A program made the translations under genes and the position numbers. The notes beneath the pieces are model-generated. The model saw only the letters and a list, made by a program, of their open reading frames with translations. It made no database searches and had not been told where the DNA came from. A stretch of 64,000 bases of DNA from a virus, in IMG/VR virus record IMGVR_UViG_3300047557_002951, positions 64,001 through 128,000 of that record. One strand, 5' to 3'. Below, one piece after another: positions 1-64,000 of this stretch. How positions within the stretch are numbered: the first letter of the stretch is position 1; every line of letters starts with the position of its first letter.

Positions 1-1847
1 TCTTTTTGGTAAGTAATCCCATCAGATCCATCCATTACGATGGTCGCAGAATATGTTGTAGATATTCCAGAACTTGAAAGGATTAAGTTAAGTTGATCGT
101 TTTGTTTTGCACCAATTCTATAACCATCGATAACACCAATTGGTCTAGAATTTTCATTAGTTTGATTATAAAGATAAAGTCTAGAACTATTTCCGACACT
201 TACAGTTTTAGCAACATCAATTGAATCAAATTCAATTGTTATATTAGATGAAGTAATCTCTTTTGGTGGTACGATGTGACTAATATAACCTAGATCATCA
301 CGAATGAATTTATCGTCTCTAAATCCTTTTGATAAGAGAGACTTTGCGCCAAAGTTTGAGTTAGAATTAGTGATGGACATATCACCACCACTATCTGCTT
401 CAAAGTGTTGTGAATATCCAATCGCAAAGATAGATACGCATTGAATAAATGCATTATTACTTGCTTTAATATGATATGACTCATATGATGGTTTATATCT
501 AGCAAGAGAATCAGAGTAGATATTTGCTACATTTGTGGTATCAATGTATTTTCCAGTTGTTGGATCATACTTTACAAAAGCATTGTTGTCCTTTTGGAGA
601 GAGATGCCCGTGAACTGAGCAACAACCATACTCTTAAATCCAGTCACAGAATTACCATCTGCGTGCATTCCACAGAGTCCGTAAACAGATCGCAATGAAC
701 AGTTGAAGATATATGGTGATGCTGATGTAACAGTATCTACTACAATGTTAAGTGTTCCTTGTCCAAAAACAGAATCAATGCCAGTTGGTGGTGGATTTGA
801 TGTTGCATATTTGATTTCAGTATCGCTTACAACTTCCTTAACTACATACTGACCATTAAAGGTGCTAATGCCAACACTATTGATACGAATTGGAGTATCA
901 ACATCAAGCCCAGTAACCTCTTGCGCTAATGTTACGGTAATTTCTGTTCTATCTCCACCACCTACTCCATCTCCAGCACGGATACTTGAGATTCCAACTT
1001 CTTCGCCACGAGATCCAACAATACGATACTCATCAATTTTTGATTCAATGTCAACTACTGAGGGATAATCTGGTGATATTGATCTACCGCTTGAATTGCC
1101 ATAAGCAAGACCAATCTTTTCATAGTAAATGTCTAGATCAGTTCTATCTGTAGAATAAGTGTTAAATGCATCGTCAATTTCTACTGCATTTGCGCCATCT
1201 GCATATTCAAATGCAGTGAGTTTATTATGTGAAAAATTTGGAACAAATGTATTGTTTGTATAGTCTTTATAACAAACTCCATTTGGATTTGCGTCAAAAA
1301 TTGACATCTGCCAAAGATAGCAAGCACCTGTCAATCTTAAAATTGCAGATCTTCCAATATTATCATTCTCTGGGTCAGGAACATACTTTGGACGAATCTT
1401 TGTCTTACGAAGATCATATCCCACAACAGAAGTTCCTCTTGGAACTATTACACCACCGTGAACAGAATTAAACTTATAAAGAGCATTATTATCTGCATTT
1501 ATATCAAAGTTTGTCTGTAAGTCAAACTCATAAAAATCACTTGAAGTTGTTCCATCTCTCTTGAGGAAAGTAGAACCTGTGATCGGGATCCAGCCCGGTC
1601 TATTATCAATTAAGTGTTCACCTGGATATAGAAGAATTGTTGTGTTGCCAAACTTGTCATTATTTGGACCAGGAAGATATGAGAATCTTGCAGCTTCGAT
1701 CAGCGCACGCTGTAGAGTCTTAAATGGTCTTGCAGCACTAGTTCCATCATTTTCGATGGAATCGGTGGAGTCTAGTGCGTTGGGATCGACATATATGATA
1801 TTTCCTCTGACGCTACGAAGAAAATTTGATAATCTGGATAGCCCCAT
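1..1847 (-). CDS. Large virion structural / tail fibre-like protein (5' part; runs off window)
   Basis: Not in ORF track. ATG at 1847 gives MGLSRLSNFLRSVRGKIIYVDPNALDSTDSIENDGTSAARPFKTLQRALIEAARFSY..., the typical N-terminus of large cyanomyovirus structural proteins; frame appears open to the window edge. Confidence 0.8.
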   Translation of the reverse strand, partial: MGLSRLSNFLRSVRGNIIYVDPNALDSTDSIENDGTSAARPFKTLQRALIEAARFSYLPGPNNDKFGNTTILLYPGEHLIDNRPGWIPITGSTFLKRDGTTSSDFYEFDLQTNFDINADNNALYKFNSVHGGVIVPRGTSVVGYDLRKTKIRPKYVPDPENDNIGRSAILRLTGACYLWQMSIFDANPNGVCYKDYTNNTFVPNFSHNKLTAFEYADGANAVEIDDAFNTYSTDRTDLDIYYEKIGLAYGNSSGRSISPDYPSVVDIESKIDEYRIVGSRGEEVGISSIRAGDGVGGGDRTEITVTLAQEVTGLDVDTPIRINSVGISTFNGQYVVKEVVSDTEIKYATSNPPPTGIDSVFGQGTLNIVVDTVTSASPYIFNCSLRSVYGLCGMHADGNSVTGFKSMVVAQFTGISLQKDNNAFVKYDPTTGKYIDTTNVANIYSDSLARYKPSYESYHIKASNNAFIQCVSIFAIGYSQHFEADSGGDMSITNSNSNFGAKSLLSKGFRDDKFIRDDLGYISHIVPPKEITSSNITIEFDSIDVAKTVSVGNSSRLYLYNQTNENSRPIGVIDGYRIGAKQNDQLNLILSSSGISTTYSATIVMDGSDGITYQK

Positions 1848-1975
1848 CTTATTATCGCTAAAGTTCTTTATTACCTATTTAGCGATAATAAGTCCTCAAT
1901 CATAAGAACAAAACATAGAAATTAAAACAAATAAAAATAAAAGAATTAAACAAATTTCTAATGAGTTGATCATAA

Positions 1976-2016
1976 GAAAAAAAGCTCTAGGACTATCTAT
2001 AGTCTCGTAGAGCTTT
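1976..2016 (-). terminator. Rho-independent terminator
   Basis: aaagctcta...tagagcttt inverted repeat followed by T-run on minus strand. Confidence 0.65.
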
Positions 2017-2021
2017 AATGT

Positions 2022-2207
2022 TTACTTTTGTTTTGATTTCGCCATAGATTGAACTATATTTTCTATGTCTGACATTGCATCATGTAAATTAGGTTGTTGT
2101 CCAGATTCTTGTTTTACAACTGGTCGAGAACTATCTGTTACAGTGTATCTCCATTGTCCCATTTCTGGACACAACCATAAATTAATTTTCATTTTTGAAG
2201 TGCTCAA
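2022..2207 (-). CDS. Conserved cyanophage hypothetical protein
   Basis: INLWLCPEMGQWRYT...ESGQQPNLHDAM; overlapping operon arrangement. Confidence 0.6.
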   Translation of the reverse strand: MSTSKMKINLWLCPEMGQWRYTVTDSSRPVVKQESGQQPNLHDAMSDIENIVQSMAKSKQK

Positions 2208-2385
2208 GCTCTATCCAATTCCGAAGAGTTTGAAATGCACTAATGGAAGCATCTGTGCAATTATCATCTTTGAGTTTTTGAATATAATATTCAAATGCTT
2301 CAATTGCCATTTCTCGGTCTTTTTGTGAAATTAATGACATATTAATCGATAGGTAACATTTCTGGATTTGATAGTTCCAATTCAA
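2182..2385 (-). CDS. Hypothetical protein (real start probably MSLISQ at 2340)
   Basis: ORF in co-oriented small-gene run. Confidence 0.55.
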   Translation of the reverse strand: MNWNYQIQKCYLSINMSLISQKDREMAIEAFEYYIQKLKDDNCTDASISAFQTLRNWIELEHFKNEN

Positions 2386-2611
2386 ACATAAGAGGATGAC
2401 ACTCCTCCAAAATTAAATATTGTGAAGAACGGTGTAAATCTTCTGGTTCGTATCGCCTTTCATTATCAGCTAATTTTATGAGTTCCAAATCTTTTATGGA
2501 GTCATCTTCTAGTTCATCAAAAGTAAATGGAACTTGATTGATGAAATACATAAGAACGATTTGTGTCCCTTTATTGTACCAGACATAAGATGCATCAATT
2601 CTGTATTCCAT
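2342..2611 (-). CDS. Conserved cyanophage hypothetical protein
   Basis: IVLMYFINQVPFTFDEL motif; SD-like AGGAG upstream. Confidence 0.65.
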   Translation of the reverse strand: MEYRIDASYVWYNKGTQIVLMYFINQVPFTFDELEDDSIKDLELIKLADNERRYEPEDLHRSSQYLILEECHPLMFELELSNPEMLPID

Positions 2612-2638
2612 CAGATGTCTCCTATTACTTGATATTAT

Positions 2639-2845
2639 TTAGAAATTATTATTTACTGGATGATATTTCAAATATTCAAAAAAAGTTAGTTTCATTTCTT
2701 TGGTTGACATTCCACAATGTTTAGCTGCAATTGGGAGATTCCATTTTGCATGAAATAAATTTTCGTTCGCTTCGTTTACATTTTCTGGTGTCGTTTTCGC
2801 CCTCTCTTCTTTCAGTAATTTGTAGTTAATTTGATATGGGTTCAT
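2639..2845 (-). CDS. Hypothetical protein (small HTH-like)
   Basis: KWNLPIAAKHCGMSTKEMKLTF. Confidence 0.6.
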   Translation of the reverse strand: MNPYQINYKLLKEERAKTTPENVNEANENLFHAKWNLPIAAKHCGMSTKEMKLTFFEYLKYHPVNNNF

Positions 2846-2902
2846 TTTTAAAAAATATAAGACAAGAAAATTTAATGGGATTATTTTTATTAAAAATGAA
2901 AT

Positions 2903-3085
2903 TTAAAGTGGATTTGTATATGAGAGTGTTTCTTCATCCACAGTAGCACGAACAAAGTCTAACACATTCATAAATTCTTCTACAGTATCACAGGTCACTT
3001 GTTTCTCCGATCCCTCACTGGAGTACAGATACACTGTACGCTTGATAGGATCCACCACGCAGCTTGAAAGGTACTCGTCTTGCAT
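2903..3085 (-). CDS. Hypothetical protein
   Basis: ORF preceded by a TTGACA...TATGAT promoter-like element (3111-3139). Confidence 0.6.
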   Translation of the reverse strand: MQDEYLSSCVVDPIKRTVYLYSSEGSEKQVTCDTVEEFMNVLDFVRATVDEETLSYTNPL

Positions 3086-3160
3086 TTTATTGATTTTTGA
3101 TTACCTAGGTATCATAGCACGGTGCGGTGCTGGTGTCAAGCAAATTTCTGCTTTCAAACA

Positions 3161-4156
3161 TCAAACCAAATATTTAACAATAACAATTCCACTCCCACCA
3201 TTATTTACATCTGTTGGTAATCCATATGTACTTCCTCCTCCACCTCCACCAGTATTTGTAACGCCAGGTTGAATTAAAGAAAGATTAGTTGAAACAGGAT
3301 TTATTCCTTGCAAACAAGAATTACCTCCTCCACCTACTCCACCAAGTCCTTGAGAAGACCATCCCATTCCACCTCCACCTCCTCCAAAATATCGTCTATT
3401 GGAATCTGGTCCTGATGTTCCGACAGATGATGGATAGTATAAAAGACCTTTTCCAGATCCTCCAGCACCTCCAGAAGAACTACTTGGAGCTGATGAACCA
3501 TTTGACCCAGAACCACCACCACCACCTGCAGAAAACCGAGAGTCGAATGTAAATGAACCAGAACCTCCAGAATAACCTTGTGGAGGAGATACTGATGGAA
3601 CATTTCCCAAACCACCTCCTGATGCTTGTCTAAAGGCAGCGCCGCCTCCGCCGCCGCTTCCTCCACTACTACCACTAGTAGAAGTTCTTGCTGTTGAATC
3701 TGATTTATTAAGTGATCCACCGCCGCCACCACCAGCAGCAGTTACAAAAGAACCAAAAGATGATGATTGTCCATTTGTTCCTTGTCCAGGATTTGATAGT
3801 CCACCAGCTCCTCCATTTCCAACTACAATTGGAATTCTAACCTTTCCTTCTGGACACAATACTGGTGTTTGATAGACCGTTTCTATGACACCGCCGCCAC
3901 CGCCGCCGCCACCACAATCTCTACCGCCGCCACCACCACCACCAACAACTAATGTGGTAATAGTTTGAGGAAAATTCGATCCCAAAAAATTAATATTAAA
4001 AGTGCCTGAAGAAGTAAAAATGTGAACCTTCCAACTTAATCCCAAATTATCAGTAAAATTTCCTACAGATTGTCCTCCGGTTGCAGAAAATCTGGAAGAA
4101 CTAGAAATACCAAAACGATTTGTTATTGAAGTAAGAGAATTAAAAATAGGTGACAT
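3161..4156 (-). CDS. Glycine-rich virion/tail-associated protein
   Basis: VVGGGGGGG...GGGGGGG repeats ending GGSGIVIVKY, typical of the phage glycine-rich domain family. Confidence 0.8.
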   Translation of the reverse strand: MSPIFNSLTSITNRFGISSSSRFSATGGQSVGNFTDNLGLSWKVHIFTSSGTFNINFLGSNFPQTITTLVVGGGGGGGRDCGGGGGGGGVIETVYQTPVLCPEGKVRIPIVVGNGGAGGLSNPGQGTNGQSSSFGSFVTAAGGGGGGSLNKSDSTARTSTSGSSGGSGGGGGAAFRQASGGGLGNVPSVSPPQGYSGGSGSFTFDSRFSAGGGGGSGSNGSSAPSSSSGGAGGSGKGLLYYPSSVGTSGPDSNRRYFGGGGGGMGWSSQGLGGVGGGGNSCLQGINPVSTNLSLIQPGVTNTGGGGGGSTYGLPTDVNNGGSGIVIVKYLV

Positions 4157-4159
4157 AAA

Positions 4160-4771
4160 TTAATACCTTTGGTAGCCACCACTTACATTTGACAGTATTT
4201 TATAGTTAGTTGTTGTTGCTGCAGAACCAACAGTGTTAATTGCAGTGAAATTAAAGAAGTCATATCCAGAAGTATTACCTGTTGCAACAATTCCAAAAAG
4301 ATATGCGATATGTGTTTGAACTCCAACTGCAGCATTAGCACCAAATGCAACACCATTTAATGTAACACTTGTACATGCATATGCTGTCGTTCCTTGATTT
4401 ACAATTACCGAGAACGAAAGTATACGATTATCAAAAGAACTATCTGTTGGAATATTTACAACATTTAATTTAATGGGTCCAGTTGGATTTGAACAAATTG
4501 CTACATTTCCTCCACCACTATCATATGAGAGTGTTATATCATTTCCATCAAATATTGTTACTTTATCCGATGCAGAAGATAGTCTTAGATCGGTAACAGA
4601 AGTAATTCCAGAAACTAAACCATTAAAAATAGATACTCCACTGGTATTAATTGTTTCAATAGAACTATAAAGTTCCTGAAAATTACTATTAATCTTTACC
4701 GCGCCTGTTAATAGATCGTCGCCGGTTCCATCATTTGGTACTGATCCAGTAGATATTCCTTGATATGCCAT
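4160..4771 (-). CDS. Baseplate wedge / tail-fibre connector-like protein (gp9/gp10-like N-terminus)
   Basis: TGSVPNDGTGDDLLTGAVKINSNFQELY resembles the gp9/gp10 N-terminal DGTGD..R....KIN.NF.ELY motif. Confidence 0.7.
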   Translation of the reverse strand: MAYQGISTGSVPNDGTGDDLLTGAVKINSNFQELYSSIETINTSGVSIFNGLVSGITSVTDLRLSSASDKVTIFDGNDITLSYDSGGGNVAICSNPTGPIKLNVVNIPTDSSFDNRILSFSVIVNQGTTAYACTSVTLNGVAFGANAAVGVQTHIAYLFGIVATGNTSGYDFFNFTAINTVGSAATTTNYKILSNVSGGYQRY

Positions 4772-4788
4772 TTCTTAATACTTTTTAG

Positions 4789-5043
4789 TTATTTAGTTTC
4801 AGCAAGAATAAGATAGTAGCACTCAATGGGAAAGTTACTATAAGACTGCAGACGAACTTCTTTAATATCAACAGTTTTAACAACAATATCTTGGGATGCA
4901 CCACAAGCAGTTAGAGAAATTGTAATGGTCTTTGGATTTACAGTTTCTTCCCATTCCTCTGGTAGTTTAATAACAGTGTCATTAAATACTTTTCCTCTTG
5001 CAATCACAAGATTTTCTGTATCAGTATAAAGTGTATTTTTCAT
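4789..5043 (-). CDS. Small protein resembling the C-terminal domain of ORF 6450-7376
   Basis: IKLPEEWEETVNPKTITISLT similar to IELPEYWRGLVDSETITVNLT. Confidence 0.6.
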   Translation of the reverse strand: MKNTLYTDTENLVIARGKVFNDTVIKLPEEWEETVNPKTITISLTACGASQDIVVKTVDIKEVRLQSYSNFPIECYYLILAETK

Positions 5044-5047
5044 AAGA

Positions 5048-6463
5048 TCACAAGCAAGTTGTAGTTCCGTCTATACTTTGTTCGGTTTCTTCTATATATG
5101 CTTCAAGTTTCTCATATTCATCAACTCGATCACTTTCTCCACCAATTGATTGACGAAGACCCCATATTTTTAATGAATATTCCGATCTTTCTTTTCTTAA
5201 TGCATTTGCTGCATCAACTTTTGATTGTATACAATTAGATCCAGAAGAAAGCTTTGCTTCAGCAACATCTCTTGCCGAAATAGAAGATGTTAATGTATTT
5301 TCAATTGCAGTGCATCCACCTGGAGGACTAATTGCAGAATAAAGACCAGTCAATACTGGTGTTGTTATAGTTGTCCCTTCTGATTGAGGAATTCCTAAGA
5401 CAGAAGGTGCAACAGTAAATCCAACAATATTATAAATTCTACCAGCACCAACTTTTGGTTCTTTAATTTTTTCTCCTTTCTTTTCAATTCCTTCCAACTC
5501 AGGTTTCCAACTTTGTGTTGCAGGAGGTTTTGCGCTGTTATCATATTCAATGAATGTGCCAATACCAATTGTACTCGAATTCATAATTCCAATTGTCTGT
5601 GGAGAAAATGGATTCCTAGTAAATTTAACTTGATATTTAAATCTGGTTTTTCTTTGATCAAATGTGTCAGGATCAGTTACAACAGTAAATTCTGTATAGG
5701 ACCCATCACTTTCTGGCAAAGAAGAAAATCCAACTGTAAAATTTTCTAATATAATTGTATTTGTATCAAAAGAAGTAGTTGCGATACCAACAACTTCCTC
5801 CATTACAATTGTAGATATTCCGGTAACTGTTGTAGTGCCAAATCCAACTATTTTATTACTGGTCCCAGGAAAAACACCATTTTTTGATGATGTAATTAAA
5901 TTCCCAATGTCAAAAGTAGATATAAGTTCTTCCGATGATTGTGACATAACTGCAAGTATAGTTGATGCTGTTCCAACTACACCAATAAAACTTCCAATAG
6001 TAGTGTCGCCAATATCTTTCATATATGGTTCATCATAATATTTAATTGCATGTAAATTATCACCTTGAATTCCAGGAATTTCAATTACACCATCTGCATA
6101 TGTTGTAATTCCACCAGAAGAATCCAAAAAAGCAACAGAAGATCCATATCCAGTAATGGATAACTTAGTGACAACCAAAGAATAATCTCCAGTGCTTGTA
6201 TTAAATCCAACAACTCTCCAAAATAAATCAGTTCTACAATTACTGTCAATACGATCTTGATATGCAGACTGAACTCCAACTAAAGTATTATTGACAATTG
6301 TTATATCACCAAGTAAATCTGAGTCTATTGATTTAACAGCATTATCATAATCCTCTTTAAGAGCATCGGTAAGTAATATTTCTTCCTTATAGTATTCAAT
6401 ATTACTTAATTTTCGTTCTTTCTTTTGAGCAATATCTTTTTTAACTTTGTCAGTTAGTGCCAC
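5048..6463 (-). CDS. Virion structural protein (baseplate region)
   Basis: 471 aa; GIGT/GFGT-rich with coiled-coil ends; within tail operon. Confidence 0.65.
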   Translation of the reverse strand: MALTDKVKKDIAQKKERKLSNIEYYKEEILLTDALKEDYDNAVKSIDSDLLGDITIVNNTLVGVQSAYQDRIDSNCRTDLFWRVVGFNTSTGDYSLVVTKLSITGYGSSVAFLDSSGGITTYADGVIEIPGIQGDNLHAIKYYDEPYMKDIGDTTIGSFIGVVGTASTILAVMSQSSEELISTFDIGNLITSSKNGVFPGTSNKIVGFGTTTVTGISTIVMEEVVGIATTSFDTNTIILENFTVGFSSLPESDGSYTEFTVVTDPDTFDQRKTRFKYQVKFTRNPFSPQTIGIMNSSTIGIGTFIEYDNSAKPPATQSWKPELEGIEKKGEKIKEPKVGAGRIYNIVGFTVAPSVLGIPQSEGTTITTPVLTGLYSAISPPGGCTAIENTLTSSISARDVAEAKLSSGSNCIQSKVDAANALRKERSEYSLKIWGLRQSIGGESDRVDEYEKLEAYIEETEQSIDGTTTCL

Positions 6464-7376
6464 TTTGTTTACCTCTCATTTCAGTTCCTTCATATTCAAC
6501 TTCCAAGTCTGGAACATCTTTTCTTTTCCCATAAACAACATAACTACAATTTATTGAACCACCCGAATTGTTCTGAATAATCACTTTAGTTCCCCACTCA
6601 ATTGCTTTTACAAATAATTCTTGGTAACAACCATGTGGAGTTAGATTAACTGTAATTGTCTCTGAATCAACAAGACCTCTCCAGTATTCTGGGAGTTCTA
6701 TCGTCGTACTATCTATAAGTTTTCCTCTATAGTAAACACCAATTTCAGGACCTTCTAAACAAGTATGTACTAACCGGTGGTTTGGTTTTGTTGGGTGTGG
6801 TATATCAAACTGCTTAAACGGAGCAGCAACATTTGCGAATGTGCCAAGTTCAGCTTTACATATATCAGTTTTAAGTAGTCCATTTACAGTCACTATTCCA
6901 TTAAAAACTTTAGCATCTGACCTTGCTTCTGCACCAATTGCTGCTTTTGCTGCAGTAATTACTTCTGCCCCAGTTAAAGTCTTTGATCCAGTCCAGGTTA
7001 ATATCCCATATCCATTAGTACTTGGGGAAGAAATAACAATAGATGTTTGATTTGAAATACTAATTACCAAAGAGTTTATGTTTATTCCAACTGGACCAGC
7101 AATGTCCCCCAACATCACATCAATAGGAGTTGGCGGTAAAGTTTTGGAAGAGACCTTAAAGATAGATGGTGGTGGTGGCGTAAGTGCATCAACATTAACA
7201 CAGCGAGCAACCATCAAGTTTGCTTCTGCAGTAGGATATGTTAAAGGATTACCAACAATCATTGGTCCTTCAATGTATGCAGATCCTCTAATTTCAGTTG
7301 GACCTATACCAAGTCCAACAGGATCTCCACATCCAACAAATAATCTTTTTTCTACATATAAGTCTGGCGTTTTCAA
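6450..7376 (-). CDS. Tail/baseplate protein with C-terminal chaperone-like domain
   Basis: KQFDIPHPTKPNHRLVHTCLEGPEIGVYYRGKL motif typical of cyanophage tail proteins. Confidence 0.7.
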   Translation of the reverse strand: MKTPDLYVEKRLFVGCGDPVGLGIGPTEIRGSAYIEGPMIVGNPLTYPTAEANLMVARCVNVDALTPPPPSIFKVSSKTLPPTPIDVMLGDIAGPVGININSLVISISNQTSIVISSPSTNGYGILTWTGSKTLTGAEVITAAKAAIGAEARSDAKVFNGIVTVNGLLKTDICKAELGTFANVAAPFKQFDIPHPTKPNHRLVHTCLEGPEIGVYYRGKLIDSTTIELPEYWRGLVDSETITVNLTPHGCYQELFVKAIEWGTKVIIQNNSGGSINCSYVVYGKRKDVPDLEVEYEGTEMRGKQSGTN

Positions 7377-7380
7377 ATTA

Positions 7381-8043
7381 TCATCCTCCCAATTTACTTC
7401 TCAAAATTTGTAATGTTTCATTTAATGTATTAGATGAACAAGGTTTTGTTGCTCTTTTGGGAACTCCTGCCAATGCAGTTGATGCGCCATCCGCAAAATC
7501 TATAAGACCCCCATAGCAATTTAATATTGTTTGGCCTAATATGTTTACAGTGTCTTCTGAAACAATTTTTACCGCTGTACTTCCTTTTACATTAACATAA
7601 GGTGCTTCTATATTGACCTTTTCGTTTGCCGAAAGAGTAATAGATCCAGTGCTTCCATTATATCCAGTTGCAATTAGTTCAATATCTCTTGCCCAGATTT
7701 TTACCTTTGCATTGGGTGCGCCAAGCCATAAATCACCATCTACAGATTCAAAAAATATTCCACAGTTTTCAGGTTGAGCATTTGGTAAAGGAATACCAGA
7801 CACTGATTTTCCACTATTTACAGTATCACCTGCCTTGACATGAAAGGTTCCAGTAGAACGACAAACCGTTCCATTTTTTCTATGAGGTGCTCCAGTTGAA
7901 CACATTTCAATATAATGATTTGACTCATATCCACTTCTTACAATAAAAGAATCAAGTTCATTGTTCTCAGTAATATGTCCAAATTTTATTTCTCCATCTT
8001 TATTACCATATCTTATGGTATCGTAATTTTGTGGTTTAGACAT
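7381..8043 (-). CDS. Baseplate spike/hub-associated beta-rich protein
   Basis: Follows gp5; repeated ITLSA/VNIEA beta-strand pattern. Confidence 0.55.
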   Translation of the reverse strand: MSKPQNYDTIRYGNKDGEIKFGHITENNELDSFIVRSGYESNHYIEMCSTGAPHRKNGTVCRSTGTFHVKAGDTVNSGKSVSGIPLPNAQPENCGIFFESVDGDLWLGAPNAKVKIWARDIELIATGYNGSTGSITLSANEKVNIEAPYVNVKGSTAVKIVSEDTVNILGQTILNCYGGLIDFADGASTALAGVPKRATKPCSSNTLNETLQILRSKLGG

Positions 8044-10451
8044 TATTGAGGAACTCTAAAGAAATTTACATCAGGTGCTTTGCCAACACAATCAACAACA
8101 GAAATAATTTGATCCTGTATTCCAGGTTCTTTGAATTGATCTGCAGATACTCTATCTATACAGAATCTTGGAGTGAGTTTTGCATTGAATCCTGTTTCAC
8201 TTTCAATGTAAATATTTGGAACTTCTTTAAATCCTTCTCCAACAGATGTAATTCTAACTCTTTCTAGAGTTCCAAATGCACCAAAGGTAGGAACTGCCAC
8301 CGCACCATTTGAAGGTTCTATTACGATCTTATCTGTTTCTGTATAATTAAATCCAGAGTTTGCAATCTCAAGACCACAGAGATAAAGAATAACTGGATAC
8401 TTACCATCATCAAATCCAGGATAATCTCCTCTAACAAAGTCACTTGGTGCTTGTGTTGGTGCAGTTATCGTTCCTTGTGTATTTACTATTTGATATTTTC
8501 CTCCTATAATAGTCTCATTTCCTAGTTCTTCTGTTGTTCCATTAGGAAGTCTAACAGAATCTCCAGGAAATATTTCTATATTTTCCCCAGGAACATAAGG
8601 TCTGTCATATGTTCCATCTTCTCGTTGTACTGTTGTTTGGCCCTTTTCTGCCCAGACTCTTCCATCTCCACCAAGATCTCCATTAGGCGCTGACAAATAT
8701 CCACTCCCATTATCATCCATAATTACCCCAACAACTCCAATAGTAGTTTCTCCTTCAGTTGGTGTTGGTGTAGGTGTAGGAGTTTGTGTTGGTGTAAGAG
8801 TTTGTGTTGATTCTACATTTAATGTAGGCAATACACCTGATGTCAATGGATCATTAACTCTTCCAAGAACTGCTCTACCAACGGCACCTTTACCCTTACC
8901 ACAGGGATCGACAAATCTAACAAAAGGTGCTGAGGTATAACTTGAACCAGGAAGTGTTATATCAACTCCCATAATTTCTCCAGCAGCACTTATAATTGCA
9001 TTTCCTGCAGCACCAGATCCACCTCCACCAAAAAATTCAACTGTAGGAGGTCCACAAAAAATCGCACCAACATTACAAGGATTATTAAAGACATCTGAAA
9101 AATCCAAATCAAAATCAAAATTATCCGGATTTACCGATTGTGTGACATTAGAAGCAAAAGTTTTTACTTTATTGAACAGAGAATTTATATCTAAATTTAA
9201 TCCTTGTCCTGGGCCATCATAGATACTCCATTCTTTGATTTTAGAACAGTTTGGTGGATCATCACAAGATAAGAATGTAAGAATATCTTTAACTATTTGT
9301 AGAACATCTCCAACCAGATCAGCGGCACCCAAAATTGCATTTACTGGTGCCATAATTGCATCAAGTGCAGAACTAATCAGTCCGGTAAGTTTTCCGATAA
9401 GTCCTGCAAGAATATTTTCAGCAGCACATAAAGGAACATTTATAAAACGATCAACAGCACTCAATAAAAACTTAGTCAACATTGAAATCAGTTGACTAAT
9501 AATTTTTCTTATAAGACAATTAAACAAATTTTTTGATTTTTCAAGTGCCTCTTTTCCTTTTTGTCTTTGATATGGAAAAAGAAAATAGTATAGTTCCTTT
9601 GCAGCTCCCTCTATGTTTTGATCTATTCTTTCCTTTATTTTATTAATAAAATTTTTAAACCAACCAGATATACGCTGTGCAGCATTTTGAACCTTATATT
9701 GAATATATTCTTGCAGTCCAAACTTTTGACCATTCTCGCTGATTAATTCGTTTGTAAGTTTATATCTCCAATCATTGATTTCTTTTTTAACTCTCTCAAT
9801 ATCTTGGATTAAATTTTTTATTGTAAGAGCAACTCCAGTTAATTCTATTGGTTCGCAAGTTGATGTTGTTGGTATAGGTGTTAATCTCTCTTGGTCTCTG
9901 GATTGTGCATCGTCTTCAATATTTGTTTGTTTATCCGCTACCGCAGATTCAATGGTTGGTGATGTTTTCCCATCAGCAGATTTTGGAACACCAGTAGGAT
10001 CTACTGGAACAGAATATAGTGGAGTTGTTGATAATCCTCTTAGTGGATCAAATCCATTCTTTTGTTTTGCATTCAAATAAGTTTGACTATTATTACCAAT
10101 ACACCCAATAATAAGAGGTTCATTACCTTCACTGTCTTTGTAAACTCCAAAAACAACAGAACCTTGTCTTAGATTTGATGTTTGATAACTTGCACCATGT
10201 CCTGTTCCAGCAGTGACTGGATACATAACCTCACATAACTCAAGTTTATCATCAGGTAACTTGTTTTTATTTTGAGTATGTTTACCAACAATTCTAACCT
10301 TATATCTTGCTCCCCAACCAGGAAGTTGATCAATTGAAGACCACTTCTCAGCTAATTGATTTCCTTTCCAAGATACATCATCTACAATAATTCCCGTCCA
10401 CCACCTAACATCATCTCCAATTTTTTGAGTGTCGAAAAGATTATTTGTCAT
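8043..10451 (-). CDS. gp5: Baseplate hub subunit gp5-like
   Basis: N-terminal WWTGIIVDD...RYKVRIVGKH...G.VVFGVY.D...PLIIG OB-fold of gp5; position in tail cluster. Confidence 0.75.
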   Translation of the reverse strand: MTNNLFDTQKIGDDVRWWTGIIVDDVSWKGNQLAEKWSSIDQLPGWGARYKVRIVGKHTQNKNKLPDDKLELCEVMYPVTAGTGHGASYQTSNLRQGSVVFGVYKDSEGNEPLIIGCIGNNSQTYLNAKQKNGFDPLRGLSTTPLYSVPVDPTGVPKSADGKTSPTIESAVADKQTNIEDDAQSRDQERLTPIPTTSTCEPIELTGVALTIKNLIQDIERVKKEINDWRYKLTNELISENGQKFGLQEYIQYKVQNAAQRISGWFKNFINKIKERIDQNIEGAAKELYYFLFPYQRQKGKEALEKSKNLFNCLIRKIISQLISMLTKFLLSAVDRFINVPLCAAENILAGLIGKLTGLISSALDAIMAPVNAILGAADLVGDVLQIVKDILTFLSCDDPPNCSKIKEWSIYDGPGQGLNLDINSLFNKVKTFASNVTQSVNPDNFDFDLDFSDVFNNPCNVGAIFCGPPTVEFFGGGGSGAAGNAIISAAGEIMGVDITLPGSSYTSAPFVRFVDPCGKGKGAVGRAVLGRVNDPLTSGVLPTLNVESTQTLTPTQTPTPTPTPTEGETTIGVVGVIMDDNGSGYLSAPNGDLGGDGRVWAEKGQTTVQREDGTYDRPYVPGENIEIFPGDSVRLPNGTTEELGNETIIGGKYQIVNTQGTITAPTQAPSDFVRGDYPGFDDGKYPVILYLCGLEIANSGFNYTETDKIVIEPSNGAVAVPTFGAFGTLERVRITSVGEGFKEVPNIYIESETGFNAKLTPRFCIDRVSADQFKEPGIQDQIISVVDCVGKAPDVNFFRVPQ

Positions 10452-11758
10452 CTTTTAAATGGTTTCCTACCATAAGAATCTCTCACTAAAGTGAGTTGTG
10501 TATATGTACCATCACGAGGATCCAATTGTTGGGTGAGATTTGCAATCATATAAATTCCACTATTCTTACCACTTACTACTTGAGTTCTATCGGAACTTAA
10601 TTCTGGAAAATCACAATAAATCAAATCACCAGCACGATGAGAGTAGTCTCCTGCTATTACAATATTTAACACAATTGTGAAAAGTTGATTATAGCGACTT
10701 GCCGCCTGAGCGGCAATAAATTCTACATTATAATCTTTCTTTTTGGATTTTTCTTTATCAATTGGCTGTTTAATTCCATAAGGTTGCATCTTACTGATGA
10801 TTCTTGTTGGCTTTCCAATAATATCATCTGGTAAAGATGGGAGGTTAAATCCAGCAAGATTCACTCCTTTTGCTCCTTCACTTTGGGCTAAAAATTCTTT
10901 TTCTGTGTACGCAGTATCAAAATAATTATAAGTTTTCACCTGAGATCCCCAAGCACCAATTGCCATTTTTTGTTGGACATCAATGTTAATCACTGGAGTT
11001 GCTTGTAAGATTTTGCCATCATATCCAACAGGTAATTCTGTAGTATTGTTGTAAATGTATTTTTTATATTCATTTCTTTCGTCGAGTAGCTTTTCGATCG
11101 ATCTAAATTGAAATCCATCATAAGTTTCAAAGAAGAAAAATCCTGCAGATGTTTCAGTTCCACCCTCTGGTATGCATCTTTTACCTAAAGAAGTGCATTT
11201 ATAAAATGGTTTCTCAATATGGGCATTAAAAGGATATTCATTTTCAGTGACTTCAATGTTAAGATCTTTAGGAGTCTTTAAGAAATCTTTAAGTATTCTA
11301 TAAACAGAGTCTGATATTTTTCCTTCAAATGATTCGTCAACTCTAGTTTCTGCAAGTTCATTTTTAAAAAATTCGTTGGTAACTAGATCAATCACAAAAA
11401 CCATATTCTGCGTGTGCTCTATTTTATTTCTGATTCTTCCTATGCGAAATACTTTCTCGTCTGAAAATCTTAGTTGATTTCCATATCCATCTTCAATATG
11501 AAGTTCAACCTTTTCTCCACCAGATAAATCGAGTCCCTCAATTAAACCAACATATTTTCCATCGCCCTCAATTGAATATCCAGTATCGGCAATGGTTGCG
11601 GTTGCTTTGATTTGATTTTCAAGAATACTTTCGTAATAATATAAGTTTACGAAAAGACCTTCCTTCTGCGTGATATCCGCAAACTTTCCATTACGATTCG
11701 AATGGATCCTGAATTTTGTAACATTAAAGTTCGTTACTGCCTGATTATATAATCCCAT
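10448..11758 (-). CDS. Baseplate hub protein (gp27-like)
   Basis: YYESIL...FFFFETYDGFQFRSIE...IAGD...AGDLI...SGIYMIA...LVRDSYG; directly upstream of gp5. Confidence 0.65.
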   Translation of the reverse strand: MGLYNQAVTNFNVTKFRIHSNRNGKFADITQKEGLFVNLYYYESILENQIKATATIADTGYSIEGDGKYVGLIEGLDLSGGEKVELHIEDGYGNQLRFSDEKVFRIGRIRNKIEHTQNMVFVIDLVTNEFFKNELAETRVDESFEGKISDSVYRILKDFLKTPKDLNIEVTENEYPFNAHIEKPFYKCTSLGKRCIPEGGTETSAGFFFFETYDGFQFRSIEKLLDERNEYKKYIYNNTTELPVGYDGKILQATPVINIDVQQKMAIGAWGSQVKTYNYFDTAYTEKEFLAQSEGAKGVNLAGFNLPSLPDDIIGKPTRIISKMQPYGIKQPIDKEKSKKKDYNVEFIAAQAASRYNQLFTIVLNIVIAGDYSHRAGDLIYCDFPELSSDRTQVVSGKNSGIYMIANLTQQLDPRDGTYTQLTLVRDSYGRKPFKR

Positions 11759-14700
11759 TATGCGTTGGCTAATGTTGCTTGAGTTTGATTAACTGATTGT
11801 GTGCTTGCTATATTATTTACTATACCACCACCAGTTGGAACTGGAGTTAGTTGCGGTGTGGAAATTAGTTGCCTAGCTATTATAGTTTCTTTGATTCCCC
11901 CATAAATAATTTCTTGGTTTAATCCAGAAGCACTGTTTGGTAAGGTTGATGGTGCTAGTGATGCCTTTTCATATTGTCCAGTTTTCGGATTTAATTTTAA
12001 TCCAGAATGTCTTTTAAGATCCAAAGATGGTCTAGTTAGATTAGTTCTAACCTGAGCAGGTGGTGGCGATGATGGACGAGTATCTGGTTTCGGAGTTGGG
12101 GTTGGCCGATTACTAAGATTACTTCCAGTTTTTGCGGAATTAATAATTTCTCTTGATAATCCTTGCCATCTTGAATATTTTACATTTTTATTAGGTTCAT
12201 AAAAATCTATACTAGCATGTTGACCTGTTATATTTCCAATTCCAGGTTCCCCAGGTTTTCCCATCCTACCTAAAACTTGGCCAGTATTTACTTGTTGTCC
12301 TGGGGCTACTGATATTCCACCATCAGGGAAGTGAGAATATAAAACATCTACTTTTTTCCCATTTACTGGATCAATAGATTCAACTACTACAACATTTCCA
12401 TATCCAGATCCATATAGTTTCCCCACTTCTTTCACTTTTCCTGGGAGAATTGCAATATTATTATTTCCTTTCCAAGTAACATCAAATCCAGGTTCTCCGG
12501 ATTCATCAACAACTCCTTTTATATAATCAGCTTTTGGTATTCTTCCGTGAGATAATGTTACTCTATATTTCTCTAGTGATTGTTGATATCTACTCAAGTA
12601 ACCTGAAGTATGGACATTTGGTTGACTGCCACCTGGCAATGATGGATAAACTCCTTTTAATTTGTTTGCTAAGATCATTGGATCTTTTCTTGCATCTTGT
12701 ATTAACTGCGCTTCACCTCCAGGATAAATTCCGGCTATATAAGCTCTCGCAATTTTTGTTTGATTTTCTTCATTAAATTTATCTCTTTCATAATTGAGTC
12801 CAGCAGCTTCAGCTCTTTGTTTTAATACATTAACTCCATTGTATACGGGCAATTGCTGAAACTTCCCTAATGCGCCACTTCCAGCAATTGCTCTTTGATT
12901 CATTCCAACTTCTCTCGCTTGAGCAATGGTCATATTTCTAAGACCAGTAACTACCTTACCAGGATTGACAGAATCCCACCCACCTTCAGCTCCGGCAATG
13001 GCTTCTAATGCAGCTTTTACTTCTGGCGGCGCATCTCCGGGTAACATTCCTCCACCAGCTCCGCCCCCACCACCATCAGGTGCCCCACCACCAGGGGCCA
13101 TATAATCTTCTTTGGTAAATTGCTGACGAATTGATTGTAGTGTTTGATTGACCTGACTATTAACCATAGCCTCAAGAGCTTTACCAATACTTTCACCAAT
13201 CTTCATCCCAATATTTTCATTGGTTGACAGTGTTCTTGGTACCATACCACCAGCAGCAAGTCCAACTATTTGATTTTGAATACCTGCAATTGTTCCATTC
13301 GTTTCTGCATCGATTGCATTCTGAATCAAATGTCCGAATCCAGTTCCAATTCTTTTGAATGTAGTTGGATCTGGTCTTTGTCCCATTGTCGAATCTATAG
13401 CAGCACCCATAATGCCACCGATCAACGGAACTCGTTCTTTATAATTTTTGGAAGCATTTTCTAATGTCCCAAGTGGATTCTTTTGTCTAGGATTCGTAGG
13501 AGATGTGAATAATTTTTTGATCTCTTCTCTTCCACCGACATCTTTTCCTGGTATTGTTTTTTGTGGTTTAATTTTTGTTGGTTTGGGTCTTGTTCGCTTA
13601 ATGGTTCTTTTGATTGGAGCAGAAACTCTTTTTCCACCTCTGGTAGCTTGGCCACCTTGAGCTTTTGCCTTAAGTTTATCGCCACCAACCAAAGAATCAT
13701 AAAGTGCTCCACCAACAATATCACCAAGAATACCACCAAGAATAGTTCCAGCAAATGGAACTGGAACAAATGTTCCTAGAGCAGAACCAATTGTAGCACC
13801 AACTGCCTTTGCTGCTGCTCTTCCTGGTTTCTCTTTGAATATAACTGTACTGATAATAAAATCAACAAGACCACCAATAATTGGAACTTTTCCAAGTGCC
13901 TTACCAGCAAGTCTTCCGGCAAATCTACTAGGAGCTTTTCCGGTTAATCCAGTAAAACTTCTTTTTCCAAACTTTTTAATATAAGCATCTTGTCCATATT
14001 GATTCAGATATCTTGCCTGTGCTCTTTTACTGACTCTCTGTCCAGTTTGTTTGTCAACTCCTAGTCTTTCTTTTTTTCCGCCCCCACCACTAAAATCTGC
14101 ACTACCAGCAGCAGTCATTCCAGCAATAATAGCTAGATTTGCAAAGGTATTAAATTGTTTGTCGAATTCTTGTAATCTCTTTTCGGTATCATCTCCACTG
14201 ATACCTACAATAATTTCCTTAACTTTATCGTATGCCTTGTATCCAAATCCAACAAAATCCACAAAACCATTTAAAATATTTCCAGTAATATTCTCAAAGG
14301 TTGTAAATGCTGGACCTAAATTTTTAAGTAATCCCAATACTTGTGGAATGTGCTTTCCAAATTTTGTAAATGCAGCACCAAGTACAGTGTAGAAAAGGAA
14401 CTGTTTGATTCTATCCAAAAATCCCATCTTGGGAAATTCTGTTGGTTTAAAATCTGGAATCAGTTTGTTTTTCTTTTCTTCTGATTTCAGTTCTTTCTCT
14501 TGAAATTTTTGTTGCTCTTGTTCTTTTCTTTGTCTTTCTTCTGATTTTTTTAATAATGAATTATTACCTTTAACAAGCTTTAGAATCAATAGAAGATTTC
14601 TTCTAATCTCTATGACTTCTGACAATAAAGTTTTCTTTGGTTGGGTTTCATTTTCTTCTGGTTTGACATCGGAAGGATTAATATTTGGTGTTGATCCAGA

Positions 14701-14796
14701 AGAAACACCAGAAGAAACAGAAACTCTCTGAGAAGATAAGCCTCTATTTTCGGTTCTATTTTGTGGTATAAATTTATTTGTGTCTATTTTTGCCAT
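11758..14796 (-). CDS. Tape-measure-like protein with lysozyme-like and M23 peptidase domains
   Basis: Coiled coil plus Gly/Ala hydrophobic repeats; ALEAIAGAEG...ALGKFQ lysozyme-like domain; GYGNVVVV...LYSH...V.PGQQV..GQVLG.MG..G..TGQH M23 signature. Confidence 0.75.
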   Translation of the reverse strand: MAKIDTNKFIPQNRTENRGLSSQRVSVSSGVSSGSTPNINPSDVKPEENETQPKKTLLSEVIEIRRNLLLILKLVKGNNSLLKKSEERQRKEQEQQKFQEKELKSEEKKNKLIPDFKPTEFPKMGFLDRIKQFLFYTVLGAAFTKFGKHIPQVLGLLKNLGPAFTTFENITGNILNGFVDFVGFGYKAYDKVKEIIVGISGDDTEKRLQEFDKQFNTFANLAIIAGMTAAGSADFSGGGGKKERLGVDKQTGQRVSKRAQARYLNQYGQDAYIKKFGKRSFTGLTGKAPSRFAGRLAGKALGKVPIIGGLVDFIISTVIFKEKPGRAAAKAVGATIGSALGTFVPVPFAGTILGGILGDIVGGALYDSLVGGDKLKAKAQGGQATRGGKRVSAPIKRTIKRTRPKPTKIKPQKTIPGKDVGGREEIKKLFTSPTNPRQKNPLGTLENASKNYKERVPLIGGIMGAAIDSTMGQRPDPTTFKRIGTGFGHLIQNAIDAETNGTIAGIQNQIVGLAAGGMVPRTLSTNENIGMKIGESIGKALEAMVNSQVNQTLQSIRQQFTKEDYMAPGGGAPDGGGGGAGGGMLPGDAPPEVKAALEAIAGAEGGWDSVNPGKVVTGLRNMTIAQAREVGMNQRAIAGSGALGKFQQLPVYNGVNVLKQRAEAAGLNYERDKFNEENQTKIARAYIAGIYPGGEAQLIQDARKDPMILANKLKGVYPSLPGGSQPNVHTSGYLSRYQQSLEKYRVTLSHGRIPKADYIKGVVDESGEPGFDVTWKGNNNIAILPGKVKEVGKLYGSGYGNVVVVESIDPVNGKKVDVLYSHFPDGGISVAPGQQVNTGQVLGRMGKPGEPGIGNITGQHASIDFYEPNKNVKYSRWQGLSREIINSAKTGSNLSNRPTPTPKPDTRPSSPPPAQVRTNLTRPSLDLKRHSGLKLNPKTGQYEKASLAPSTLPNSASGLNQEIIYGGIKETIIARQLISTPQLTPVPTGGGIVNNIASTQSVNQTQATLANA

Positions 14797-17276
14797 CAGC
14801 CTAGACCATAGATAGAAGCATTAATTGAAGCTTGAGTAGAGTCTGGTGGTACAAATTGTGGAATTTTTGTGCCGCCAGAAGAAGCAACTTGTTGATTTGC
14901 TTGTTGTGTAATTGGCGGTAAATCAACAAATGATATTTTTTGATTTGCTGTTGGGGGTCCTGGTAGTTGCATTTTTGCTTGTGGTGCAAGTTGTAAACTT
15001 TCTTTATAAACTTGTTGTAGTAATTCAGGTTTTTTTACTGGTTGATTGTAGTAACTCTTACCTTCTAAGTTTGGTAATGAACTCCATTCTCCCGCAACTG
15101 AATTTAAAATTCCTCGACTAAGACCTTGTGTTTTCAGTTGAGATAAAGTAACTCCTCTTCTTTTTGCTAATTCCCAGGCAGCACGGTCCTGAGTTTCTGG
15201 TGTCATTTTATCGGATGGCTTTAATACATTCATCACCATTAACTGTTTTAAAGTATTAGGCATAAATTGGTATGCACCAGATGCTCTAGATCTACCACTT
15301 GGCCAAGGTGCTCTTCCTCCACCAAGTCTTTTTGGTAGCATATCAGACATCTGCATATTAATTAATTCTTTCACTGTCATTTGACGAATTGGAACTTCCG
15401 CCCCACCATAAATGGTATCATAAGAATTTTTAGATTTTATAGTTCCTTCCGCAACTTTAAGTGATCTCAAGAATGCCTGAACTTCTCTAGATTTATACTC
15501 ATAATTTGGTGCTGGGCCATGCCATGATGGCTTAATAGTTGTTTGTGGAGTTGGATTTTTGGAACCAAATAATCTTCCAATACCTCGCATCATTCCACCG
15601 ATCATACCACCACCTTGTGCCATCTGAACATTATTGACGAATTTGGGAATGTTGGTTCCTCCCCCCATCTTATTCATCGCCAGAAGCCTATCTGCGCCCC
15701 AGTAGTCCACTGCTTTCTTGCTGAACACCACTTCACCTGGCTGTAGCACTGTTGCCTGTGTATCGGCTCCAGCTCCGGTTACAGTGAGTCCTGTACTATC
15801 ATCCACAAAGCCACCTTCAAATGGCTGCAGATAAGTTTGCTGCCCGCCTCCCGTAAATGCCCTAGCAAGTGGAATTAATCCTCCACCTTTAAATGCTGGA
15901 ATACCTCTAGAAGATGTAGTGTCAAGCATACTCTTCTGTGGACTTGGTGATTTTCCGTAATTTGGATCTGCACTTTGCAATTCTTGATCTTGCTTTTGTG
16001 TTCTAGATTGCATATACATCCCAACACCAGCCGCAGCACCAGCAGCACCAATTGCTATCGCTGTTTTAGGATACTTTGCAATTAATTTCATTAATCCAGG
16101 AATAGCAAACTTTGATAGTCTTAATGTAAGTTTTGCTACCATTCCAATAAATGCACGAACAAATTTACCAAATGGAGTGGTAAATAAGACGATGGCACCC
16201 ATCAATGCTGGCCACCAATCCTTCAAGAACTTTTTGAGGGTCTCAACTCGTTCTTTATTCTGTGGATTATTCAGCCATTTCACAAAGTTTACAAATGCCT
16301 TTCCAAGTAAAGTAAAGACAATAAATCTTATGATCTTGTCGAGAATCCCCTGAACTGGAGCAAGAAGACCAGCAGCAGCAGATGCAACTTTACCAATTCC
16401 AGTTTCTAGTGACTCTTCTCTCTTTTGTCTTCTTAAGACTTCAGCTTGTTTTCTTTCGGAATCTTCTCGTTTTTTATCTAACTTACTTCTTTCCGTTAGT
16501 ATTTCGAGTATTTTTGATACTGATCTGTTGATTGATACTACATGCTTTAGTAAATCGTCGGATTTTTGTTGCTCTGGTTTTGGTTGTTCAGTTACAAGGC
16601 TTTCTGGCTGTACTCTTGCTCTTGGTGCTGATGTTACTGCCCTGACATTTGTAGCATTAATTTTTCCAGATTTTTTTAGTTTAAATTTTCCTACTTTATC
16701 TTTTACGCGATACAATTCTTTTTGTAAGATTTTAAGATGTTTTTTCGGTATCTTTTTTCCATTTGACCAAGATCCTTCTAACAGGCTTTGTGAAATCAGA
16801 TCCCTATAATCTTCGTAGTCTCCTTCGGAGACATCATCCATTCCAATAAGTTTTAGTAAGTCTGGATCAATTTCCTCATCTACTAAATCGCCGCCACGAG
16901 TGCCTTCGTATATTGGTTCACTAGTGGGCGTTGTTGGCTCTTCTCTTTTATTTTTAATAGAATCTTCTAGGCTAGGAATATCTGGTTCATTCTTAAGATA
17001 TTGCTCGACCAGCCATTCTTGATACTTTTTATTTTCTTCTTCGAATTTTTTTGATTTTTCTTCTTCAAACAGTGGGAATCCACGAGAATCTTTTTTTATG
17101 TTTCTGATAATTGTATCAGCTTCTTTATCACTTAATCTGACTTCAGAATAATATGATTTACCGTCAGGTTGCTTTTTGCCAGTAAGTTTCGCCTTCAGTA
17201 TAATCCAGGTTTTTTCGCTAACCTGATTAAATGTGAACCATTTTACTGGTAATCCTGACGGTATGCCAATTTGCAT
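14796..17276 (-). CDS. Tape-measure-like protein with lambda-type muramidase (GH104-like) domain
   Basis: AFLRSLKVAEGT...YDTIYGG...ASGAYQFMP.T...QDRAA...EWSSLP...YYNQP. Confidence 0.75.
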   Translation of the reverse strand: MQIGIPSGLPVKWFTFNQVSEKTWIILKAKLTGKKQPDGKSYYSEVRLSDKEADTIIRNIKKDSRGFPLFEEEKSKKFEEENKKYQEWLVEQYLKNEPDIPSLEDSIKNKREEPTTPTSEPIYEGTRGGDLVDEEIDPDLLKLIGMDDVSEGDYEDYRDLISQSLLEGSWSNGKKIPKKHLKILQKELYRVKDKVGKFKLKKSGKINATNVRAVTSAPRARVQPESLVTEQPKPEQQKSDDLLKHVVSINRSVSKILEILTERSKLDKKREDSERKQAEVLRRQKREESLETGIGKVASAAAGLLAPVQGILDKIIRFIVFTLLGKAFVNFVKWLNNPQNKERVETLKKFLKDWWPALMGAIVLFTTPFGKFVRAFIGMVAKLTLRLSKFAIPGLMKLIAKYPKTAIAIGAAGAAAGVGMYMQSRTQKQDQELQSADPNYGKSPSPQKSMLDTTSSRGIPAFKGGGLIPLARAFTGGGQQTYLQPFEGGFVDDSTGLTVTGAGADTQATVLQPGEVVFSKKAVDYWGADRLLAMNKMGGGTNIPKFVNNVQMAQGGGMIGGMMRGIGRLFGSKNPTPQTTIKPSWHGPAPNYEYKSREVQAFLRSLKVAEGTIKSKNSYDTIYGGAEVPIRQMTVKELINMQMSDMLPKRLGGGRAPWPSGRSRASGAYQFMPNTLKQLMVMNVLKPSDKMTPETQDRAAWELAKRRGVTLSQLKTQGLSRGILNSVAGEWSSLPNLEGKSYYNQPVKKPELLQQVYKESLQLAPQAKMQLPGPPTANQKISFVDLPPITQQANQQVASSGGTKIPQFVPPDSTQASINASIYGLG

Positions 17277-17277
17277 T

Positions 17278-17436
17278 TTATTGTTGCTGTTTTAGTTTTT
17301 CTTCTTCTAAATGATTCTTCAATAAAGTTACATAAACATCTCTCTCCCAAGGGATCCACGCTTCAATCTCAGTCAAAGAATATTTATGATATTGCATCAA
17401 GGAGAAATTGAGCTGATAATAATTCTCCAGATCCAT
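17278..17436 (-). CDS. gp51: Baseplate hub assembly catalyst gp51
   Basis: Missed by ORF track: MDLENYYQLNFSLMQYHKYSLTEIEAWIPWERDVYVTLLKNHLEEEKLKQQQ; directly after gp26. Confidence 0.88.
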   Translation of the reverse strand: MDLENYYQLNFSLMQYHKYSLTEIEAWIPWERDVYVTLLKNHLEEEKLKQQQ

Positions 17437-17447
17437 ATGAGAAAGAC

Positions 17448-18167
17448 TTATACGAAAAAAGATGTTAATCCCTCAATTGTTACTTCACTTTCGACCTTTG
17501 TTTTTGGATTTTTGATTTTAATTGTATGAGATAGTTTTGGCATGGTTTCAAAAAATTTCTCAATTAATTTAAACTGAGAAGAATTCATTTGATCTAGGAA
17601 TTCTTGTAATTCTTTTTTTGTCACATCAGAAGTTGACCATACTTCATCTTCGGTATAAATTTTATCAATACAAGACCCAATTAAATCAAATGCCTGCTCC
17701 ATATCATCAGCAGAATTGAGATCAAAATTATTTTTAATAAATTGATCCAATGATGGATATTTCATCTCCAGATATATCTTATCATCAAGTTTAATTTTTT
17801 TATCGTGCCCATCAAATTTCTGGACTTCGATTTCATCAATGTTGATTTTTACTGGAACTGTAGTTTCTTCGTCATCTGGACAAATCACATTAACTTCAAT
17901 GTCTTCTCCAACTGATTTTCCACGAATGTTAAGGAATAGATATTCGATATCAAATGTCGGAAGAGTTTCTACTTTGATTCCTCTTGTTTCGATGCAATTC
18001 TTTAGTACAGTTTTGATTGCTTCGGTGATTTGTCTTGAATCTTCGCTTTCTAGTGCCAAGACAAGTAGCTTTTCTTCTCGGACTAAAAATGGTCTATATT
18101 TTATTTCTTTTCCAGTTGATGGTAAAGTTAGATGATAAGTTGGCGCAGAAATCTTTGGTAATGGCAT
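17448..18167 (-). CDS. gp26: Baseplate hub subunit gp26
   Basis: MPLPKI..PTY.LTLPSTGKEIKYRPFLVREEK...FDIEYLFLNIRGKSVGE. Confidence 0.92.
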   Translation of the reverse strand: MPLPKISAPTYHLTLPSTGKEIKYRPFLVREEKLLVLALESEDSRQITEAIKTVLKNCIETRGIKVETLPTFDIEYLFLNIRGKSVGEDIEVNVICPDDEETTVPVKINIDEIEVQKFDGHDKKIKLDDKIYLEMKYPSLDQFIKNNFDLNSADDMEQAFDLIGSCIDKIYTEDEVWSTSDVTKKELQEFLDQMNSSQFKLIEKFFETMPKLSHTIKIKNPKTKVESEVTIEGLTSFFV

Positions 18168-18202
18168 AATGTTCTTATGATCGAGTCATTGTGATTATTT
18201 AT

Positions 18203-19048
18203 TTAACTGGTTGGAGCCGGAGGAGCCTCAGGCCTGCCAGTGTTTGGATTAACTGGAACGCCATTAATTGTTGGCGGAAACGGAGCTTCTGGAATTCCAT
18301 TAGGTGTAGTTGGCTCCTCTGGATCATTTACAAATTGCGCATAATCTTTAGACAATACATAACGACTATAAGTAAATGAAACAGTACATTTCAATAGTTG
18401 TGAGGTATCATAAGATACAGGCATTGTCGTAATACTGATCGGATATGCATTGATAAATTGATAAGTTAGTGGTCTTCCCTTGTCAGGTTCTTTTTTTTGT
18501 GCTGGCTCAGACGAATCATAATCTCGTTCAAATTTTGTGATGAATAAATTATCTGTCTTATAATCGTCTGGGAAGTTGACTCTATAATTATAATTTCTGC
18601 TTACCTGTGGTGGTTGGTTTCGATTTGTTGCGGTTAATAAATTTTCTCCGACAACATAAGAAATCCAATTTTCAAAAAAGTCAATCACAAAATAATTACT
18701 ATCGACAATAAAAGTAAAGTCTGCGCGATCATCATATGATCTACGATATGCATGTCTTTCTGTGACTCCAGTGTAATCATTATTAATTTCATGCGTCATC
18801 ACAGATGATCCAGGCAATGATGCATCCGAACAAGAAAGTCTAATTAATTCTTGCGTATTTCCTTGATATTGCCCGCCTTTAAATCCAGCGTCAAATCTTT
18901 CCCGAAGAAATTGTTGAACCTTACTGCCACCATTAGCTAGATTGCCTGGCGGTAAAAACTCACAAATAAAATTTGATGTCAAAGCAGGTTGCAATAACTT
19001 GCTCTTAATTGCAGACATCTTGTATGGTTTTATTCCTGGGCCTGCCAT
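18203..19048 (-). CDS. Tail tube initiator / tail tube-like protein (gp54/gp19 family)
   Basis: CSDASLPG...RSYDD..FTF.VD...FFENW...YQFINAYPISI...TVSFTY. Confidence 0.7.
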   Translation of the reverse strand: MAGPGIKPYKMSAIKSKLLQPALTSNFICEFLPPGNLANGGSKVQQFLRERFDAGFKGGQYQGNTQELIRLSCSDASLPGSSVMTHEINNDYTGVTERHAYRRSYDDRADFTFIVDSNYFVIDFFENWISYVVGENLLTATNRNQPPQVSRNYNYRVNFPDDYKTDNLFITKFERDYDSSEPAQKKEPDKGRPLTYQFINAYPISITTMPVSYDTSQLLKCTVSFTYSRYVLSKDYAQFVNDPEEPTTPNGIPEAPFPPTINGVPVNPNTGRPEAPPAPTS

Positions 19049-19086
19049 TGATAAATAACTTTACTGCATATAATATTTAGGAATAG

Positions 19087-19533
19087 ATGGGGAATAAAAA
19101 TTTCATTCAGGGATATTTTCACCCACAAAATCCGAAGAAATATATTGGGAACACAGAGAATATTGTTTATAGAAGTTCCTGGGAACTACGATTTATGAAT
19201 TGGTGTGATTTGAACGAAAGTGTCATCGCTTATGGATCTGAAGAGTTTTTTATTCCTTATCGCTCTCCAATGGATAATAAAATTCACAGATATTTTCCTG
19301 ACTATATCATAAAAATCAAACAGCAGTCTGGAGAATTAAAGACTTATGTGATTGAAGTTAAGCCAAAAAAGCAAACTGCCCCACCAAAACAACCAAAAAG
19401 AAAAACCAAAAATTGGTTGTATGAAATGAAGACTTATAGTGTGAATCAAGCAAAGTGGGCAGCCGCAGATGAATGGTGCAGAGGTAGAGGAATGGAATTC
19501 AAGGTGATTACAGAAAAAGAACTTGGGTTATAA
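19087..19533 (+). CDS. gp4: Head completion nuclease gp4
   Basis: PQNPKKYIG....IVYRSSWE...HRYFPD...IEVKPKKQT...NQAKW..A..WC...F.VITEKEL. Confidence 0.92.
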   Translation: MGNKNFIQGYFHPQNPKKYIGNTENIVYRSSWELRFMNWCDLNESVIAYGSEEFFIPYRSPMDNKIHRYFPDYIIKIKQQSGELKTYVIEVKPKKQTAPPKQPKRKTKNWLYEMKTYSVNQAKWAAADEWCRGRGMEFKVITEKELGL

Positions 19534-19535
19534 AA

Positions 19536-20144
19536 ATGTTTAAACCATTAGACAATCAGGCTCGTAGGCTCTGGAAAGTATTTGGAACAATCAGAACTTG
19601 GTTTTCAACTCTGACAAAATCATCAGAACGAAAACTAAAAAGAGAAGAAGAAGAAATAAAATTTGAGGAACAAAAACTTCAAAGAGAAGCTCCTAGATCT
19701 TATGTTCAAGATCAACTCAGAGATAGGAAAAGAAGATTACAACAGCAGCAAGATGAGTTCTACAGCTTTAAAAATTTAATTGATAGTTTACCAAAAAATC
19801 AATCACCAAATTTTTATTTCAATGCCCTAATTGGCATTTTGTCTAGACTTGGTAGAACAGAAGAAACGATGGAAACTGGTAAAATCTATACCTTCAAGTA
19901 TATCGCAAAAACAAAAGGACAATGGTATGATGTTCACCCAGTGAGCTTAATCGTGAAGGAAGGTAGACAATATTGGAAAGGAGTTAATTATCATTGGGAA
20001 CGGCACCCAGAATATATTCAGAGTCCAATAAGAACTTATGCGTATGAAGGAATGCAGTCGATGTTTTATTATATTAAACCTCAGGAACTAGAATATGTTT
20101 TACGAATTCCTTCATTTTTTCCAGTGTTCATTTCTGGAAGATAA
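19536..20144 (+). CDS. gp2: DNA end protector gp2-like
   Basis: GKIYTFKYIAKTKGQWYDVHP...GVNYHW; lies between gp4 and gp48. Confidence 0.6.
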   Translation: MFKPLDNQARRLWKVFGTIRTWFSTLTKSSERKLKREEEEIKFEEQKLQREAPRSYVQDQLRDRKRRLQQQQDEFYSFKNLIDSLPKNQSPNFYFNALIGILSRLGRTEETMETGKIYTFKYIAKTKGQWYDVHPVSLIVKEGRQYWKGVNYHWERHPEYIQSPIRTYAYEGMQSMFYYIKPQELEYVLRIPSFFPVFISGR

Positions 20145-20220
20145 ATAGATAAAAAACGATAATGTCTCATACTCTACAAAAAATTGAGATGGTTGTGTCC
20201 CTTATGTGGGGGTGGTTCTG

Positions 20221-21672
20221 ATGGCTGACAAAGTAAAATATATCTACGGTGAGCAATTTGCACAAAAATTACCAGGAAGTAATCAAAATTTTTATTTTAG
20301 AACAGTAACATCATATGAAGTAGATGGTAATGGAAAACCCATAGAAGGATCGGCACAAACTAATTTATATTATGCACCTAAACCTGCAGCAAGAACTTCT
20401 GACGGAAAAACATGGACTCCAGGAACTGCCGACTCCGCAGATAATTTTGATCAAGGCGGATGGGTTACTGCTGGAAAAACTCTTGATAATGGAAAATCTT
20501 ATGCGTTTTTGTTTTATACGCAACAAGATGCAGATCTTGGGAGAATTCCTCCAGGAAAAAAAGTCGGAGATGAAATTTTAGGAGCAACTACGCAACTGTC
20601 TTTAACTACAAGTGGTGGTAGGTTTTATGAGGCAGTACAAAACAACCTCATCAATCTTGCAGTAAATACTCAACCAGGACTTGCAAAAGTAGTTTCAGCA
20701 AAACAAGCAAATGTAGCAGCAGTTGCGCAAACCCAAACTCCAATAGACGCACCTTCTGTTCCGCTAGAAATTCCAGAAATAGAATCAGATAGCACAGAAA
20801 CAAATTACGAAGATCTAGTATACCCAACAAAGTTGAGAGATAATGGTCAAGATTTTATTCAATTCATTTCATATACTTATGGTGGCAGATCATTTTCACC
20901 TGGAGCTACTGGAGATTTATCTCTAGGAATCGGGGACAGAAAATTGAAAAAAACTAAAGGGTCAGTAACTTTACCAATTCAACCATCTATTATCGATACG
21001 AATAGTGTAGAATGGGGGAGCGAAAATTTGAATCCTGTGACGGCATTTGCTGCATCTCTTTCTTTTGGCACAATGAGCAATCCATCACAGGCATTCAATG
21101 AAGCTATAGAAACAGCCGATAGAGTATTGAGAGAAAATGCAAATATAAGCCCAGCCGCAAGATTATATTTTGCCGGAAAGGCAGTTGGCATAAATGGTTT
21201 ATTATCTAGAATTGGTGGAGGAATATTAAATCCAAATATGGAATTGTTGTTTCAAGGTCCACAATTAAGACCATTCACATTTACCTTCAAATTATCACCC
21301 AGAAACAGTAAAGAAGCAACTGAAGTAAAAAAAATCATAAGATACTTCAAGCAAAATATGTCAGTAAAAACAACTGCAGACAACATATTTTTGAAAGCAC
21401 CAAATGTATTCCAAATAAAATACATAGATGGAGAAACAAGAAAAGATCACACCTCACTCAATAGAATTAAGATGTGTGCATTACAAATTTGTAATGTAGA
21501 CTATACTCCAGATGGATCTTATATGACATTTAAAGACCCAGATAGTGGAAATCCCATGACATCTTATAGTTTAACATTGCAGTTCCAAGAACTAGAACCA
21601 GTAACAGAAAAGGATTACAAAGGAAAAGATATTGGTGGTCCAAATATACGAAATACAAACATAGGTTACTAA
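20221..21672 (+). CDS. gp48: Baseplate tail tube cap gp48
   Basis: ILNPNMELLFQGPQLRPFTFTFKLSPRN..EA..VKKII..FK; C.L....VDYTPDG...LQFQELEP; ATG at 20221. Confidence 0.88.
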   Translation: MADKVKYIYGEQFAQKLPGSNQNFYFRTVTSYEVDGNGKPIEGSAQTNLYYAPKPAARTSDGKTWTPGTADSADNFDQGGWVTAGKTLDNGKSYAFLFYTQQDADLGRIPPGKKVGDEILGATTQLSLTTSGGRFYEAVQNNLINLAVNTQPGLAKVVSAKQANVAAVAQTQTPIDAPSVPLEIPEIESDSTETNYEDLVYPTKLRDNGQDFIQFISYTYGGRSFSPGATGDLSLGIGDRKLKKTKGSVTLPIQPSIIDTNSVEWGSENLNPVTAFAASLSFGTMSNPSQAFNEAIETADRVLRENANISPAARLYFAGKAVGINGLLSRIGGGILNPNMELLFQGPQLRPFTFTFKLSPRNSKEATEVKKIIRYFKQNMSVKTTADNIFLKAPNVFQIKYIDGETRKDHTSLNRIKMCALQICNVDYTPDGSYMTFKDPDSGNPMTSYSLTLQFQELEPVTEKDYKGKDIGGPNIRNTNIGY

Positions 21673-21674
21673 AA

Positions 21675-22700
21675 ATGCCCTCATACTTCAGACAAGTTCC
21701 AGATTTCGAATATGTCAGCAGAGATCCTAATCAAAGGCAAATCTCAGAGTATGCGACTGTAAAAAATCTATTCCGTCGTGGTAAACTTCGTGAGGATATT
21801 TTTGGAAATCTATCATACTTCACCAAGTATAAAATCATTGGAGACGAAAGACCAGACAATGTTGCATACAAAATTTACAATGATGAAACTCTTGATTGGG
21901 TGATTCTATTATCTAATAATATACTCAACATTCAAACCGAATGGCCATTGCCACAATCTATATTTGATAAGGTACTACTCGAAAAGTATGATTCTTATGA
22001 TAAACTTTATAATGGAATACATCACTATGAAACAAAAGAAATCAGAGATAGCACTGGAAATCTGATTCTACCAAAAGGTATTAAAATGCCAAATCAATGG
22101 AAATCTGAAAATGGTTTTGTTGAAGGATATAGAGGCGTTGGTATTATATCAAGATTAATTTACCAAGGAGATGTTGAAGTAGTCATTGACCAAAACATAT
22201 TAGATCTGAAGCAGAATCTAATCATCACAATTCAAAATGCAGTTGATGATGCAATTAATGGATCTTTTGTAATCAAATCACTAGAAAGACGAGATACAAA
22301 TGGAGATGGAATTGACGATCAAGTGAGATTTAAGATTGACATTACAGAAACACCACCAACATCAGGAAATGGAATTGAGTTGCAAGTTACTGGAAGAGAA
22401 TCTATTGAATTTACTTCAAGTACACCATTACAACAATCAAATAATTATTTCTATGAATATTATGACAACAATTTACAAACTCAAATTCTCGTGACATCAG
22501 CTTCCATTTTAACTGAGATCACAAATTATGAATATGAAAGTCAGTTAGAAGATGACAAAAGAAATATTTTTGTTCTTAAGCCACAGTACTTGAATGTTGT
22601 GTTTAATGATATGGAAGAAATAATGAAATACAAAAAAGGTTCCACTCAATATGTGAGCAGAACCTTAAAGAGAGGAGATAATATCAGAATTTATTCTTAA
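21675..22700 (+). CDS. gp53: Baseplate wedge subunit gp53
   Basis: YF...P...Y...ERPDNVAYKIY....LDWVILLSNNI....EWP...IHHYET...NYEYE...D.KRNI.VLKP. Confidence 0.88.
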   Translation: MPSYFRQVPDFEYVSRDPNQRQISEYATVKNLFRRGKLREDIFGNLSYFTKYKIIGDERPDNVAYKIYNDETLDWVILLSNNILNIQTEWPLPQSIFDKVLLEKYDSYDKLYNGIHHYETKEIRDSTGNLILPKGIKMPNQWKSENGFVEGYRGVGIISRLIYQGDVEVVIDQNILDLKQNLIITIQNAVDDAINGSFVIKSLERRDTNGDGIDDQVRFKIDITETPPTSGNGIELQVTGRESIEFTSSTPLQQSNNYFYEYYDNNLQTQILVTSASILTEITNYEYESQLEDDKRNIFVLKPQYLNVVFNDMEEIMKYKKGSTQYVSRTLKRGDNIRIYS

Positions 22701-23350
22701 TCGCCTAAAACATAATCTAAGTGGGACTTTAGAACATCATAAGACTTAAATTGATCTGGTGCTTTCATTGAAGATAGTGAGTGTGCATTATTCATGATTT
22801 CTTCGGCATTAGCTTCTAATGGCTCAACTGGGCCAAAGTTTGATCGATCATACTGATGAGAACCATCTTTATCTTCAATATAGTAATTGAAATTACATCC
22901 TTCTTGTAGATCAAAAATATTTGTTTCAATATCTTTTTCGATGTCTGGATACATCAAATCTAAAATTTTTCTAAAGACAGTTCTACCATATTTCAGAATG
23001 AATACCTTACCATTATTATCTGAATTTGTAGAATCATCAATGACATAAATGTTGCTATAATAAGCAATCTTCATTTTTTGTTTTTTGACCGTATCTTTTG
23101 CTGCTTTCGCATTAGTGGCAAGAAGTTTTTGATTATACTCTGAAACTGGATCTGATTTCTTGATGTTTATTAAAGAGTTTTCTTCATATAAAATTCCGGT
23201 TGGGCCAAGAAACGAATAATAAAAAAGACTGATCCAGGGAAACTCATCTCCTTCAATTGTAGGTAGAAAGCGAATCGTAGCACGAAACTTTCCATCACTG
23301 TCCAATACTGGACTATAAAACTTTTCTTTTTTGATGCTTTTAAGTTTCAT
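22697..23350 (-). CDS. Second, divergent gp32-like ssDNA-binding protein (core only)
   Basis: ATIRFLP...ENSL....SDPVSEYN...YYSNIYVI.D....NNGKVFILKYG..VF.KI...FKSYD.LK; ATG at 23350 (track start 23374 lies in the upstream terminator). Confidence 0.8.
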   Translation of the reverse strand: MKLKSIKKEKFYSPVLDSDGKFRATIRFLPTIEGDEFPWISLFYYSFLGPTGILYEENSLINIKKSDPVSEYNQKLLATNAKAAKDTVKKQKMKIAYYSNIYVIDDSTNSDNNGKVFILKYGRTVFRKILDLMYPDIEKDIETNIFDLQEGCNFNYYIEDKDGSHQYDRSNFGPVEPLEANAEEIMNNAHSLSSMKAPDQFKSYDVLKSHLDYVLGD

Positions 23351-23359
23351 GAGAATAAG

Positions 23360-23388
23360 AAAATGGGGAGCCAAAAGACTCCCCGAAA
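23360..23388 (-). terminator. Terminator after gp32
   Basis: GGGGAG-loop-CTCCCC hairpin followed by T-rich tract on minus strand. Confidence 0.7.
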
Positions 23389-23391
23389 GAA

Positions 23392-24312
23392 TTACTGAGC
23401 TAGCTTACTAAAGTATGCCATGGCATCGTCTTCATCTTCATCAGTTTCTACAGCAGCAGAAGACTTACTACGAGAATAAGACTCTTCGAGTTCCTTCATA
23501 ATATCGCTTTCTACTGATTGCACCAGAGATTCAAGTTGTGCTTCTTGTTCTTGTGCCTCTAGTGAGGCTGGCTTAGAACCAAGAACATAGTTAAGGCGCT
23601 TTTCAAGTTCTTCTGGTGTTTTGATCTTATCTCGTGAAATAAGCTCTTGTAGAGAATGTTCACTCTTCCACAGTGCTTCTAGTTCCTCATCATCTCCACC
23701 TAGAAGTGCAGATGGAGATTCAAATACACTATCATCATAATTTGGATAACCAGCAACTTGCTTTACACGAAGTCGGAAGTTTGCACCAGCCCACAGATCA
23801 AAGGGATCAATGACTGGATCATCTTCAAATTCTGGTTTCATCGATGCTTTGATCTTATCAAATACCTTAGCACCAAATCGGAAGATTTTAACCTGACCTT
23901 CTAGAGAAGGATCTGCGGGATTACTCACAATGTAAACATTTGCATAATAGCTGAGTTTACGCTTACGAGCACGAGCAACTTCTTTGTCAGAATCTAAACC
24001 AGAGTTCCACAATTCTCCATTTGAGCGACATACACAGCACTCTTCCCCAAGTGTAGTTGGACAATTTTCGATGAACCAACGACCATTGACCTGAAAGCCA
24101 TGATTATAAAGTTTTACGAAAGGTAGATCCTCATTTGGAGGAGCTGGAAGAAATCGAATCACAGCACGGCCATTGCCTGCTTTATCGGTTTCTAGTTTAA
24201 AGAGATTAGGATTATCATTGGAATTATTTCCCCCCATCTTTTCTGCTTCCTTGATTAGCTTTTCAGTTAGGCTACCAAGAGAAGATTGTTTCTTGAGATC
24301 TTTGAAATTCAT
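23392..24312 (-). CDS. gp32: Single-stranded DNA-binding protein gp32
   Basis: DKAGNG.AVIRFLPA...HGF...ENCPTT...CCVC Zn site, KRKLSYYAN, acidic tail DEDEDDAMAYFSKLA. Confidence 0.95.
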   Translation of the reverse strand: MNFKDLKKQSSLGSLTEKLIKEAEKMGGNNSNDNPNLFKLETDKAGNGRAVIRFLPAPPNEDLPFVKLYNHGFQVNGRWFIENCPTTLGEECCVCRSNGELWNSGLDSDKEVARARKRKLSYYANVYIVSNPADPSLEGQVKIFRFGAKVFDKIKASMKPEFEDDPVIDPFDLWAGANFRLRVKQVAGYPNYDDSVFESPSALLGGDDEELEALWKSEHSLQELISRDKIKTPEELEKRLNYVLGSKPASLEAQEQEAQLESLVQSVESDIMKELEESYSRSKSSAAVETDEDEDDAMAYFSKLAQ

Positions 24313-24385
24313 GTTACGATTGATACGATTGATAGTTTAGGCGGCTTTAGGGTTCCCAAGCCCAGGAGAGTATTATAGCACAGGC

Positions 24386-24718
24386 TCAGTCGTCTTGCAA
24401 CTGCTGTTTTGAGTCTCGTATGAGATTGGTCATATTCTGAAAAACATCACCAATCTTCATATGTGGGGCTAACCCAAGCAACTGCATTGATTCATCCAAT
24501 CGAGTTTTCATCTCAATTGCCTTGGAATCATCGGATAAACTTAGTCTTGCATAAAGAACTCTTTGTTTATCTAATAATTGCTCTAACATTTCTATATGCT
24601 CTAGCTTCTCTTCTTTTGACATATTTTCAAAAGAAAGCATAGTAGAAGATATTCTTTCCTGAAGAAATCCGATTTCTTTCAATTCGTTCTGGACAATATC
24701 AGAATCAAAAAATGTCAC
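24386..24718 (-). CDS. DUF1825-family cyanophage protein
   Basis: FFDSDIVQ.EL...LL.KQR..YARLSLSDD. Confidence 0.75.
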   Translation of the reverse strand: MTFFDSDIVQNELKEIGFLQERISSTMLSFENMSKEEKLEHIEMLEQLLDKQRVLYARLSLSDDSKAIEMKTRLDESMQLLGLAPHMKIGDVFQNMTNLIRDSKQQLQDD

Positions 24719-25314
24719 AGCAAAACTTTTCTTATGATGTTCTTGTATTTATCTAGATCAAGCTTTAAAAATGGAGAATAATTTTTGATCTTCTTTGAAA
24801 CAATTTCCCAAATAGGATCAATAAGTTTCTCATCAAATTTTCCACTGAAGTGAATAATCTGATCTAATACTACTAAAGTTTCCAATGTTAGTTTACCGGA
24901 AAGATACTCTTTCAGTAATTTTGGGTGCTTCCCGCCATCAATCTTTAAATAATCTAGAAAGTTATTCCCAGCAAATACATCTCTTAGATCAGTTTCAAAA
25001 ACATAAGTTAAAGACTGTCGTTTCTTTTTCCATTCTAAGTATTGTTCATTTCCATTCTTTATGATATCACCAATCCACAAGGAAGATGGATCAGTTGCAG
25101 CAATAAAATTGGAAACAAAGAAGTCTACGACTTCATCATCCTTTTTTTGTCTTGATAGCTTTTCAAAAAAGAGTCTGTCTTTTCTCTTATGAAATGCATC
25201 AATAGAAGCCTTGATTTTTCCATTATATTTGTGGAAATCATAATTGTCACTGGAAAAGTGGCGCTTTAGAGCAAGATAAGTTTTAAAGGTTTCATGTGGT
25301 GTCACTTTACTCAT
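24715..25314 (-). CDS. gp59: Helicase loader gp59
   Basis: YLALKRHF....YDFHKYNGK......F.KRKD..FFEKLS. Confidence 0.9.
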   Translation of the reverse strand: MSKVTPHETFKTYLALKRHFSSDNYDFHKYNGKIKASIDAFHKRKDRLFFEKLSRQKKDDEVVDFFVSNFIAATDPSSLWIGDIIKNGNEQYLEWKKKRQSLTYVFETDLRDVFAGNNFLDYLKIDGGKHPKLLKEYLSGKLTLETLVVLDQIIHFSGKFDEKLIDPIWEIVSKKIKNYSPFLKLDLDKYKNIIRKVLL

Positions 25315-25574
25315 ATGGGGAGTTTTGCTTTAGAACTTTGCTTCAGAAAATTCAATTCGATTGCATCACATCTCAGTTTTTCTTTGAGTGGTTTAGTGAT
25401 TAACTTTGAGATGGATTCTACATCAAGACCATTAGATTCACAATAGTGGACAATGGCACTAATATAATTGTGCTCTGGCTCATTTTGTACCAAACTTTCA
25501 ATTTCTTGTGCGAATTTATCTTGACATAAGAACTTCTTTTGAAATTCTTTTTTGAGTTCATCGGAGTGATTCAT
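25311..25574 (-). CDS. gp33: Late promoter transcription accessory protein gp33
   Basis: F...IE..V......YI.AIV.YCE......ESI.KLI.KPLKEKL..DA..LNFLK. Confidence 0.9.
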   Translation of the reverse strand: MNHSDELKKEFQKKFLCQDKFAQEIESLVQNEPEHNYISAIVHYCESNGLDVESISKLITKPLKEKLRCDAIELNFLKQSSKAKLPI

Positions 25575-26286
25575 ATTCTTTTAGTTTATCCTGAGTGAAT
25601 TTTTTTACATATTTTACGAGAAGGCGAATGTATTTTTCAACATCGGTTTCAATATAAGTCACCACTTCACCATTTTCACATGCCATAATAATAACTAACT
25701 GTTCAACTTCTCTGCCAGTTAATTCTTTAAGCATAAACGCATAAGCTGCAGCCTGAACAAAATAATTTTCGATCCATTCTCGTGGTTTTGGTTTTTCTGA
25801 TGACTTATAGTCAATAACACTTAGTCTACTTTCGTAATCAGCAATTGTATCAACTGTTCCAGCAATTTTGAAGTAATCACTATAAAGAGAACGCTCAATT
25901 GCAATGATATTATCAATTTTGTCTAATTCAGTTTTTGCAACATCAAAGAGAAACTTAGGAAGAGGAGTAGATTCTGGAAGCTCTTCATTGAGTAAGTAAT
26001 TTTCAATGAGTGAGTGCATTGCTGTTCCACGATTTGTGGATGCTTTCGTAATGCGGTTTGCTTCTTCTTCTCCTACTCTCTTCCTCCAACTAATAAACTT
26101 TTCTTTATTATAATGTGATGTAACAGAAGTGACTGAAACGAATTTTTTTAGTTCTGTTTCTCCTGGAATTTTATAATAACGAACTCCATCAATTGTTTCT
26201 CGTTCAAGATTTGGCAGATTGATTTCAATATGATTGAACTTTTTAGCTTTTTTTATGCTTTGTAATTTTAATCCAAAGGTTCCCAT
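25558..26286 (-). CDS. PD-(D/E)XK exonuclease
   Basis: SVTSV...WRKRVGEEEA...RGT.MH...E..LYS....AGTVD......VIDYKSS...YFVQ..AY. Confidence 0.88.
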   Translation of the reverse strand: MGTFGLKLQSIKKAKKFNHIEINLPNLERETIDGVRYYKIPGETELKKFVSVTSVTSHYNKEKFISWRKRVGEEEANRITKASTNRGTAMHSLIENYLLNEELPESTPLPKFLFDVAKTELDKIDNIIAIERSLYSDYFKIAGTVDTIADYESRLSVIDYKSSEKPKPREWIENYFVQAAAYAFMLKELTGREVEQLVIIMACENGEVVTYIETDVEKYIRLLVKYVKKFTQDKLKEYESLR

Positions 26287-26941
26287 TTTTAATTTTAGTT
26301 ACATGTCCTTGTCTGATTCCAAACATTTTACCAATTTCCTTTTGTGTAAGTTCCCCCTCCCAAGCAAGTCTGTATATTTCTAAAATTTGTTCTTCTGTCA
26401 GCTTGCTTCTTGGGTGAGTTGCACCTGGAAATCTTTGTTTGAGTTTTTCTATAGTTTCCGGCGAAAATTTTGTTCCTAGTCTTTTTTGTCTGATTTTTTC
26501 TTTAGTTTCTTCTGTATGGGTTCTCCCATAAAAATGGGCATTTTCACCACTAAAATTTTCACTCAAATATCTTTTATATTCTTCTGGTTGACTTCTCCCA
26601 TACATTCCATTTTTTTCTCCTTTTACTCTATCACTTAATATTTTGGATCCTTTTAGTAATTTATTTGGGTTATTAATACTAGAAAACCCAGTTGGATTTT
26701 CGTTGAAATTCATACATTTTGGATCGTTTATGTGCTGGGAAATGTATTCTTTCTCTTTTTCTAGCAGTTCATCAAATGTTTCACAAAATACTATTATGTC
26801 TCTCTTTAGTGTAGATTTATCTTTAATAGATCTAACCCATTTCCCACTGCCAAAATAACCATCGTCAATCCTTAAAGTGCTATGTCTACCATAATAATAA
26901 AGTCCGGATTGTGAGTAGGTTTTGTATATAAAATGATACAT
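26243..26941 (-). mobile_element. Free-standing GIY-YIG (Seg-like) homing endonuclease with NUMOD3-type repeats
   Basis: FIYKT......YYYGRHS....DDGYFGSG; GEKNGMYG, FYGRTHTEETKEKI repeats; C-terminal HTH. Confidence 0.85.
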
Positions 26942-26989
26942 AAAACTAGCGAAAGAGTATATTATATATACTCCTTTACTAGTCTCTAA

Positions 26990-27751
26990 TTACAAACCCA
27001 ACGACTTTTTAGCGATTACAAACTCCCGGACCAAAGGAGAACGAATAATATCATCGACACCAAACTCAATTTTTTCAAACGAAGGCATTACATCAACAAT
27101 TCTAAGAAAATCAACGATTCCATTTTTCTCACTTAGTTTAACTAAATCACTTTGTTCGGCATCGCCAGCAAACATAATCTTTGTGTCCATACCACACCTA
27201 GAAATTACAGAGAAGCATTCATGTCCAGAGCAGTTTTGTGCCTCGTCAACGATAATGATACAGTTATCAAGGGTTACACCACGAATGAATGATGTACACC
27301 AGAAGCTTATGGTTTCTTGAGATTTTAGATTCCCATAAAGCATTTCGAAATCATCGTCCGATGGCAATTGGAACATGTATTTTACCATGTTCTTATATGG
27401 AATTTCGAAAAGTGATTTCTTGTCCTCTTCTTTGCCAGGGAGGAACCCGATCTCACGAGTCTGAACAAGAGACCTTACGATGTAAATTTTTTCATAAGGA
27501 CTCCTCTCATTTAAGACTTCTTTCAGTGCTTTATAGAGAAGGATAAAAGTTTTTCCACTACCAGGAACCCCATGAGCGAATATATTTTTACCTTCATCAT
27601 AATAATCAAATAATTTCCTTTGATTATCTGTTAATGGCTGAATGTCTAAAAGTAGATCCGAATTGATCGGTTTCTTTCTTTTCATTTGCTTCGCGGTCAT
27701 ACCAACTCCGATTGGTTGATAATCATCTGATGTTCTTTTCCTTCTTGCCAT
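26990..27751 (-). CDS. phoH: PhoH-family ATPase
   Basis: G.PGSGKTF, REIGFLPG, SFIRG.TLDN.IIIVDEAQN, GD..QSDL. Confidence 0.93.
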   Translation of the reverse strand: MARRKRTSDDYQPIGVGMTAKQMKRKKPINSDLLLDIQPLTDNQRKLFDYYDEGKNIFAHGVPGSGKTFILLYKALKEVLNERSPYEKIYIVRSLVQTREIGFLPGKEEDKKSLFEIPYKNMVKYMFQLPSDDDFEMLYGNLKSQETISFWCTSFIRGVTLDNCIIIVDEAQNCSGHECFSVISRCGMDTKIMFAGDAEQSDLVKLSEKNGIVDFLRIVDVMPSFEKIEFGVDDIIRSPLVREFVIAKKSLGL

Positions 27752-27754
27752 GTA

Positions 27755-28018
27755 TCAATATTGCATTTTTGACTTACTTCCGCCGGATTTATCGGCTTTC
27801 TTTAAAATTTCACCCCAACCTGGATGCTTATTAGTCAGGCGATTTTTCCAATCGCCCACTTCACCAGGACTCGCACATCCTTCACTCCAATCACGCTGCC
27901 ACTGAGGGTTTTCTTCATACCATTGCTGAATGTCATGGACACTCATTTGGATAATTTTTTTTTCTCCAGTCTCTTTATTAATAATTGGATATATTGCCAA
28001 AATCAAATCTCCATACAT
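27755..28018 (-). CDS. Conserved cyanophage hypothetical protein
   Basis: YPIINKETGE......MSV.....W...NP.WQRDWS.G. Confidence 0.65.
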   Translation of the reverse strand: MYGDLILAIYPIINKETGEKKIIQMSVHDIQQWYEENPQWQRDWSEGCASPGEVGDWKNRLTNKHPGWGEILKKADKSGGSKSKMQY

Positions 28019-28027
28019 TTCTTATAT

Positions 28028-28186
28028 TTATTCGATGCAAATCGATGGTGCATCATCACACTCGGAGCAATCCACACATTCGTCCATATCTGGATTTTTA
28101 TTTAAAAAATCTTGGAATTGTTCCTCTGTCAATAATATTTTAAATATGTGACCAGTAAGATGATCTTTTACACACCAGGATTTCAT
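28028..28186 (-). CDS. Small Cys-rich protein (52 aa)
   Basis: Missed by ORF track: MKSWCVKDHLTGHIFKILLTEEQFQDFLNKNPDMDECVDCSECDDAPSICIE; fills the gap after thyX. Confidence 0.65.
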   Translation of the reverse strand: MKSWCVKDHLTGHIFKILLTEEQFQDFLNKNPDMDECVDCSECDDAPSICIE

Positions 28187-28191
28187 AGTTT

Positions 28192-28944
28192 TTATGGTGA
28201 TAGTTTTGCTCTATGTAGACGCTTCTCCTCATAATATTTCCAGACATTAGGTGCCCATCGCTCAAGTAATGGAGCGAATTGCTCGCAGAGGGCTTGAATT
28301 TCAAGTTGAGCATCCATTTTTGCCCTCAGATCCATAAGATGCAAAACAGATCGAAGATTGAAAGAGACTACAAAATTTTGACGGATTGCTTGTGCAAGAT
28401 AATCACGAATATGTTCCTCACACATTCCTTTTTCATATTTCACTGCATACCGTTTACAACCCTCTACAATCCAATTCAGTTCATCCTGATAATCTTCCAA
28501 AGTCCAATCATATTTTTTACCATATCGATTGGTATAAAATCCAGGAGGGCGAACATAAAACACATCTTCTGGTTTTAGTTCACCGTTAGCAACTTTAATA
28601 ACTCGTTTGCCAGTATATCGCTGAGATTGAACATCAAAAGTCACCCCCACTCGATGTGTTCTTGCTTGCATTGCGACATTGTGGACATATCCAGAAACTG
28701 AAAAAGTAATCGCTGGATGTTCTAGTGGTCCCCAATGTCCTTTGTCATTCCCAAGAAGTCGATCAACTACCCACACACCACATTCACTTGGAGTTGGAAT
28801 TTTTTGATTGTGAATAGAAGTCTCAGAATAATCACATTTTCCAGCTTGATAAATTACTTGTTCTGGAAGAGGATAGCATTGAAGCATCACTACCTCAAGA
28901 TTTTTATCAAGTTCAAGTAAGTCTTTTGCTTTAACTGGTTTCAT
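28192..28944 (-). CDS. thyX: FAD-dependent thymidylate synthase
   Basis: GHWGPLEH, QARTHR...FDVQSQRY, NLRS..H..DLR....AQ.EI. Confidence 0.93.
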   Translation of the reverse strand: MKPVKAKDLLELDKNLEVVMLQCYPLPEQVIYQAGKCDYSETSIHNQKIPTPSECGVWVVDRLLGNDKGHWGPLEHPAITFSVSGYVHNVAMQARTHRVGVTFDVQSQRYTGKRVIKVANGELKPEDVFYVRPPGFYTNRYGKKYDWTLEDYQDELNWIVEGCKRYAVKYEKGMCEEHIRDYLAQAIRQNFVVSFNLRSVLHLMDLRAKMDAQLEIQALCEQFAPLLERWAPNVWKYYEEKRLHRAKLSP

Positions 28945-29129
28945 ACATCAATCTCCCATGTTTCCTTTTCTTTTTTACGAAGTTTTTTAAGTTCTTTCAT
29001 CATTTCTTTAATTTCCTGATATGCCACCTCAGGAGACATTTTATCCCCAACTTCAAGACCCACAATATATTGCACTTTATCACCAAAGCGTGCTAGTGCT
29101 CTTTCAAATTCAGTTAAAGTTTCGTACAT
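28941..29129 (-). CDS. Conserved cyanophage hypothetical protein
   Basis: FERALARFGDKV..IVGLE...K.SPE.AYQEIK. Confidence 0.7.
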   Translation of the reverse strand: MYETLTEFERALARFGDKVQYIVGLEVGDKMSPEVAYQEIKEMMKELKKLRKKEKETWEIDV

Positions 29130-29302
29130 TATTCCTCATGATAATCTGGTTCATAAGTATCTATCAGATCCACAGAAGGAGAAATCAGATCCTCAAGCTT
29201 TACAATGTTGCTCTGTTTTTCTTCTTCTTCCATTTCTAGCTTAAGAAATTCAATCAAAAGCTCCATGTTTTTGATAATCAAATTTATTTTCTGTTTATTC
29301 AT
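29129..29302 (-). CDS. Hypothetical protein (57 aa)
   Basis: Missed by ORF track: MNKQKINLIIKNMELLIEFLKLEMEEEE...; stop overlaps next ATG; promoter just upstream. Confidence 0.7.
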   Translation of the reverse strand: MNKQKINLIIKNMELLIEFLKLEMEEEEKQSNIVKLEDLISPSVDLIDTYEPDYHEE

Positions 29303-29325
29303 GTAGCCATATCGGGTACATAATC

Positions 29326-29363
29326 ATTATACAGAAAAAAAGGTGGGCTGTCAACCCACCTTT
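29326..29363 (-). terminator. Terminator hairpin that also contains a sigma70 promoter
   Basis: AAAGGTGGG-TTGACAG-CCCACCTTTTTT; TTGACA (29349-54) 17 nt from TATAAT (29326-31). Confidence 0.75.
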
Positions 29364-29368
29364 GAATA

Positions 29369-29470
29369 TTATGCAATCTGAGGCTTTTTGGCCATATTCA
29401 GTTGCGCAGCTAGAAGAAGCTTTTCTTTTTTTGCTTTCTTCTTAAGATAACGAACAAAATAAGAATTCAT
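29369..29470 (-). CDS. Small basic protein (33 aa) downstream of DUF4278 gene
   Basis: MNSYFVRYLKKKAKKEKLLLAAQLNMAKKPQIA; ATG 1 nt after upstream stop, GGAGG SD. Confidence 0.6.
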   Translation of the reverse strand: MNSYFVRYLKKKAKKEKLLLAAQLNMAKKPQIA

Positions 29471-29471
29471 C

Positions 29472-29606
29472 TCACTTTTCCTCCTTTACGAATTTGATTC
29501 CGCGATAGGTTTCATTATATTGTTGTGGTTGTTGTTGGGCTTGTTGTTGAGCCTGACGACGAACTTCGGTGTCATACTCAACACCCCTGTAAACTACTTT
29601 AGACAT
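29472..29606 (-). CDS. DUF4278-family small protein (44 aa)
   Basis: Missed by ORF track: MSKVVYRGVEYDTEVRRQAQQQAQQQPQQYNETYRGIKFVKEEK; two YRG(V/I) motifs; AAGGAG SD. Confidence 0.85.
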   Translation of the reverse strand: MSKVVYRGVEYDTEVRRQAQQQAQQQPQQYNETYRGIKFVKEEK

Positions 29607-29636
29607 TTGCGTTGCTCCTTTACTGCATGTAAATTT

Positions 29637-29686
29637 GCGTTGCTTCTCCCTAAGGATACTTCCGCTGGTGTTTTCCAGTCAACGAT
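29637..29686 (-). ncRNA. Glutamine riboswitch (glnA RNA motif, class I)
   Basis: AUCGUUG-ACUGGAAAACACCAG-CGGAAGUA-UCCUUAGGGA-GAAG-CAACGC: P1 CGUUG/CAACG, P2, P3 with E-loop AGUA/GAA; upstream of a DUF4278 gene. Confidence 0.88.
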
Positions 29687-29692
29687 AGAAGT

Positions 29693-29721
29693 ATTATACC
29701 TTCTATCCATATGTATGTCAA
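29693..29721 (-). promoter_or_regulatory. Consensus sigma70 promoter driving the riboswitch transcript
   Basis: TTGACA (29716-21), 17 nt, TATAAT (29693-98); predicted TSS at the riboswitch 5' end. Confidence 0.85.
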
Positions 29722-29725
29722 GAGT

Positions 29726-29739
29726 GTATCCGTTGCTAC
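29726..29739. promoter_or_regulatory. NtcA-binding site
   Basis: GTA-N8-TAC (minus strand GTAGCAACGGATAC) 4 bp upstream of the -35 box. Confidence 0.7.
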
Positions 29740-29785
29740 TATTTTGTATCGTGACTATACAAAATTATATTAAGATTTGTTAACA

Positions 29786-30112
29786 TTATCTCTGAACAAA
29801 TTCAAGTTTATAACGCTCTGGATTTAACTGTTGAATAATTATATCACAACCAATTTTTGGATTACTATCGCCACATGTAAAAACATCGACTGCTGCATTT
29901 CCATCCTCAGGCCAAGTGTGGATGGAAAAATGACTTTCAGAAAGCAAACATAATACGGTAACTCCTTGCGGATCAAATTTCTTAAAAATAGTTTGACACA
30001 CAGTTGCTCCACTAGCAATAGCAGAATTTTCCAATAAATCAATAAGAAAATGCACATCATTAAGATGTGCATAAGAACAACCATAAAGATTCAACAGATA
30101 ATGCTTGCCCAT
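29786..30112 (-). CDS. speD: S-adenosylmethionine decarboxylase proenzyme
   Basis: GKH....YGC...F.PQGVT...LLSESH.SIHTWPE...AAVDVFTCG. Confidence 0.93.
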   Translation of the reverse strand: MGKHYLLNLYGCSYAHLNDVHFLIDLLENSAIASGATVCQTIFKKFDPQGVTVLCLLSESHFSIHTWPEDGNAAVDVFTCGDSNPKIGCDIIIQQLNPERYKLEFVQR

Positions 30113-30297
30113 CAGTCCACTGGATCCTCTTCATATTCTTTAATGAGACCAGAAACTAAAGTTTCTGTACCATCCATATTCTTAATTTCATACAATGGAG
30201 ATTTCATATATTTTTTGATTTTCTTATATTTTTTAATTAGGTCTTGAACTTCATCTTTATAGATGACGACATTAGGGTTATTAAATCCTGTACTCAT
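30112..30297 (-). CDS. Hypothetical protein
   Basis: LIKKYKKIKKYMKSPLY..K.MDG.E; overlapping operon. Confidence 0.65.
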   Translation of the reverse strand: MSTGFNNPNVVIYKDEVQDLIKKYKKIKKYMKSPLYEIKNMDGTETLVSGLIKEYEEDPVD

Positions 30298-30602
30298 TTC
30301 TTTTTCTTTTTCTCAGTTGTTTTTTCGCCCCAAAGTCTTGGATTGGTTCTACCATATCCAAAATCAATTTTTTTAATTGCGTTGGATCCAAGCTTATCGT
30401 AATAAAGATCAAAAATATCTACTCGCTTTCTACCACGGCACACATCAACATAACTACCATTGTCTAGTTGATAATAAACAAGATATGCATCATTTGGAAC
30501 AGAAGTATCTTTAATTTGATCTGGGGTAGCATTAGAGTAAATTAGTTCACATCCATAGACTGAATTAATTCGTTCCTTTTCTTCTTTCGACCATTCTACC
30601 AT
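30294..30602 (-). CDS. Conserved cyanophage hypothetical protein
   Basis: VDIFDLYYDK......IDFGYGR.NPRLWG; likely start MVEWS. Confidence 0.65.
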   Translation of the reverse strand: MVEWSKEEKERINSVYGCELIYSNATPDQIKDTSVPNDAYLVYYQLDNGSYVDVCRGRKRVDIFDLYYDKLGSNAIKKIDFGYGRTNPRLWGEKTTEKKKKK

Positions 30603-30625
30603 CTTTTTATCTTTGATTAATGATT

Positions 30626-31192
30626 TCAAGACCGACCTCCCCATTGAATGTCAGGATATGCATCCTTAATGAGTTGGTGAGTTATCTTATATTTAGTTTG
30701 TAACTGTTTGTCTTTCGTGAGAATAAGAATCTCTGCTTCTTTTGGATGCAATCCCTCCAAAAGATTAATAAACATAGTTTCAATACGAAGTTTTGATATG
30801 GATGAATTTCCACCTCGAATAAAATTATAAAAAATTCTAGCTTCTTGCCTCAGCGAAGTCCGCTGTGTTGCCATATGAGAATCTAGTTTACTTGGATTTT
30901 CCAGTTGCTTTTCAATGCTAGTGGAAAGATTATCGTTCCCAGAAGATTGATCTTGAACACTGGAATATGGAACTGGACCTTCCGGTAGAGCGGAAAATAC
31001 ACTTTCATCAAAATTCCAAATTAAAATAGAAACAAGAGCATCATTACGATACTCTTGTAAGACTTCAATTTTTTTCTGATTTGTCCTTTGTTTTGAAACT
31101 AATTCAAGAATCTCATGTTGAAACGGATTTGATTGTAGTTTGATCGATTCAGTCGTCGTCTTCGCTACTGTCTTCTTCTTCGTCGTAGTCAT
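30626..31192 (-). CDS. Conserved T4-like phage hypothetical protein
   Basis: LPEG.VPY...LYNF..GGN......E.MFI.LLEGLHP.EAEIL. Confidence 0.75.
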   Translation of the reverse strand: MTTTKKKTVAKTTTESIKLQSNPFQHEILELVSKQRTNQKKIEVLQEYRNDALVSILIWNFDESVFSALPEGPVPYSSVQDQSSGNDNLSTSIEKQLENPSKLDSHMATQRTSLRQEARIFYNFIRGGNSSISKLRIETMFINLLEGLHPKEAEILILTKDKQLQTKYKITHQLIKDAYPDIQWGGRS

Positions 31193-31385
31193 TTAAATCT
31201 CCTTCAAATCTAAAAGCAAGTATTTCATCTGGAATAACATTTCCATTCTGATCAAAAAATTCTGGGTGCATATATGGTACTTTATTATTCTCGATATGTT
31301 GACTTACCACCCAAACAATAAGCCCACCAACAAGGAAGAACAAAATTGAAACAAGAATGCTTAATGTGATTGCTACTGCGATCAT
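31149..31385 (-). CDS. Small membrane protein
   Basis: N-terminal TM helix, HPEFFDQNGNVIPDEIL, acidic tail. Confidence 0.7.
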   Translation of the reverse strand: MIAVAITLSILVSILFFLVGGLIVWVVSQHIENNKVPYMHPEFFDQNGNVIPDEILAFRFEGDLNDYDEEEDSSEDDD

Positions 31386-31582
31386 TGTTTTGTCTCCTGG
31401 GAATTTCGTTTTCTTAGCTGTATGCCTATCCGAAAATGAAATTCCCAGTTGAGGAGAGAAACCATTTTCGCATAAGCAAAATTAAAAAAGTTTGGTTCCT
31501 CCTTCTTCTTAATATTGCGGAGCATAAGCTCCATACCTCTATTTATTTGTAATTTTCTTCCTTCTGCCTGGTCTCTTGTCAT
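31382..31582 (-). CDS. Hypothetical protein
   Basis: INRG.ELMLR motif; overlapping neighbours. Confidence 0.55.
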   Translation of the reverse strand: MTRDQAEGRKLQINRGMELMLRNIKKKEEPNFFNFAYAKMVSLLNWEFHFRIGIQLRKRNSQETKQ

Positions 31583-31892
31583 AAAGATATTTTTCGGTAT
31601 CGGTCAAAATTGAGTCCAGGTAGTTTCGAATTTTACGAGCAAAAGGTTTTGATAAGTATCCATATGCTTCTCTTAATTGCTTATGAATTTCGTCCTGTCC
31701 TCCTTCCAAATATGTATCTAAATCTTCCACCAAGAGTTTTAAATTGATTGCAGTGGAACTTTCAAGAAATTGTTTAGCTTCTGCTCTTTTAGCTTCTTTC
31801 CCTCTGAGGTACTGATAGAAATTCATGACAAATTTTTGCTCGGAGAAAGCATAGTCAATTGCTTTTTCTACATCAAAACAATACTCTTCCAT
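31539..31892 (-). CDS. Conserved cyanophage hypothetical protein
   Basis: VEKAIDYAF...YLEGG.D..HKQLREAYG...KP.ARKIRNYL. Confidence 0.7.
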   Translation of the reverse strand: MEEYCFDVEKAIDYAFSEQKFVMNFYQYLRGKEAKRAEAKQFLESSTAINLKLLVEDLDTYLEGGQDEIHKQLREAYGYLSKPFARKIRNYLDSILTDTEKYLYDKRPGRRKKITNK

Positions 31893-32129
31893 CTAGACAA
31901 TTCCGTTTTCCTTTAGGTATTTTACTGTGTCTGTGCATCCACCTAGATGCAAATCATTCATAATAACCTGAGGAAAAGTAGAGCCATTACCAAATTCAGC
32001 ATAAAAGTCATCTCTGGAAAAATGTTCTCCAAGAGTATAAACAACATAGTCAGATCCGGCAAGATTCAAAACTTGCTTGATCTTTTCGCAATACGGACAA
32101 CCGTTTTTTGAATATACAGTAAATTTCAT
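31893..32129 (-). CDS. nrdC: Glutaredoxin (NrdC)
   Basis: MKFTVYSKNGCPYC...STFPQV....LGGCTD. Confidence 0.9.
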   Translation of the reverse strand: MKFTVYSKNGCPYCEKIKQVLNLAGSDYVVYTLGEHFSRDDFYAEFGNGSTFPQVIMNDLHLGGCTDTVKYLKENGIV

Positions 32130-32130
32130 T

Positions 32131-32358
32131 TTAATAATTTGTTGGGGTTTCTCGAACAGTAAGATTTCCTTTTCCTTCAAGGCTACGAACAAAGAGCTCT
32201 GTAAACCTTTCCATTTTCATATAATGAACTGATGCAGGATGTTCATTGATTGCATTTTTAAGAACATTAAGTTCATTCCACTCATCGTCAGAAAGCATAG
32301 AGTTTTCAGTAACATCCATTACATTATAACACATTTCATTATTATGTATTGAAATCAT
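32131..32358 (-). CDS. Hypothetical protein
   Basis: EW.EL..LK.AI...PASVH..KMERFTELFVRSL. Confidence 0.55.
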   Translation of the reverse strand: MISIHNNEMCYNVMDVTENSMLSDDEWNELNVLKNAINEHPASVHYMKMERFTELFVRSLEGKGNLTVRETPTNY

Positions 32359-32377
32359 AACTTTATCTTAAGATTTC

Positions 32378-32617
32378 TCAGAACAATCCACCAAAAAATG
32401 AAGACCCACCATTTCCGTCTTTCTTCATTTTATCGGTGATTTCTTCAATCTTATCTGAAAATTCTTCAATCTTCATAATGCGATCGATACCAACTACAAG
32501 CTCTGAAATTGCATGAGCGATATTTGATTTTTCAGATCTTGCAGCATTAGCAAGTGCAGAACGAAGATAGCTTTGTGCTTCTTCGAGGTTTTCTTTTACA
32601 TTCTTTGAGAGTGCCAT
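32378..32617 (-). CDS. Conserved cyanophage hypothetical protein
   Basis: MALSK.V...L.EA...LR.ALA.AAR.E; GAGGAG SD. Confidence 0.7.
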   Translation of the reverse strand: MALSKNVKENLEEAQSYLRSALANAARSEKSNIAHAISELVVGIDRIMKIEEFSDKIEEITDKMKKDGNGGSSFFGGLF

Positions 32618-32683
32618 GTGTGCTCCTCGATTACTTTACTATTTTAGCAGTTTGATGGCTCAATGGTAGTGCGGATGACCGCC

Positions 32684-33262
32684 CTAAATCTTACGCAGTT
32701 CAAATGTACCATCTTTGCGGTCGATCCAGATCAGTTGATCATTTTCTTTCCAATTGACTTGATCTAGAAGATCATCAGGAAGTTGAATGAAATAGTTGTC
32801 AATTCCTTCCTCAATTTGTTGCTGTACCGGAAGTAGCCATTTAGTTACTTTGTTGTGTTTAGGTTCTACTTTGCTACACATTTCATTCAATTGTTCTTCG
32901 GTATAACGAAGTGCTTCCATATCACTATGTCCCCAAGGAGGCATAAGATCTTCTACCGTAGGTTCTTCGAATTTTTTATGTTCTTCGGGATAATAATTTT
33001 CTTCCCAAAAACTAGTCCAGGCTTTTTGGGATTCTGGCGATTTATCTTGCTGGTTAGAAACATGATCAACTCCATTGCCATTCAGAAGTGCCAGAAGTTC
33101 ATAACAGTGTTCAGTCCGATTCTTATAAGTATAGTAATTATCTAGAACCACTGACTTAATGACATCATAAATTTCTTGTGGTGATGCTCCACTAGAGTTA
33201 ATGGCATCTTCTACCCACTTTTCTAGATTTTCAAATGAATATTTTTTGTAATCAAAACTCAT
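32684..33262 (-). CDS. Protein with C-terminal AbrB/MazE-like domain
   Basis: YFIQLPDDLLDQVNWKENDQLIW....DGTFELRK. Confidence 0.65.
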   Translation of the reverse strand: MSFDYKKYSFENLEKWVEDAINSSGASPQEIYDVIKSVVLDNYYTYKNRTEHCYELLALLNGNGVDHVSNQQDKSPESQKAWTSFWEENYYPEEHKKFEEPTVEDLMPPWGHSDMEALRYTEEQLNEMCSKVEPKHNKVTKWLLPVQQQIEEGIDNYFIQLPDDLLDQVNWKENDQLIWIDRKDGTFELRKI

Positions 33263-34897
33263 GATTGATTCCCCAACATTTCAATTTTATTGTGAAGTTC
33301 ATAAAGTTGATTTGATGTCTCTATTGATTCTATTTCTAAATCTTTAATTCGTTGGGCAAGATTCGCAACAATATCCATTACAGAATACTCAACTCCAGTA
33401 ATTTCATCAGACATCTTGAAGTCGGTTTTTTCATAGTCCTGTATAAAACGATCAATAAATTGTTTCATAATTTAATTTGACGAAAAGGAATGTTTAGTGT
33501 GTCTTCATATTTAAGTGGACATCCATCGGTAGATCCAAACTTTGCTACCCACTTACGCAGAAGCATTCTAGCATACTCTGGACGGATTGAGAAGGCTTGA
33601 GTTCGTATTTGGAAGTATTCCGGTGACTTCTTAGGAAAATCTTCTGCTGAGGCCAGAATAGAGTATTCTAGTTCGTTTAAGGAAGTAAGAAAAGTGTTTT
33701 TGTTTTCTTCGGTTGGATTTTCGATTACAAGATCAATCAGTTCATACATAATGAATCTTTTTCTGTGGATTGTTTAATTGCTTTTTGATAAATTTTGTTG
33801 CCGATTCTAGTGAATGGAATTTTACTATTTTTGGAAATACTTCCATTTCCATAAAATTAAGCCATAAAAACCATTTCCTATATTGTGGGAAAAAGCAGAC
33901 CTCACCACTAAGATCTGCTTCCTCTATAATTCGGTACTTCATTGTTGTTGGTAGATGATTGGTTTATTGTACTCAATGTCATTCCAATGTCGCACCACTC
34001 CAGCAATAATGAAACAATTTGTAATGAGATAAGAAAGAAAGATTATGGTTCTAACAATGGCGATCACATCAGATTCTCTATCACATTTTGATGCTTTCTC
34101 TCCAAGTGCTTTTGCCCACCATCGCCAGGCTGTATTACGCTTTAATTTCATTTGATGCTCTTCCTAATTCCCAAGCAATATTCATCCACTCACGAAGTAT
34201 TACATTTTTACGAAATGGGTCAGGACATTTTGCATCAGAAAAAAATCGTTCGGAACGAAAGCTGTAACCTTCAAGTTCATCAAACCAATCTTCAAATGTT
34301 TTGTACTTCATTGTTTCGTTTTCTTTCTTTTGTTTCACTAATTGTATAATCCTTTTTATTTAACTTATAGCGAGTAATGTATTTGTCTAAATGTTCCTGA
34401 CAAACAAAGTAACAAACTTTTTCTTCCTTTCCGTCCTTATGAACAAGAGTCAGTGGAAAACACTCATGAAAAGATGGAGTCTCAATGACTATTTGTTCTT
34501 TTGGTGGCTGTCTCTTACTTTGTGGTTTTACTTTGACTGGCTTTTTCTTTTTCATTTAGTACAGATTGATAATAACGATTATAAGCAAGAAACCGATTCA
34601 TACTTGGAGTAACCCCCAATGATTCACAGCAACGAATATATGATAAAAATTCATACCAAGGTGATGTTGAATCTGTGTCACTCATAACTTATACTCAATC
34701 TCTCCAGAATAAGTAGATTGCTGCCCCCATCCTTCTTGAATGCCTTTTAGATAAAACCGAGTGGCTTTAATACATTCTTCCTCAGTAAGGCTTGTAATCA
34801 ATCCTTTATCATCTTTATCAAAACTCTTCCAAGTTCCCCATCGCGCCTTCTCAACATAGAAGGTACCGTCATCAATCCAGTTCTTTTGATGTTCCAT
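33259..34897 (-). CDS. Run of small overlapping hypothetical ORFs (33259-33468, 33465-33749, 33742-33942, 33939-34151, 34135-34338, 34292-34555, 34515-34685, 34682-34897)
   Basis: Head-to-tail ATGA-type overlaps on minus strand; 34515-34685 (MSDTDSTSPWYEFLSYIRCCESLG...) read by eye. Confidence 0.6.
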
Positions 34898-35477
34898 AAT
34901 ACATCATATCCTCACGATAACGAGTAATCACAGCAGAAGCAAATTCAACAAAATTATCCATATTAGCCTGTAGTTGATCTTCACTGCAATCAAAATTGTT
35001 TGTAATTCTTTCGATCATATCTTCACTTGGAAGCTGACACATCAGAAGAGAAAGAACCGCAATTAGATAACATGCAGTATTGTGCGCAGGGCTGACATCT
35101 CTCATGGTAAGAATGACATCAAATGTGCTGGGAATTCCTTCTTCTTCGTCACCATCTTCATCTGCACCATAAGCAGCAATAGCACCCATACCACAAATCC
35201 AGATCAATTCAAAACACATAAAGTTTTGATCATCGGGAGAAATTAGAATTAGTTCTTCTTTTGTTGGAACTTTACCATTTCGGAGATCATCGACGATTTG
35301 ATCTGGGACATCCTCAAGTTCAAAATCTGGTGGAATGCAATCCGCGAGATCATGACGATACATCAGACAGCTTAAAAAATCATAAGTAAAATCAGTAATT
35401 TCTTCTCCTTCTTTTTTAATGTCATTAATTCTCGACTGAAGAGACTTCAGATCGATCGAATTGGATTCGGTGCTCAT
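34872..35477 (-). CDS. Acidic hypothetical protein (201 aa)
   Basis: Long ORF in operon; D/E-rich, several Cys. Confidence 0.65.
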   Translation of the reverse strand: MSTESNSIDLKSLQSRINDIKKEGEEITDFTYDFLSCLMYRHDLADCIPPDFELEDVPDQIVDDLRNGKVPTKEELILISPDDQNFMCFELIWICGMGAIAAYGADEDGDEEEGIPSTFDVILTMRDVSPAHNTACYLIAVLSLLMCQLPSEDMIERITNNFDCSEDQLQANMDNFVEFASAVITRYREDMMYYGTSKELD

Positions 35478-36643
35478 TGCGTTTTCGATTCAGACTCCAT
35501 ACTAACATGAGACTCATGGGCTGTCAACTCCTCAAGCAGGTCTTGTGCCAGTTTTTCATATTTCCACTTCATAATCAAATTAGTTATTGGATTTCTTGGA
35601 TGAAAACGAATCATCCAATAGAATCGTTCTAGTTTAATTTGAAATAATTTAAACAATAAAACAATCGCATCGGATACATTTTTATCCACTACAATAGCAT
35701 AACCCAAAATAGAAAAAATAAACAACAAAGAGTAATATAAACTCATAAGTTCGATTCTCCACTAATTGTGCGTCTTAAGTTCTGTAGATATTCAAGAACA
35801 AAATCTTGCCAAACAGTCAACTCAGAATCACATTCAAGTTTTTTTGCTCGCATTCTGATCTCATTGTGTGGAGTGCGGACATCTTCGATGAGGAGATCAA
35901 TCGCCTCAAGTTGTTTATTTTTTGTTGTCATTTTGGATTAAAATCGGACAGCTTGGAATTACTTTTTTTATTTCTTTTTTTATTTCGATCTTTTGTGTTG
36001 GTGTCAACCCAATTACATTTTGCAATCGATTGAATATCTCAACTACTTGTGAGCAACTTATAATTGCGATCGAAAAAATTTCCAACATCAGTCTCTTCGC
36101 ATTGAATCATCATCATTCTTAAAGAAATTATAAAGATCATCAACTGACATTGAAGAATCTAGATGAGTAGATGGATCTGGATTTCCTAGATCCATGATCT
36201 GCATAAACTCATCCAAACTTCCGTCTTCTCCTTTTCCTTGTACCGCAACTCTTCGTGCCTTACGAATAATTCCAGCAGCAGATCGATTTGCTTTTGACCA
36301 TTTTTCGGCAAAAATCATATCTTCTAAACTCACTTCTTCGCCATTTTCAATTCGAGTTGCAATCTGTTCTAGGCGAAGTCGTGTTTGCGTTGATAGCATA
36401 ATGTCTCCTAATAAACAATATTTATTTGGTCTTCCTTGGCTTTCTTATCTTAGAAGTGGAAGAAGATGAGTCAATAAAGATGGTGCCAATTCCTGGTTTG
36501 GCTCGATGATTTTCAATAAATTTTTTTGCTTGTAATTCTGTATTAACAACTTCTAACTGTTCATTGTTAAAAATGATCATTAGCTGTTTCTTTCCATAAG
36601 GAACAACAGCATAATGATCTTGTGTGATAAATCCTTTTTTCAT
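35474..36643 (-). CDS. Small hypothetical ORFs (35474-35746, 35743-35931, 36088-36399, 36422-36643)
   Basis: Co-oriented ORFs; MLSTQTRLRLE.IA.RI..GEEV.L.DMI.A.K is a common cyanophage family. Confidence 0.6.
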
Positions 36644-37008
36644 AAAATATTTTTACGAGGTCTATAGACTCTCAATTCTTGTTTGACTAATTGTGTTCTC
36701 CATTCTTCAATTCTATTAAATTTTTCTTCGGTATAAAATTCTTGTTTTGGATACCAATCATAAAAGTTCTCATGCGCTTTAGATCTATTACAAGATTCAC
36801 ATGCACAAACTACATTTGTAATGTGATCGGTTCCACCTTTTGCTTGTGGTATGATATGATCTATTGTTAGATTTTCCTCAGATTCACAATAAGCACATTT
36901 ATGTTCCCATTTTTCTTTAATCGATTTTCTCCACAATCTTCTTGCTTCTGATGGAGATGATGTTTCTAGGTTATAAAGATAGTCGTCTGATGAATTGTAA
37001 AGTTTCAT
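36640..37008 (-). CDS. HNH endonuclease
   Basis: CAYC......TIDHIIP...GG.D...NVVCAC.SCN.SK. Confidence 0.88.
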   Translation of the reverse strand: MKLYNSSDDYLYNLETSSPSEARRLWRKSIKEKWEHKCAYCESEENLTIDHIIPQAKGGTDHITNVVCACESCNRSKAHENFYDWYPKQEFYTEEKFNRIEEWRTQLVKQELRVYRPRKNIL

Positions 37009-37100
37009 TCTTTAAATGGGAACTTATAATATCTATAGTTTCTTTAATCGTAATATAGATGTAAATGAATTCTATATGATATGAAATATCTTGATCTCTT

Positions 37101-37588
37101 TTAAGAAATTTTTGAACTCTTTTTAGCACAAGCACTCCTCGCCCAAGCACGACTTAAACTATTTACATAAGAACAAGACTTTTGTTTTTTACCACAATGG
37201 GGACACATTTCATTCGGTGGATCTGAAATATATCCCTCAGGAGTATACATCTTCTTCTTTTTTTGGTTTTCTGATTGTTTTCTTTTCCTATGATTCATAC
37301 AATCACTGGTTCTTGTGATCCCTCTGGAAGTTTTTCTCGATGTGGATTAAGTTGATCAACTTTACCCATAGGCAATCCAATTTGACCAGGAAGTTGTTTG
37401 TCTGTTGTAGATGTTATATCAATTACCTGATCCATAATAAAGCGATAACGACTATAAGATCTATTATGTGAATCAAATGAAACCATCATGATTGCATCAT
37501 TAATATCTCCACAATGTGCAATGATTCTGCCACTTTTATTGTCCTTTACTACCCAATATTCGTTCATAAGTTTCAGTCTTTTTTTCAT
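37101..37588 (-). CDS. Two small hypothetical ORFs (37101-37298 Cys-containing; 37295-37567)
   Basis: CPHCG....CSY...RAWAR.AC; overlapping start/stop. Confidence 0.55.
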
Positions 37589-37874
37589 TATACAGCTCTT
37601 TTGGCTTTCTGTAAAGACCTGGCCATGTGTCTCTTATGATTTCAGCACATTTATATGGTGTCTCTGATGTAATCATCTTCAAAGTCTAGATGGCGTGTGG
37701 TCAATATCTTTTAACATTTCCTCCAATAATGCACCATATTCTCTAAATCTTCTATCTCCCGCAATAAAACAACGCTGACGCATCCATACTGCATCTGCAA
37801 GAAGTTTTACTTGGTCTTCTGTGAATGTTATGGTTTTCATTTTAATATTGTAACTTTCTTATGTAGAAGAATAA

Positions 37875-38285
37875 TCAATCCCAAGAAATCTGACGAACCC
37901 AGAGATCTTTAGTAACTTCAGTAATAGCATATCCAGAAGGAAGTTTTGCGTCTTTAACAACTCCAGCGGTTGGACTAGCAACTCGATACTGGTTCTTATA
38001 TGCTGCTTGACGATCACTATCCCAGGTCATAAATCCTTGAGAACCAAACCAAGACTTAACAGTATAAGAAATCCCAGATTTATTTACTACTGCTTGAATA
38101 ATTCGCTTATCTAAAAATCCTTGTTTGTTGCGAATATCAGTAATCTTACAGGTTGCCTTTTCAATCCAAGGATGATTCCTTTGTCCAAGATACCAACACA
38201 TTTCAGTGTAAGTATAGGTTTTCTGCTGTGCGTTTGCAGCAAGCGGCGACAAAATCAGTGCCAGTGCAATCAATGCTTTTTTCAT
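37875..38285 (-). CDS. Secreted/periplasmic hypothetical protein
   Basis: Signal peptide MKKALIALALILSPLAANA. Confidence 0.7.
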   Translation of the reverse strand: MKKALIALALILSPLAANAQQKTYTYTEMCWYLGQRNHPWIEKATCKITDIRNKQGFLDKRIIQAVVNKSGISYTVKSWFGSQGFMTWDSDRQAAYKNQYRVASPTAGVVKDAKLPSGYAITEVTKDLWVRQISWD

Positions 38286-38364
38286 AGTTAAGGAAACTCT
38301 GTAAGTATTATAGGCGATATTTCAAGTTTATGAAAGAGGTCTGTGCCAATTTTTAAGGTGGCGG

Positions 38365-39030
38365 TTATTTCACAAAATACATACGACGACGATACTGCTC
38401 ACCAGGGCAGTTTTCTAAATGCTCAATCTCTTCATCTGGTAGGAAGTTGACTCCACCAAGTAGTTTAGCACCAATAAAGATTTCTGCAGACTTCTCACAC
38501 ATCAAAGTAGCAGCAGCACAATCCTTTTGATAAGGTGATGCTGTAATGATACCATGATTCTCTAGAAGAATCAACTTAGGAAAGTATCTGTAGTGGTCTA
38601 CAAACTCGCCAACATACTTGTCTACATTCTGAAGTAGACGAGCACCAGGAGGAGCATAAGGAACCAGGCAGGACAGAACACCGTTTCTTACGATTTGGTC
38701 TGGGAACCAACGCTGCGTAGCAAAGTCATTGACCGCAGGAGAGCAGAGTATCTGTGTAGTCTTTGGTGGGTGTGTATGAGCAATATAGTTAATCTCTGGG
38801 AAGTGCTTCATAATCCAAGCATGAAAGAGCACTTCAATACTTGGTTTCTTTTGATTTGGATTTAGTTGTTGAGCATCAGTATTCACCAGAACTAAATCAT
38901 CTTCTGATAGTGTATGAAGACTTGTACCACTTGCTTTGATTAAAAAAGTATCCTCTGTTTTTCTTTCTGATACATTACCTTCACCACAGATAGTATAGTC
39001 AGCAATTGTGTGTGCTAAGTCTAAAAGCAT
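38365..39030 (-). CDS. Class II aldolase/adducin family protein
   Basis: EGNVS...IKASG...KPSIE...H...HTHP...LLENHG. Confidence 0.88.
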   Translation of the reverse strand: MLLDLAHTIADYTICGEGNVSERKTEDTFLIKASGTSLHTLSEDDLVLVNTDAQQLNPNQKKPSIEVLFHAWIMKHFPEINYIAHTHPPKTTQILCSPAVNDFATQRWFPDQIVRNGVLSCLVPYAPPGARLLQNVDKYVGEFVDHYRYFPKLILLENHGIITASPYQKDCAAATLMCEKSAEIFIGAKLLGGVNFLPDEEIEHLENCPGEQYRRRMYFVK

Positions 39031-39187
39031 CGTTAAGTATTGTAAAAAATTATTTAGAAATTGTACCAGATATTCAAAAGGTTTTGTTTTGATTTCTACA
39101 AATACTTAATAATGGTAATGGTCTGTGAGTGATATGAGAGTCATAAAGAAACCGAATGCTATGAAGAATATTAGAATTGGGAGCATT

Positions 39188-39709
39188 TTATTGGTGCTTT
39201 TGTAGGTATTTAACGGCATTGCTTAATGTGCTGATATTATCACCGACCAATCCTAACATTCTATTACAATTGCTACAAAGTAATCCACGCACCTTTCCAG
39301 TATTATGGTCGTGGTCCACATAAAGATTTTTACTATCTTTTCTACCATTAGTATTTGGATTTAGACAAATAGCGCATACTTCATTCTGCTCTTGTAATAC
39401 ACTTTTATACTGCTCTAAACCAAAGTCTTCTCCATAAGTATATTTTAACATATAGTCTTTCTTATCATCATAAGAAGGTCTCTTATCTTTATAGTCTTTA
39501 CTATAACAATCTTTACACCTTTTATGACCTTTATAATACTCATCAATAAGTTTTTCTACACCACATTTATTGCAGACAATATGAGTTTTACTTGCCCAGT
39601 TTTCAGCATAAGTTTTCTCTTCACACCTCATACACCTTCTACGACCTTCTCTAAAATCAGAGGAGGGAAGTTCTTGTGTGCAGGTTCTACAAATCTTCGT
39701 GGTTCTCAT
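39188..39709 (-). mobile_element. Free-standing endonuclease VII-family homing endonuclease (F-CphI-like) downstream of psbA
   Basis: Two N-terminal CxxC Zn fingers, then Q...CAIC...VDHDH.TGKVRGLLC..CN..LG; TATAAATA late promoter at 39731-38. Confidence 0.85.
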
Positions 39710-39762
39710 TATGGCGTTTAAACTTTTAACTATTTATAAAATATTAAACTCCATTATAGCAT

Positions 39763-39789
39763 AAAAAAAGAGACCCGTAAAGGGTCTCT
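39763..39789 (-). terminator. psbA terminator
   Basis: AGAGACCC-TTTAC-GGGTCTCT followed by T-run. Confidence 0.8.
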
Positions 39790-39796
39790 AATTTCA

Positions 39797-41828
39797 TTAA
39801 CCGATGGTTGGAGCAGTAAGAGCAACAGGAGTTGTTTCTGCTGATGCCAAATCCAGAGGGAAGTTATGTGCGTTCCTCTCATGGAGCACTTCGAAACCAA
39901 GATTTGCTCGGTTAAGAATGTCTGCCCAAGTGTTAATCACATGACCTTGACTATCAAGAAGTGACTGATTAAAGTTAAAACCGTTACTCTGTTTCCTTAA
40001 ATTTACCATCTTTAAGGAGAGGACTATATCTTCATCCCAGTAGGATGTTGGGCGCTAGTGTCGTATTACATTCCACGCTTGGAAAACCGACTAGTCTCTG
40101 AACCTTTCCAAGAAGCGTCTTGGACTTGGCTGCTGATTACCCATTTATGGAGGGCTTCCAGCAATTCACCCAAAGTTTACCGTCAAATTGCTAGGACGGG
40201 ACCCCGACGATTGAGGTTAAATGCCATCGTAGAAACACCAAGAGCAGCGAACCAGATTCCAACTACAGGCCATGCAGCAAGGAAGAAGTGTAGACTGCGT
40301 GAGTTATTAAAGGAAGCATATTGGAAAATAAGGCGTCCGAAATAACCATGAGCAGCAACGATGTTATAAGTCTCTTCTTCTTGGCCGAACTTGTAACCAT
40401 AATTCTGTGACTCTTGCTCAGTTGTTTCACGAACCAAAGAAGAAGTCACGAGCGATCCATGCATTGCTGATGCGAGAGAACCACCGAAGACACCAGCCAC
40501 ACCAAGCATGTGGAACGGATGCATAAGAATGTTGTGCTCTGCTTGGAATACAAGCATGTAGTTGAAAGTACCAGAGATACCCAGAGGCATCGCATCAGAG
40601 AAAGAACCTTGACCGAAAGGATAGACCAGGAATACAGCAGAAGCAGCAGCAACAGGAGCACTGTAAGCAACGCAGATCCAAGGACGCATACCTAGACGGT
40701 ATGAAAGTTCCCATTCACGACCCATATAAGCATAAATGCCGATAAGGAAGTGGAACACTACAAGTTGGAAAGGACCACCATTATAGAGCCACTCATCTAG
40801 AGAAGCAGCTTCCCAGATGGGGTAAAAGTGCAGTCCAATAGCATTGGACGAAGGAACAACAGCACCAGAGATGATGTTGTTTCCGTACATTAAAGAACCA
40901 GCAACTGGTTCACGAATCCCGTCTCTTATCCCAATAAAACAGTCATATCTTGCGACTTAGACCGTTTCAGTTGACCTATTTGATTTGCTCGTTTTGCGTT
41001 TTCTACTCTTCCACCATTTTCTACCCACTCTTTCCACTCATTAATATAAGAAATACATTCTTTAATTCTTTCACTTCTTCTATTTCCCATATGGGGAAGT
41101 ATTTTTTCCAAAATGAAAAGAACTTTTTCTCTATTTCCTATATGAAGGACATAAACTGGTTTTCCTTTGAGTGTTTTTCTATTAGGTACAAAATAGGGTT
41201 TATCTACAAAATTACTTAGTTTAGCAACCACATCTTCATCAGTCATAACAAGACGAATGTATGGTGCTGGCGGTGCTTTAGAAAAGTCATAACGGTCTTT
41301 AGAACGATTATCTATTCCAAAGTATCCTTCACCTTCTAAAATTCCTGCAATCCAAGTAATTTGTGATTCTGTTAAATCAAGCATTTTGACTTCGCATCTA
41401 CTGTTATATTTATACAGCAAGTGCGAATAAAAGTCAACTGTGAGATTTGGACTATATCTTCACCCTTTAAATTTTTTAAAGGTGCTGGGCACTCTAGCCT
41501 GTTATTAAGGGGACTAAACCCCTCAGGTAGTCTCTGAACCTTCCTCAAGTGTACTTGAGGCTTGGCTGCTGATTGCCTTTCGGTTTCCAGCAATTCACCC
41601 AGTTTTAACATCATCCTTACGGATGAAGGACACAGATTAAAGCAGTATGTCTACGGGAGGTGCTGCAATAAATGCAACAATAAAACAGATAGTTGCCGCA
41701 AGAAGGCAAGGAATCATAAGAACTCCGAACCAACCAACATACAACCTATTATCGGTTGAAGTTACCCAGGAACAGAATTGTTCCCAGAGGTTTTCGCCAG
41801 AACGGCGTGAAGCAATTGAAGCAGTCAT
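39797..41828 (-). CDS. psbA: Photosystem II D1 protein in three exons: 41647-41828, 40214-40924, 39797-39986 (1083 nt, 360 aa)
   Basis: Joining exons restores ...PPVD-I-DGIREP... and ...[12 protein letters not shown]...; ends [23 protein letters not shown]. Confidence 0.97.
39987..40213 (-). mobile_element. Group I intron 2 in psbA (227 nt, no ORF)
   Basis: P/Q/R/S elements AATTGCTGGAAG, AATCAGCAG, GTTCAGAGACTA, AAGATATAGTCC; exon ends in U (ACCU/GGGU P1); intron ends in G. Confidence 0.92.
40925..41646 (-). mobile_element. Group I intron 1 in psbA (722 nt) carrying a homing endonuclease
   Basis: P/Q/R/S elements AATTGCTGGAAA, AATCAGCAG, GTTCAGAGACTA, AAGATATAGTCC; P1 GACAU/GUGUC with U-G at splice site; terminal G at 40925. 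Confidence 0.93.
40926..41384 (-). CDS. Intron-encoded single-motif LAGLIDADG endonuclease
   Basis: [12 protein letters not shown] motif; TATAAATA late promoter at 41407-14 supports ATG at 41384. Confidence 0.85.
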
Positions 41829-41844
41829 TTTTCGTTAAAGGGTA

Positions 41845-41953
41845 AGTAAAAAGTCCAGGGGGAACTGGATGGTTACAGTATATCCCACACCACCCTCCAG
41901 TGTGGGTATGAGAGACGGATTTTACTTGCCCATTAGTCTCGGTAGGGCAAGAT
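41845..41953 (-). ncRNA. PhotoRC-II-like structured RNA in psbA leader
   Basis: CUUGCCC..GAGAC..GGGCAAG hairpin with loop GAGAC complementary to downstream GUCUC; CCCACAC..GAGGG..GUGUGGG hairpin; directly 5' of phage psbA. Confidence 0.7.
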
Positions 41954-42026
41954 AAAAAGAAAAGTATTGTATTTTCAATGTTCGGTGATGCAGTTTGTCA
42001 GGAAACCCTGACTTCCCTCACCGACT

Positions 42027-42060
42027 TATTTATAGTACCACGAAATCTCTGGGCTGTCAA
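42027..42060 (-). promoter_or_regulatory. Overlapping sigma70 and T4-type late promoters for psbA
   Basis: TTGACA-17-TACTAT fused with TATAAATA. Confidence 0.75.
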
Positions 42061-42079
42061 CCCCCCCCCCCTCCTAAGA

Positions 42080-43510
42080 TCAATAAATCTCCCTCCACTG
42101 AAGAGCAGCAGCAACAGAAGCAACTGCGTTACCTGTGGTAGTGATAGTTCTTACTACAAGTACATAAATTTCAGAATCTGTGGAATTTATGTTTTGAACA
42201 ATAATATTTTTCTTTGCCTGACTTAATGTTCCAGAAGAAACTGGTGAAAGTGAGTTTTGTGATGATCCCGAAGGAACATAACCTGATGCAAAGACATCAC
42301 CATTAAAATAAGTTGTTGCATCAATACAGTATTCAACACCACTATTAGCAGAAGCAGAAGTCCAAGTCAAAGTTCCTGCATTACTCAAATAAGCAGAACT
42401 TGGAAGTTTTATAACTTTATAAACAATACTATTTGTTTCGCAGAATAATGAAATATTATTCAATTTAACTGATATTCTATTTGGATATTCCTGAAAGGTA
42501 TTTTTAAGACGAATTGCAACCAAAGGAAGTTCTGTTCCTGCGGGTGTTGGTGTAGTTCTTGTGGTAAGCATTGTATAAGCAAAATCAATACCACTTTCTA
42601 CATATCCACCTTCAGACATCACAGATGCACAAATCTGGTCAAATGATGCTCCAATACCAACACCAGTGTTTCTAATTTCACAACGAACTGGTAGGTTTGG
42701 ATTTGCAATATAAACTGTTGGACTATTGTTAGAATGTAAAAATTCGTGTGCTGTAATAAGTTGCCCATCGTGAGCAAAACCACAACGAACTCTACCAACA
42801 CCTAACCATTGGAAATCTATAAATGTAAGTTGAGTTTTTGTAATATCTAAATTAAACCCAGATGCTCCTGTTCCATCACATTTATCTCTATTCCATTGTG
42901 ATTGTGGAATTCTAGTTTCTGTCGCAATACCACTTACAAAAGATCTAATTACCCAGTTATGAGTTCCAATACCAGGATTTATTCCATCAGAAGTATTAAG
43001 TCCAACCTGCTCAAAATAAATTCCATCCCTATCATCAAAGTATCCAGTTCTTTTAGTAGCATTCTGCTGAGGTGCATAAAAGTTAAAAGAACTAAAAATT
43101 AGTTGTCCTTTTCCTGGTTGATAATGATGATAAAACTTTGTTTGATGAAAAGAAAATGCAGTAGATCCAATACCAGTCTGCAATCTTGCACACGCTTGGT
43201 TTTGTAAAAATGTTACGGTTGAACCTGCTCCTGAAACACTATCTAAAAAGTTTGGATCTATAGCATAAAGATGCTTATAGTCCCCAAGAGTAAAAGGTTC
43301 AGAAACTCTATTTCTACCAAATGCATCAACTGCATTTGTATCCGGATTAATAGTTATAAGGGTTTCTGATGAAATGCCAACAGTTCCAGTAACTGGAAAT
43401 GGGTTATCGAGTGTAACGACTTCACCATTTTTATTGGCGATCATATTCACTTCAAAAAGACTTCTTTCTTGATTTAAGAAATCTTGATTAACTTTATTAA
43501 ATTGTGCCAT
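42080..43510 (-). CDS. Virion structural protein
   Basis: DAFGR.RVSEP...Y..YQPGK...IDFQWLGVG.VR.GF...LP.R.EI...W.E family common in cyanophages. Confidence 0.75.
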   Translation of the reverse strand: MAQFNKVNQDFLNQERSLFEVNMIANKNGEVVTLDNPFPVTGTVGISSETLITINPDTNAVDAFGRNRVSEPFTLGDYKHLYAIDPNFLDSVSGAGSTVTFLQNQACARLQTGIGSTAFSFHQTKFYHHYQPGKGQLIFSSFNFYAPQQNATKRTGYFDDRDGIYFEQVGLNTSDGINPGIGTHNWVIRSFVSGIATETRIPQSQWNRDKCDGTGASGFNLDITKTQLTFIDFQWLGVGRVRCGFAHDGQLITAHEFLHSNNSPTVYIANPNLPVRCEIRNTGVGIGASFDQICASVMSEGGYVESGIDFAYTMLTTRTTPTPAGTELPLVAIRLKNTFQEYPNRISVKLNNISLFCETNSIVYKVIKLPSSAYLSNAGTLTWTSASANSGVEYCIDATTYFNGDVFASGYVPSGSSQNSLSPVSSGTLSQAKKNIIVQNINSTDSEIYVLVVRTITTTGNAVASVAAALQWREIY

Positions 43511-43518
43511 TAGTCACC

Positions 43519-43848
43519 TCAAATCCACTCTAATTTCGATGGATGATATCTTTTTACTTCCGATACTTTATAAGAATTTTGAGTCGGTATTGCAGGATAA
43601 ATGTTATGAACTATTGCACCAGGATATTCATTCTGAATTTGTTCACCTAGCTTTTCTCTAGTCGGAAGACTATTAGAATCCGACATCAATTCAATTCTAT
43701 AAAGATTTCCTTCCCACATAAAGTCAGCATAAAACTGCTCACCAACAGAAGACGGTGAAGAATCAGATCCATTAACAATTAATGTTCCAATTGAAGCATT
43801 ACCTGAAATGTTGACACCCTCAGATAAAAATTGTTTATAAGTCTTCAT
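43519..43848 (-). CDS. Hypothetical protein (MKTYKQFLSE N-terminus, possible head-internal protein)
   Basis: T4-like MK.F..F..E capsid-targeting-like N-terminus. Confidence 0.65.
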   Translation of the reverse strand: MKTYKQFLSEGVNISGNASIGTLIVNGSDSSPSSVGEQFYADFMWEGNLYRIELMSDSNSLPTREKLGEQIQNEYPGAIVHNIYPAIPTQNSYKVSEVKRYHPSKLEWI

Positions 43849-43864
43849 TTTTGTTAAGATTCTT

Positions 43865-44407
43865 ATGTCTTATTTATCATTGATTTTCATAAATAATCAA
43901 ATGACATTAAAAGGTACAATTGTGCCAAGAGAATTTAATACTCCGCATCGACAAGACTGGAACGCACCGATACATAATATCCTAAAAGCAATAGATAATC
44001 ATAATCAAGAATATTTTAAAACTCAAGATATATGGCATATAGAAAAAGCAAAAATACTTCGAGAATATGTGTCAGAACTCAAAACCTGGATTCATAAACA
44101 AGAAAATGAACAATAAAAAAAGAAAATGTTGGGATTTTGTAATGTCTTCATTTGCAAGATCTTATGGAGTCAAAAAAATCATGGCAGAAGAAAAATTTCA
44201 TGAGATTGCATTATTTTGGTGCGATGAAAACGAGATAGAAAAATATAAGACCCTAGAAGAATATGATAGATATTTTAGAGAACTTTATGAGAACTGGACA
44301 TGAATGATTTTCCTTGGGGCGTTAGTATAGGTCTTGGAATTGTACTTTTAGGAACATTATCATTTATTGTTTATATAATGCTTCTAGACAAGTTAGAAAA
44401 AAATTAA
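43865..44407 (+). CDS. Three small ORFs (to 44116; 44106-44303; 44300-44407 single TM)
   Basis: WNAPIHNILKAIDNH family; overlapping stops/starts; ATAAATA late-promoter-like site near 43889. Confidence 0.6.
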
Positions 44408-44748
44408 TGTACGAATACAAGATAAAAAAAGTAAATAAAATTATCGATGGTGATACTATAGATGTCGATATAGATTTGGGATTTAATATTACAATTTCCC
44501 AAAGAGTTCGTCTAGCTGGAATCAATGCACCAGAAACAAAAACTAAAGATTTGAAAGAAAAAGAAAATGGAATAAAATCTAAAGAATGGTTAGAAAATAA
44601 ATTAAACACAAAAGAACAACTAACCATAAAAACTGAAAAAGATGATAAGTATGGGAGAATACTTGGATGGATTTATATTGAGGAAAACCAAATTTCAATA
44701 AATAATCAGATGATAGAAGAAGGATACGCAATTTCTTATCTACCGTGA
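44407..44748 (+). CDS. Thermonuclease (SNase-like) family protein
   Basis: IIDGDTIDV.IDLGF.....RVRL.GINAPE...DKYGRILG...N..MI.EGYA. Confidence 0.88.
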   Translation: MYEYKIKKVNKIIDGDTIDVDIDLGFNITISQRVRLAGINAPETKTKDLKEKENGIKSKEWLENKLNTKEQLTIKTEKDDKYGRILGWIYIEENQISINNQMIEEGYAISYLP

Positions 44749-44808
44749 AAAATGCACTACTCATTGGATTGTTGGTCATAAGACTCATCACCAACGAAGG
44801 AATTTTCA

Positions 44809-45141
44809 ATGAAGGAAGAAGACCTCAACCAAGAAAACAATTCCCAGAAATCATTAGATTCATCCGAAGACCAGCCAAAAGAGGTAGGAAAAAAGCAAAG
44901 TTCATTATTGAATAAACTTATCTTTATTATCTGTTGTTCTGTGATTGGATTTGTTGGAATCAATTTTATTGCATGTAACTTTATGGTTCCTGGAACAATT
45001 AGTAGAGCAAATGTTCTTGGAGGATTAAAAAACCCTCCTCCTTTAGATTGCAAAGAATCTGAAAGAAGAGGGTATGAAACTTTATTAACTATTCTTACTA
45101 CAGTAATTGCATTAAGAACACGAGTTGAAGATAGTGATTAA
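44809..45141 (+). CDS. Small membrane protein (two hydrophobic segments)
   Basis: LIFIICCSVIGFVGINFIAC and LLTILTTVIAL. Confidence 0.65.
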   Translation: MKEEDLNQENNSQKSLDSSEDQPKEVGKKQSSLLNKLIFIICCSVIGFVGINFIACNFMVPGTISRANVLGGLKNPPPLDCKESERRGYETLLTILTTVIALRTRVEDSD

Positions 45142-45695
45142 ATAACCTCACAACATCTCTTATAATACTTCTCACGATCAGCAAGTCCATTTGCTGGATC
45201 TCTGCCATTAACTCTTGCTGATACCTGACGACAAGTAGCACCAGAATCACAAAGTTCATTCATCTTATTTGTCATCCACCAGAAACCAGAAATTGTGAAT
45301 GGATAATTCTCTGCAACATAATTTACTCCATTCATTACATTAGGATCTTTAATATAATTCGCAAACTGCTGATAATTATATCTCCCAGTTACCTGAATAA
45401 ATCCAGCGCCTTTATATCTTGGCCCATCACCATTTTGAGTGTTTCCAAGATCTTTTCTTCCTTCATAATCAGCGCCAGAAGCAAGTTCTTTCATCCAACG
45501 ACCACCATTACTCTCATGAGAACATTGAGCGAGAAAATGGCGAATTCTTACTTTTGTTGTAATGCTGAATGTAGTCAAACACTTATGAAGTTCCTGCACT
45601 TCCTTATCTTTGATTAAAGATTCTGCACAGTTCCAGATATAAGCAAGTTGTTTTTTTGTTGGTAAGGCACCACCTTGTGATGGTGCCTCTTCTAC
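45138..45695 (-). CDS. GH19 chitinase/endolysin domain (probably reached by -1 frameshift)
   Basis: HFLAQCSHES...EL..G..YEGR.DLGN...DG.RYKG.G.IQ.TGRYNY...VNG...NGL.DR; frame open back to the slippery site at 45695. Confidence 0.88.
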   Translation of the reverse strand, partial: VEEAPSQGGALPTKKQLAYIWNCAESLIKDKEVQELHKCLTTFSITTKVRIRHFLAQCSHESNGGRWMKELASGADYEGRKDLGNTQNGDGPRYKGAGFIQVTGRYNYQQFANYIKDPNVMNGVNYVAENYPFTISGFWWMTNKMNELCDSGATCRQVSARVNGRDPANGLADREKYYKRCCEVI

Positions 45696-45701
45696 TTTTT
45701 T
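45664..45701 (-). promoter_or_regulatory. Programmed -1 frameshift signal
   Basis: A_AAA_AAG immediately before UAG, then a 6-nt spacer and a 10-bp hairpin AGGCACCAUC-ACAA-GGUGGUGCCU. Confidence 0.8.
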
Positions 45702-46408
45702 ACTGGTTCAAAGATTCTGCCCCATCCATCATTGGGATGCTTTACTGTCCATCGTCTTTCTAGCATCCGTTTAGCATAAACAACTCTTTTCCCATTGGAT
45801 ACTGGACCAGAATACCCATCCAAAATTGAACCATATGGATCACTTACAATATAGTTTCCACTTTCGTTTTTCCCATGTACACAAATCATATGACCAGTTC
45901 CAGTAGGAGATAACTCTGGACCACGATGAAGAATTCCAATCACAACTGGACGACCAGCAGAAAGTTCTCGATCTAAATCATCAAATCCTAAATTATAATG
46001 AAACTTAGAGTCTAATCCATAAGACTTCAATACTCTCGTTTGAACATCATGATCTGTCGAATTCCCTTGTGCTAAAACTTTTCTAAGATAGGCATCATCA
46101 CCTTTTGTCCCTGATGGTAATGATCCTGGCTTCAAATACTCAAGACACATTGCACAAGCAGATGAATTGCAAGTAGAATCTGGTAGTTGATAGTTATCTG
46201 TTTGTGGATAGAATGGTACATCCAAAAGAATTCCTTTTAAGTCCTGTGAGATATTTTGTGATCTATAGATTCTTATCCAGTTAGATGTGTCATCTAATAA
46301 CTCTGGAACTTTTTCTGCCAATAGTCGTTCAAAATCATCTATTGCTGCACGATGCTTTGGATTCTTGTCGTCGTAGTACTTGAAAAAATTGTTTAAATCT
46401 ACTCTCAT
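45692..46408 (-). CDS. C39-like peptidase (lysin N-terminal part)
   Basis: LDVPFYPQTDN.....TCNSSACAM...GRPVVIGILH.G...GH......Y.VSDPYG. Confidence 0.82.
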   Translation of the reverse strand: MRVDLNNFFKYYDDKNPKHRAAIDDFERLLAEKVPELLDDTSNWIRIYRSQNISQDLKGILLDVPFYPQTDNYQLPDSTCNSSACAMCLEYLKPGSLPSGTKGDDAYLRKVLAQGNSTDHDVQTRVLKSYGLDSKFHYNLGFDDLDRELSAGRPVVIGILHRGPELSPTGTGHMICVHGKNESGNYIVSDPYGSILDGYSGPVSNGKRVVYAKRMLERRWTVKHPNDGWGRIFEPVKK

Positions 46409-46410
46409 TT

Positions 46411-46569
46411 TCAATACCTGAATTCTTCTAATCTATCTAGGAGTTCATTCAAATGTTTATGTGCCAGTGATTTGGGATCACTTGTATAATATGGTTCAGT
46501 TGAAACCTTATGTTTTTGCTTCAAAATTAAAACTTTAATCTCATCTTTCGTGATGTGATTTCTTGGCAT
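46411..46569 (-). CDS. Hypothetical protein (52 aa)
   Basis: Missed by ORF track: MPRNHITKDEIKVLILK...LAHKHLNELLDRLEEFRY. Confidence 0.6.
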   Translation of the reverse strand: MPRNHITKDEIKVLILKQKHKVSTEPYYTSDPKSLAHKHLNELLDRLEEFRY

Positions 46570-46574
46570 ATACA

Positions 46575-46607
46575 AAAAAACTCTACCACCTATTTAGTGG
46601 TAGAGTT
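46575..46607 (-). terminator. Terminator with late-promoter-like CTAAATA in its loop
   Basis: AAACTCTACCAC-TAAATAG-GTGGTAGAGTTT plus T-run. Confidence 0.7.
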
Positions 46608-46630
46608 TAAAATTTATAGTTTTTATGTTA

Positions 46631-46750
46631 TCAGAATACACCTGGAATTAATTGGCCAGTGGTGAGATAAGTGCCAACTGCAATTACAAATCCAAGCATT
46701 GCAAGTCGTCCGTTTAGCCTTTCGTTTGCTTCAGTCCATCCAAATTTCAT
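46631..46750 (-). CDS. hli: High-light inducible protein (39 aa)
   Basis: Missed by ORF track: MKFGWTEANERLNGRLAMLGFVIAVGTYLTTGQLIPGVF. Confidence 0.92.
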   Translation of the reverse strand: MKFGWTEANERLNGRLAMLGFVIAVGTYLTTGQLIPGVF

Positions 46751-46896
46751 TTTTGATTCCTCCGTGTTGTGTTTTGAATTACAATAAATTTATCTTTGGG
46801 TAAAGTGCCTGCAACACAAACTTTGAGTTCATCATCGTTAGTCCAGGCACCAGATTCGACAAGTTCTTGAAGTGCTACTCCAAGTTGTCCTAGCAT
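46747..46896 (-). CDS. Hypothetical protein (49 aa)
   Basis: MLGQLGVALQELVESGAWTNDDELKVCVAGTLPKDKFIVIQN...; overlaps hli start. Confidence 0.6.
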   Translation of the reverse strand: MLGQLGVALQELVESGAWTNDDELKVCVAGTLPKDKFIVIQNTTRRNQK

Positions 46897-46904
46897 ATCG
46901 GCAC

Positions 46905-47195
46905 TCACAGATTTTCTTCCTGTTCAGTGAGAATCACGCAATCACTAGTTGGATATGCCGTACAGGTAAGAATAAACCCATCAGCGAGTTGATCATCATC
47001 AAGAAAGGTTTGATCCTCATTATCCACTGTACCAGAAACAAGTTTACCAGTACAAGCAGAACAAGCACCAGCACGACAAGAAGAAGGCAGATCGATTCCT
47101 GCCTCTTCAGCAGCGTCTAGAATATATTGATCTTCAGGGCACTCAAAAGTACTCTCAGTGCCGTCAGGAGATTGTAGAGTAATAGTATAATTCAT
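46905..47195 (-). CDS. petF: Plant-type 2Fe-2S ferredoxin
   Basis: [24 protein letters not shown]...LTC.AYPTSD. Confidence 0.96.
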
Positions 47196-47281
47196 TCGTA
47201 AGTTTTTGATAGTTGATTTACAGAGTGTGCTAGCAGTACAAAGAATGCAATACTAGTTACGGTAAAGATAACTTCAGTCAT
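47192..47281 (-). CDS. Small single-TM protein (29 aa)
   Basis: [29 protein letters not shown]; overlaps both neighbours. Confidence 0.55.
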
Positions 47282-47490
47282 CAAAAGATACCAAAGAAAA
47301 GTTTGCCAGTGAGAGCATAAGAAATGATACCAGAAACGATACCAATCATTGCCCAACGAGAATTCGCTTTTTCTGCCTTTACAGCATAAGGTTCAAAACC
47401 ATAACGCTCAATATCTTCTTTAGACATCCACATTGTTGGTTCTTTGGCAAACATATTCATTTGGCCAAATTCATTTTTTGTAACGGTCAT
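47281..47490 (-). CDS. hli: High-light inducible protein
   Basis: NEFGQMNMFAKEP...AEKANSRWAMIG. Confidence 0.88.
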   Translation of the reverse strand: MTVTKNEFGQMNMFAKEPTMWMSKEDIERYGFEPYAVKAEKANSRWAMIGIVSGIISYALTGKLFFGIF

Positions 47491-47517
47491 TTATTTTTTA
47501 TAAAGTTTTACAACAGA

Positions 47518-47546
47518 ATTATATAGGAAGAATGAAGGCTTGTCAA
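47518..47546 (-). promoter_or_regulatory. sigma70 promoter for hli-petF-hli
   Basis: TTGACA-17-TATAAT. Confidence 0.75.
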
Positions 47547-47571
47547 GCATCCCTTAAAGTTTTGTTTGAAT

Positions 47572-48537
47572 TTACTGACTGATCCGGTTTACGGCAAGTC
47601 GTGCTCGGTTGAGGATAGAACCACTAAGGGGAACATATCCAAGGTCATCAGCAATTGATTGTGCCTTTGAACTCAGGGCGTAGTTGAGTGCTCCACGAAT
47701 GGCAGGAGCGTTAGAACCATTGCCAGTCTTATATGCAAGAATCCAAGTCAGAGTTGAAATTGGATAAGAAGTTGCACCAGCAGGATTTGGATTTTCGCCA
47801 GCAAGGTTCGCATCCAGTTTGATGCCATTCAGTGCGGCAGAACCAGCAGCAGCAGTAGGAAGAACAAACTTACCTGCTTTATTTTGAAGTGCTGCTGCTT
47901 GGAGTTTATTTGCTTTCACAAATCCAGTGTTCACATAACCAATCGCACCATTGCTTTGACGAATGCGACCAGCAACACCTTCATTACCTTTAGCACCAAT
48001 ACCAGTAGGCCAGTTTACAGACTTAGCAGCACCAGCAGTCCAACCACCAAATGCTTTCAGAGAGTTAGTAAATGCAAAGGTAGTTCCAGAACCATCAGAA
48101 CGATGAACCACAGTCATAGGACCAGCAGCACATCCAACTTGGTTCCAGTTCTTAATCCGACCAGCAAAGACATCAACTGCTTGCTTCTGAGTGAGTTTCA
48201 GAGTACATCCTGGTTTGTTATAGGCAATAGCAATAGTACCACCAACCATAGGAATTTGTACGACACCACGCTTTACTTTGGCGGCATCTGCTGCGCTGAT
48301 TGCTTCATCACTTGCTCCGAAGTTAATCGTTCCCGCAAGGAATTGACGAACACCAGCACCAGAACCAACGGACTGATAATTAACCCGATTCCCAGTAGCT
48401 CGTGCATAGTCAGCAAACCATCGTTGATAAATTGGAGCAGGGAATGAAGCACCTGCACCGTTAATAGTAGGTCCAGCAAGAGCAGCAGTAGGAACAGCAG
48501 CAACTAAACCAATAGCAAAAATATTTTTCAGTTTCAT
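47572..48537 (-). CDS. pstS: Phosphate ABC transporter binding protein
   Basis: GAGASFPAPIYQRW, YQSVGSGAG, HRSDGSGTT; signal peptide from ATG 48537. Confidence 0.95.
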   Translation of the reverse strand: MKLKNIFAIGLVAAVPTAALAGPTINGAGASFPAPIYQRWFADYARATGNRVNYQSVGSGAGVRQFLAGTINFGASDEAISAADAAKVKRGVVQIPMVGGTIAIAYNKPGCTLKLTQKQAVDVFAGRIKNWNQVGCAAGPMTVVHRSDGSGTTFAFTNSLKAFGGWTAGAAKSVNWPTGIGAKGNEGVAGRIRQSNGAIGYVNTGFVKANKLQAAALQNKAGKFVLPTAAAGSAALNGIKLDANLAGENPNPAGATSYPISTLTWILAYKTGNGSNAPAIRGALNYALSSKAQSIADDLGYVPLSGSILNRARLAVNRISQ

Positions 48538-48587
48538 AAAAAGTTTTAGAAGTGAATTGACTTCACGAATAATGATACCAGAAGACA

Positions 48588-48625
48588 AGCTTAAAGTCAA
48601 CTAAGATTTGGTTAAGGTTTCGATT
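48588..48625 (-). promoter_or_regulatory. Putative Pho box upstream of pstS
   Basis: CTTAACC-AAAT-CTTAGTT-GAC-TTTAAGC imperfect ~11-bp-period repeats overlapping a TTGACT -35-like box. Confidence 0.45.
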
Positions 48626-48682
48626 ACCAAATAAAAAAGCACCCAAAAAATAGGTGCTTTCACTCAAGTTATGAGTAAGTTA

Positions 48683-48789
48683 TCAACCAACAATACTATC
48701 TCTCCACTCTTCACTCATATTCACCATAATTGCTTCTGCTGCTTCTGGGGTTTCAGCATATCAGTATAAAACATATTAGTATTTTTCAT
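48683..48789 (-). pseudogene. Deletion remnant of a cyanophage repeat-family gene
   Basis: YAETPEAAEAIMVNMSEEWRDSIVG* is out of frame with the only upstream ATG (48789). Confidence 0.55.
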
Positions 48790-48898
48790 CTGCTCTTAAA
48801 TTGGTTCGCAATACTATTTATAAAAGAAAAGAGGGCATTTCTGCCCTCCAATCTCTACCTTAAAGATGCGAACCAATTAAGGCATCATTATTTATACC

Positions 48899-50365
48899 TT
48901 AGAACTTAAAGGTTGTTTGTAAAATTCCTCCCCAATTTGAAGAGTTACCAGCAAGGCGCTGATTATCACTACCATAAATGATAGCAGGGGTGACGCTGAT
49001 GTTATCAGACACTTGATACTTGTAGAAGATTTCAAGCATCGTGGACTTCTCAAGGTTCTCACCAGTAGGAGCTTGACCGATAGCAACACCAGCAGAGTTA
49101 CCATCAACAAATACATCATCCCAAGTGAGACCAGCAAACCAGGACTGACTATTGGTAGCATCACTTTGGGTGCCACTTACAGTGTTCCAACCATAACCAC
49201 CAGAGATGGAGGGAACCCAACCAGATTGGGTTGGTTGCCAGTAAGCGTTGATAGCATAACCGTTGGAAGTTTGACCAGGAACAAGAGTTCCAGAAGCGCC
49301 GTTCAGACCGTTGTAGGTACGAACACGAGTGCCTTCAGTACCATAACGATAACCGAAAGCAGCACCCCAGTTAGTACCACGATAACCGATTTGTGCCAGA
49401 GTATTCAGAGCACCAGAACGGTCAAACTCACCAGTGGAACTATCACTGCCGTTTTGGGCAACATAGTTTACGCCAGCAACAAGACCTGTGCTCTTGCCAT
49501 ATTGAATGCCGAAACCAGAACCAACTGCCTTGTTATAAACACCAGGAGCACCTGCTACTTGGAAGAAGTCAAGAATCTTGGAGTTATATGCCGAAGGAAT
49601 CCAAGAGATTTCAGTATTACGAACCAGAGCGCCAGCAGTAATAGTGGTGGTGTTATTAAACGCAGGGAATGAATAGTACAGACGATCGATAACTACATTG
49701 TTGCCAACTTCACTAGAAGTGTTATCTGCTTTATCTAGTTTGAAGATTGAAGAACTGGAACCGAAAGGATTGCTGCTAAAGTTGGCAGAACGCAAACGAG
49801 TACGAAGTAGATCCTTACCAGTGAATGAAGTATCCAGGTTCAGACGCAGATCGTAGTTAAATGCGGTGTGAGTGATATCACCATCTTTGGTCTGGTAGTT
49901 ATCAACACCACCGATTACGAAGTTTGCTTCACCACGCAGTTTGGTAGTAGTGGAGAACTGTTGTGCTTCAAGTGTAGTGACTTGTGCTTCCAGACCATCT
50001 ACACGACCTTTGAGAACTGTAAGTTCTTGTGCGAATTCTGCCTGAAGACGCTTAAGTTCATCAGTAACTTCAGTCACGCGGTCAAGGCAAGCATTCAGAA
50101 GTGCTGCTGCCTCATAACGAGTCATAGCACGAGCACCACGGAAGGTGCCGTTAGGATAACCAGCAACGCAACCATAACGCTCTACGAGGTTGCTAAGTGC
50201 TTGATATGCCCAATCAGTTGGTTGGACATCAGAAAATTGTGTAATACTTGTGACCTGTTCTTGTGAATATTGATTTACTCCAGATGTAAGGTCAGCAGCC
50301 ATCGCTGCAGGAGCAACAATACCTAGAGCAACAGGTGCAAGCATCAGTTGTTGAAAAAATTTCAT
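48899..50365 (-). CDS. Cyanobacterial SLH-domain outer membrane porin (Som/OprB type)
   Basis: QVTSITQFSDVQPTDWAYQAL..LVERYGC.AGYP...QFSTTTKL.G...QTTFKF; likely start MKFFQQL. Confidence 0.93.
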   Translation of the reverse strand: MKFFQQLMLAPVALGIVAPAAMAADLTSGVNQYSQEQVTSITQFSDVQPTDWAYQALSNLVERYGCVAGYPNGTFRGARAMTRYEAAALLNACLDRVTEVTDELKRLQAEFAQELTVLKGRVDGLEAQVTTLEAQQFSTTTKLRGEANFVIGGVDNYQTKDGDITHTAFNYDLRLNLDTSFTGKDLLRTRLRSANFSSNPFGSSSSIFKLDKADNTSSEVGNNVVIDRLYYSFPAFNNTTTITAGALVRNTEISWIPSAYNSKILDFFQVAGAPGVYNKAVGSGFGIQYGKSTGLVAGVNYVAQNGSDSSTGEFDRSGALNTLAQIGYRGTNWGAAFGYRYGTEGTRVRTYNGLNGASGTLVPGQTSNGYAINAYWQPTQSGWVPSISGGYGWNTVSGTQSDATNSQSWFAGLTWDDVFVDGNSAGVAIGQAPTGENLEKSTMLEIFYKYQVSDNISVTPAIIYGSDNQRLAGNSSNWGGILQTTFKF

Positions 50366-50459
50366 AGAAATATTTTTGTTTGTTCTATAGGACAAAAAGT
50401 TAAGAATTACAACAGAATTCCCAACCGAGTATTTATTATAGGACGGTTCTCAAAATTTG

Positions 50460-51266
50460 TCAAGCGTCCGACTTAGATGGTTCGGTAATCCGACCAAGAT
50501 AAGGATCAAAGGAAGTAATTTGATCCACTGTGAAATTGGCACCTCTTTGATGCCAAAAATTTCTAATTCCATCATGACTATTACGATGAAAAATATCAAT
50601 ATGATCGGGATGAATGGATGAGCCAAGTTCAATTTTATAGAGAAAAATTGGAGTGGCATAAGTACACCCAGAATTATAAATCAAATCATCGGCTACTGGA
50701 CGAGGCTTTACTCCATTATCAAGTTTATACTTATCTCCACGAATATGATACTTTATAAGTTTTTCTGCATGATGTCTCGTAATGACATAACAAGCCGTTG
50801 AGAAATCATTAACAAATCTTGTATGAATTGGCACTACAATATCGCCAGTACAAATGATGGCAAGTTGAATGACATCCCAACAATAGGGAACTTTAGCAAT
50901 AAAATCAGACCAAGTGAAATTCCAACAGTGTGCAAGACTCATATCACAATCATCTTCCATAATAATCGCATAAGGACTATCAGAAGTATTATACCAATGA
51001 TTAATTGCTTTCAAATGTGATGTAACACACCCAATTTCACCAGATGTCATCATATCTGGGTACTTACCTTTAATAACATCACTCAAATCATCATCTCTAC
51101 CATCATGCGCAGAAATTCTCATATAATTTTCAATTTCCCAGTGTTTAAACTGAGATTCCATGTATTCCCATCTTTCTGGTTGATCGTCCAGATTAATACA
51201 ATAAACTGGACCAAAATTTTTTAGTTTATGTACAGATTTATTTTTTTCCATTAGATTGTCATCCAT
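50460..51266 (-). CDS. Glycosyltransferase family 25
   Basis: YCINLD....R...GEIGCV.SH...IIMEDD. Confidence 0.85.
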   Translation of the reverse strand: MDDNLMEKNKSVHKLKNFGPVYCINLDDQPERWEYMESQFKHWEIENYMRISAHDGRDDDLSDVIKGKYPDMMTSGEIGCVTSHLKAINHWYNTSDSPYAIIMEDDCDMSLAHCWNFTWSDFIAKVPYCWDVIQLAIICTGDIVVPIHTRFVNDFSTACYVITRHHAEKLIKYHIRGDKYKLDNGVKPRPVADDLIYNSGCTYATPIFLYKIELGSSIHPDHIDIFHRNSHDGIRNFWHQRGANFTVDQITSFDPYLGRITEPSKSDA

Positions 51267-52057
51267 CTTTCAGGTATTAGATCCTTTGTATTTTTATTGG
51301 AGTTACCTTCTCCAAACCATTTTATTGGTGCAATTACTTTATCTGAATTTGCAAGCCAAGCCCCCCACCAAGAAAATGAAGAGTTTGCAATAATATGATA
51401 TGTACACAATGTCATAAGACAAAGATCGACATAATGATCCTGAGATTCGGAGATCATAAAACGATCAGAATCAAATAAACTTTGCTCTTTGCACCATTCA
51501 ACATCATCAGAAAAAACTATCACTGGAATTTCAGAATCAAATGATTTTAATGCTTCTTCATAATAATCCAAATCAAGAGTAGTATGATTTGGATTTTTAA
51601 GATAATCAGTTCTCCTCACATGTAAACTAATTGCATCACCAACAGATTCCATCATATCTTTACATGGTTGTAAAATATGATCCCGAAAAGAAAAATCTTC
51701 TCTAATTTCAGATTCGATGTGTTTAAAATATTTCTCAGACTGAAAAAATCCAGCAAGGCTAATTTCATCTGGACACATATTGAAAAGAATTTCATCGAAA
51801 TGAAAATGTCTTTCTTCTGCTATCGGTGCATATCCTCGGTCAAGTAGTTTAGTATTGCGCGGAAGAACATTAATCATATTGAACGCATCAAACAATTCAA
51901 TCTTCATATCAAATCCATAAGGATCTTTAATGATATGATCATGTCTTGGAATACAAAAATCGTATCCACGATTTCTAGCAATACCTCGCAATGATGCATA
52001 TTGAAACATCTGATTTCCAAGTCTGCCAAGTTGCCCTAAATGATTAAATGCCAACAT
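51251..52057 (-). CDS. GT11 alpha-1,2-fucosyl/colitosyltransferase
   Basis: GRLGNQMFQYA, GFFQSEKYF, HVRRTDY, FSDD..W, IIANSSFSWWGAWL. Confidence 0.9.
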   Translation of the reverse strand: MLAFNHLGQLGRLGNQMFQYASLRGIARNRGYDFCIPRHDHIIKDPYGFDMKIELFDAFNMINVLPRNTKLLDRGYAPIAEERHFHFDEILFNMCPDEISLAGFFQSEKYFKHIESEIREDFSFRDHILQPCKDMMESVGDAISLHVRRTDYLKNPNHTTLDLDYYEEALKSFDSEIPVIVFSDDVEWCKEQSLFDSDRFMISESQDHYVDLCLMTLCTYHIIANSSFSWWGAWLANSDKVIAPIKWFGEGNSNKNTKDLIPERWMTI

Positions 52058-52871
52058 TTAATTGTCTCCTCAATTTCTTTACATATTTTTGTTGCTCATA
52101 ATAATTCACTAATCTTTCTTTGTCCCAAGTTCGTATTGAGTTCCACAAGTTAAAATTATCCTGCCATTTTGGATTATTATAATGTGAATTGAAAGTTCTT
52201 GCATGTTCAAAATGATACCCATAGTTATTAACTCTGCCAACTTTGAGTCCCATTACTTGTATTCTATACAAAAATTCACAATCTTCGGGTCCCCAAGACA
52301 TAAAATTTTCATTCCAAAAATAAGAATCAATTTCAGATTGTTTTCTTATCATTTGTCCCCACCCCATTACAGATGTACCCAAACGACAACTATCATTAAG
52401 TATTTCTAAGTTGAAATTAGATTGAATAAATTTTTCAAGCAATTCGTCAGAATGATTTACATGAAGTTGATAAGCACCAACCCCATAAGTATAAACAGCA
52501 TCATAATTTTGGGTAGTTATCATATGATATGCCTTATGATAACTTGATACTGGAAATACTATATCAACATCGTAATTATAAACAATATCAGTATTTGCTT
52601 CAAGTAACAAATTGTTTAAAACTTTAGTTTTGTGAAAAAATGAATTCTCATCGCAATTAAATATATGTCTCAGATTTATTGGTTCTTTCCCAAAAATATT
52701 TTTGATATTTGGTAGTACATTTTGAGAATATATAGACTGTTTATCAGATTCATAAACAATAATTTTTGATTCTGGAAAATTATACAAAAGATAAGAAATC
52801 GATGTAATTATATTTCTCAATCGGTCATTAGATTCTATCCTACACGGCATTAAAAATGTTAAATTTTTCAT
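52044..52871 (-). CDS. GT-A fold glycosyltransferase (GT7/GT2-like)
   Basis: FHKTK.LN......YD.D...WNENF.SWGPED.E...R...H..H. Confidence 0.78.
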   Translation of the reverse strand: MKNLTFLMPCRIESNDRLRNIITSISYLLYNFPESKIIVYESDKQSIYSQNVLPNIKNIFGKEPINLRHIFNCDENSFFHKTKVLNNLLLEANTDIVYNYDVDIVFPVSSYHKAYHMITTQNYDAVYTYGVGAYQLHVNHSDELLEKFIQSNFNLEILNDSCRLGTSVMGWGQMIRKQSEIDSYFWNENFMSWGPEDCEFLYRIQVMGLKVGRVNNYGYHFEHARTFNSHYNNPKWQDNFNLWNSIRTWDKERLVNYYEQQKYVKKLRRQLNVGI

Positions 52872-52883
52872 TTTACTAACACA

Positions 52884-53726
52884 TTAAAAATTTATTTTTG
52901 TCCATTGACTTGGAATTAAATCTTTAGTATCCAAAAAAGATTGGTTTCTTCCAAACCAAATTGATGGTGCAATTACAGTCTTATTTTCATTTTCACTCAG
53001 CCATGCCCCCCACCAACTAAAAGAACTATTGGCAATAATGTGATCACTACAATTAGATATTAAACAAAGATCAAAGTGTGCTTTCATAATACTATCAGAT
53101 ACAAAATCATTTATAATAAAATTTTCTCCGCTGAAAATTTTTTGATTTTTGCACCATTCTACATCATTTGAACAAATTATATAAGTTCTATCTTTACCCA
53201 TGAAATCAATAGATTTTTTGTAATAATCCATCGGTAAATTATAATGATTGTTCTCTACTCCCGGATAATCATAAGTGTCGGAAAATCTACGAATAACAAT
53301 TGATATGGGATCATATTTTAAATATTCACCAAAAACAGCATTGACTTCATCTAAAATGTTTGACTTGAAAGTAAAATCTTTTCTAATTTCACTTTTTGCA
53401 TTTTGAAAATATTTTTCAGTTTCGAAATATCCTTTGAGAGTTACATTATCTGGACACTCATTAAAAAGTTCTTCACAAAATTCATACTGATGTAATTCAA
53501 CTTCATCACCATCAATATAACCAAATCTATCACCAAGATAATTCATCCCAAAACAATGATGGAGTTGGTGATGCGTTGAAATTGCATTACCAAAATTTGT
53601 AGCATCCTTATGATTGGGTATGCAGAAATCATAATTCATATTCTTTGCAATCCCAACAAGAGATGCATATTGAAACATTTGATTTCCAAGTCTTCCATTT
53701 TTACCAAGTATGTTCATCCCAATCAT
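52884..53726 (-). CDS. GT11 alpha-1,2-fucosyl/colitosyltransferase (divergent)
   Basis: GRLGNQMFQYA, GYFETEKYF, IIANSSFSWWGAWL; HVRRGDY replaced by VIRRFSD. Confidence 0.85.
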   Translation of the reverse strand: MIGMNILGKNGRLGNQMFQYASLVGIAKNMNYDFCIPNHKDATNFGNAISTHHQLHHCFGMNYLGDRFGYIDGDEVELHQYEFCEELFNECPDNVTLKGYFETEKYFQNAKSEIRKDFTFKSNILDEVNAVFGEYLKYDPISIVIRRFSDTYDYPGVENNHYNLPMDYYKKSIDFMGKDRTYIICSNDVEWCKNQKIFSGENFIINDFVSDSIMKAHFDLCLISNCSDHIIANSSFSWWGAWLSENENKTVIAPSIWFGRNQSFLDTKDLIPSQWTKINF

Positions 53727-54583
53727 TCAATCATCTCCCATTCATTCGGAATTATATCTGCCATATCATAATGGCTATACATTGGACCAAACCAATTATT
53801 ATAATGTGGAGAGATTATTTGTTTATTTTCATTTTTTATTAGCCATGCCCCCCACCAACTTAAAGAACTATTAGCTATAATTCCACCTTTACACATAGAC
53901 ATTAAACACAAATCATAAAATGGAACTAAAGGATACTCCATAGCACCATCTCCCACTTGAACTTTTTGGTTAAATTTTACTTCATTTTCCGATATAAAAA
54001 ATCTATCTGGCTTAAATATATCTTGCTTTTTGCACCAATTAGAGTCATCAGATAAGACAATAACAGAAAGATTAGAATCAAATCTATCTAAAGCTTTTTT
54101 ATAATATGATTCACTTAAAAGAGGATGATATTCTTGTACCCTAACGTAATCACCTCTCCTCACATGTAAAAATATTGCATCACCAATTTCATCCATTACT
54201 TCCAAACAAGAAGATTTAATATCATCATTAAATTCATAATCTTCTCTAATTTCATCAGAAATGTGTCTAAAATATTTTTCAGTCTGAAAGAATCCACTGA
54301 TATCTACATTATCTGGACAAGTATCAAAAAAATTTTCATCAAAGTTAAATTTTTTAATTTCATACAATTTACACTCACTACCATTAAATCCCTTATTTTT
54401 TTCACTGACATTAGTCATCTGAAATGATTCAAATAAACAGTATTTTGTCTTTCCAATGTGATTTTCCGGAGGCACTAAAAAATCAAACCCTCGATTTGCC
54501 GCAATTCCACGAAGAGAAGCATATTGAAACATTTGATTTCCCATTCTACCGGTTGAGCCAAGTCCATTATAACTTATCGCCAT
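53723..54583 (-). CDS. GT11 alpha-1,2-fucosyl/colitosyltransferase
   Basis: GRMGNQMFQYA, HVRRGDY, IIANSSLSWWGAWL; likely start MAISY. Confidence 0.9.
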   Translation of the reverse strand: MAISYNGLGSTGRMGNQMFQYASLRGIAANRGFDFLVPPENHIGKTKYCLFESFQMTNVSEKNKGFNGSECKLYEIKKFNFDENFFDTCPDNVDISGFFQTEKYFRHISDEIREDYEFNDDIKSSCLEVMDEIGDAIFLHVRRGDYVRVQEYHPLLSESYYKKALDRFDSNLSVIVLSDDSNWCKKQDIFKPDRFFISENEVKFNQKVQVGDGAMEYPLVPFYDLCLMSMCKGGIIANSSLSWWGAWLIKNENKQIISPHYNNWFGPMYSHYDMADIIPNEWEMIE

Positions 54584-55400
54584 TATTTCCACCCAAATAA
54601 GTTTTGTAAATGTAATCTTCATTGATCAGAAAATTCTTGACTATTTCTAGATTTTCTTTCACCGCATCTATTTTAGCATAATATAAATCAGGCGTCAAGC
54701 TAGAAATATCAAAATCTTCTGTTAGTGAAATGATGCCATCTGGATTAAAAAATTTTCCAATATCTGGTGATCCATAATAAATTGGGATAGTTCCAGTCGC
54801 AAAACAGTCTTGAATTTTTTCAGTAAAGTAAGACTCATATGAAGCATTCTCGATTGCGACAGAAAACATATAGTCTTTTAGTCCTTCCTCTTTAGATTGA
54901 ATCTCATCAAATCCTCTGCCATAAAAATCAACTTTACCTTGAAGTTTTTGTGCCCATGATAAACGATATTGATGACCATTGCACATTAACTTATTAGAGC
55001 ATATCATTGAGACCAGCTTTGTTTTCTCATATAGTTGTGATTCAGTAATCCAGGTACCATAAAGAGGAGCAAATTTAAATTTACGATGAAGTTGAAGTAG
55101 TTCTTGATTATGAGTAAAAATATAATCAAATACTCTTACATAATGAAGATAATTGCTTTTAACATCATCAATGACTTGTGGTTTGATGTCTTTTGATTCT
55201 AACAGCCACGCATATTTCTTTTTACTTGTTCCGTCATCAAATGCCAAGCCAATGTATTCATCTACATAAAAAGTTTCTTCCGCCCCAGAATCTACCCATT
55301 CAATGAATTTGGATTCTTGCTTGTGAATAGATGATGCTTTATTCCAATTGTGATAGTTATTAAAACCACCACCAACTAAATTGTATTGTTTTTTATCCAT
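54567..55400 (-). CDS. GT10-like (alpha-1,3-fucosyltransferase fold) protein
   Basis: YMFSVAIEN.....YFTEKI.D.F..GTIPIYYG. Confidence 0.82.
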   Translation of the reverse strand: MDKKQYNLVGGGFNNYHNWNKASSIHKQESKFIEWVDSGAEETFYVDEYIGLAFDDGTSKKKYAWLLESKDIKPQVIDDVKSNYLHYVRVFDYIFTHNQELLQLHRKFKFAPLYGTWITESQLYEKTKLVSMICSNKLMCNGHQYRLSWAQKLQGKVDFYGRGFDEIQSKEEGLKDYMFSVAIENASYESYFTEKIQDCFATGTIPIYYGSPDIGKFFNPDGIISLTEDFDISSLTPDLYYAKIDAVKENLEIVKNFLINEDYIYKTYLGGNNGDKL

Positions 55401-55405
55401 ATATA

Positions 55406-56104
55406 ATGAAAATGAATTGTGTCATGAAAGTTATATCGTTTTCCTTATGGGGAGATAATCCAAAGTACACTATTGGAGCAATTAAAAACTCACAGCTCAA
55501 AGAAAAATTCTACCCGGATTGGAAAATGTGGGTTTACCACGATAGTTCTGTTCCTCCTTATATATTAGAAGAATTACAAAGGAATAATGTACAATTGATA
55601 AAGAAAAAAAATCAAAGTCATTCTAATGCGATGTGGAGGTTTGCTCCAGCATCAAATAAGGCGATTGATTGCTTCATATCAAGAGATTGCGACTCTCGTT
55701 TGTTTGAAAGAGATGTTGCCGCAGTGAATGAATGGATAGAATCAGATAAAAAATTTCATATCATTCGTGATCATCCCGGTGGCCATGCATGGGAAATCAG
55801 CGCAGGAATGTGGGGCTGTAAAAAAGGATTTATAGAAAATATTGAAAATAAGATAGAACATTATATTAAGACAAGTTCTTGGATTTCCGATAGAGCAGTA
55901 GACCAAAGATTTTTACAAGAAGTAATTTACCCACAAGCAGTCGCAAGTCTTTTTCTTCATGATGAATATTTTAATTATGAAAAAATCGGCACTCCAATTA
56001 AAAGAGATCGTAAACTCGACAACTTTGCATTCATTGGAGAACCATTTGATGAGAATAATAATCAGTTATCAAATCACCGGGATATGATCATTCAAAGATA
56101 TTGA
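55406..56104 (+). CDS. Putative glycosyltransferase-like protein, opposite strand
   Basis: KVISFSLWGDNPKY..GA..N...MWRF......SRD.DSR...FHIIRDHP...AGMWG...DQ.FL. Confidence 0.7.
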   Translation: MKMNCVMKVISFSLWGDNPKYTIGAIKNSQLKEKFYPDWKMWVYHDSSVPPYILEELQRNNVQLIKKKNQSHSNAMWRFAPASNKAIDCFISRDCDSRLFERDVAAVNEWIESDKKFHIIRDHPGGHAWEISAGMWGCKKGFIENIENKIEHYIKTSSWISDRAVDQRFLQEVIYPQAVASLFLHDEYFNYEKIGTPIKRDRKLDNFAFIGEPFDENNNQLSNHRDMIIQRY

Positions 56105-56799
56105 AGACTTTCTGGGAGAATTTGTTGCCTGTAAAGAGAAAGATTCTTTTCGTATAGTTGTTTATCCGATTGATATGGGATGGCGACTTTATTTACCGGC
56201 AAAGAACACACTTTAATGTGCCTCAAATCTTTAACTTTATATCCAAAAGAATAAGCACGATATGACATATCACCATCGGCATAATAATATTGATATTCTG
56301 GATTATACATTCCTATTTCTCTGAAGATTTTCTTCCTGTATAATCCATAATTCATCACAATTTCTCCACCAGAGTTTGCCACATTACATAAACACCATCC
56401 AGATGTATGATCTGTACCATTCAGCCAATTGGAATCTTTAGTTTCCCCAAATGATCCATATTTCCAGTTAAAAAGATAAAAGTCGTCATTTGACCGTGCC
56501 TCAAGAATTACATCCGACCAATCATTACACAAAATAACATCATCATTCCATTGACATATTATTTCATATGTAGATTCCCGAATGCCAATATTCATAAAAT
56601 GTGGGTAAGAACTTCTACCACCAATTTCAATCAATTTAATTTTAGGGTGATTAAGTTGCTTGACATAATCTATAGTTCCATCTGTACTTCCACCATCTAC
56701 TAAAACAAGTTCCAATCTATCATCAGAAAGAACTGTGTTTGCAATTAAATTGGGAAGCATCCCCACACGATTTAATGTGCCGGTTACAATACTAATCAT
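56092..56799 (-). CDS. Glycosyltransferase family 2
   Basis: ISIVT.T.NR...LVDGGSTDGT...N.G......NDD. Confidence 0.85.
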   Translation of the reverse strand: MISIVTGTLNRVGMLPNLIANTVLSDDRLELVLVDGGSTDGTIDYVKQLNHPKIKLIEIGGRSSYPHFMNIGIRESTYEIICQWNDDVILCNDWSDVILEARSNDDFYLFNWKYGSFGETKDSNWLNGTDHTSGWCLCNVANSGGEIVMNYGLYRKKIFREIGMYNPEYQYYYADGDMSYRAYSFGYKVKDLRHIKVCSLPVNKVAIPYQSDKQLYEKNLSLYRQQILPESLQYL

Positions 56800-57569
56800 T
56801 TGTTTAAGTAATCTATGAAATCAAAATTATTTGCACCAATTATTAGTGCCAATAGACTAACATTTGAAAAACTATACAAAAAGTTATTACAGTTCGAAAG
56901 TAAATAAACGCTAGATAACACTTCTTCATTTACTTTAGAACGATTGGAGCAATGATGATGAATTGATTTGGATCCACTACTTATTTGGAGTGTGTCGTCA
57001 TAAATAATTCGATTGCCATATCTATCCAATAAACAATCAAGGTAATATTTGTCATCAGTAGCAACAAATATTTTTTCACTTTCAATGGAATCAATCAATC
57101 TAAAAATGTTATCGGATTTTATCTCAGGAAGTTCTTGTTTTTTATCTGTACCTCTTATCTGAACACCCAAAGTATTTTTATCGATTCCTAAGTTTTTTTT
57201 CTTCTTCTCAAACTTTTCCAAATATTCGTGTTTAATTTTGAGAATGTTATTGTAAACTTTATTTTTAATTTTCAGATTATCAATATTTGCAGGAGTGTGT
57301 GCATTATATTCTCCCTGATAAATTTGATTAGAAAAATATCTTTCCAACCACCAAGATCCTATGTCATATGTTTTATTTGTTTTTGGAGAAATATTATCAA
57401 ATAAATTTAAAGTCTGACTTTCAGATATTTCGATATTAAAGTTGCCATTCACAATATAATGCTCAAGAGCCATATCAATAATTCCACACACAATAGAACA
57501 AAAACCTTTATATGGATAATTAAACCTTGAGTCGGAATATGATATGTAACCGGTCTCAGTCAATTCCAA
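56796..57569 (-). CDS. NodZ/O-fucosyltransferase-like (GT-B) protein
   Basis: LGVQIRGTDK...IFVATDD...LLS.C......SNVS. Confidence 0.75.
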   Translation of the reverse strand: MELTETGYISYSDSRFNYPYKGFCSIVCGIIDMALEHYIVNGNFNIEISESQTLNLFDNISPKTNKTYDIGSWWLERYFSNQIYQGEYNAHTPANIDNLKIKNKVYNNILKIKHEYLEKFEKKKKNLGIDKNTLGVQIRGTDKKQELPEIKSDNIFRLIDSIESEKIFVATDDKYYLDCLLDRYGNRIIYDDTLQISSGSKSIHHHCSNRSKVNEEVLSSVYLLSNCNNFLYSFSNVSLLALIIGANNFDFIDYLNK

Positions 57570-58257
57570 TTACCTCATTAAGACCTTTCGAATGAATTGA
57601 TGTAGGATAATTTCTGACATAATTATGCCTATAAATTTTTGGTTTATTCATTTTATACGAATTAACCATATCCAGAAATCCAGTTTGCATCATATGAATT
57701 TCTTCAGCATTCTCAAGTAGTTTGATATAATCAAACATTTTGAATTGAAAATCATTACGAATTACTTTATATTCATCCATAACTTTAGTCATGTCAATAT
57801 TGTATCCTCTTTTGGGGTCATCCAATACAAAGATATATTTTTCCCCATCAGGATTTAGAGTTTTGCAGACTTCTTCTTCTTTTTCCAAATCTCTTTCAAA
57901 ATAAAACTCATCAAATCTAATTTGAAAATCAAGATTTGCAAGATGATAGAATGCTTCATCAAAGGTCATTCTATCTAAACAACTATCCAAATTCTGGAAT
58001 CCAGGTTTAATCAAATTATTTTTGACAGTACTATTATTCTCAACGAATCTAATAGCATCCCCTTCAACATCAAAATTGAAAATTTCTAGATTGTCCAAAT
58101 CACGATACATATAACTCACATTATCATAGTAATGTGTATAGCAAAAGAGAACTATATTATCGTATTTTTTACAAAAATGGCGTACCATACCATTGCAAAT
58201 AATATGGTCTCCAAGTCCTAGATGGTGGTGAATATACTTGAGTGACATATCACTCAA
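57556..58257 (-). CDS. Putative glycosyltransferase
   Basis: HHHLGLGDHIICNG.VR...LLENAEEIH; in sugar cluster. Confidence 0.6.
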   Translation of the reverse strand: MSDMSLKYIHHHLGLGDHIICNGMVRHFCKKYDNIVLFCYTHYYDNVSYMYRDLDNLEIFNFDVEGDAIRFVENNSTVKNNLIKPGFQNLDSCLDRMTFDEAFYHLANLDFQIRFDEFYFERDLEKEEEVCKTLNPDGEKYIFVLDDPKRGYNIDMTKVMDEYKVIRNDFQFKMFDYIKLLENAEEIHMMQTGFLDMVNSYKMNKPKIYRHNYVRNYPTSIHSKGLNEVIGID

Positions 58258-58594
58258 CTCCTTTATAAAGTTTTACAGAATCCTCACGAAGTGTTCTTCC
58301 AGTTGCAATAGCATTATCTACAAGAAGATTAACTGCTTGCACTAAACGAGGACGCTTTACCTTAAAGCAAATATCAATTTTACGCTTCAACTCAGCAACT
58401 TCTGTATCAGTCTTTGCTTCCTGAATTGCATCTTCCAACATCCACATACGAGTGTGAAGAATAGAAAGTTTTTCAATTACTTCACCTAGATTGTCAGTCT
58501 CAATGTATTCAACATCAGGAAGTTCTCTGCGAGAAAGAACTTCATCAATAGTTTCTTTGATGCACTGATCAATTAAATCACCAAACTTACTCAT
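58250..58594 (-). CDS. DUF4254-like helical protein
   Basis: LGEVIEKLSILHTRMW.LED...ID....R..L. Confidence 0.55.
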   Translation of the reverse strand: MSKFGDLIDQCIKETIDEVLSRRELPDVEYIETDNLGEVIEKLSILHTRMWMLEDAIQEAKTDTEVAELKRKIDICFKVKRPRLVQAVNLLVDNAIATGRTLREDSVKLYKGVE

Positions 58595-59763
58595 AACTCT
58601 CCTAAGATTTTTTCTAAAAAATTCATATCTTTATTCGAAACAAATTGATTGTTTCCAATGTAGATTCCATTCTCATGAAGAATGTCAACATTTAAGTTTT
58701 CTGTCTTACCACTGATTGAATATCCTCTGAGATAAGGTTGTCTTAAAAGATTTCCACCAACCACTGGTCTATATTCAATTTTATATTTGTTTAGTAAAGA
58801 AATTAGTTTCATTTTAATTTCTTTAGTTTTACAAATAAAAGGAAAACAGAAACAACTATTACCTTGATTATACACTATTGGATAAAAATTGTCTTTATTT
58901 TTTTGGGAGGACATAATTTCTACAAATCTAAAATATGCCTTGTCTCTATTATCAATAAACTTGTTAATCCTCTTTAATTGAGATAGTCCTAACACAGCAC
59001 CAAACTCAGTATTCCTAAAGTTATATCCATCACTCACAAATAGAAATGACTTTTCTATTTCTGGATTTTTATTCTCATAGTATTTGAATTGGTCCGAAAC
59101 TCTTGCCAGTCCGTGAGACCTTTTCATCTTCATCAAATCATATAGTTCCCAACTATCAGTAGAAATCATTCCACCTTCTACAGTAGACATATGATGTCCA
59201 AAGTAGAAACTAAAAGTTGCACCAAGACTAGTTTTACCTATCTTATTTCCATTTTTATCAAGACATCCATGAGACTCACAAACATCATCAATAAACAGTG
59301 CGTTCGGAAGTATCTTCTTGTATTCTTCAATCTCTGCAGGAATACCTAATAAATGAGTTACAAATACTAATTTAATATCTGGATGAGACTTAGATATGGT
59401 TTTTAGATTGTCTAAGTCAAAACTATAATTCTCAAGATTTACATCACAAAAAATAGGAGTAAGTCCCAGTTGAATAATTGGATTGATGTTTGTAACCCAA
59501 GTGCAAGATGGAACTAAAACTTTGTCACCTTTTTGGAGACCGTACTTTTCTATTATTGCAGAGACTAATAAAAAATTTGCAGTGCTTCCAGAAGTCACAA
59601 ACAAAGAATACCTACAACCCAACCACTTTGACCACTCTTTTTCAAATTGTTCAACATTCTTACCTTGAGTAAACTTATCAGAGGTTAAAACAAACTTAGC
59701 AAGTTGAATTCTATCCCATAAAGAGATAGAATTCTTCATAAGTGGCCACTTATAGTCGGACAT
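58591..59763 (-). CDS. colD: GDP-4-keto-6-deoxy-D-mannose 3-dehydratase (ColD-like; DegT/DnrJ superfamily)
   Basis: SGSTAN, DDVCESHG, FSFYFGHHMSTVEGG (His in place of the Schiff-base Lys), RSHG, GYNFR, RPVVGGNLL, GIYIGNNQ. Confidence 0.75.
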   Translation of the reverse strand: MSDYKWPLMKNSISLWDRIQLAKFVLTSDKFTQGKNVEQFEKEWSKWLGCRYSLFVTSGSTANFLLVSAIIEKYGLQKGDKVLVPSCTWVTNINPIIQLGLTPIFCDVNLENYSFDLDNLKTISKSHPDIKLVFVTHLLGIPAEIEEYKKILPNALFIDDVCESHGCLDKNGNKIGKTSLGATFSFYFGHHMSTVEGGMISTDSWELYDLMKMKRSHGLARVSDQFKYYENKNPEIEKSFLFVSDGYNFRNTEFGAVLGLSQLKRINKFIDNRDKAYFRFVEIMSSQKNKDNFYPIVYNQGNSCFCFPFICKTKEIKMKLISLLNKYKIEYRPVVGGNLLRQPYLRGYSISGKTENLNVDILHENGIYIGNNQFVSNKDMNFLEKILGEL

Positions 59764-60694
59764 AATTACTCCTATTCTTTAGGAACCAATCAATTGTAAT
59801 TTTTAAACCATCTTCAAGAGAAGTTTTTGCCTTCCATCCTAAGGAATCCATCTTCGAAGTATCTAGTGCTCTACGAGGAGTGCCATTTGGTTTAGAAGTA
59901 TCCCAAACTAGCTCTCCAGTATAACCAACCAGGTTAGATACAATCTCAGAAAGTTCTTTAATACTTACTTCTCTCTCAGGTCCAATATTAATAATTTCAG
60001 GATCATCATAGTTATTCATCAAGAAAACAAGACCATCTGCAAGATCATCAGAAAAAAGAAATTCTCTAGTTGGACTTCCATCACCAAAACACATTACACT
60101 TTCCACACCAGAGTCTTTTGCACTCACAAACTTATTGATGAAACTTGGAATTACATGACACTGCTCCAGAATAAAATTATCATTAATACCATAAAGATTA
60201 TTTGGCATTACAGAAACAGTTGGAAATCCATATTGCTCTGTGTATTTTTTACACATCATATATCCAGCAATTTTTGCTAGAGAATACGAAATGTTAGTTT
60301 CTTCAAGTGGCCCAGTCATCAAATACTCTTCTTTGATAGGAACTGGAGCGTGCTTAGGATAAATACAAGCAGATCCTAAAAATAGCAACTTCTTGCAACC
60401 ATTACGATATGCTGCATCAATTACATTCGTTTGGATCTGTAAGTTTTCACGAATAAAGTCTCCAGGAATTGCTTTGTTATAGCCAATGCCACCTACCTTT
60501 GCTGCGCCTAGAAAAACATATTCAGGTCGTTCTTCTGCAAAAAATTCGTCAACATCTTTCTGAATTCTCAAATCTAATTGTGATCTTGAGCGAGTCAAAA
60601 GATTTGTATAACCATTAGATGTCAAATTTCTGGAAATTGCAGAGCCTACAAGTCCTCTATGTCCTGCAATAAAAATTTTAGAATCAGTTTCCAT
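59750..60694 (-). CDS. fcl: GDP-L-fucose synthase / ColC-like epimerase-reductase
   Basis: [42 protein letters not shown]. Confidence 0.9.
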
Positions 60695-61685
60695 TAATAC
60701 ACATATCCTCAACTAATTGTTTAAAAGAAGTTCTAGGTTCCCATCCTAGTTTTTCTTTTGCCTTAGTGGCATCACCTAATAAGGTCTCTACTTCAGCAGG
60801 TCGAAAATATTTAGGATTGACTCCAATGACTTTTCTTCCAGTAAGTTTATCAATACCAACTTCATCCAGACCTTCACCTTCCCAGATAATATTCATGCCA
60901 AAATATGGTGCCGCCTCTTCAACAAACTGACGAACTGAATATTGTTCTCCTGTAGCAATCACATAATCATCTGGTTCGTCTTGCTGAAGCATCAGCCACA
61001 TCGCCTCCACAAAGTCTTTTGCATGTCCCCAATCACGCTTTGCATTCAGATTCCCGAGATATAGTACATCTTGTTCCCCAGTTGAAACAGATGATAATCC
61101 TCTAGTGATTTTTCTTGTGACAAAAGTTTCTCCTCTTCTAGGGGATTCGTGATTGAAAAGAATTCCAGAACTTGCATGTAGTCCATAAGATTCTCTGTAG
61201 TTTTTGACGATCCAATATCCATAAAGTTTTGCGACTCCATATGGCGAACGAGGGTAAAATGGTGTTGTTTCTCTTTGAGGAATTTCTTGGACTAATCCAT
61301 AAAGTTCTGAAGTAGATGCTTGATAAATTCTAATGGAATCTTCCATTCCAAGCAATCTAACAGCTTCAAGAATACGAAGAGTCCCTAGTGCATCAACTTG
61401 CCCTGTATATTCTGGAGTTTCAAAAGAAACCTTGACATGACTTTGCGCACCCAAATTATAAATTTCAGTTGGTTTAACCTTTTGAATAATACCAACAAGA
61501 TTTGTGGAGTCTGTCAAATCCCCATAGTGAAGATGAAGTTTATTGTAAATATGGTCAATTCTCTTTGTGTTGATGGAAGACGACCTACGAACAATGCCAT
61601 GGACTTCGTATCCTTTATCCAAAAGAAGTTCCGCAAGATATGAGCCATCTTGGCCAGAAATTCCACTAATTAAAGCTTTTTTCAT
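60684..61685 (-). CDS. gmd: GDP-mannose 4,6-dehydratase
   Basis: [55 protein letters not shown]. Confidence 0.96.
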
Positions 61686-61688
61686 AAA

Positions 61689-62030
61689 TTAGATTCTCCC
61701 ATAATCATCTTGAATTCTAACGATGTCTTCCTCATCGCATATTTTTCCTAATTGAATTTCAATAATCATTATACCATCATTTCCACCAGAAACTCTATGT
61801 CTGAAATTTAATGGTACGAATATATAGTCTCCAACTTTGACCTCTCTAACCACATCATCTAAATCAACTGTACCACTACCAGAAACTACAACCCAATATT
61901 CGTTTCTATGATTATGGTATTGTAGTGATATTTTTTCATTTGGTTTTATATAAAGTCTTTTTACTTTATATCCATTCTCTTCCTGTAAGTTTTCGTACCA
62001 TCCCCAAGGTCTATTCACTTTCTCTATCAT
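61689..62030 (-). CDS. Mannose-6-phosphate isomerase type II cupin domain
   Basis: RPWGWY...VKRL...P....SLQYH..R.E.W.VV.G...HR...IIEIQ.G....E.DIVR.QDDYGR. Confidence 0.88.
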   Translation of the reverse strand: MIEKVNRPWGWYENLQEENGYKVKRLYIKPNEKISLQYHNHRNEYWVVVSGSGTVDLDDVVREVKVGDYIFVPLNFRHRVSGGNDGIMIIEIQLGKICDEEDIVRIQDDYGRI

Positions 62031-62851
62031 ACTTCACAATTAGTAAAATCTACTTGTCCATTTCTAGTTGCCCAAATTGGATATTCTCTACCATAGGTGT
62101 TCCATATCTTTGCTTGTTCTGGACCAACAGGAACTCCAGATAATTCAGCAGCATTCCAGATTGTTTCATATGTGTCATCTTCATGGAAGGTAAAATCGTG
62201 CGTTTCTGCTTTTTTCTTTAAAAGCAAAGACCAAATAGATTGATCGTGACGATTTTCTCTAAAGATACTATTATTAGGAAGCATTGAAGGACTATCATCC
62301 AAATACCTTCCACTATCTTCGACACAAATATCCATCCATTTTTGAACCAATTCTTTTATCATTACAGTATTCTTTAAAAGAAAGATACCAGAAATAATTT
62401 GTCTGGTCATTAGATACCTATCATCATTTCCAATAATATGACGATAGGTATCCATTTTCGTCCACTGAATTTCTGGTAGATCTAATGTAAAAAACACTCC
62501 TTCTGTATCCAAACATTCTTGATAATATTGTTGAAGTTTTTCTAGTCCGTTTTTATTCAGTTCACAACCAGAATCAACATAAAGCAAAACATCATTTTCT
62601 GGAATAGAATTTAATGCTTGCAGAATAAAATAAGGTTTACATGCATAATAACCATAGTATCTACGCTGCATTCCAGAACGCTGAGTCATCATCGACTTTG
62701 CGTGATTTTCCCAAAATGAATTATTTTCTAAATCTTTTTCACCATATTCAAAAATAGATTTAAAAACTCCAAAATTATCTGCTTGCGCTCTGATTCTATT
62801 TTTACCAATAGAAAAGTTATTGTCACCAAAATAGGTTAAATGTAAATCCAT
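62027..62851 (-). CDS. Putative glycosyltransferase
   Basis: GYY..KPY.I......LLYVDSG...WTK.D...F.ENRHDQSI. Confidence 0.65.
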   Translation of the reverse strand: MDLHLTYFGDNNFSIGKNRIRAQADNFGVFKSIFEYGEKDLENNSFWENHAKSMMTQRSGMQRRYYGYYACKPYFILQALNSIPENDVLLYVDSGCELNKNGLEKLQQYYQECLDTEGVFFTLDLPEIQWTKMDTYRHIIGNDDRYLMTRQIISGIFLLKNTVMIKELVQKWMDICVEDSGRYLDDSPSMLPNNSIFRENRHDQSIWSLLLKKKAETHDFTFHEDDTYETIWNAAELSGVPVGPEQAKIWNTYGREYPIWATRNGQVDFTNCEV

Positions 62852-62875
62852 GCTTTAGTTATGGCCGATATATGT

Positions 62876-62912
62876 ATTATACCAAAAAAGAGGAGCTGTT
62901 GTCAACTCCTCC
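62876..62912 (-). terminator. Terminator hairpin containing the sigma70 promoter of the sugar cluster
   Basis: GAGGAG-TTGACAACAG-CTCCTC-TTTTTT; TTGACA 18 nt from TATAAT. Confidence 0.7.
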
Positions 62913-62919
62913 GATCAGG

Positions 62920-62997
62920 TCTGCCATGCACGCCACCAATTCTTTAACTGGAAATTGGAAACCAGGCGGAGAATTAATTCCCCATCCGCACCAGGGC
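62920..62997 (-). ncRNA. wcaG/manA-like cyanophage structured RNA
   Basis: UGGUGCGGAUGGGG..CUCCGCCUGGUUUCCAAUUUCCAGUUAAAGAAUUGGUGGCG; upstream of the sugar-nucleotide genes; family recalled from memory. Confidence 0.6.
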
Positions 62998-63001
62998 AAG
63001 A

Positions 63002-63199
63002 TTATTGTCGTTCCGAGACAAAATTATTGATAATTTCCGATTGCTTAAGAACTTGATCTAGAGTTGGAAACTCTGGAAATTCTGATTTACCAGAATTTTG
63101 ATGTTCCAAATTAGAAATCTCATATTTCATACAGTATTCATCATGTAACATATTATATGCTTGCTTGAAAATTTCAAATCGTAATTCATAAGGTGTCAT
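63002..63199 (-). CDS. Conserved hypothetical protein
   Basis: MTPYELRFEIFKQA...FPT...V...A..IN.FV pattern; AAGGA SD. Confidence 0.7.
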   Translation of the reverse strand: MTPYELRFEIFKQAYNMLHDEYCMKYEISNLEHQNSGKSEFPEFPTLDQVLKQSEIINNFVSERQ

Positions 63200-63232
63200 T
63201 TGTTTTTCCTTTGTATGTGTGTTGTGTGTGTT

Positions 63233-63318
63233 GGGTCATTGGCTCCACCAGTACTTTTAAAGTCTCTCCGTGACTAAAGGATCGCTCCGACCAGGATTTT
63301 TAAAGTCTCTCCATGACT
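63233..63318 (-). repeat. Two 43-nt tandem repeats (manA-like RNA element)
   Basis: AGTCAYGGAGAGACTTTAAAA..CTGGT.GGAGC repeated twice. Confidence 0.7.
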
Positions 63319-63543
63319 CAAGCAGGGACATCAACCTGAAGATCTTCACAAAGAAGACTCAGAATCAGTTCGTAATCTGCCTCAGATTCGTTATAAAATT
63401 CTACTCCTTGCTCCTCATAAAACTTTTTAATTTTTTTGAAAAGCTTTGGTTGATCATATTCAAGATCAATTTCTCGATTTGCTGCTCGTGTGAGTGTATA
63501 AATTGATTTACGAAATTTAGAGTTAAAAGAATAGTCAGACATG
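63318..63543 (-). CDS. Hypothetical protein
   Basis: LTRAANREIDL...QPKLFKKI..FY; likely start MSDYSF. Confidence 0.6.
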
Positions 63544-63615
63544 TGTTGAATTAAATTCGTTCTTAGTATAGAGTAAATGCTGAGTTTTGTCAAGTAGATG
63601 AGCGATTAAGAAATC

Positions 63616-63825
63616 TTATGACGCTTCTTCGTGGTCTGTATGAATTTTTATAAAATCTTCGTCCGTGGAAGTTCCCCCATATGATTCTACGATCTCATTA
63701 TAAGGAACAATCACCGCGTTTCCATATTCACTACTTATGATGAATGATTCTCCGTTTTCTACTCTTGTCATCAGATTGTCGAAGTCTGCTTGAAATTCTT
63801 CTACTGTAAATGTTTGCATTTTCAT
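63616..63825 (-). CDS. Phd/YefM antitoxin-like small protein
   Basis: TFTVEEFQADFDNLMTRVENGESFII....GNAVIVP. Confidence 0.55.
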   Translation of the reverse strand: MKMQTFTVEEFQADFDNLMTRVENGESFIISSEYGNAVIVPYNEIVESYGGTSTDEDFIKIHTDHEEAS

Positions 63826-63842
63826 AAATTAGAGTTTTATGA

Positions 63843-63918
63843 TCCGGATATTCAGATTTGAACTGAAATTATTCCTGCTCCCAAAGCAGGTGCCATGACC
63901 AAGTTAGGCGATATCCGG
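63843..63918 (-). tRNA. tRNA-Pro (UGG)
   Basis: CCGGAUA/UAUCCGG acceptor; CCUGC-UUUGGGA-GCAGG anticodon arm; UUCAG-UUCAAAU-CUGAA T-arm; no encoded CCA; TTGACG-17-TACTAT upstream. Confidence 0.9.
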
Positions 63919-64000
63919 ATGTTAATGTATATAGTACCACAAGAACCCAGAATCGTCAAGCATCTTCTTCATCCTCATATGAACTGGGTTCTTCGAAGAG

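Follow-up and report, generated by a model that had tools for sequence, protein, structure and literature searches.

We analysed a 64-kb stretch of viral DNA (the window), in which a lake cyanophage psbA gene occupies the minus strand from 41828 to 39797 and is divided into three exons of 182, 711 and 190 nt. Its open frames comprise three D1 pieces with non-D1 sequence between them. The gene, its introns and the accompanying elements are listed below in minus-strand order.

41870–41963, minus strand: PhotoRC-II RNA motif in the psbA leader, upstream of the start codon (Rfam RF01717, 73.3 bits)
41647–41828, minus strand: psbA exon 1, 182 nt, from Met1 to nt 2 of the Ile61 codon (I60 in standard numbering)
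40925–41646, minus strand: intron 1, group I, 722 nt, at psbA site 179 (Rfam, 86.8 bits; covariation)
41407–41414, minus strand: TATAAATA, a putative T4-type late-promoter core in an inverted-repeat loop just upstream of the intron ORF ATG (read from the sequence)
40926–41384, minus strand: predicted single-motif LAGLIDADG homing endonuclease gene, 152 aa, in the P9 region of intron 1 (PHROG, profile, fold and motif)
40928–40933, minus strand: UGGGAU, the 3' strand of a long-range P9.0-like helix, pairing with AUCUCA at 41446–41441
40214–40924, minus strand: psbA exon 2, 711 nt
39987–40213, minus strand: intron 2, group I, 227 nt, ORF-less, at psbA site 890 (Rfam, 82.3 bits; covariation)
39797–39986, minus strand: psbA exon 3, 190 nt including the stop codon
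39763–39788, minus strand: intrinsic-terminator-like hairpin and U run, directly after the psbA stop (read from the sequence)
39188–39709, minus strand: free-standing EndoVII-type (F-CphI-like) homing endonuclease gene downstream of psbA (Pfam PF02945, E 3.8e-22)

Joining 41828–41647, 40924–40214 and 39986–39797 yielded 1,083 nt that encode 360 aa plus a stop codon without internal stops. A preliminary description of this DNA had proposed that removal of two introns restores a D1 protein of this length, and the spliced junctions (GACAT|AGACGGG and AACCT|TAACGGT) are exactly those that it gave. The spliced D1 is 85–91% identical to D1 of the cyanophages S-SRM01 and S-PM2, and exon 2 shares 84–86% nucleotide identity with psbA of many cyanophages and up to 97–98% amino acid identity with its relatives. 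The PhotoRC-II motif is also found upstream of psbA in related loci, and the hairpin that follows the gene consists of a GAGACCC/GGGTCTC stem and a T run on the minus strand. The intron borders, GACAT|A...AAG|AGACGG for intron 1 and AACCT|C...GAG|TAACGG for intron 2, are the sole ones that place a U before the 5' splice site, end the intron in G and keep the frame, and the same borders were recovered independently by spliced protein-to-DNA dynamic-programming alignment. The insertion points are nt 179, after nt 2 of the Ile codon (I60), and nt 890, after nt 2 of the Leu codon (L297); the alignment and the Rfam matches described below agree with the preliminary description on both. Nucleotide positions of sites follow standard D1 numbering, to which phage D1 numbering adds 1, as set from the anchor residues D59/D61/R64/E65, N298 and H332/E333/H337.

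An Rfam search had been proposed as a check on these elements, and cmscan of the whole window returned two full-length matches to Intron_gpI (RF00028), both on the minus strand: intron 1 at 41656–41427 (86.8 bits, E 9.5e-21) and intron 2 at 40223–39995 (82.3 bits, E 2.1e-19), against a gathering score of 50 and each spanning model positions 1–253 of 253. The Rfam alignment includes the strands of the P3/P7 pseudoknot. The cores of the two introns share identical P, Q, R and S stretches, as had been noticed from the letters alone, and are 74% identical overall. Both introns have the previously described U.G wobble in P1 at the 5' splice site and a terminal G, and the U.G pair is kept in 22/22 relatives of intron 1 and 30/30 relatives of intron 2. 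A hairpin that covaries in both families separates GACUA (P7) from the 3' strand of P3 and places both introns in subgroup IA, the level at which the assignment stops, with IA1 and IA2 not distinguished. By these sequence features both elements are bona fide group I introns, which probably splice in vivo.

Recurrence of the two introns in uncultured cyanophages, where both are common, allowed their structures to be compared across copies. In intron 1, P1 pairs exon GACAU (41651–41647) with GUGUC (41633–41629), P10 pairs UCU (41636–41634) with exon AGA, and the terminal G is 40925. Use of the intron 1 ORF as a probe recovered 31 IMG/VR loci, in ~25 of which psbA is split at exactly the same nucleotide by an intron of 713–784 nt; with six further contigs bearing ORF-less site-179 introns of 251–269 nt, site-179 introns occur in ~30 IMG/VR contigs in all. 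RNAalifold on 22 distinct copies gave 52 consensus pairs, 16 of them compensatory. The Ile codon ends in A in one site-179 lineage and in C in another (ATA or ATC), and the guide follows the exon, reading AAUCU|GUGUC with exon AGAC and AAUCG|GUGUC with exon CGAC. P10 therefore covaries with the exon across two lineages (UCU/AGA versus UCG/CGA), which fixes the 3' splice site. The P9.0 helix, which links bases just past P7 to those immediately preceding the terminal G, has three compensating versions (AUCUCA/UGGGAU in the window type; ACAUCUA/UAGAUGU; and, in ORF-less forms, ACUUCA/UGAAGU), and its position just after P7 and at the intron end means that it brackets the ORF.

In intron 2, exon ACCU and the first intron C pair with GGGGU (40205–40201) to form P1, including the U40214.G40204 wobble; the terminal G is 39987, and P10 is weak in the window version. 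A junction pattern identified 47 IMG/VR psbA loci, ~43 of which carry an ORF-less intron of 222–227 nt at nt 890. Thirty distinct copies of this family supported 57 consensus pairs, 18 of them compensatory, with the P9.0 pair alternating between A.U (19 copies) and U.A (11 copies).

The ORF of intron 1, on which the preliminary description was silent, is an intact 152-aa endonuclease gene within the 722-nt intron. It closes with a TAA stop one base short of the terminal G, and its last ~17 codons also form the terminal hairpin and the P9.0 helix of the intron. The protein matched PHROG 5046 (E 3.3e-14). A Pfam search with the window protein alone gave no match at E<0.01; some of its metagenomic relatives carry PF14528, and actinophage relatives bear a LAGLIDADG annotation. 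A profile built from 17 relatives matched I-AniI (1.8e-7), I-OnuI and I-MsoI in the PDB, and all 17 keep W11, A13, G14, L16, E17, G18, E19 (acidic) and G20 around the motif IAGxLEGEG. The AF2 model (pLDDT 87.8) has the alpha-beta-beta-alpha-beta-beta-alpha fold of LAGLIDADG proteins; in Foldseek its best matches were I-CvuI, I-CreI and I-MsoI at E ~1e-5, and these three and I-CeuI had probability 1.0 and TM scores of 0.54–0.61. All four are homodimeric single-motif enzymes from chlorophyte chloroplast rRNA introns. By profile, predicted fold and invariant motif, the intron 1 ORF is thus an I-CreI-like LAGLIDADG endonuclease, presumably active in DNA cleavage, and it is under selection, since it is intact and 53–93% identical to >60 metagenomic proteins. 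An exhaustive profile search for its relatives returned 16,760 generic LAGLIDADG proteins; the closest 184-aa protein (P0072) was considered as a plastid relative and dropped, being Ala/Arg-rich and not plastid-like.

The element TATAAATA is conserved in all ORF-bearing site-179 introns and, by analogy with the intron endonucleases of T4, may serve as a late promoter for the ORF. In T4, a late promoter within a hairpin drives the genes for I-TevI, II and III, whose introns home in co-infection. The td, nrdB and nrdD introns of T4 resemble those of the window as IA-type phage introns in a metabolic gene, but their endonucleases are of GIY-YIG and HNH types encoded in P6 or P9.1 loops, whereas that of intron 1 belongs to the LAGLIDADG type, which is characteristic of organelles and archaea.

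The psbA intron of S-PM2 is the closest point of reference for the second intron and the nuclease gene beyond it. Reportedly, Millard in 2004 and Zeng in 2009 described this group I intron with F-CphI as a case of collaborative homing. We mapped one ORF-less intron in S-PM2 psbA, at nt 1002 (R334|N335) and followed by F-CphI, in line with the earlier statement that S-PM2 has a single such intron nearer the 3' end. It is known to splice in vivo in a light-responsive manner (PMC5931967), and the site-1002 intron and free-standing F-CphI are a proven collaborative homing pair (PMC6083498). The likenesses to the window are several: a small ORF-less IA-type ribozyme in psbA of a T4-like cyanophage, a core 78–80% identical to both window introns over 76–154 nt, and an EndoVII-type nuclease gene directly downstream of psbA. 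The differences are that S-PM2 has one intron, at 1002, whereas the window has two, at 179 and 890, and that the F-CphI type tracks site 1002 whereas the window-type EndoVII tracks site 890.

This second difference rests on co-occurrence. The window EndoVII protein is 42% identical to S-PM2 F-CphI and ~30 aa longer at the N-terminus. Among loci that include the whole 3' end of psbA and sufficient flanking sequence, a window-type gene (≥84% identity) accompanied the site-890 intron in 22/35 loci and was found in 0/18 loci without it (Fisher P 3.7e-6), and the F-CphI type was found in 8/11 loci with the site-1002 intron and 0/42 without it (Fisher P 1.9e-7), P values that overstate independence because loci were ascertained through an intron or an endonuclease gene and related contigs were included. 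The pattern suggests that the site-890 intron and the window-type EndoVII form a second collaborative-homing pair, in which the nuclease would be expected to cleave intron-less psbA. Alternatively, intron 2 might spread by reverse splicing or by recombination in co-infection, with the EndoVII unrelated to it and directed at another target. Consistent with this somewhat unlikely account, 13 of the 35 site-890 loci lack a window-type gene, one locus (L052) combines the site-890 intron with an F-CphI-type nuclease, and two (L047 and L110) have a site-1002 intron alongside the window-type gene; against it, no window-type gene occurs where the site-890 intron is absent, which mirrors the proven pairing of F-CphI with site 1002 (PMC6083498). 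More generally, each psbA site appears to have its own endonuclease partner.

The observed ribozyme identity, borders, covariation, restored ORF, nuclease folds and co-occurrence are best read, with a probability of roughly 85%, as a three-exon psbA with two mobile self-splicing IA introns whose homing is aided by a LAGLIDADG and an EndoVII enzyme, respectively. On this reading, transcription from the psbA promoter, with its PhotoRC-II leader, would yield a precursor RNA carrying both introns. Guanosine would attack after the U of the P1 U.G pair and the exons would be ligated after the terminal G, so that each ribozyme excises itself, and only an mRNA rid of both introns would encode the 360-aa D1. 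Intron 1 would be a complete homing element, with its LAGLIDADG gene in the P9 region and its own late-type promoter; the enzyme most likely cuts intron-less psbA at the I60 site in co-infection, after which repair would copy the intron in. Intron 2 most likely spreads with the downstream free-standing EndoVII, in the manner of the S-PM2 intron and F-CphI, though the site differs. That D1 output should depend on two splicing events, as the preliminary description had argued, is a sound expectation. D1 is the photosystem II protein with the fastest turnover, and phage psbA keeps photosynthesis going during infection; two ribozyme reactions per psbA allele would amount to two added points of control or failure.

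It is improbable, in our estimation, that the introns are real but one or both splice poorly, either depending on protein assistance, whether from a host factor or from the LAGLIDADG protein in the role of maturase, or marking a decaying psbA with low D1 output. The first pair at the base of P8 in intron 1 is an A.G mismatch in the window only, compared with C.G in 21 relatives, the P10 of intron 2 is weak as noted above, and organellar LAGLIDADG proteins with maturase activity are known. On the other side, the core helices are all intact, the exons are strongly conserved, as the amino acid identity of exon 2 attests, near-identical introns (99%) are present in other contigs, and those small phage IA introns examined to date, including the ones in S-PM2 and T4, self-splice. 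There is a negligible chance that the split gene is an artefact of assembly or a chimera, as each intron turns up with identical borders in dozens of IMG/VR contigs, independent of one another and drawn from different samples, and no point in favour of such an artefact was found.

Across the fetched loci, from which spurious micro-introns introduced by the spliced aligner at truncated contig ends were discarded (for example L007, L009, L022, L023 and L088), phage psbA is interrupted at 15 sites (179, 230, 276, 317, 499, 548, 556, 570, 645, 750, 890, 992, 1002, 1008 and 1011), with up to 8–9 introns per gene. Two loci (L003 and L004) carry intron 1 and its endonuclease gene at 99% identity to those of the window, but have a site-1002 intron and an F-CphI-type gene and no intron at site 890, and three others (L093, L046 and L094) carry intron 2 at 99% identity without a site-179 intron. 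These combinations indicate that the introns assort independently, as expected of homing elements. When 185,579 prokaryotic species genomes were scanned for the site-890 junction, no cyanobacterial genome matched; the sole instance was a 1.7-kb, evidently misbinned phage fragment. Phage psbA thus presents itself as an intron hotspot and a natural system in which homing elements partition one conserved gene, and its LAGLIDADG and EndoVII enzymes are candidate nucleases of new specificity for conserved psbA sequences.

Group I introns in phage psbA are themselves a known kind of element. The cultured cyanophages S-SRM01 and S-CBWM1 have a group I psbA intron with an endonuclease gene, and one psbA intron was inferred in the S-SRM01 paper (PMC8557907). 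We found three in psbA of this freshwater phage, at 276 (with an ORF), 750 and 1002, so a multi-intron phage psbA already exists in culture; its sites differ from 179 and 890 and its intron ORF is unrelated to that of intron 1. The psbA of S-CRM01 is intron-less and 81% identical to that of the window. Cultured phage records contained no close relative of intron 1, intron 2 or the LAGLIDADG gene. Within a literature search outside which lay key subscription papers and earlier metagenomic surveys of psbA introns, we found neither a phage psbA intron at 179 or 890 nor a LAGLIDADG gene in a phage psbA intron. The view that the window holds two further insertion sites therefore stands in part: both are distinct from that of S-PM2 and new with respect to described phages, but each is occupied by an intron in dozens of IMG/VR contigs. 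Relative to the literature found, sites 179 and 890, a LAGLIDADG-bearing intron at a plastid site and the scale of psbA intron mosaicism are new, as is an apparent second intron–nuclease partnership.

Site sharing with plastids extends beyond intron 1. When the sites were compared with plastid and phage catalogues, as had been recommended, 6/15 phage sites (179, 276, 548, 570, 645 and 750) proved nucleotide-identical to members of a plastid set of 14 sites, taken from tables in three papers with Chlamydomonas psbA sites left out; the overlap expected by chance is ~0.2 (hypergeometric P 7e-9). Site 890 is absent from the 14 listed plastid sites, and Oedogonium has an intron at 898. Part of the overlap could stem from conserved DNA being targeted convergently. 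With odds we place just below even, we tentatively propose that a single pool of site-specific mobile group I introns supplies psbA in both cyanophages and green-algal chloroplasts, the window gene being one mosaic allele in a population that ranges from 0 to at least 8 introns. Such a shared pool, if real, would mean that introns have moved between plastids and the viruses of cyanobacteria, and the exact sharing of sites makes exchange of introns between organelles and phages a testable question.

Site 179 offers the closest comparison. The preliminary description had suspected that the first site might coincide with a chlorophyte plastid psbA intron site, and 179 is indeed in the tables for both Oedogonium (PMC2442088) and Ulva (PMC10151680). 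The Oedogonium cardiacum intron Oc.psbA.1, of type IA1, has a single-motif LAGLIDADG ORF of 184 codons in L9 (PMC2442088), and the Ulva psbA-179 intron, of 695 nt, also has a single-motif LAGLIDADG ORF (PMC10151680). As compared through these published tables, both share with intron 1 the insertion point and the kind of ORF, and the Oedogonium ORF lies in L9, as does that of intron 1; the Ulva intron is similar in size to intron 1 (695 versus 722 nt). The Oedogonium ORF is longer than that of the window (184 versus 152 codons), the hosts are a chloroplast and a phage, and Ulva psbA-179 is classed as 'derived, B1', unlike the IA type of the window.

The P7.1/P7.2 hairpin of window intron 1 (41520-41550, 30 nt), which lies at psbA site 179, is identical in many site-890 introns from other contigs, among them psbA loci L047, L058 and L108, whereas the module of window intron 2, itself at site 890, differs from it (A3 alignment, columns 134-170). 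This distribution suggests that modules have been exchanged between introns occupying different psbA sites. The ribozyme of intron 1 also has a single, uncompensated change: window position 41485 (minus strand), at the base of P8, is A, where 21 relatives have a C pairing with G. A further site-890 intron was found in a cyanophage psbA fragment (RFXU01000325.1, 1680 nt) filed in a Flavobacteriaceae MAG bin, in which this contig is probably misbinned.

Introns crowd the 3' part of psbA. Four distinct sites (992, 1002, 1008 and 1011) fall within 20 nt, in loci including L016, L024, L026, L028, L008 and L005, and some alleles have two of them occupied, leaving micro-exons of 16-19 nt. This stretch, nt 992-1011, encodes the Mn-cluster ligands H332, E333 and H337. 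A single phage psbA, in locus L057 (IMGVR_UViG_3300042987_001812, 6800-11300), contains eight Rfam-confirmed group I introns and, as a ninth interruption, an ORF-bearing gap at site 645; the full set of sites is 179, 317, 499, 556, 570, 645, 890, 992 and 1011. This count rivals that of the Oedogonium plastid psbA, which has 10 introns.

In L057 and L016, psbA is followed by another EndoVII-type variant, the third of its kind, which shares 31-33% identity with F-CphI as well as with the EndoVII-type protein of the window:

L016:5151-5519, third EndoVII-type variant
L057:11361-11717, third EndoVII-type variant

The psbA alleles preceding this variant carry introns at sites 992 and 1011, and the variant may represent an additional intron-nuclease pairing. 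Also 3' of psbA, on another cyanophage contig (L011:5102-5187), Rfam returned a marginal tRNA-Sec match (49 bits; gathering threshold, 47).

The window itself contains two other RNA elements, both already known in cyanophages:

29634-29686, minus strand, glutamine riboswitch
62922-63023, minus strand, wcaG RNA motif

In the cultured cyanophage S-SRM01, psbA (L001:827-3229, MW015081) has three introns, at sites 276 (with an ORF), 750 and 1002, and splicing restores a complete gene. Its GenBank annotation gives D1 as two partial CDSs only, and the S-SRM01 paper inferred one psbA intron (PMC8557907).

Follow-up and report, generated by a model that had tools for sequence, protein, structure and literature searches.

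A lysin gene with a predicted dnaX/IS-type programmed −1 ribosomal frameshift in a freshwater T4-like cyanophage and its relatives

A lysin gene on the minus strand of a T4-like cyanophage appears, with a probability of about 0.87 judged from comparison of related sequences, to be expressed through a programmed −1 ribosomal frameshift of the dnaX/IS type; that ribosomes slip at its heptamer at all is very likely. The gene lies in a stretch of 64,000 nucleotides (the window, to which all positions refer unless a related locus is named), which is part of a virus record of 159.6 kb that is about 75% complete. The source, of freshwater (lake) metagenome provenance, is a T4-like cyanophage in which psbA, hli, ferredoxin, pstS and porin genes adjoin the lysin locus, and its host is presumably a picocyanobacterium.

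The 0-frame ORF (45692-46408, minus strand; ATG at 46408, TAG at 45692-45694) encodes 238 aa (26.9 kDa), i.e., an N-terminal module (N-module, residues 1-50, 46259-46408) and a C39-like papain-fold domain. As an earlier note on this DNA had proposed, it ends in the slippery heptamer A_AAA_AAG (45695-45701, Lys237-Lys238), which directly abuts the stop codon, and the hairpin described in that note is also present (45665-45688, 10 bp including one U-G pair, six nt after the heptamer). With a flanking G-U pair, this putative stimulatory hairpin (45664-45689, 4-nt loop) has 11 bp and begins after 5 nt. The −1 frame, rightly described as free of stops into the GH19 ORF, is open for 185 codons from 45695 (45138-45695, minus strand; TAA at 45138-45140) and encodes a short linker and a GH19 lysozyme-like domain with the catalytic Glu of its HES motif at 45513-45515. 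The predicted trans-frame fusion of both frames comprises 423 aa (47.8 kDa), and its tryptic peptide VEEAPSQGGALPTK lies upstream of any −1-frame start, so that a slip is its only source. Taken alone the window hairpin is modest (z −1.97 against dinucleotide shuffles and about −1.8 against synonymous shuffles). In-frame A_AAA_AAG occurs at 11 sites in the genome (192 ORFs) and is adjacent to a stop only at the lysin, where the −1 frame extends over 185 codons compared to at most 18 at the other sites and the hairpin reaches −19.1 kcal/mol compared to −9.1 at best. A G-rich stretch about 15-18 nt upstream of the heptamer pairs in an SD-like manner at −6.2 kcal/mol, but it encodes an invariant Gly-Trp-Gly.

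The 0-frame ORF matches PF13529 (Peptidase C39-like; E 6.7e-11, 43.4 bits, cut-off 24), and its residues Q69, C80, H173 and D190 are invariant among 61 sequences. A fold search with the C39-like domain retrieved 3erv (Z 15.7, rmsd 3.3, 156 aligned residues) and, among further neighbours, the pseudomurein endoisopeptidase PeiR (8z4h, Z 14.7), but leader peptidases and toxins as well; the domain presumably cleaves peptidoglycan. The −1-frame ORF matches the endolysin profile phrog_181 (E 1.5e-35) and the solved GH19 endolysin of PWe2 (9ms7; E 1.4e-35, Foldseek TMt 0.75), and scores 25.0 bits against PF00182, just below the cut-off of 25.5. It is a GH19 fold with the catalytic HE(S/T) Glu, and its role as a hydrolase is predicted.

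Between the lysin gene and a terminator-like hairpin (46578-46608) lies a 54-aa ORF (46411-46575, minus strand; phrog_566, function unknown). A promoter scan at the lysin locus gave a count not above that of shuffled sequences, and coverage by the RNA run X19 was confined to the upstream hli/ferredoxin region. On the opposite strand (44407-45141, plus), an SNase-like nuclease gene is accompanied by a 56-aa ORF and by the gene of a 110-aa membrane protein, which overlaps the GH19 stop codon; the lysin is followed by the same convergent small membrane gene, a candidate for a holin/spanin-like function, in many relatives (e.g., L284). On the plus strand the hairpin at 45665-45688 also has a terminator-like score and is oriented towards the convergent genes, possibly a second use. 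Two group I introns interrupt the psbA gene (39797-41828, minus strand) and match Rfam RF00028 at 41427-41656 and at 39995-40223; within the first is a Pfam-negative 164-aa ORF (40926-41420), probably a homing endonuclease, and a PhotoRC-II RNA is located upstream of psbA at 41870-41963. Directly after psbA follows a 173-aa ORF (39188-39709, minus strand) with Cys pairs and an HNH/endonuclease-VII-like motif, which we take to resemble the free-standing endonuclease beside psbA in S-PM2.

The comparison set comprised 273 related loci (160 distinct at 95%), which were sorted solely by the position of the lytic domain. In 88 distinct loci, the lytic domain is in the −1 frame without an ATG at the junction, and 85 of these have A_AAA_AAG, two have U_UUU_UUU and one has neither; the heptamer was found in none of the 26 distinct stand-alone peptidases and in three of the 20 ATGA-coupled loci. 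The 85 heptamer loci are related, hence not 85 independent events, and on the tree the forward cassette shows at least seven changes across supported branches. The codon choice of the heptamer has a chance of about 0.08 per locus (background of the same genes). Conservation concerns the bases of the heptamer and not the residues, because its first A is constant under a varying residue (V, A, T, S, I or E) and its last G is constant under a varying −1-frame residue (V, G or A). The downstream enzyme is GH24 in most loci and GH19 in the group of the window; in one relative (L005) the window's hairpin precedes GH24, and the nearest tree neighbour of the window (L094) has GH24 with a different hairpin. 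The earlier note had anticipated relatives with a conserved heptamer, stop and covarying hairpin, possibly with exchanged downstream domains, and dozens of such diverged loci were indeed found, with the exchange of GH24 and GH19 among them. S-CAM7 (L085:3692-3760) and L258 have U_UUU_UUU and a 13-bp hairpin at the same junction, and the annotated “lysin” of S-CAM7 has residue 81 of the −1 ORF as its first residue, leaving out the catalytic Glu. The position of the S-CAM7 cassette among plain fusions points to a separate origin.

Several relatives depart from this layout. Four loci (L083, i.e., S-SRM01, L037, L218 and L223) combine the heptamer, or a decayed one, with ATG or GTG at the junction and a weak hairpin. 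They may represent a step from frameshifting towards translational coupling, which would give a lysozyme without the N-module. In L124 (2689-2720) the peptidase ends in A_AAA_AAA-stop and the lytic domain is deleted, a cassette relic. S-CREM1 (L081), P-SS2 (L089), L040 and L075 have both domains in one frame in reversed order, lysozyme first and C39 last. Glucosaminidase-C39 fusions are present in the ESM Atlas, and C39 and GH19 homologs co-occur in contigs of Pseudanabaena, Roseofilum, Planktothrix, Laspinema and Synechococcus (L293-L311).

In the 63 nt after the heptamer, compared with synonymous-codon shuffles at 75 loci, the mean z of folding was −2.2, whereas four windows further downstream gave −0.04 to −0.22. 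Covariation was counted inside one equal-length family of 28 sequences because hairpin families use different registers. In this family, 90% of the cells were paired and six of the 14 pairs had changed on both sides, exceeding all or nearly all shuffles and exceeding slid controls; this covariation is limited by the relatedness of the sequences and by the coding function of both arms, and the pairing may partly follow protein conservation. A single global stem register for all GH24 loci was rejected, with at best 64% paired and families differing in register (arm-swap control for this global register, 470 versus 376 ± 9). Motif and spacing of the lysin cassette agree with the rules established for E. 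coli, i.e., A_AAA_AAG with a structure 5-8 nt downstream (PMC4066793).

Alignment to the predicted 423-aa product extended over the full length for more than 20 natural C39-GH19 proteins encoded in frame (415-424 aa) and also for the 422-aa endolysin of S-H34. One extra A puts exactly the predicted junction in frame in L172 and L173; in the model of L172 (pLDDT 87), the N-module and the peptidase are followed by a disordered linker, located at the junction, and by GH19. Such extra-A fusions show, at the level of predicted structure, that the type of product made by a trans-frame event folds and is used. The frameshift is not essential, since the relatives also include plain fusions, ATGA-coupled pairs and stand-alone peptidases.

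Some in-frame fusions carry what may be called an inverted cassette, in which A_AAA_AAG is followed by a hairpin 5-7 nt on and by a −1 stop 1-4 codons later. These are the ACG-2014f clade (z −0.7 to −1.5; 45 near-identical isolate records), L004/L099 (z −2.5 to −2.9) and a GH19 clade (L289, L374/L394 and L395) with three different hairpins (z −2.2 to −3.4), compared to a mean z of −0.4 in 12 distinct plain fusions without the heptamer. The nearby −1 stop alone was discarded as evidence, since plain fusions have one too and it is expected by chance in AT-rich DNA. A single clade of inverted cassettes was rejected (AU p 9e-119, with phage recombination as a caveat), and they seem to represent three separate lineages. 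A slip at an inverted cassette would truncate the fusion to the peptidase, about 240 aa long in ACG-2014f, and would yield the same two products with the polarity of dnaX. They could be relics, and we rather favour the reading that they indicate selection for the short form too.

Against ribosomal slippage at the window locus other explanations have to be weighed. An assembly error, or a broken gene, in which an A was lost from the homopolymer would account for a break that falls in an A run and for the existence of extra-A fusions, but it is refuted: contigs of three studies (run X2, possibly the source, and runs X4 and X6 of other studies) cross the junction gap-free, which argues that the junction is no assembly error, and 85 distinct loci have the same layout, as does S-PM2, an isolate that was sequenced at least two times. 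These contigs have no extra A in the A6 run, as far as contigs, which hide rare variants, reveal this, and L092 and L093 (98% identical) have the same six-A run. Relatives with an extra A, named beforehand as a refutation, do exist (L172, L173, L043, L132, L212 and L397) and show that the fusion can be locked in frame, but they are a minority state and do not refute the frameshift, because the six-A form is far commoner and sequence-supported in the window phage. Their occurrence at four or more places in the tree, together with the proneness of A and U runs to such indels (PMC4066793), would also fit a fusion that owes its origin not to the ribosome but to slippage in transcription or to A6/A7 phase variation of the DNA. 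We regard this as very improbable: the run is merely six A, the contigs of the three runs show no indel (with the same reservation for rare variants), and the conserved AAG G, the reading phase and the 3′ hairpin at 5-7 nt are needed by ribosomal slippage only. An explanation of still somewhat lower probability is that of two genes, with GH19 translated alone, leaderless or by re-initiation, and the heptamer and hairpin incidental. The −1 frame has two possible starts before the HES motif, the internal GTG (45597-45599) that gene callers choose and that had been reported earlier, and a TTG seven codons later. The 153-aa ORF started at GTG retains the HES motif, cyanobacterial genes are often without an SD, and ATGA-coupled peptidase/lysozyme pairs are common among the relatives. 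However, independent initiation at this GTG found no backing, since the codon is unconserved and probably no real start: it is GTA, GTT, GTC or CTT in L092, L093, L095, L096, L174 and L172; none of the five close relatives with a frameshift layout has the GTG, HES is not preceded by any start in L092 and L095, and the similarity to 9ms7 begins upstream of the GTG. True stand-alone lysins, moreover, have their own N-module, which the GTG product would lack, and the heptamers in 85 of the 88 loci would be left unexplained. No ATG, GTG or TTG precedes the catalytic Glu in 39 of the 85 A_AAA_AAG loci, and ATG does so in only four. S-PM2 has a cassette of A_AAA_AAG, UAA, a hairpin and 163 open codons, with a predicted trans-frame product of 394 aa, and its annotated 72-aa “putative lysin” p157 comprises only the part of the −1 ORF from residue 92 on, beyond E24/D33/T42; a frameshift would account for this lysin being annotated as a fragment without catalytic residues.

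The N-module (about 50 residues) also fronts stand-alone GH24 lysins (L385 and L386) and GH19 lysins (L276, L277 and L279), and a diverged copy is found at the front of the ATGA-coupled lysozymes, where the HMM gave a weak match (best E 0.004) and the profile-profile comparison settled homology (hhalign 93%, E 2.7e-7). An ESM Atlas feature search and fold searches, in which residues 1-53 were barely covered, gave no named family for it. When two copies of the 238-aa protein were modelled together, the homodimer score was 0.55 compared to 0.00 for the best of three controls (the mark set for this score is attained by 20 of the 30 solved pairs and by one of the 23 single chains), and the runs agreed in at least 81% of the contacts with a pLDDT of at least 80. 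The predicted interface is confined to residues 1-50 and centred on the invariant F9 and W44, and the N-module is therefore predicted to be a dimerisation domain. Since both products carry the N-module, dimers with a content set by the slip are the simplest model.

Translation would start at a single site, the ATG at 46408, and proceed until the two Lys codons occupy the P and A sites and the hairpin obstructs the entry of the mRNA. Some of the ribosomes would then slip back one base and produce the 423-aa protein (N-module, C39-like peptidase, flexible linker and GH19 muramidase), and the others would end at the next codon with the 238-aa protein (N-module and peptidase), so that the slip rate would determine in what proportion peptidase-only and peptidase-glycosidase subunits enter the lysin dimers. 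The efficiency of A_AAA_AAG stems from tRNA-Lys(UUU) reading AAG (PMC4066793). Among five genomes of Synechococcus/Cyanobium/Vulcanococcus, three have tRNA-Lys(UUU) only and two have tRNA-Lys(CUU) too, located about 200 nt from tRNA-Lys(UUU) in Synechococcus Tobar12-5m-g (L387) and Cyanobium Cruz-8D1 (L389); no tRNA-Lys was found in the about 75% complete phage record. The CUU species should damp the slippage, and efficiency may be lower or host-dependent because some picocyanobacterial genomes add it. Of the earlier proposal that two forms are made at a fixed ratio, the two forms made by frameshift are supported comparatively, but the fixed ratio is not, given tRNA-Lys(CUU) in two of the five genomes.

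The product is likely to be used as endolysin, because the about 75% complete genome yielded no further gene for GH24, SLT, glucosaminidase or GH19, and because the virion proteome of P-SS2 contained 0 peptides of ORF098, a distant homolog (PMC2784084). The same observations, together with the location of the gene among auxiliary metabolic genes and outside the structural module, make it improbable that the products are virion-associated or capsid-packaged enzymes with the N-module as a packaging tag, an idea that draws on the best-known phage frameshifts being in virion proteins (PMC10885494). More weight belongs to the possibility, unlikely in our estimation, that the frameshift is real but merely damps a potent glycosidase (timing or dose of lysis), with the 238-aa form a by-product and the inverted cassettes relics: signal-free plain fusions function in many phages (12 distinct fusions, and the S-H34 endolysin), and IS elements employ signals of this kind solely to limit a fusion (PMC4066793). 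On the other side, the inverted cassettes of three lineages would have no other effect than to make the short form, the residues of the peptidase triad do not vary, genes for the peptidase alone persist (26 distinct), and a role for the short form follows from the predicted N-module dimer. Selection for both forms and the formation of mixed dimers are accordingly somewhat favoured by us. A broader reading, offered tentatively and at slightly less than even odds, is that T4-like cyanophages have a two-subunit lysin tuned by recoding, in which the N-module, as a previously undescribed dimerisation module, joins a peptidase-only chain to a peptidase-glycosidase chain. The need for both chains would have been satisfied several times in different genetic ways (forward A_AAA_AAG, independent U_UUU_UUU, inverted dnaX-like cassettes or two coupled module-bearing genes), with a ratio that possibly depends on the tRNA-Lys of the host.

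T4-like cyanophages are major agents of picocyanobacterial death, and their lysis is poorly understood. The −1 recoding mechanism itself is textbook knowledge, and endolysins with two isoforms are known. No report of a frameshifted cyanophage lysin was found in the literature searched (with few subscription papers), and the S-PM2 literature (PMC10976474, PMC2984593, PMC4503421) does not mention one. The lysin frameshift would correct the annotation of many genomes, and lysins would join the few phage genes for which conserved programmed frameshifting is on record. Dozens of natural cassette variants in both polarities are available for recoding studies in cyanobacteria, and cultured phage-host pairs (S-PM2, S-CAM7 and ACG-2014f on Synechococcus WH7803) are fit for testing.

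Among known systems, the in-frame C39-GH19/GH24 endolysins of cyanophages (S-H34, S-N03, ACG-2014f gp211 and S-CREM1 gp9) have the same domains, but are single ORFs annotated by similarity alone with no recoding described. Shearman reportedly found in 1994 the lysin of the Lactococcus phage vML3 in two overlapping genes. It is cited in the PRFect paper as a known frameshift-containing lysin (PMC10885494) and is described as a lysozyme-like lysin and a small holin-like protein (PMC3111421), not as a peptidase/peptidase-glycosidase pair; it belongs to an unrelated phage. The tail-assembly chaperone lambda G/GT is likewise a conserved phage −1 frameshift that yields a short and a C-terminally extended protein and is split by gene callers (PMC10885494), but it is another gene class, and the extension of the lysin is a swappable enzyme, GH24 or GH19. 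CTP1L, CD27L, Lys170, LysP7951, Ms6 LysA and Ply2638A produce a long and a short lysin from one locus, which can form a heteromer (PMC9430671, PMC4777826, bioRxiv 10.1101/2024.01.16.575832), and frameshifting is unmentioned in PMC9430671 and in the Ply2638A preprint. These two-polypeptide endolysins of Gram-positive-host phages arise from an internal start in the same frame and have the C-terminus and stop codon in common, whereas the cyanophage isoforms are predicted to share the start and N-terminus and to end in different frames via the frameshift, which would be a third route to a two-subunit endolysin besides internal starts and two genes. In dnaX, both products enter one oligomer. Like E. 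coli dnaX (tau/gamma) and IS3/IS911, the lysin locus has A_AAA_AAG with a structure 5-8 nt downstream (PMC4066793) and two predicted products with a common N-terminal part, and it differs in being a phage lysin with a cyanobacterial host and no clear upstream stimulatory SD. The slip would lengthen the product in most lysin loci, the polarity of IS elements, and would shorten it in some relatives, the polarity of dnaX.
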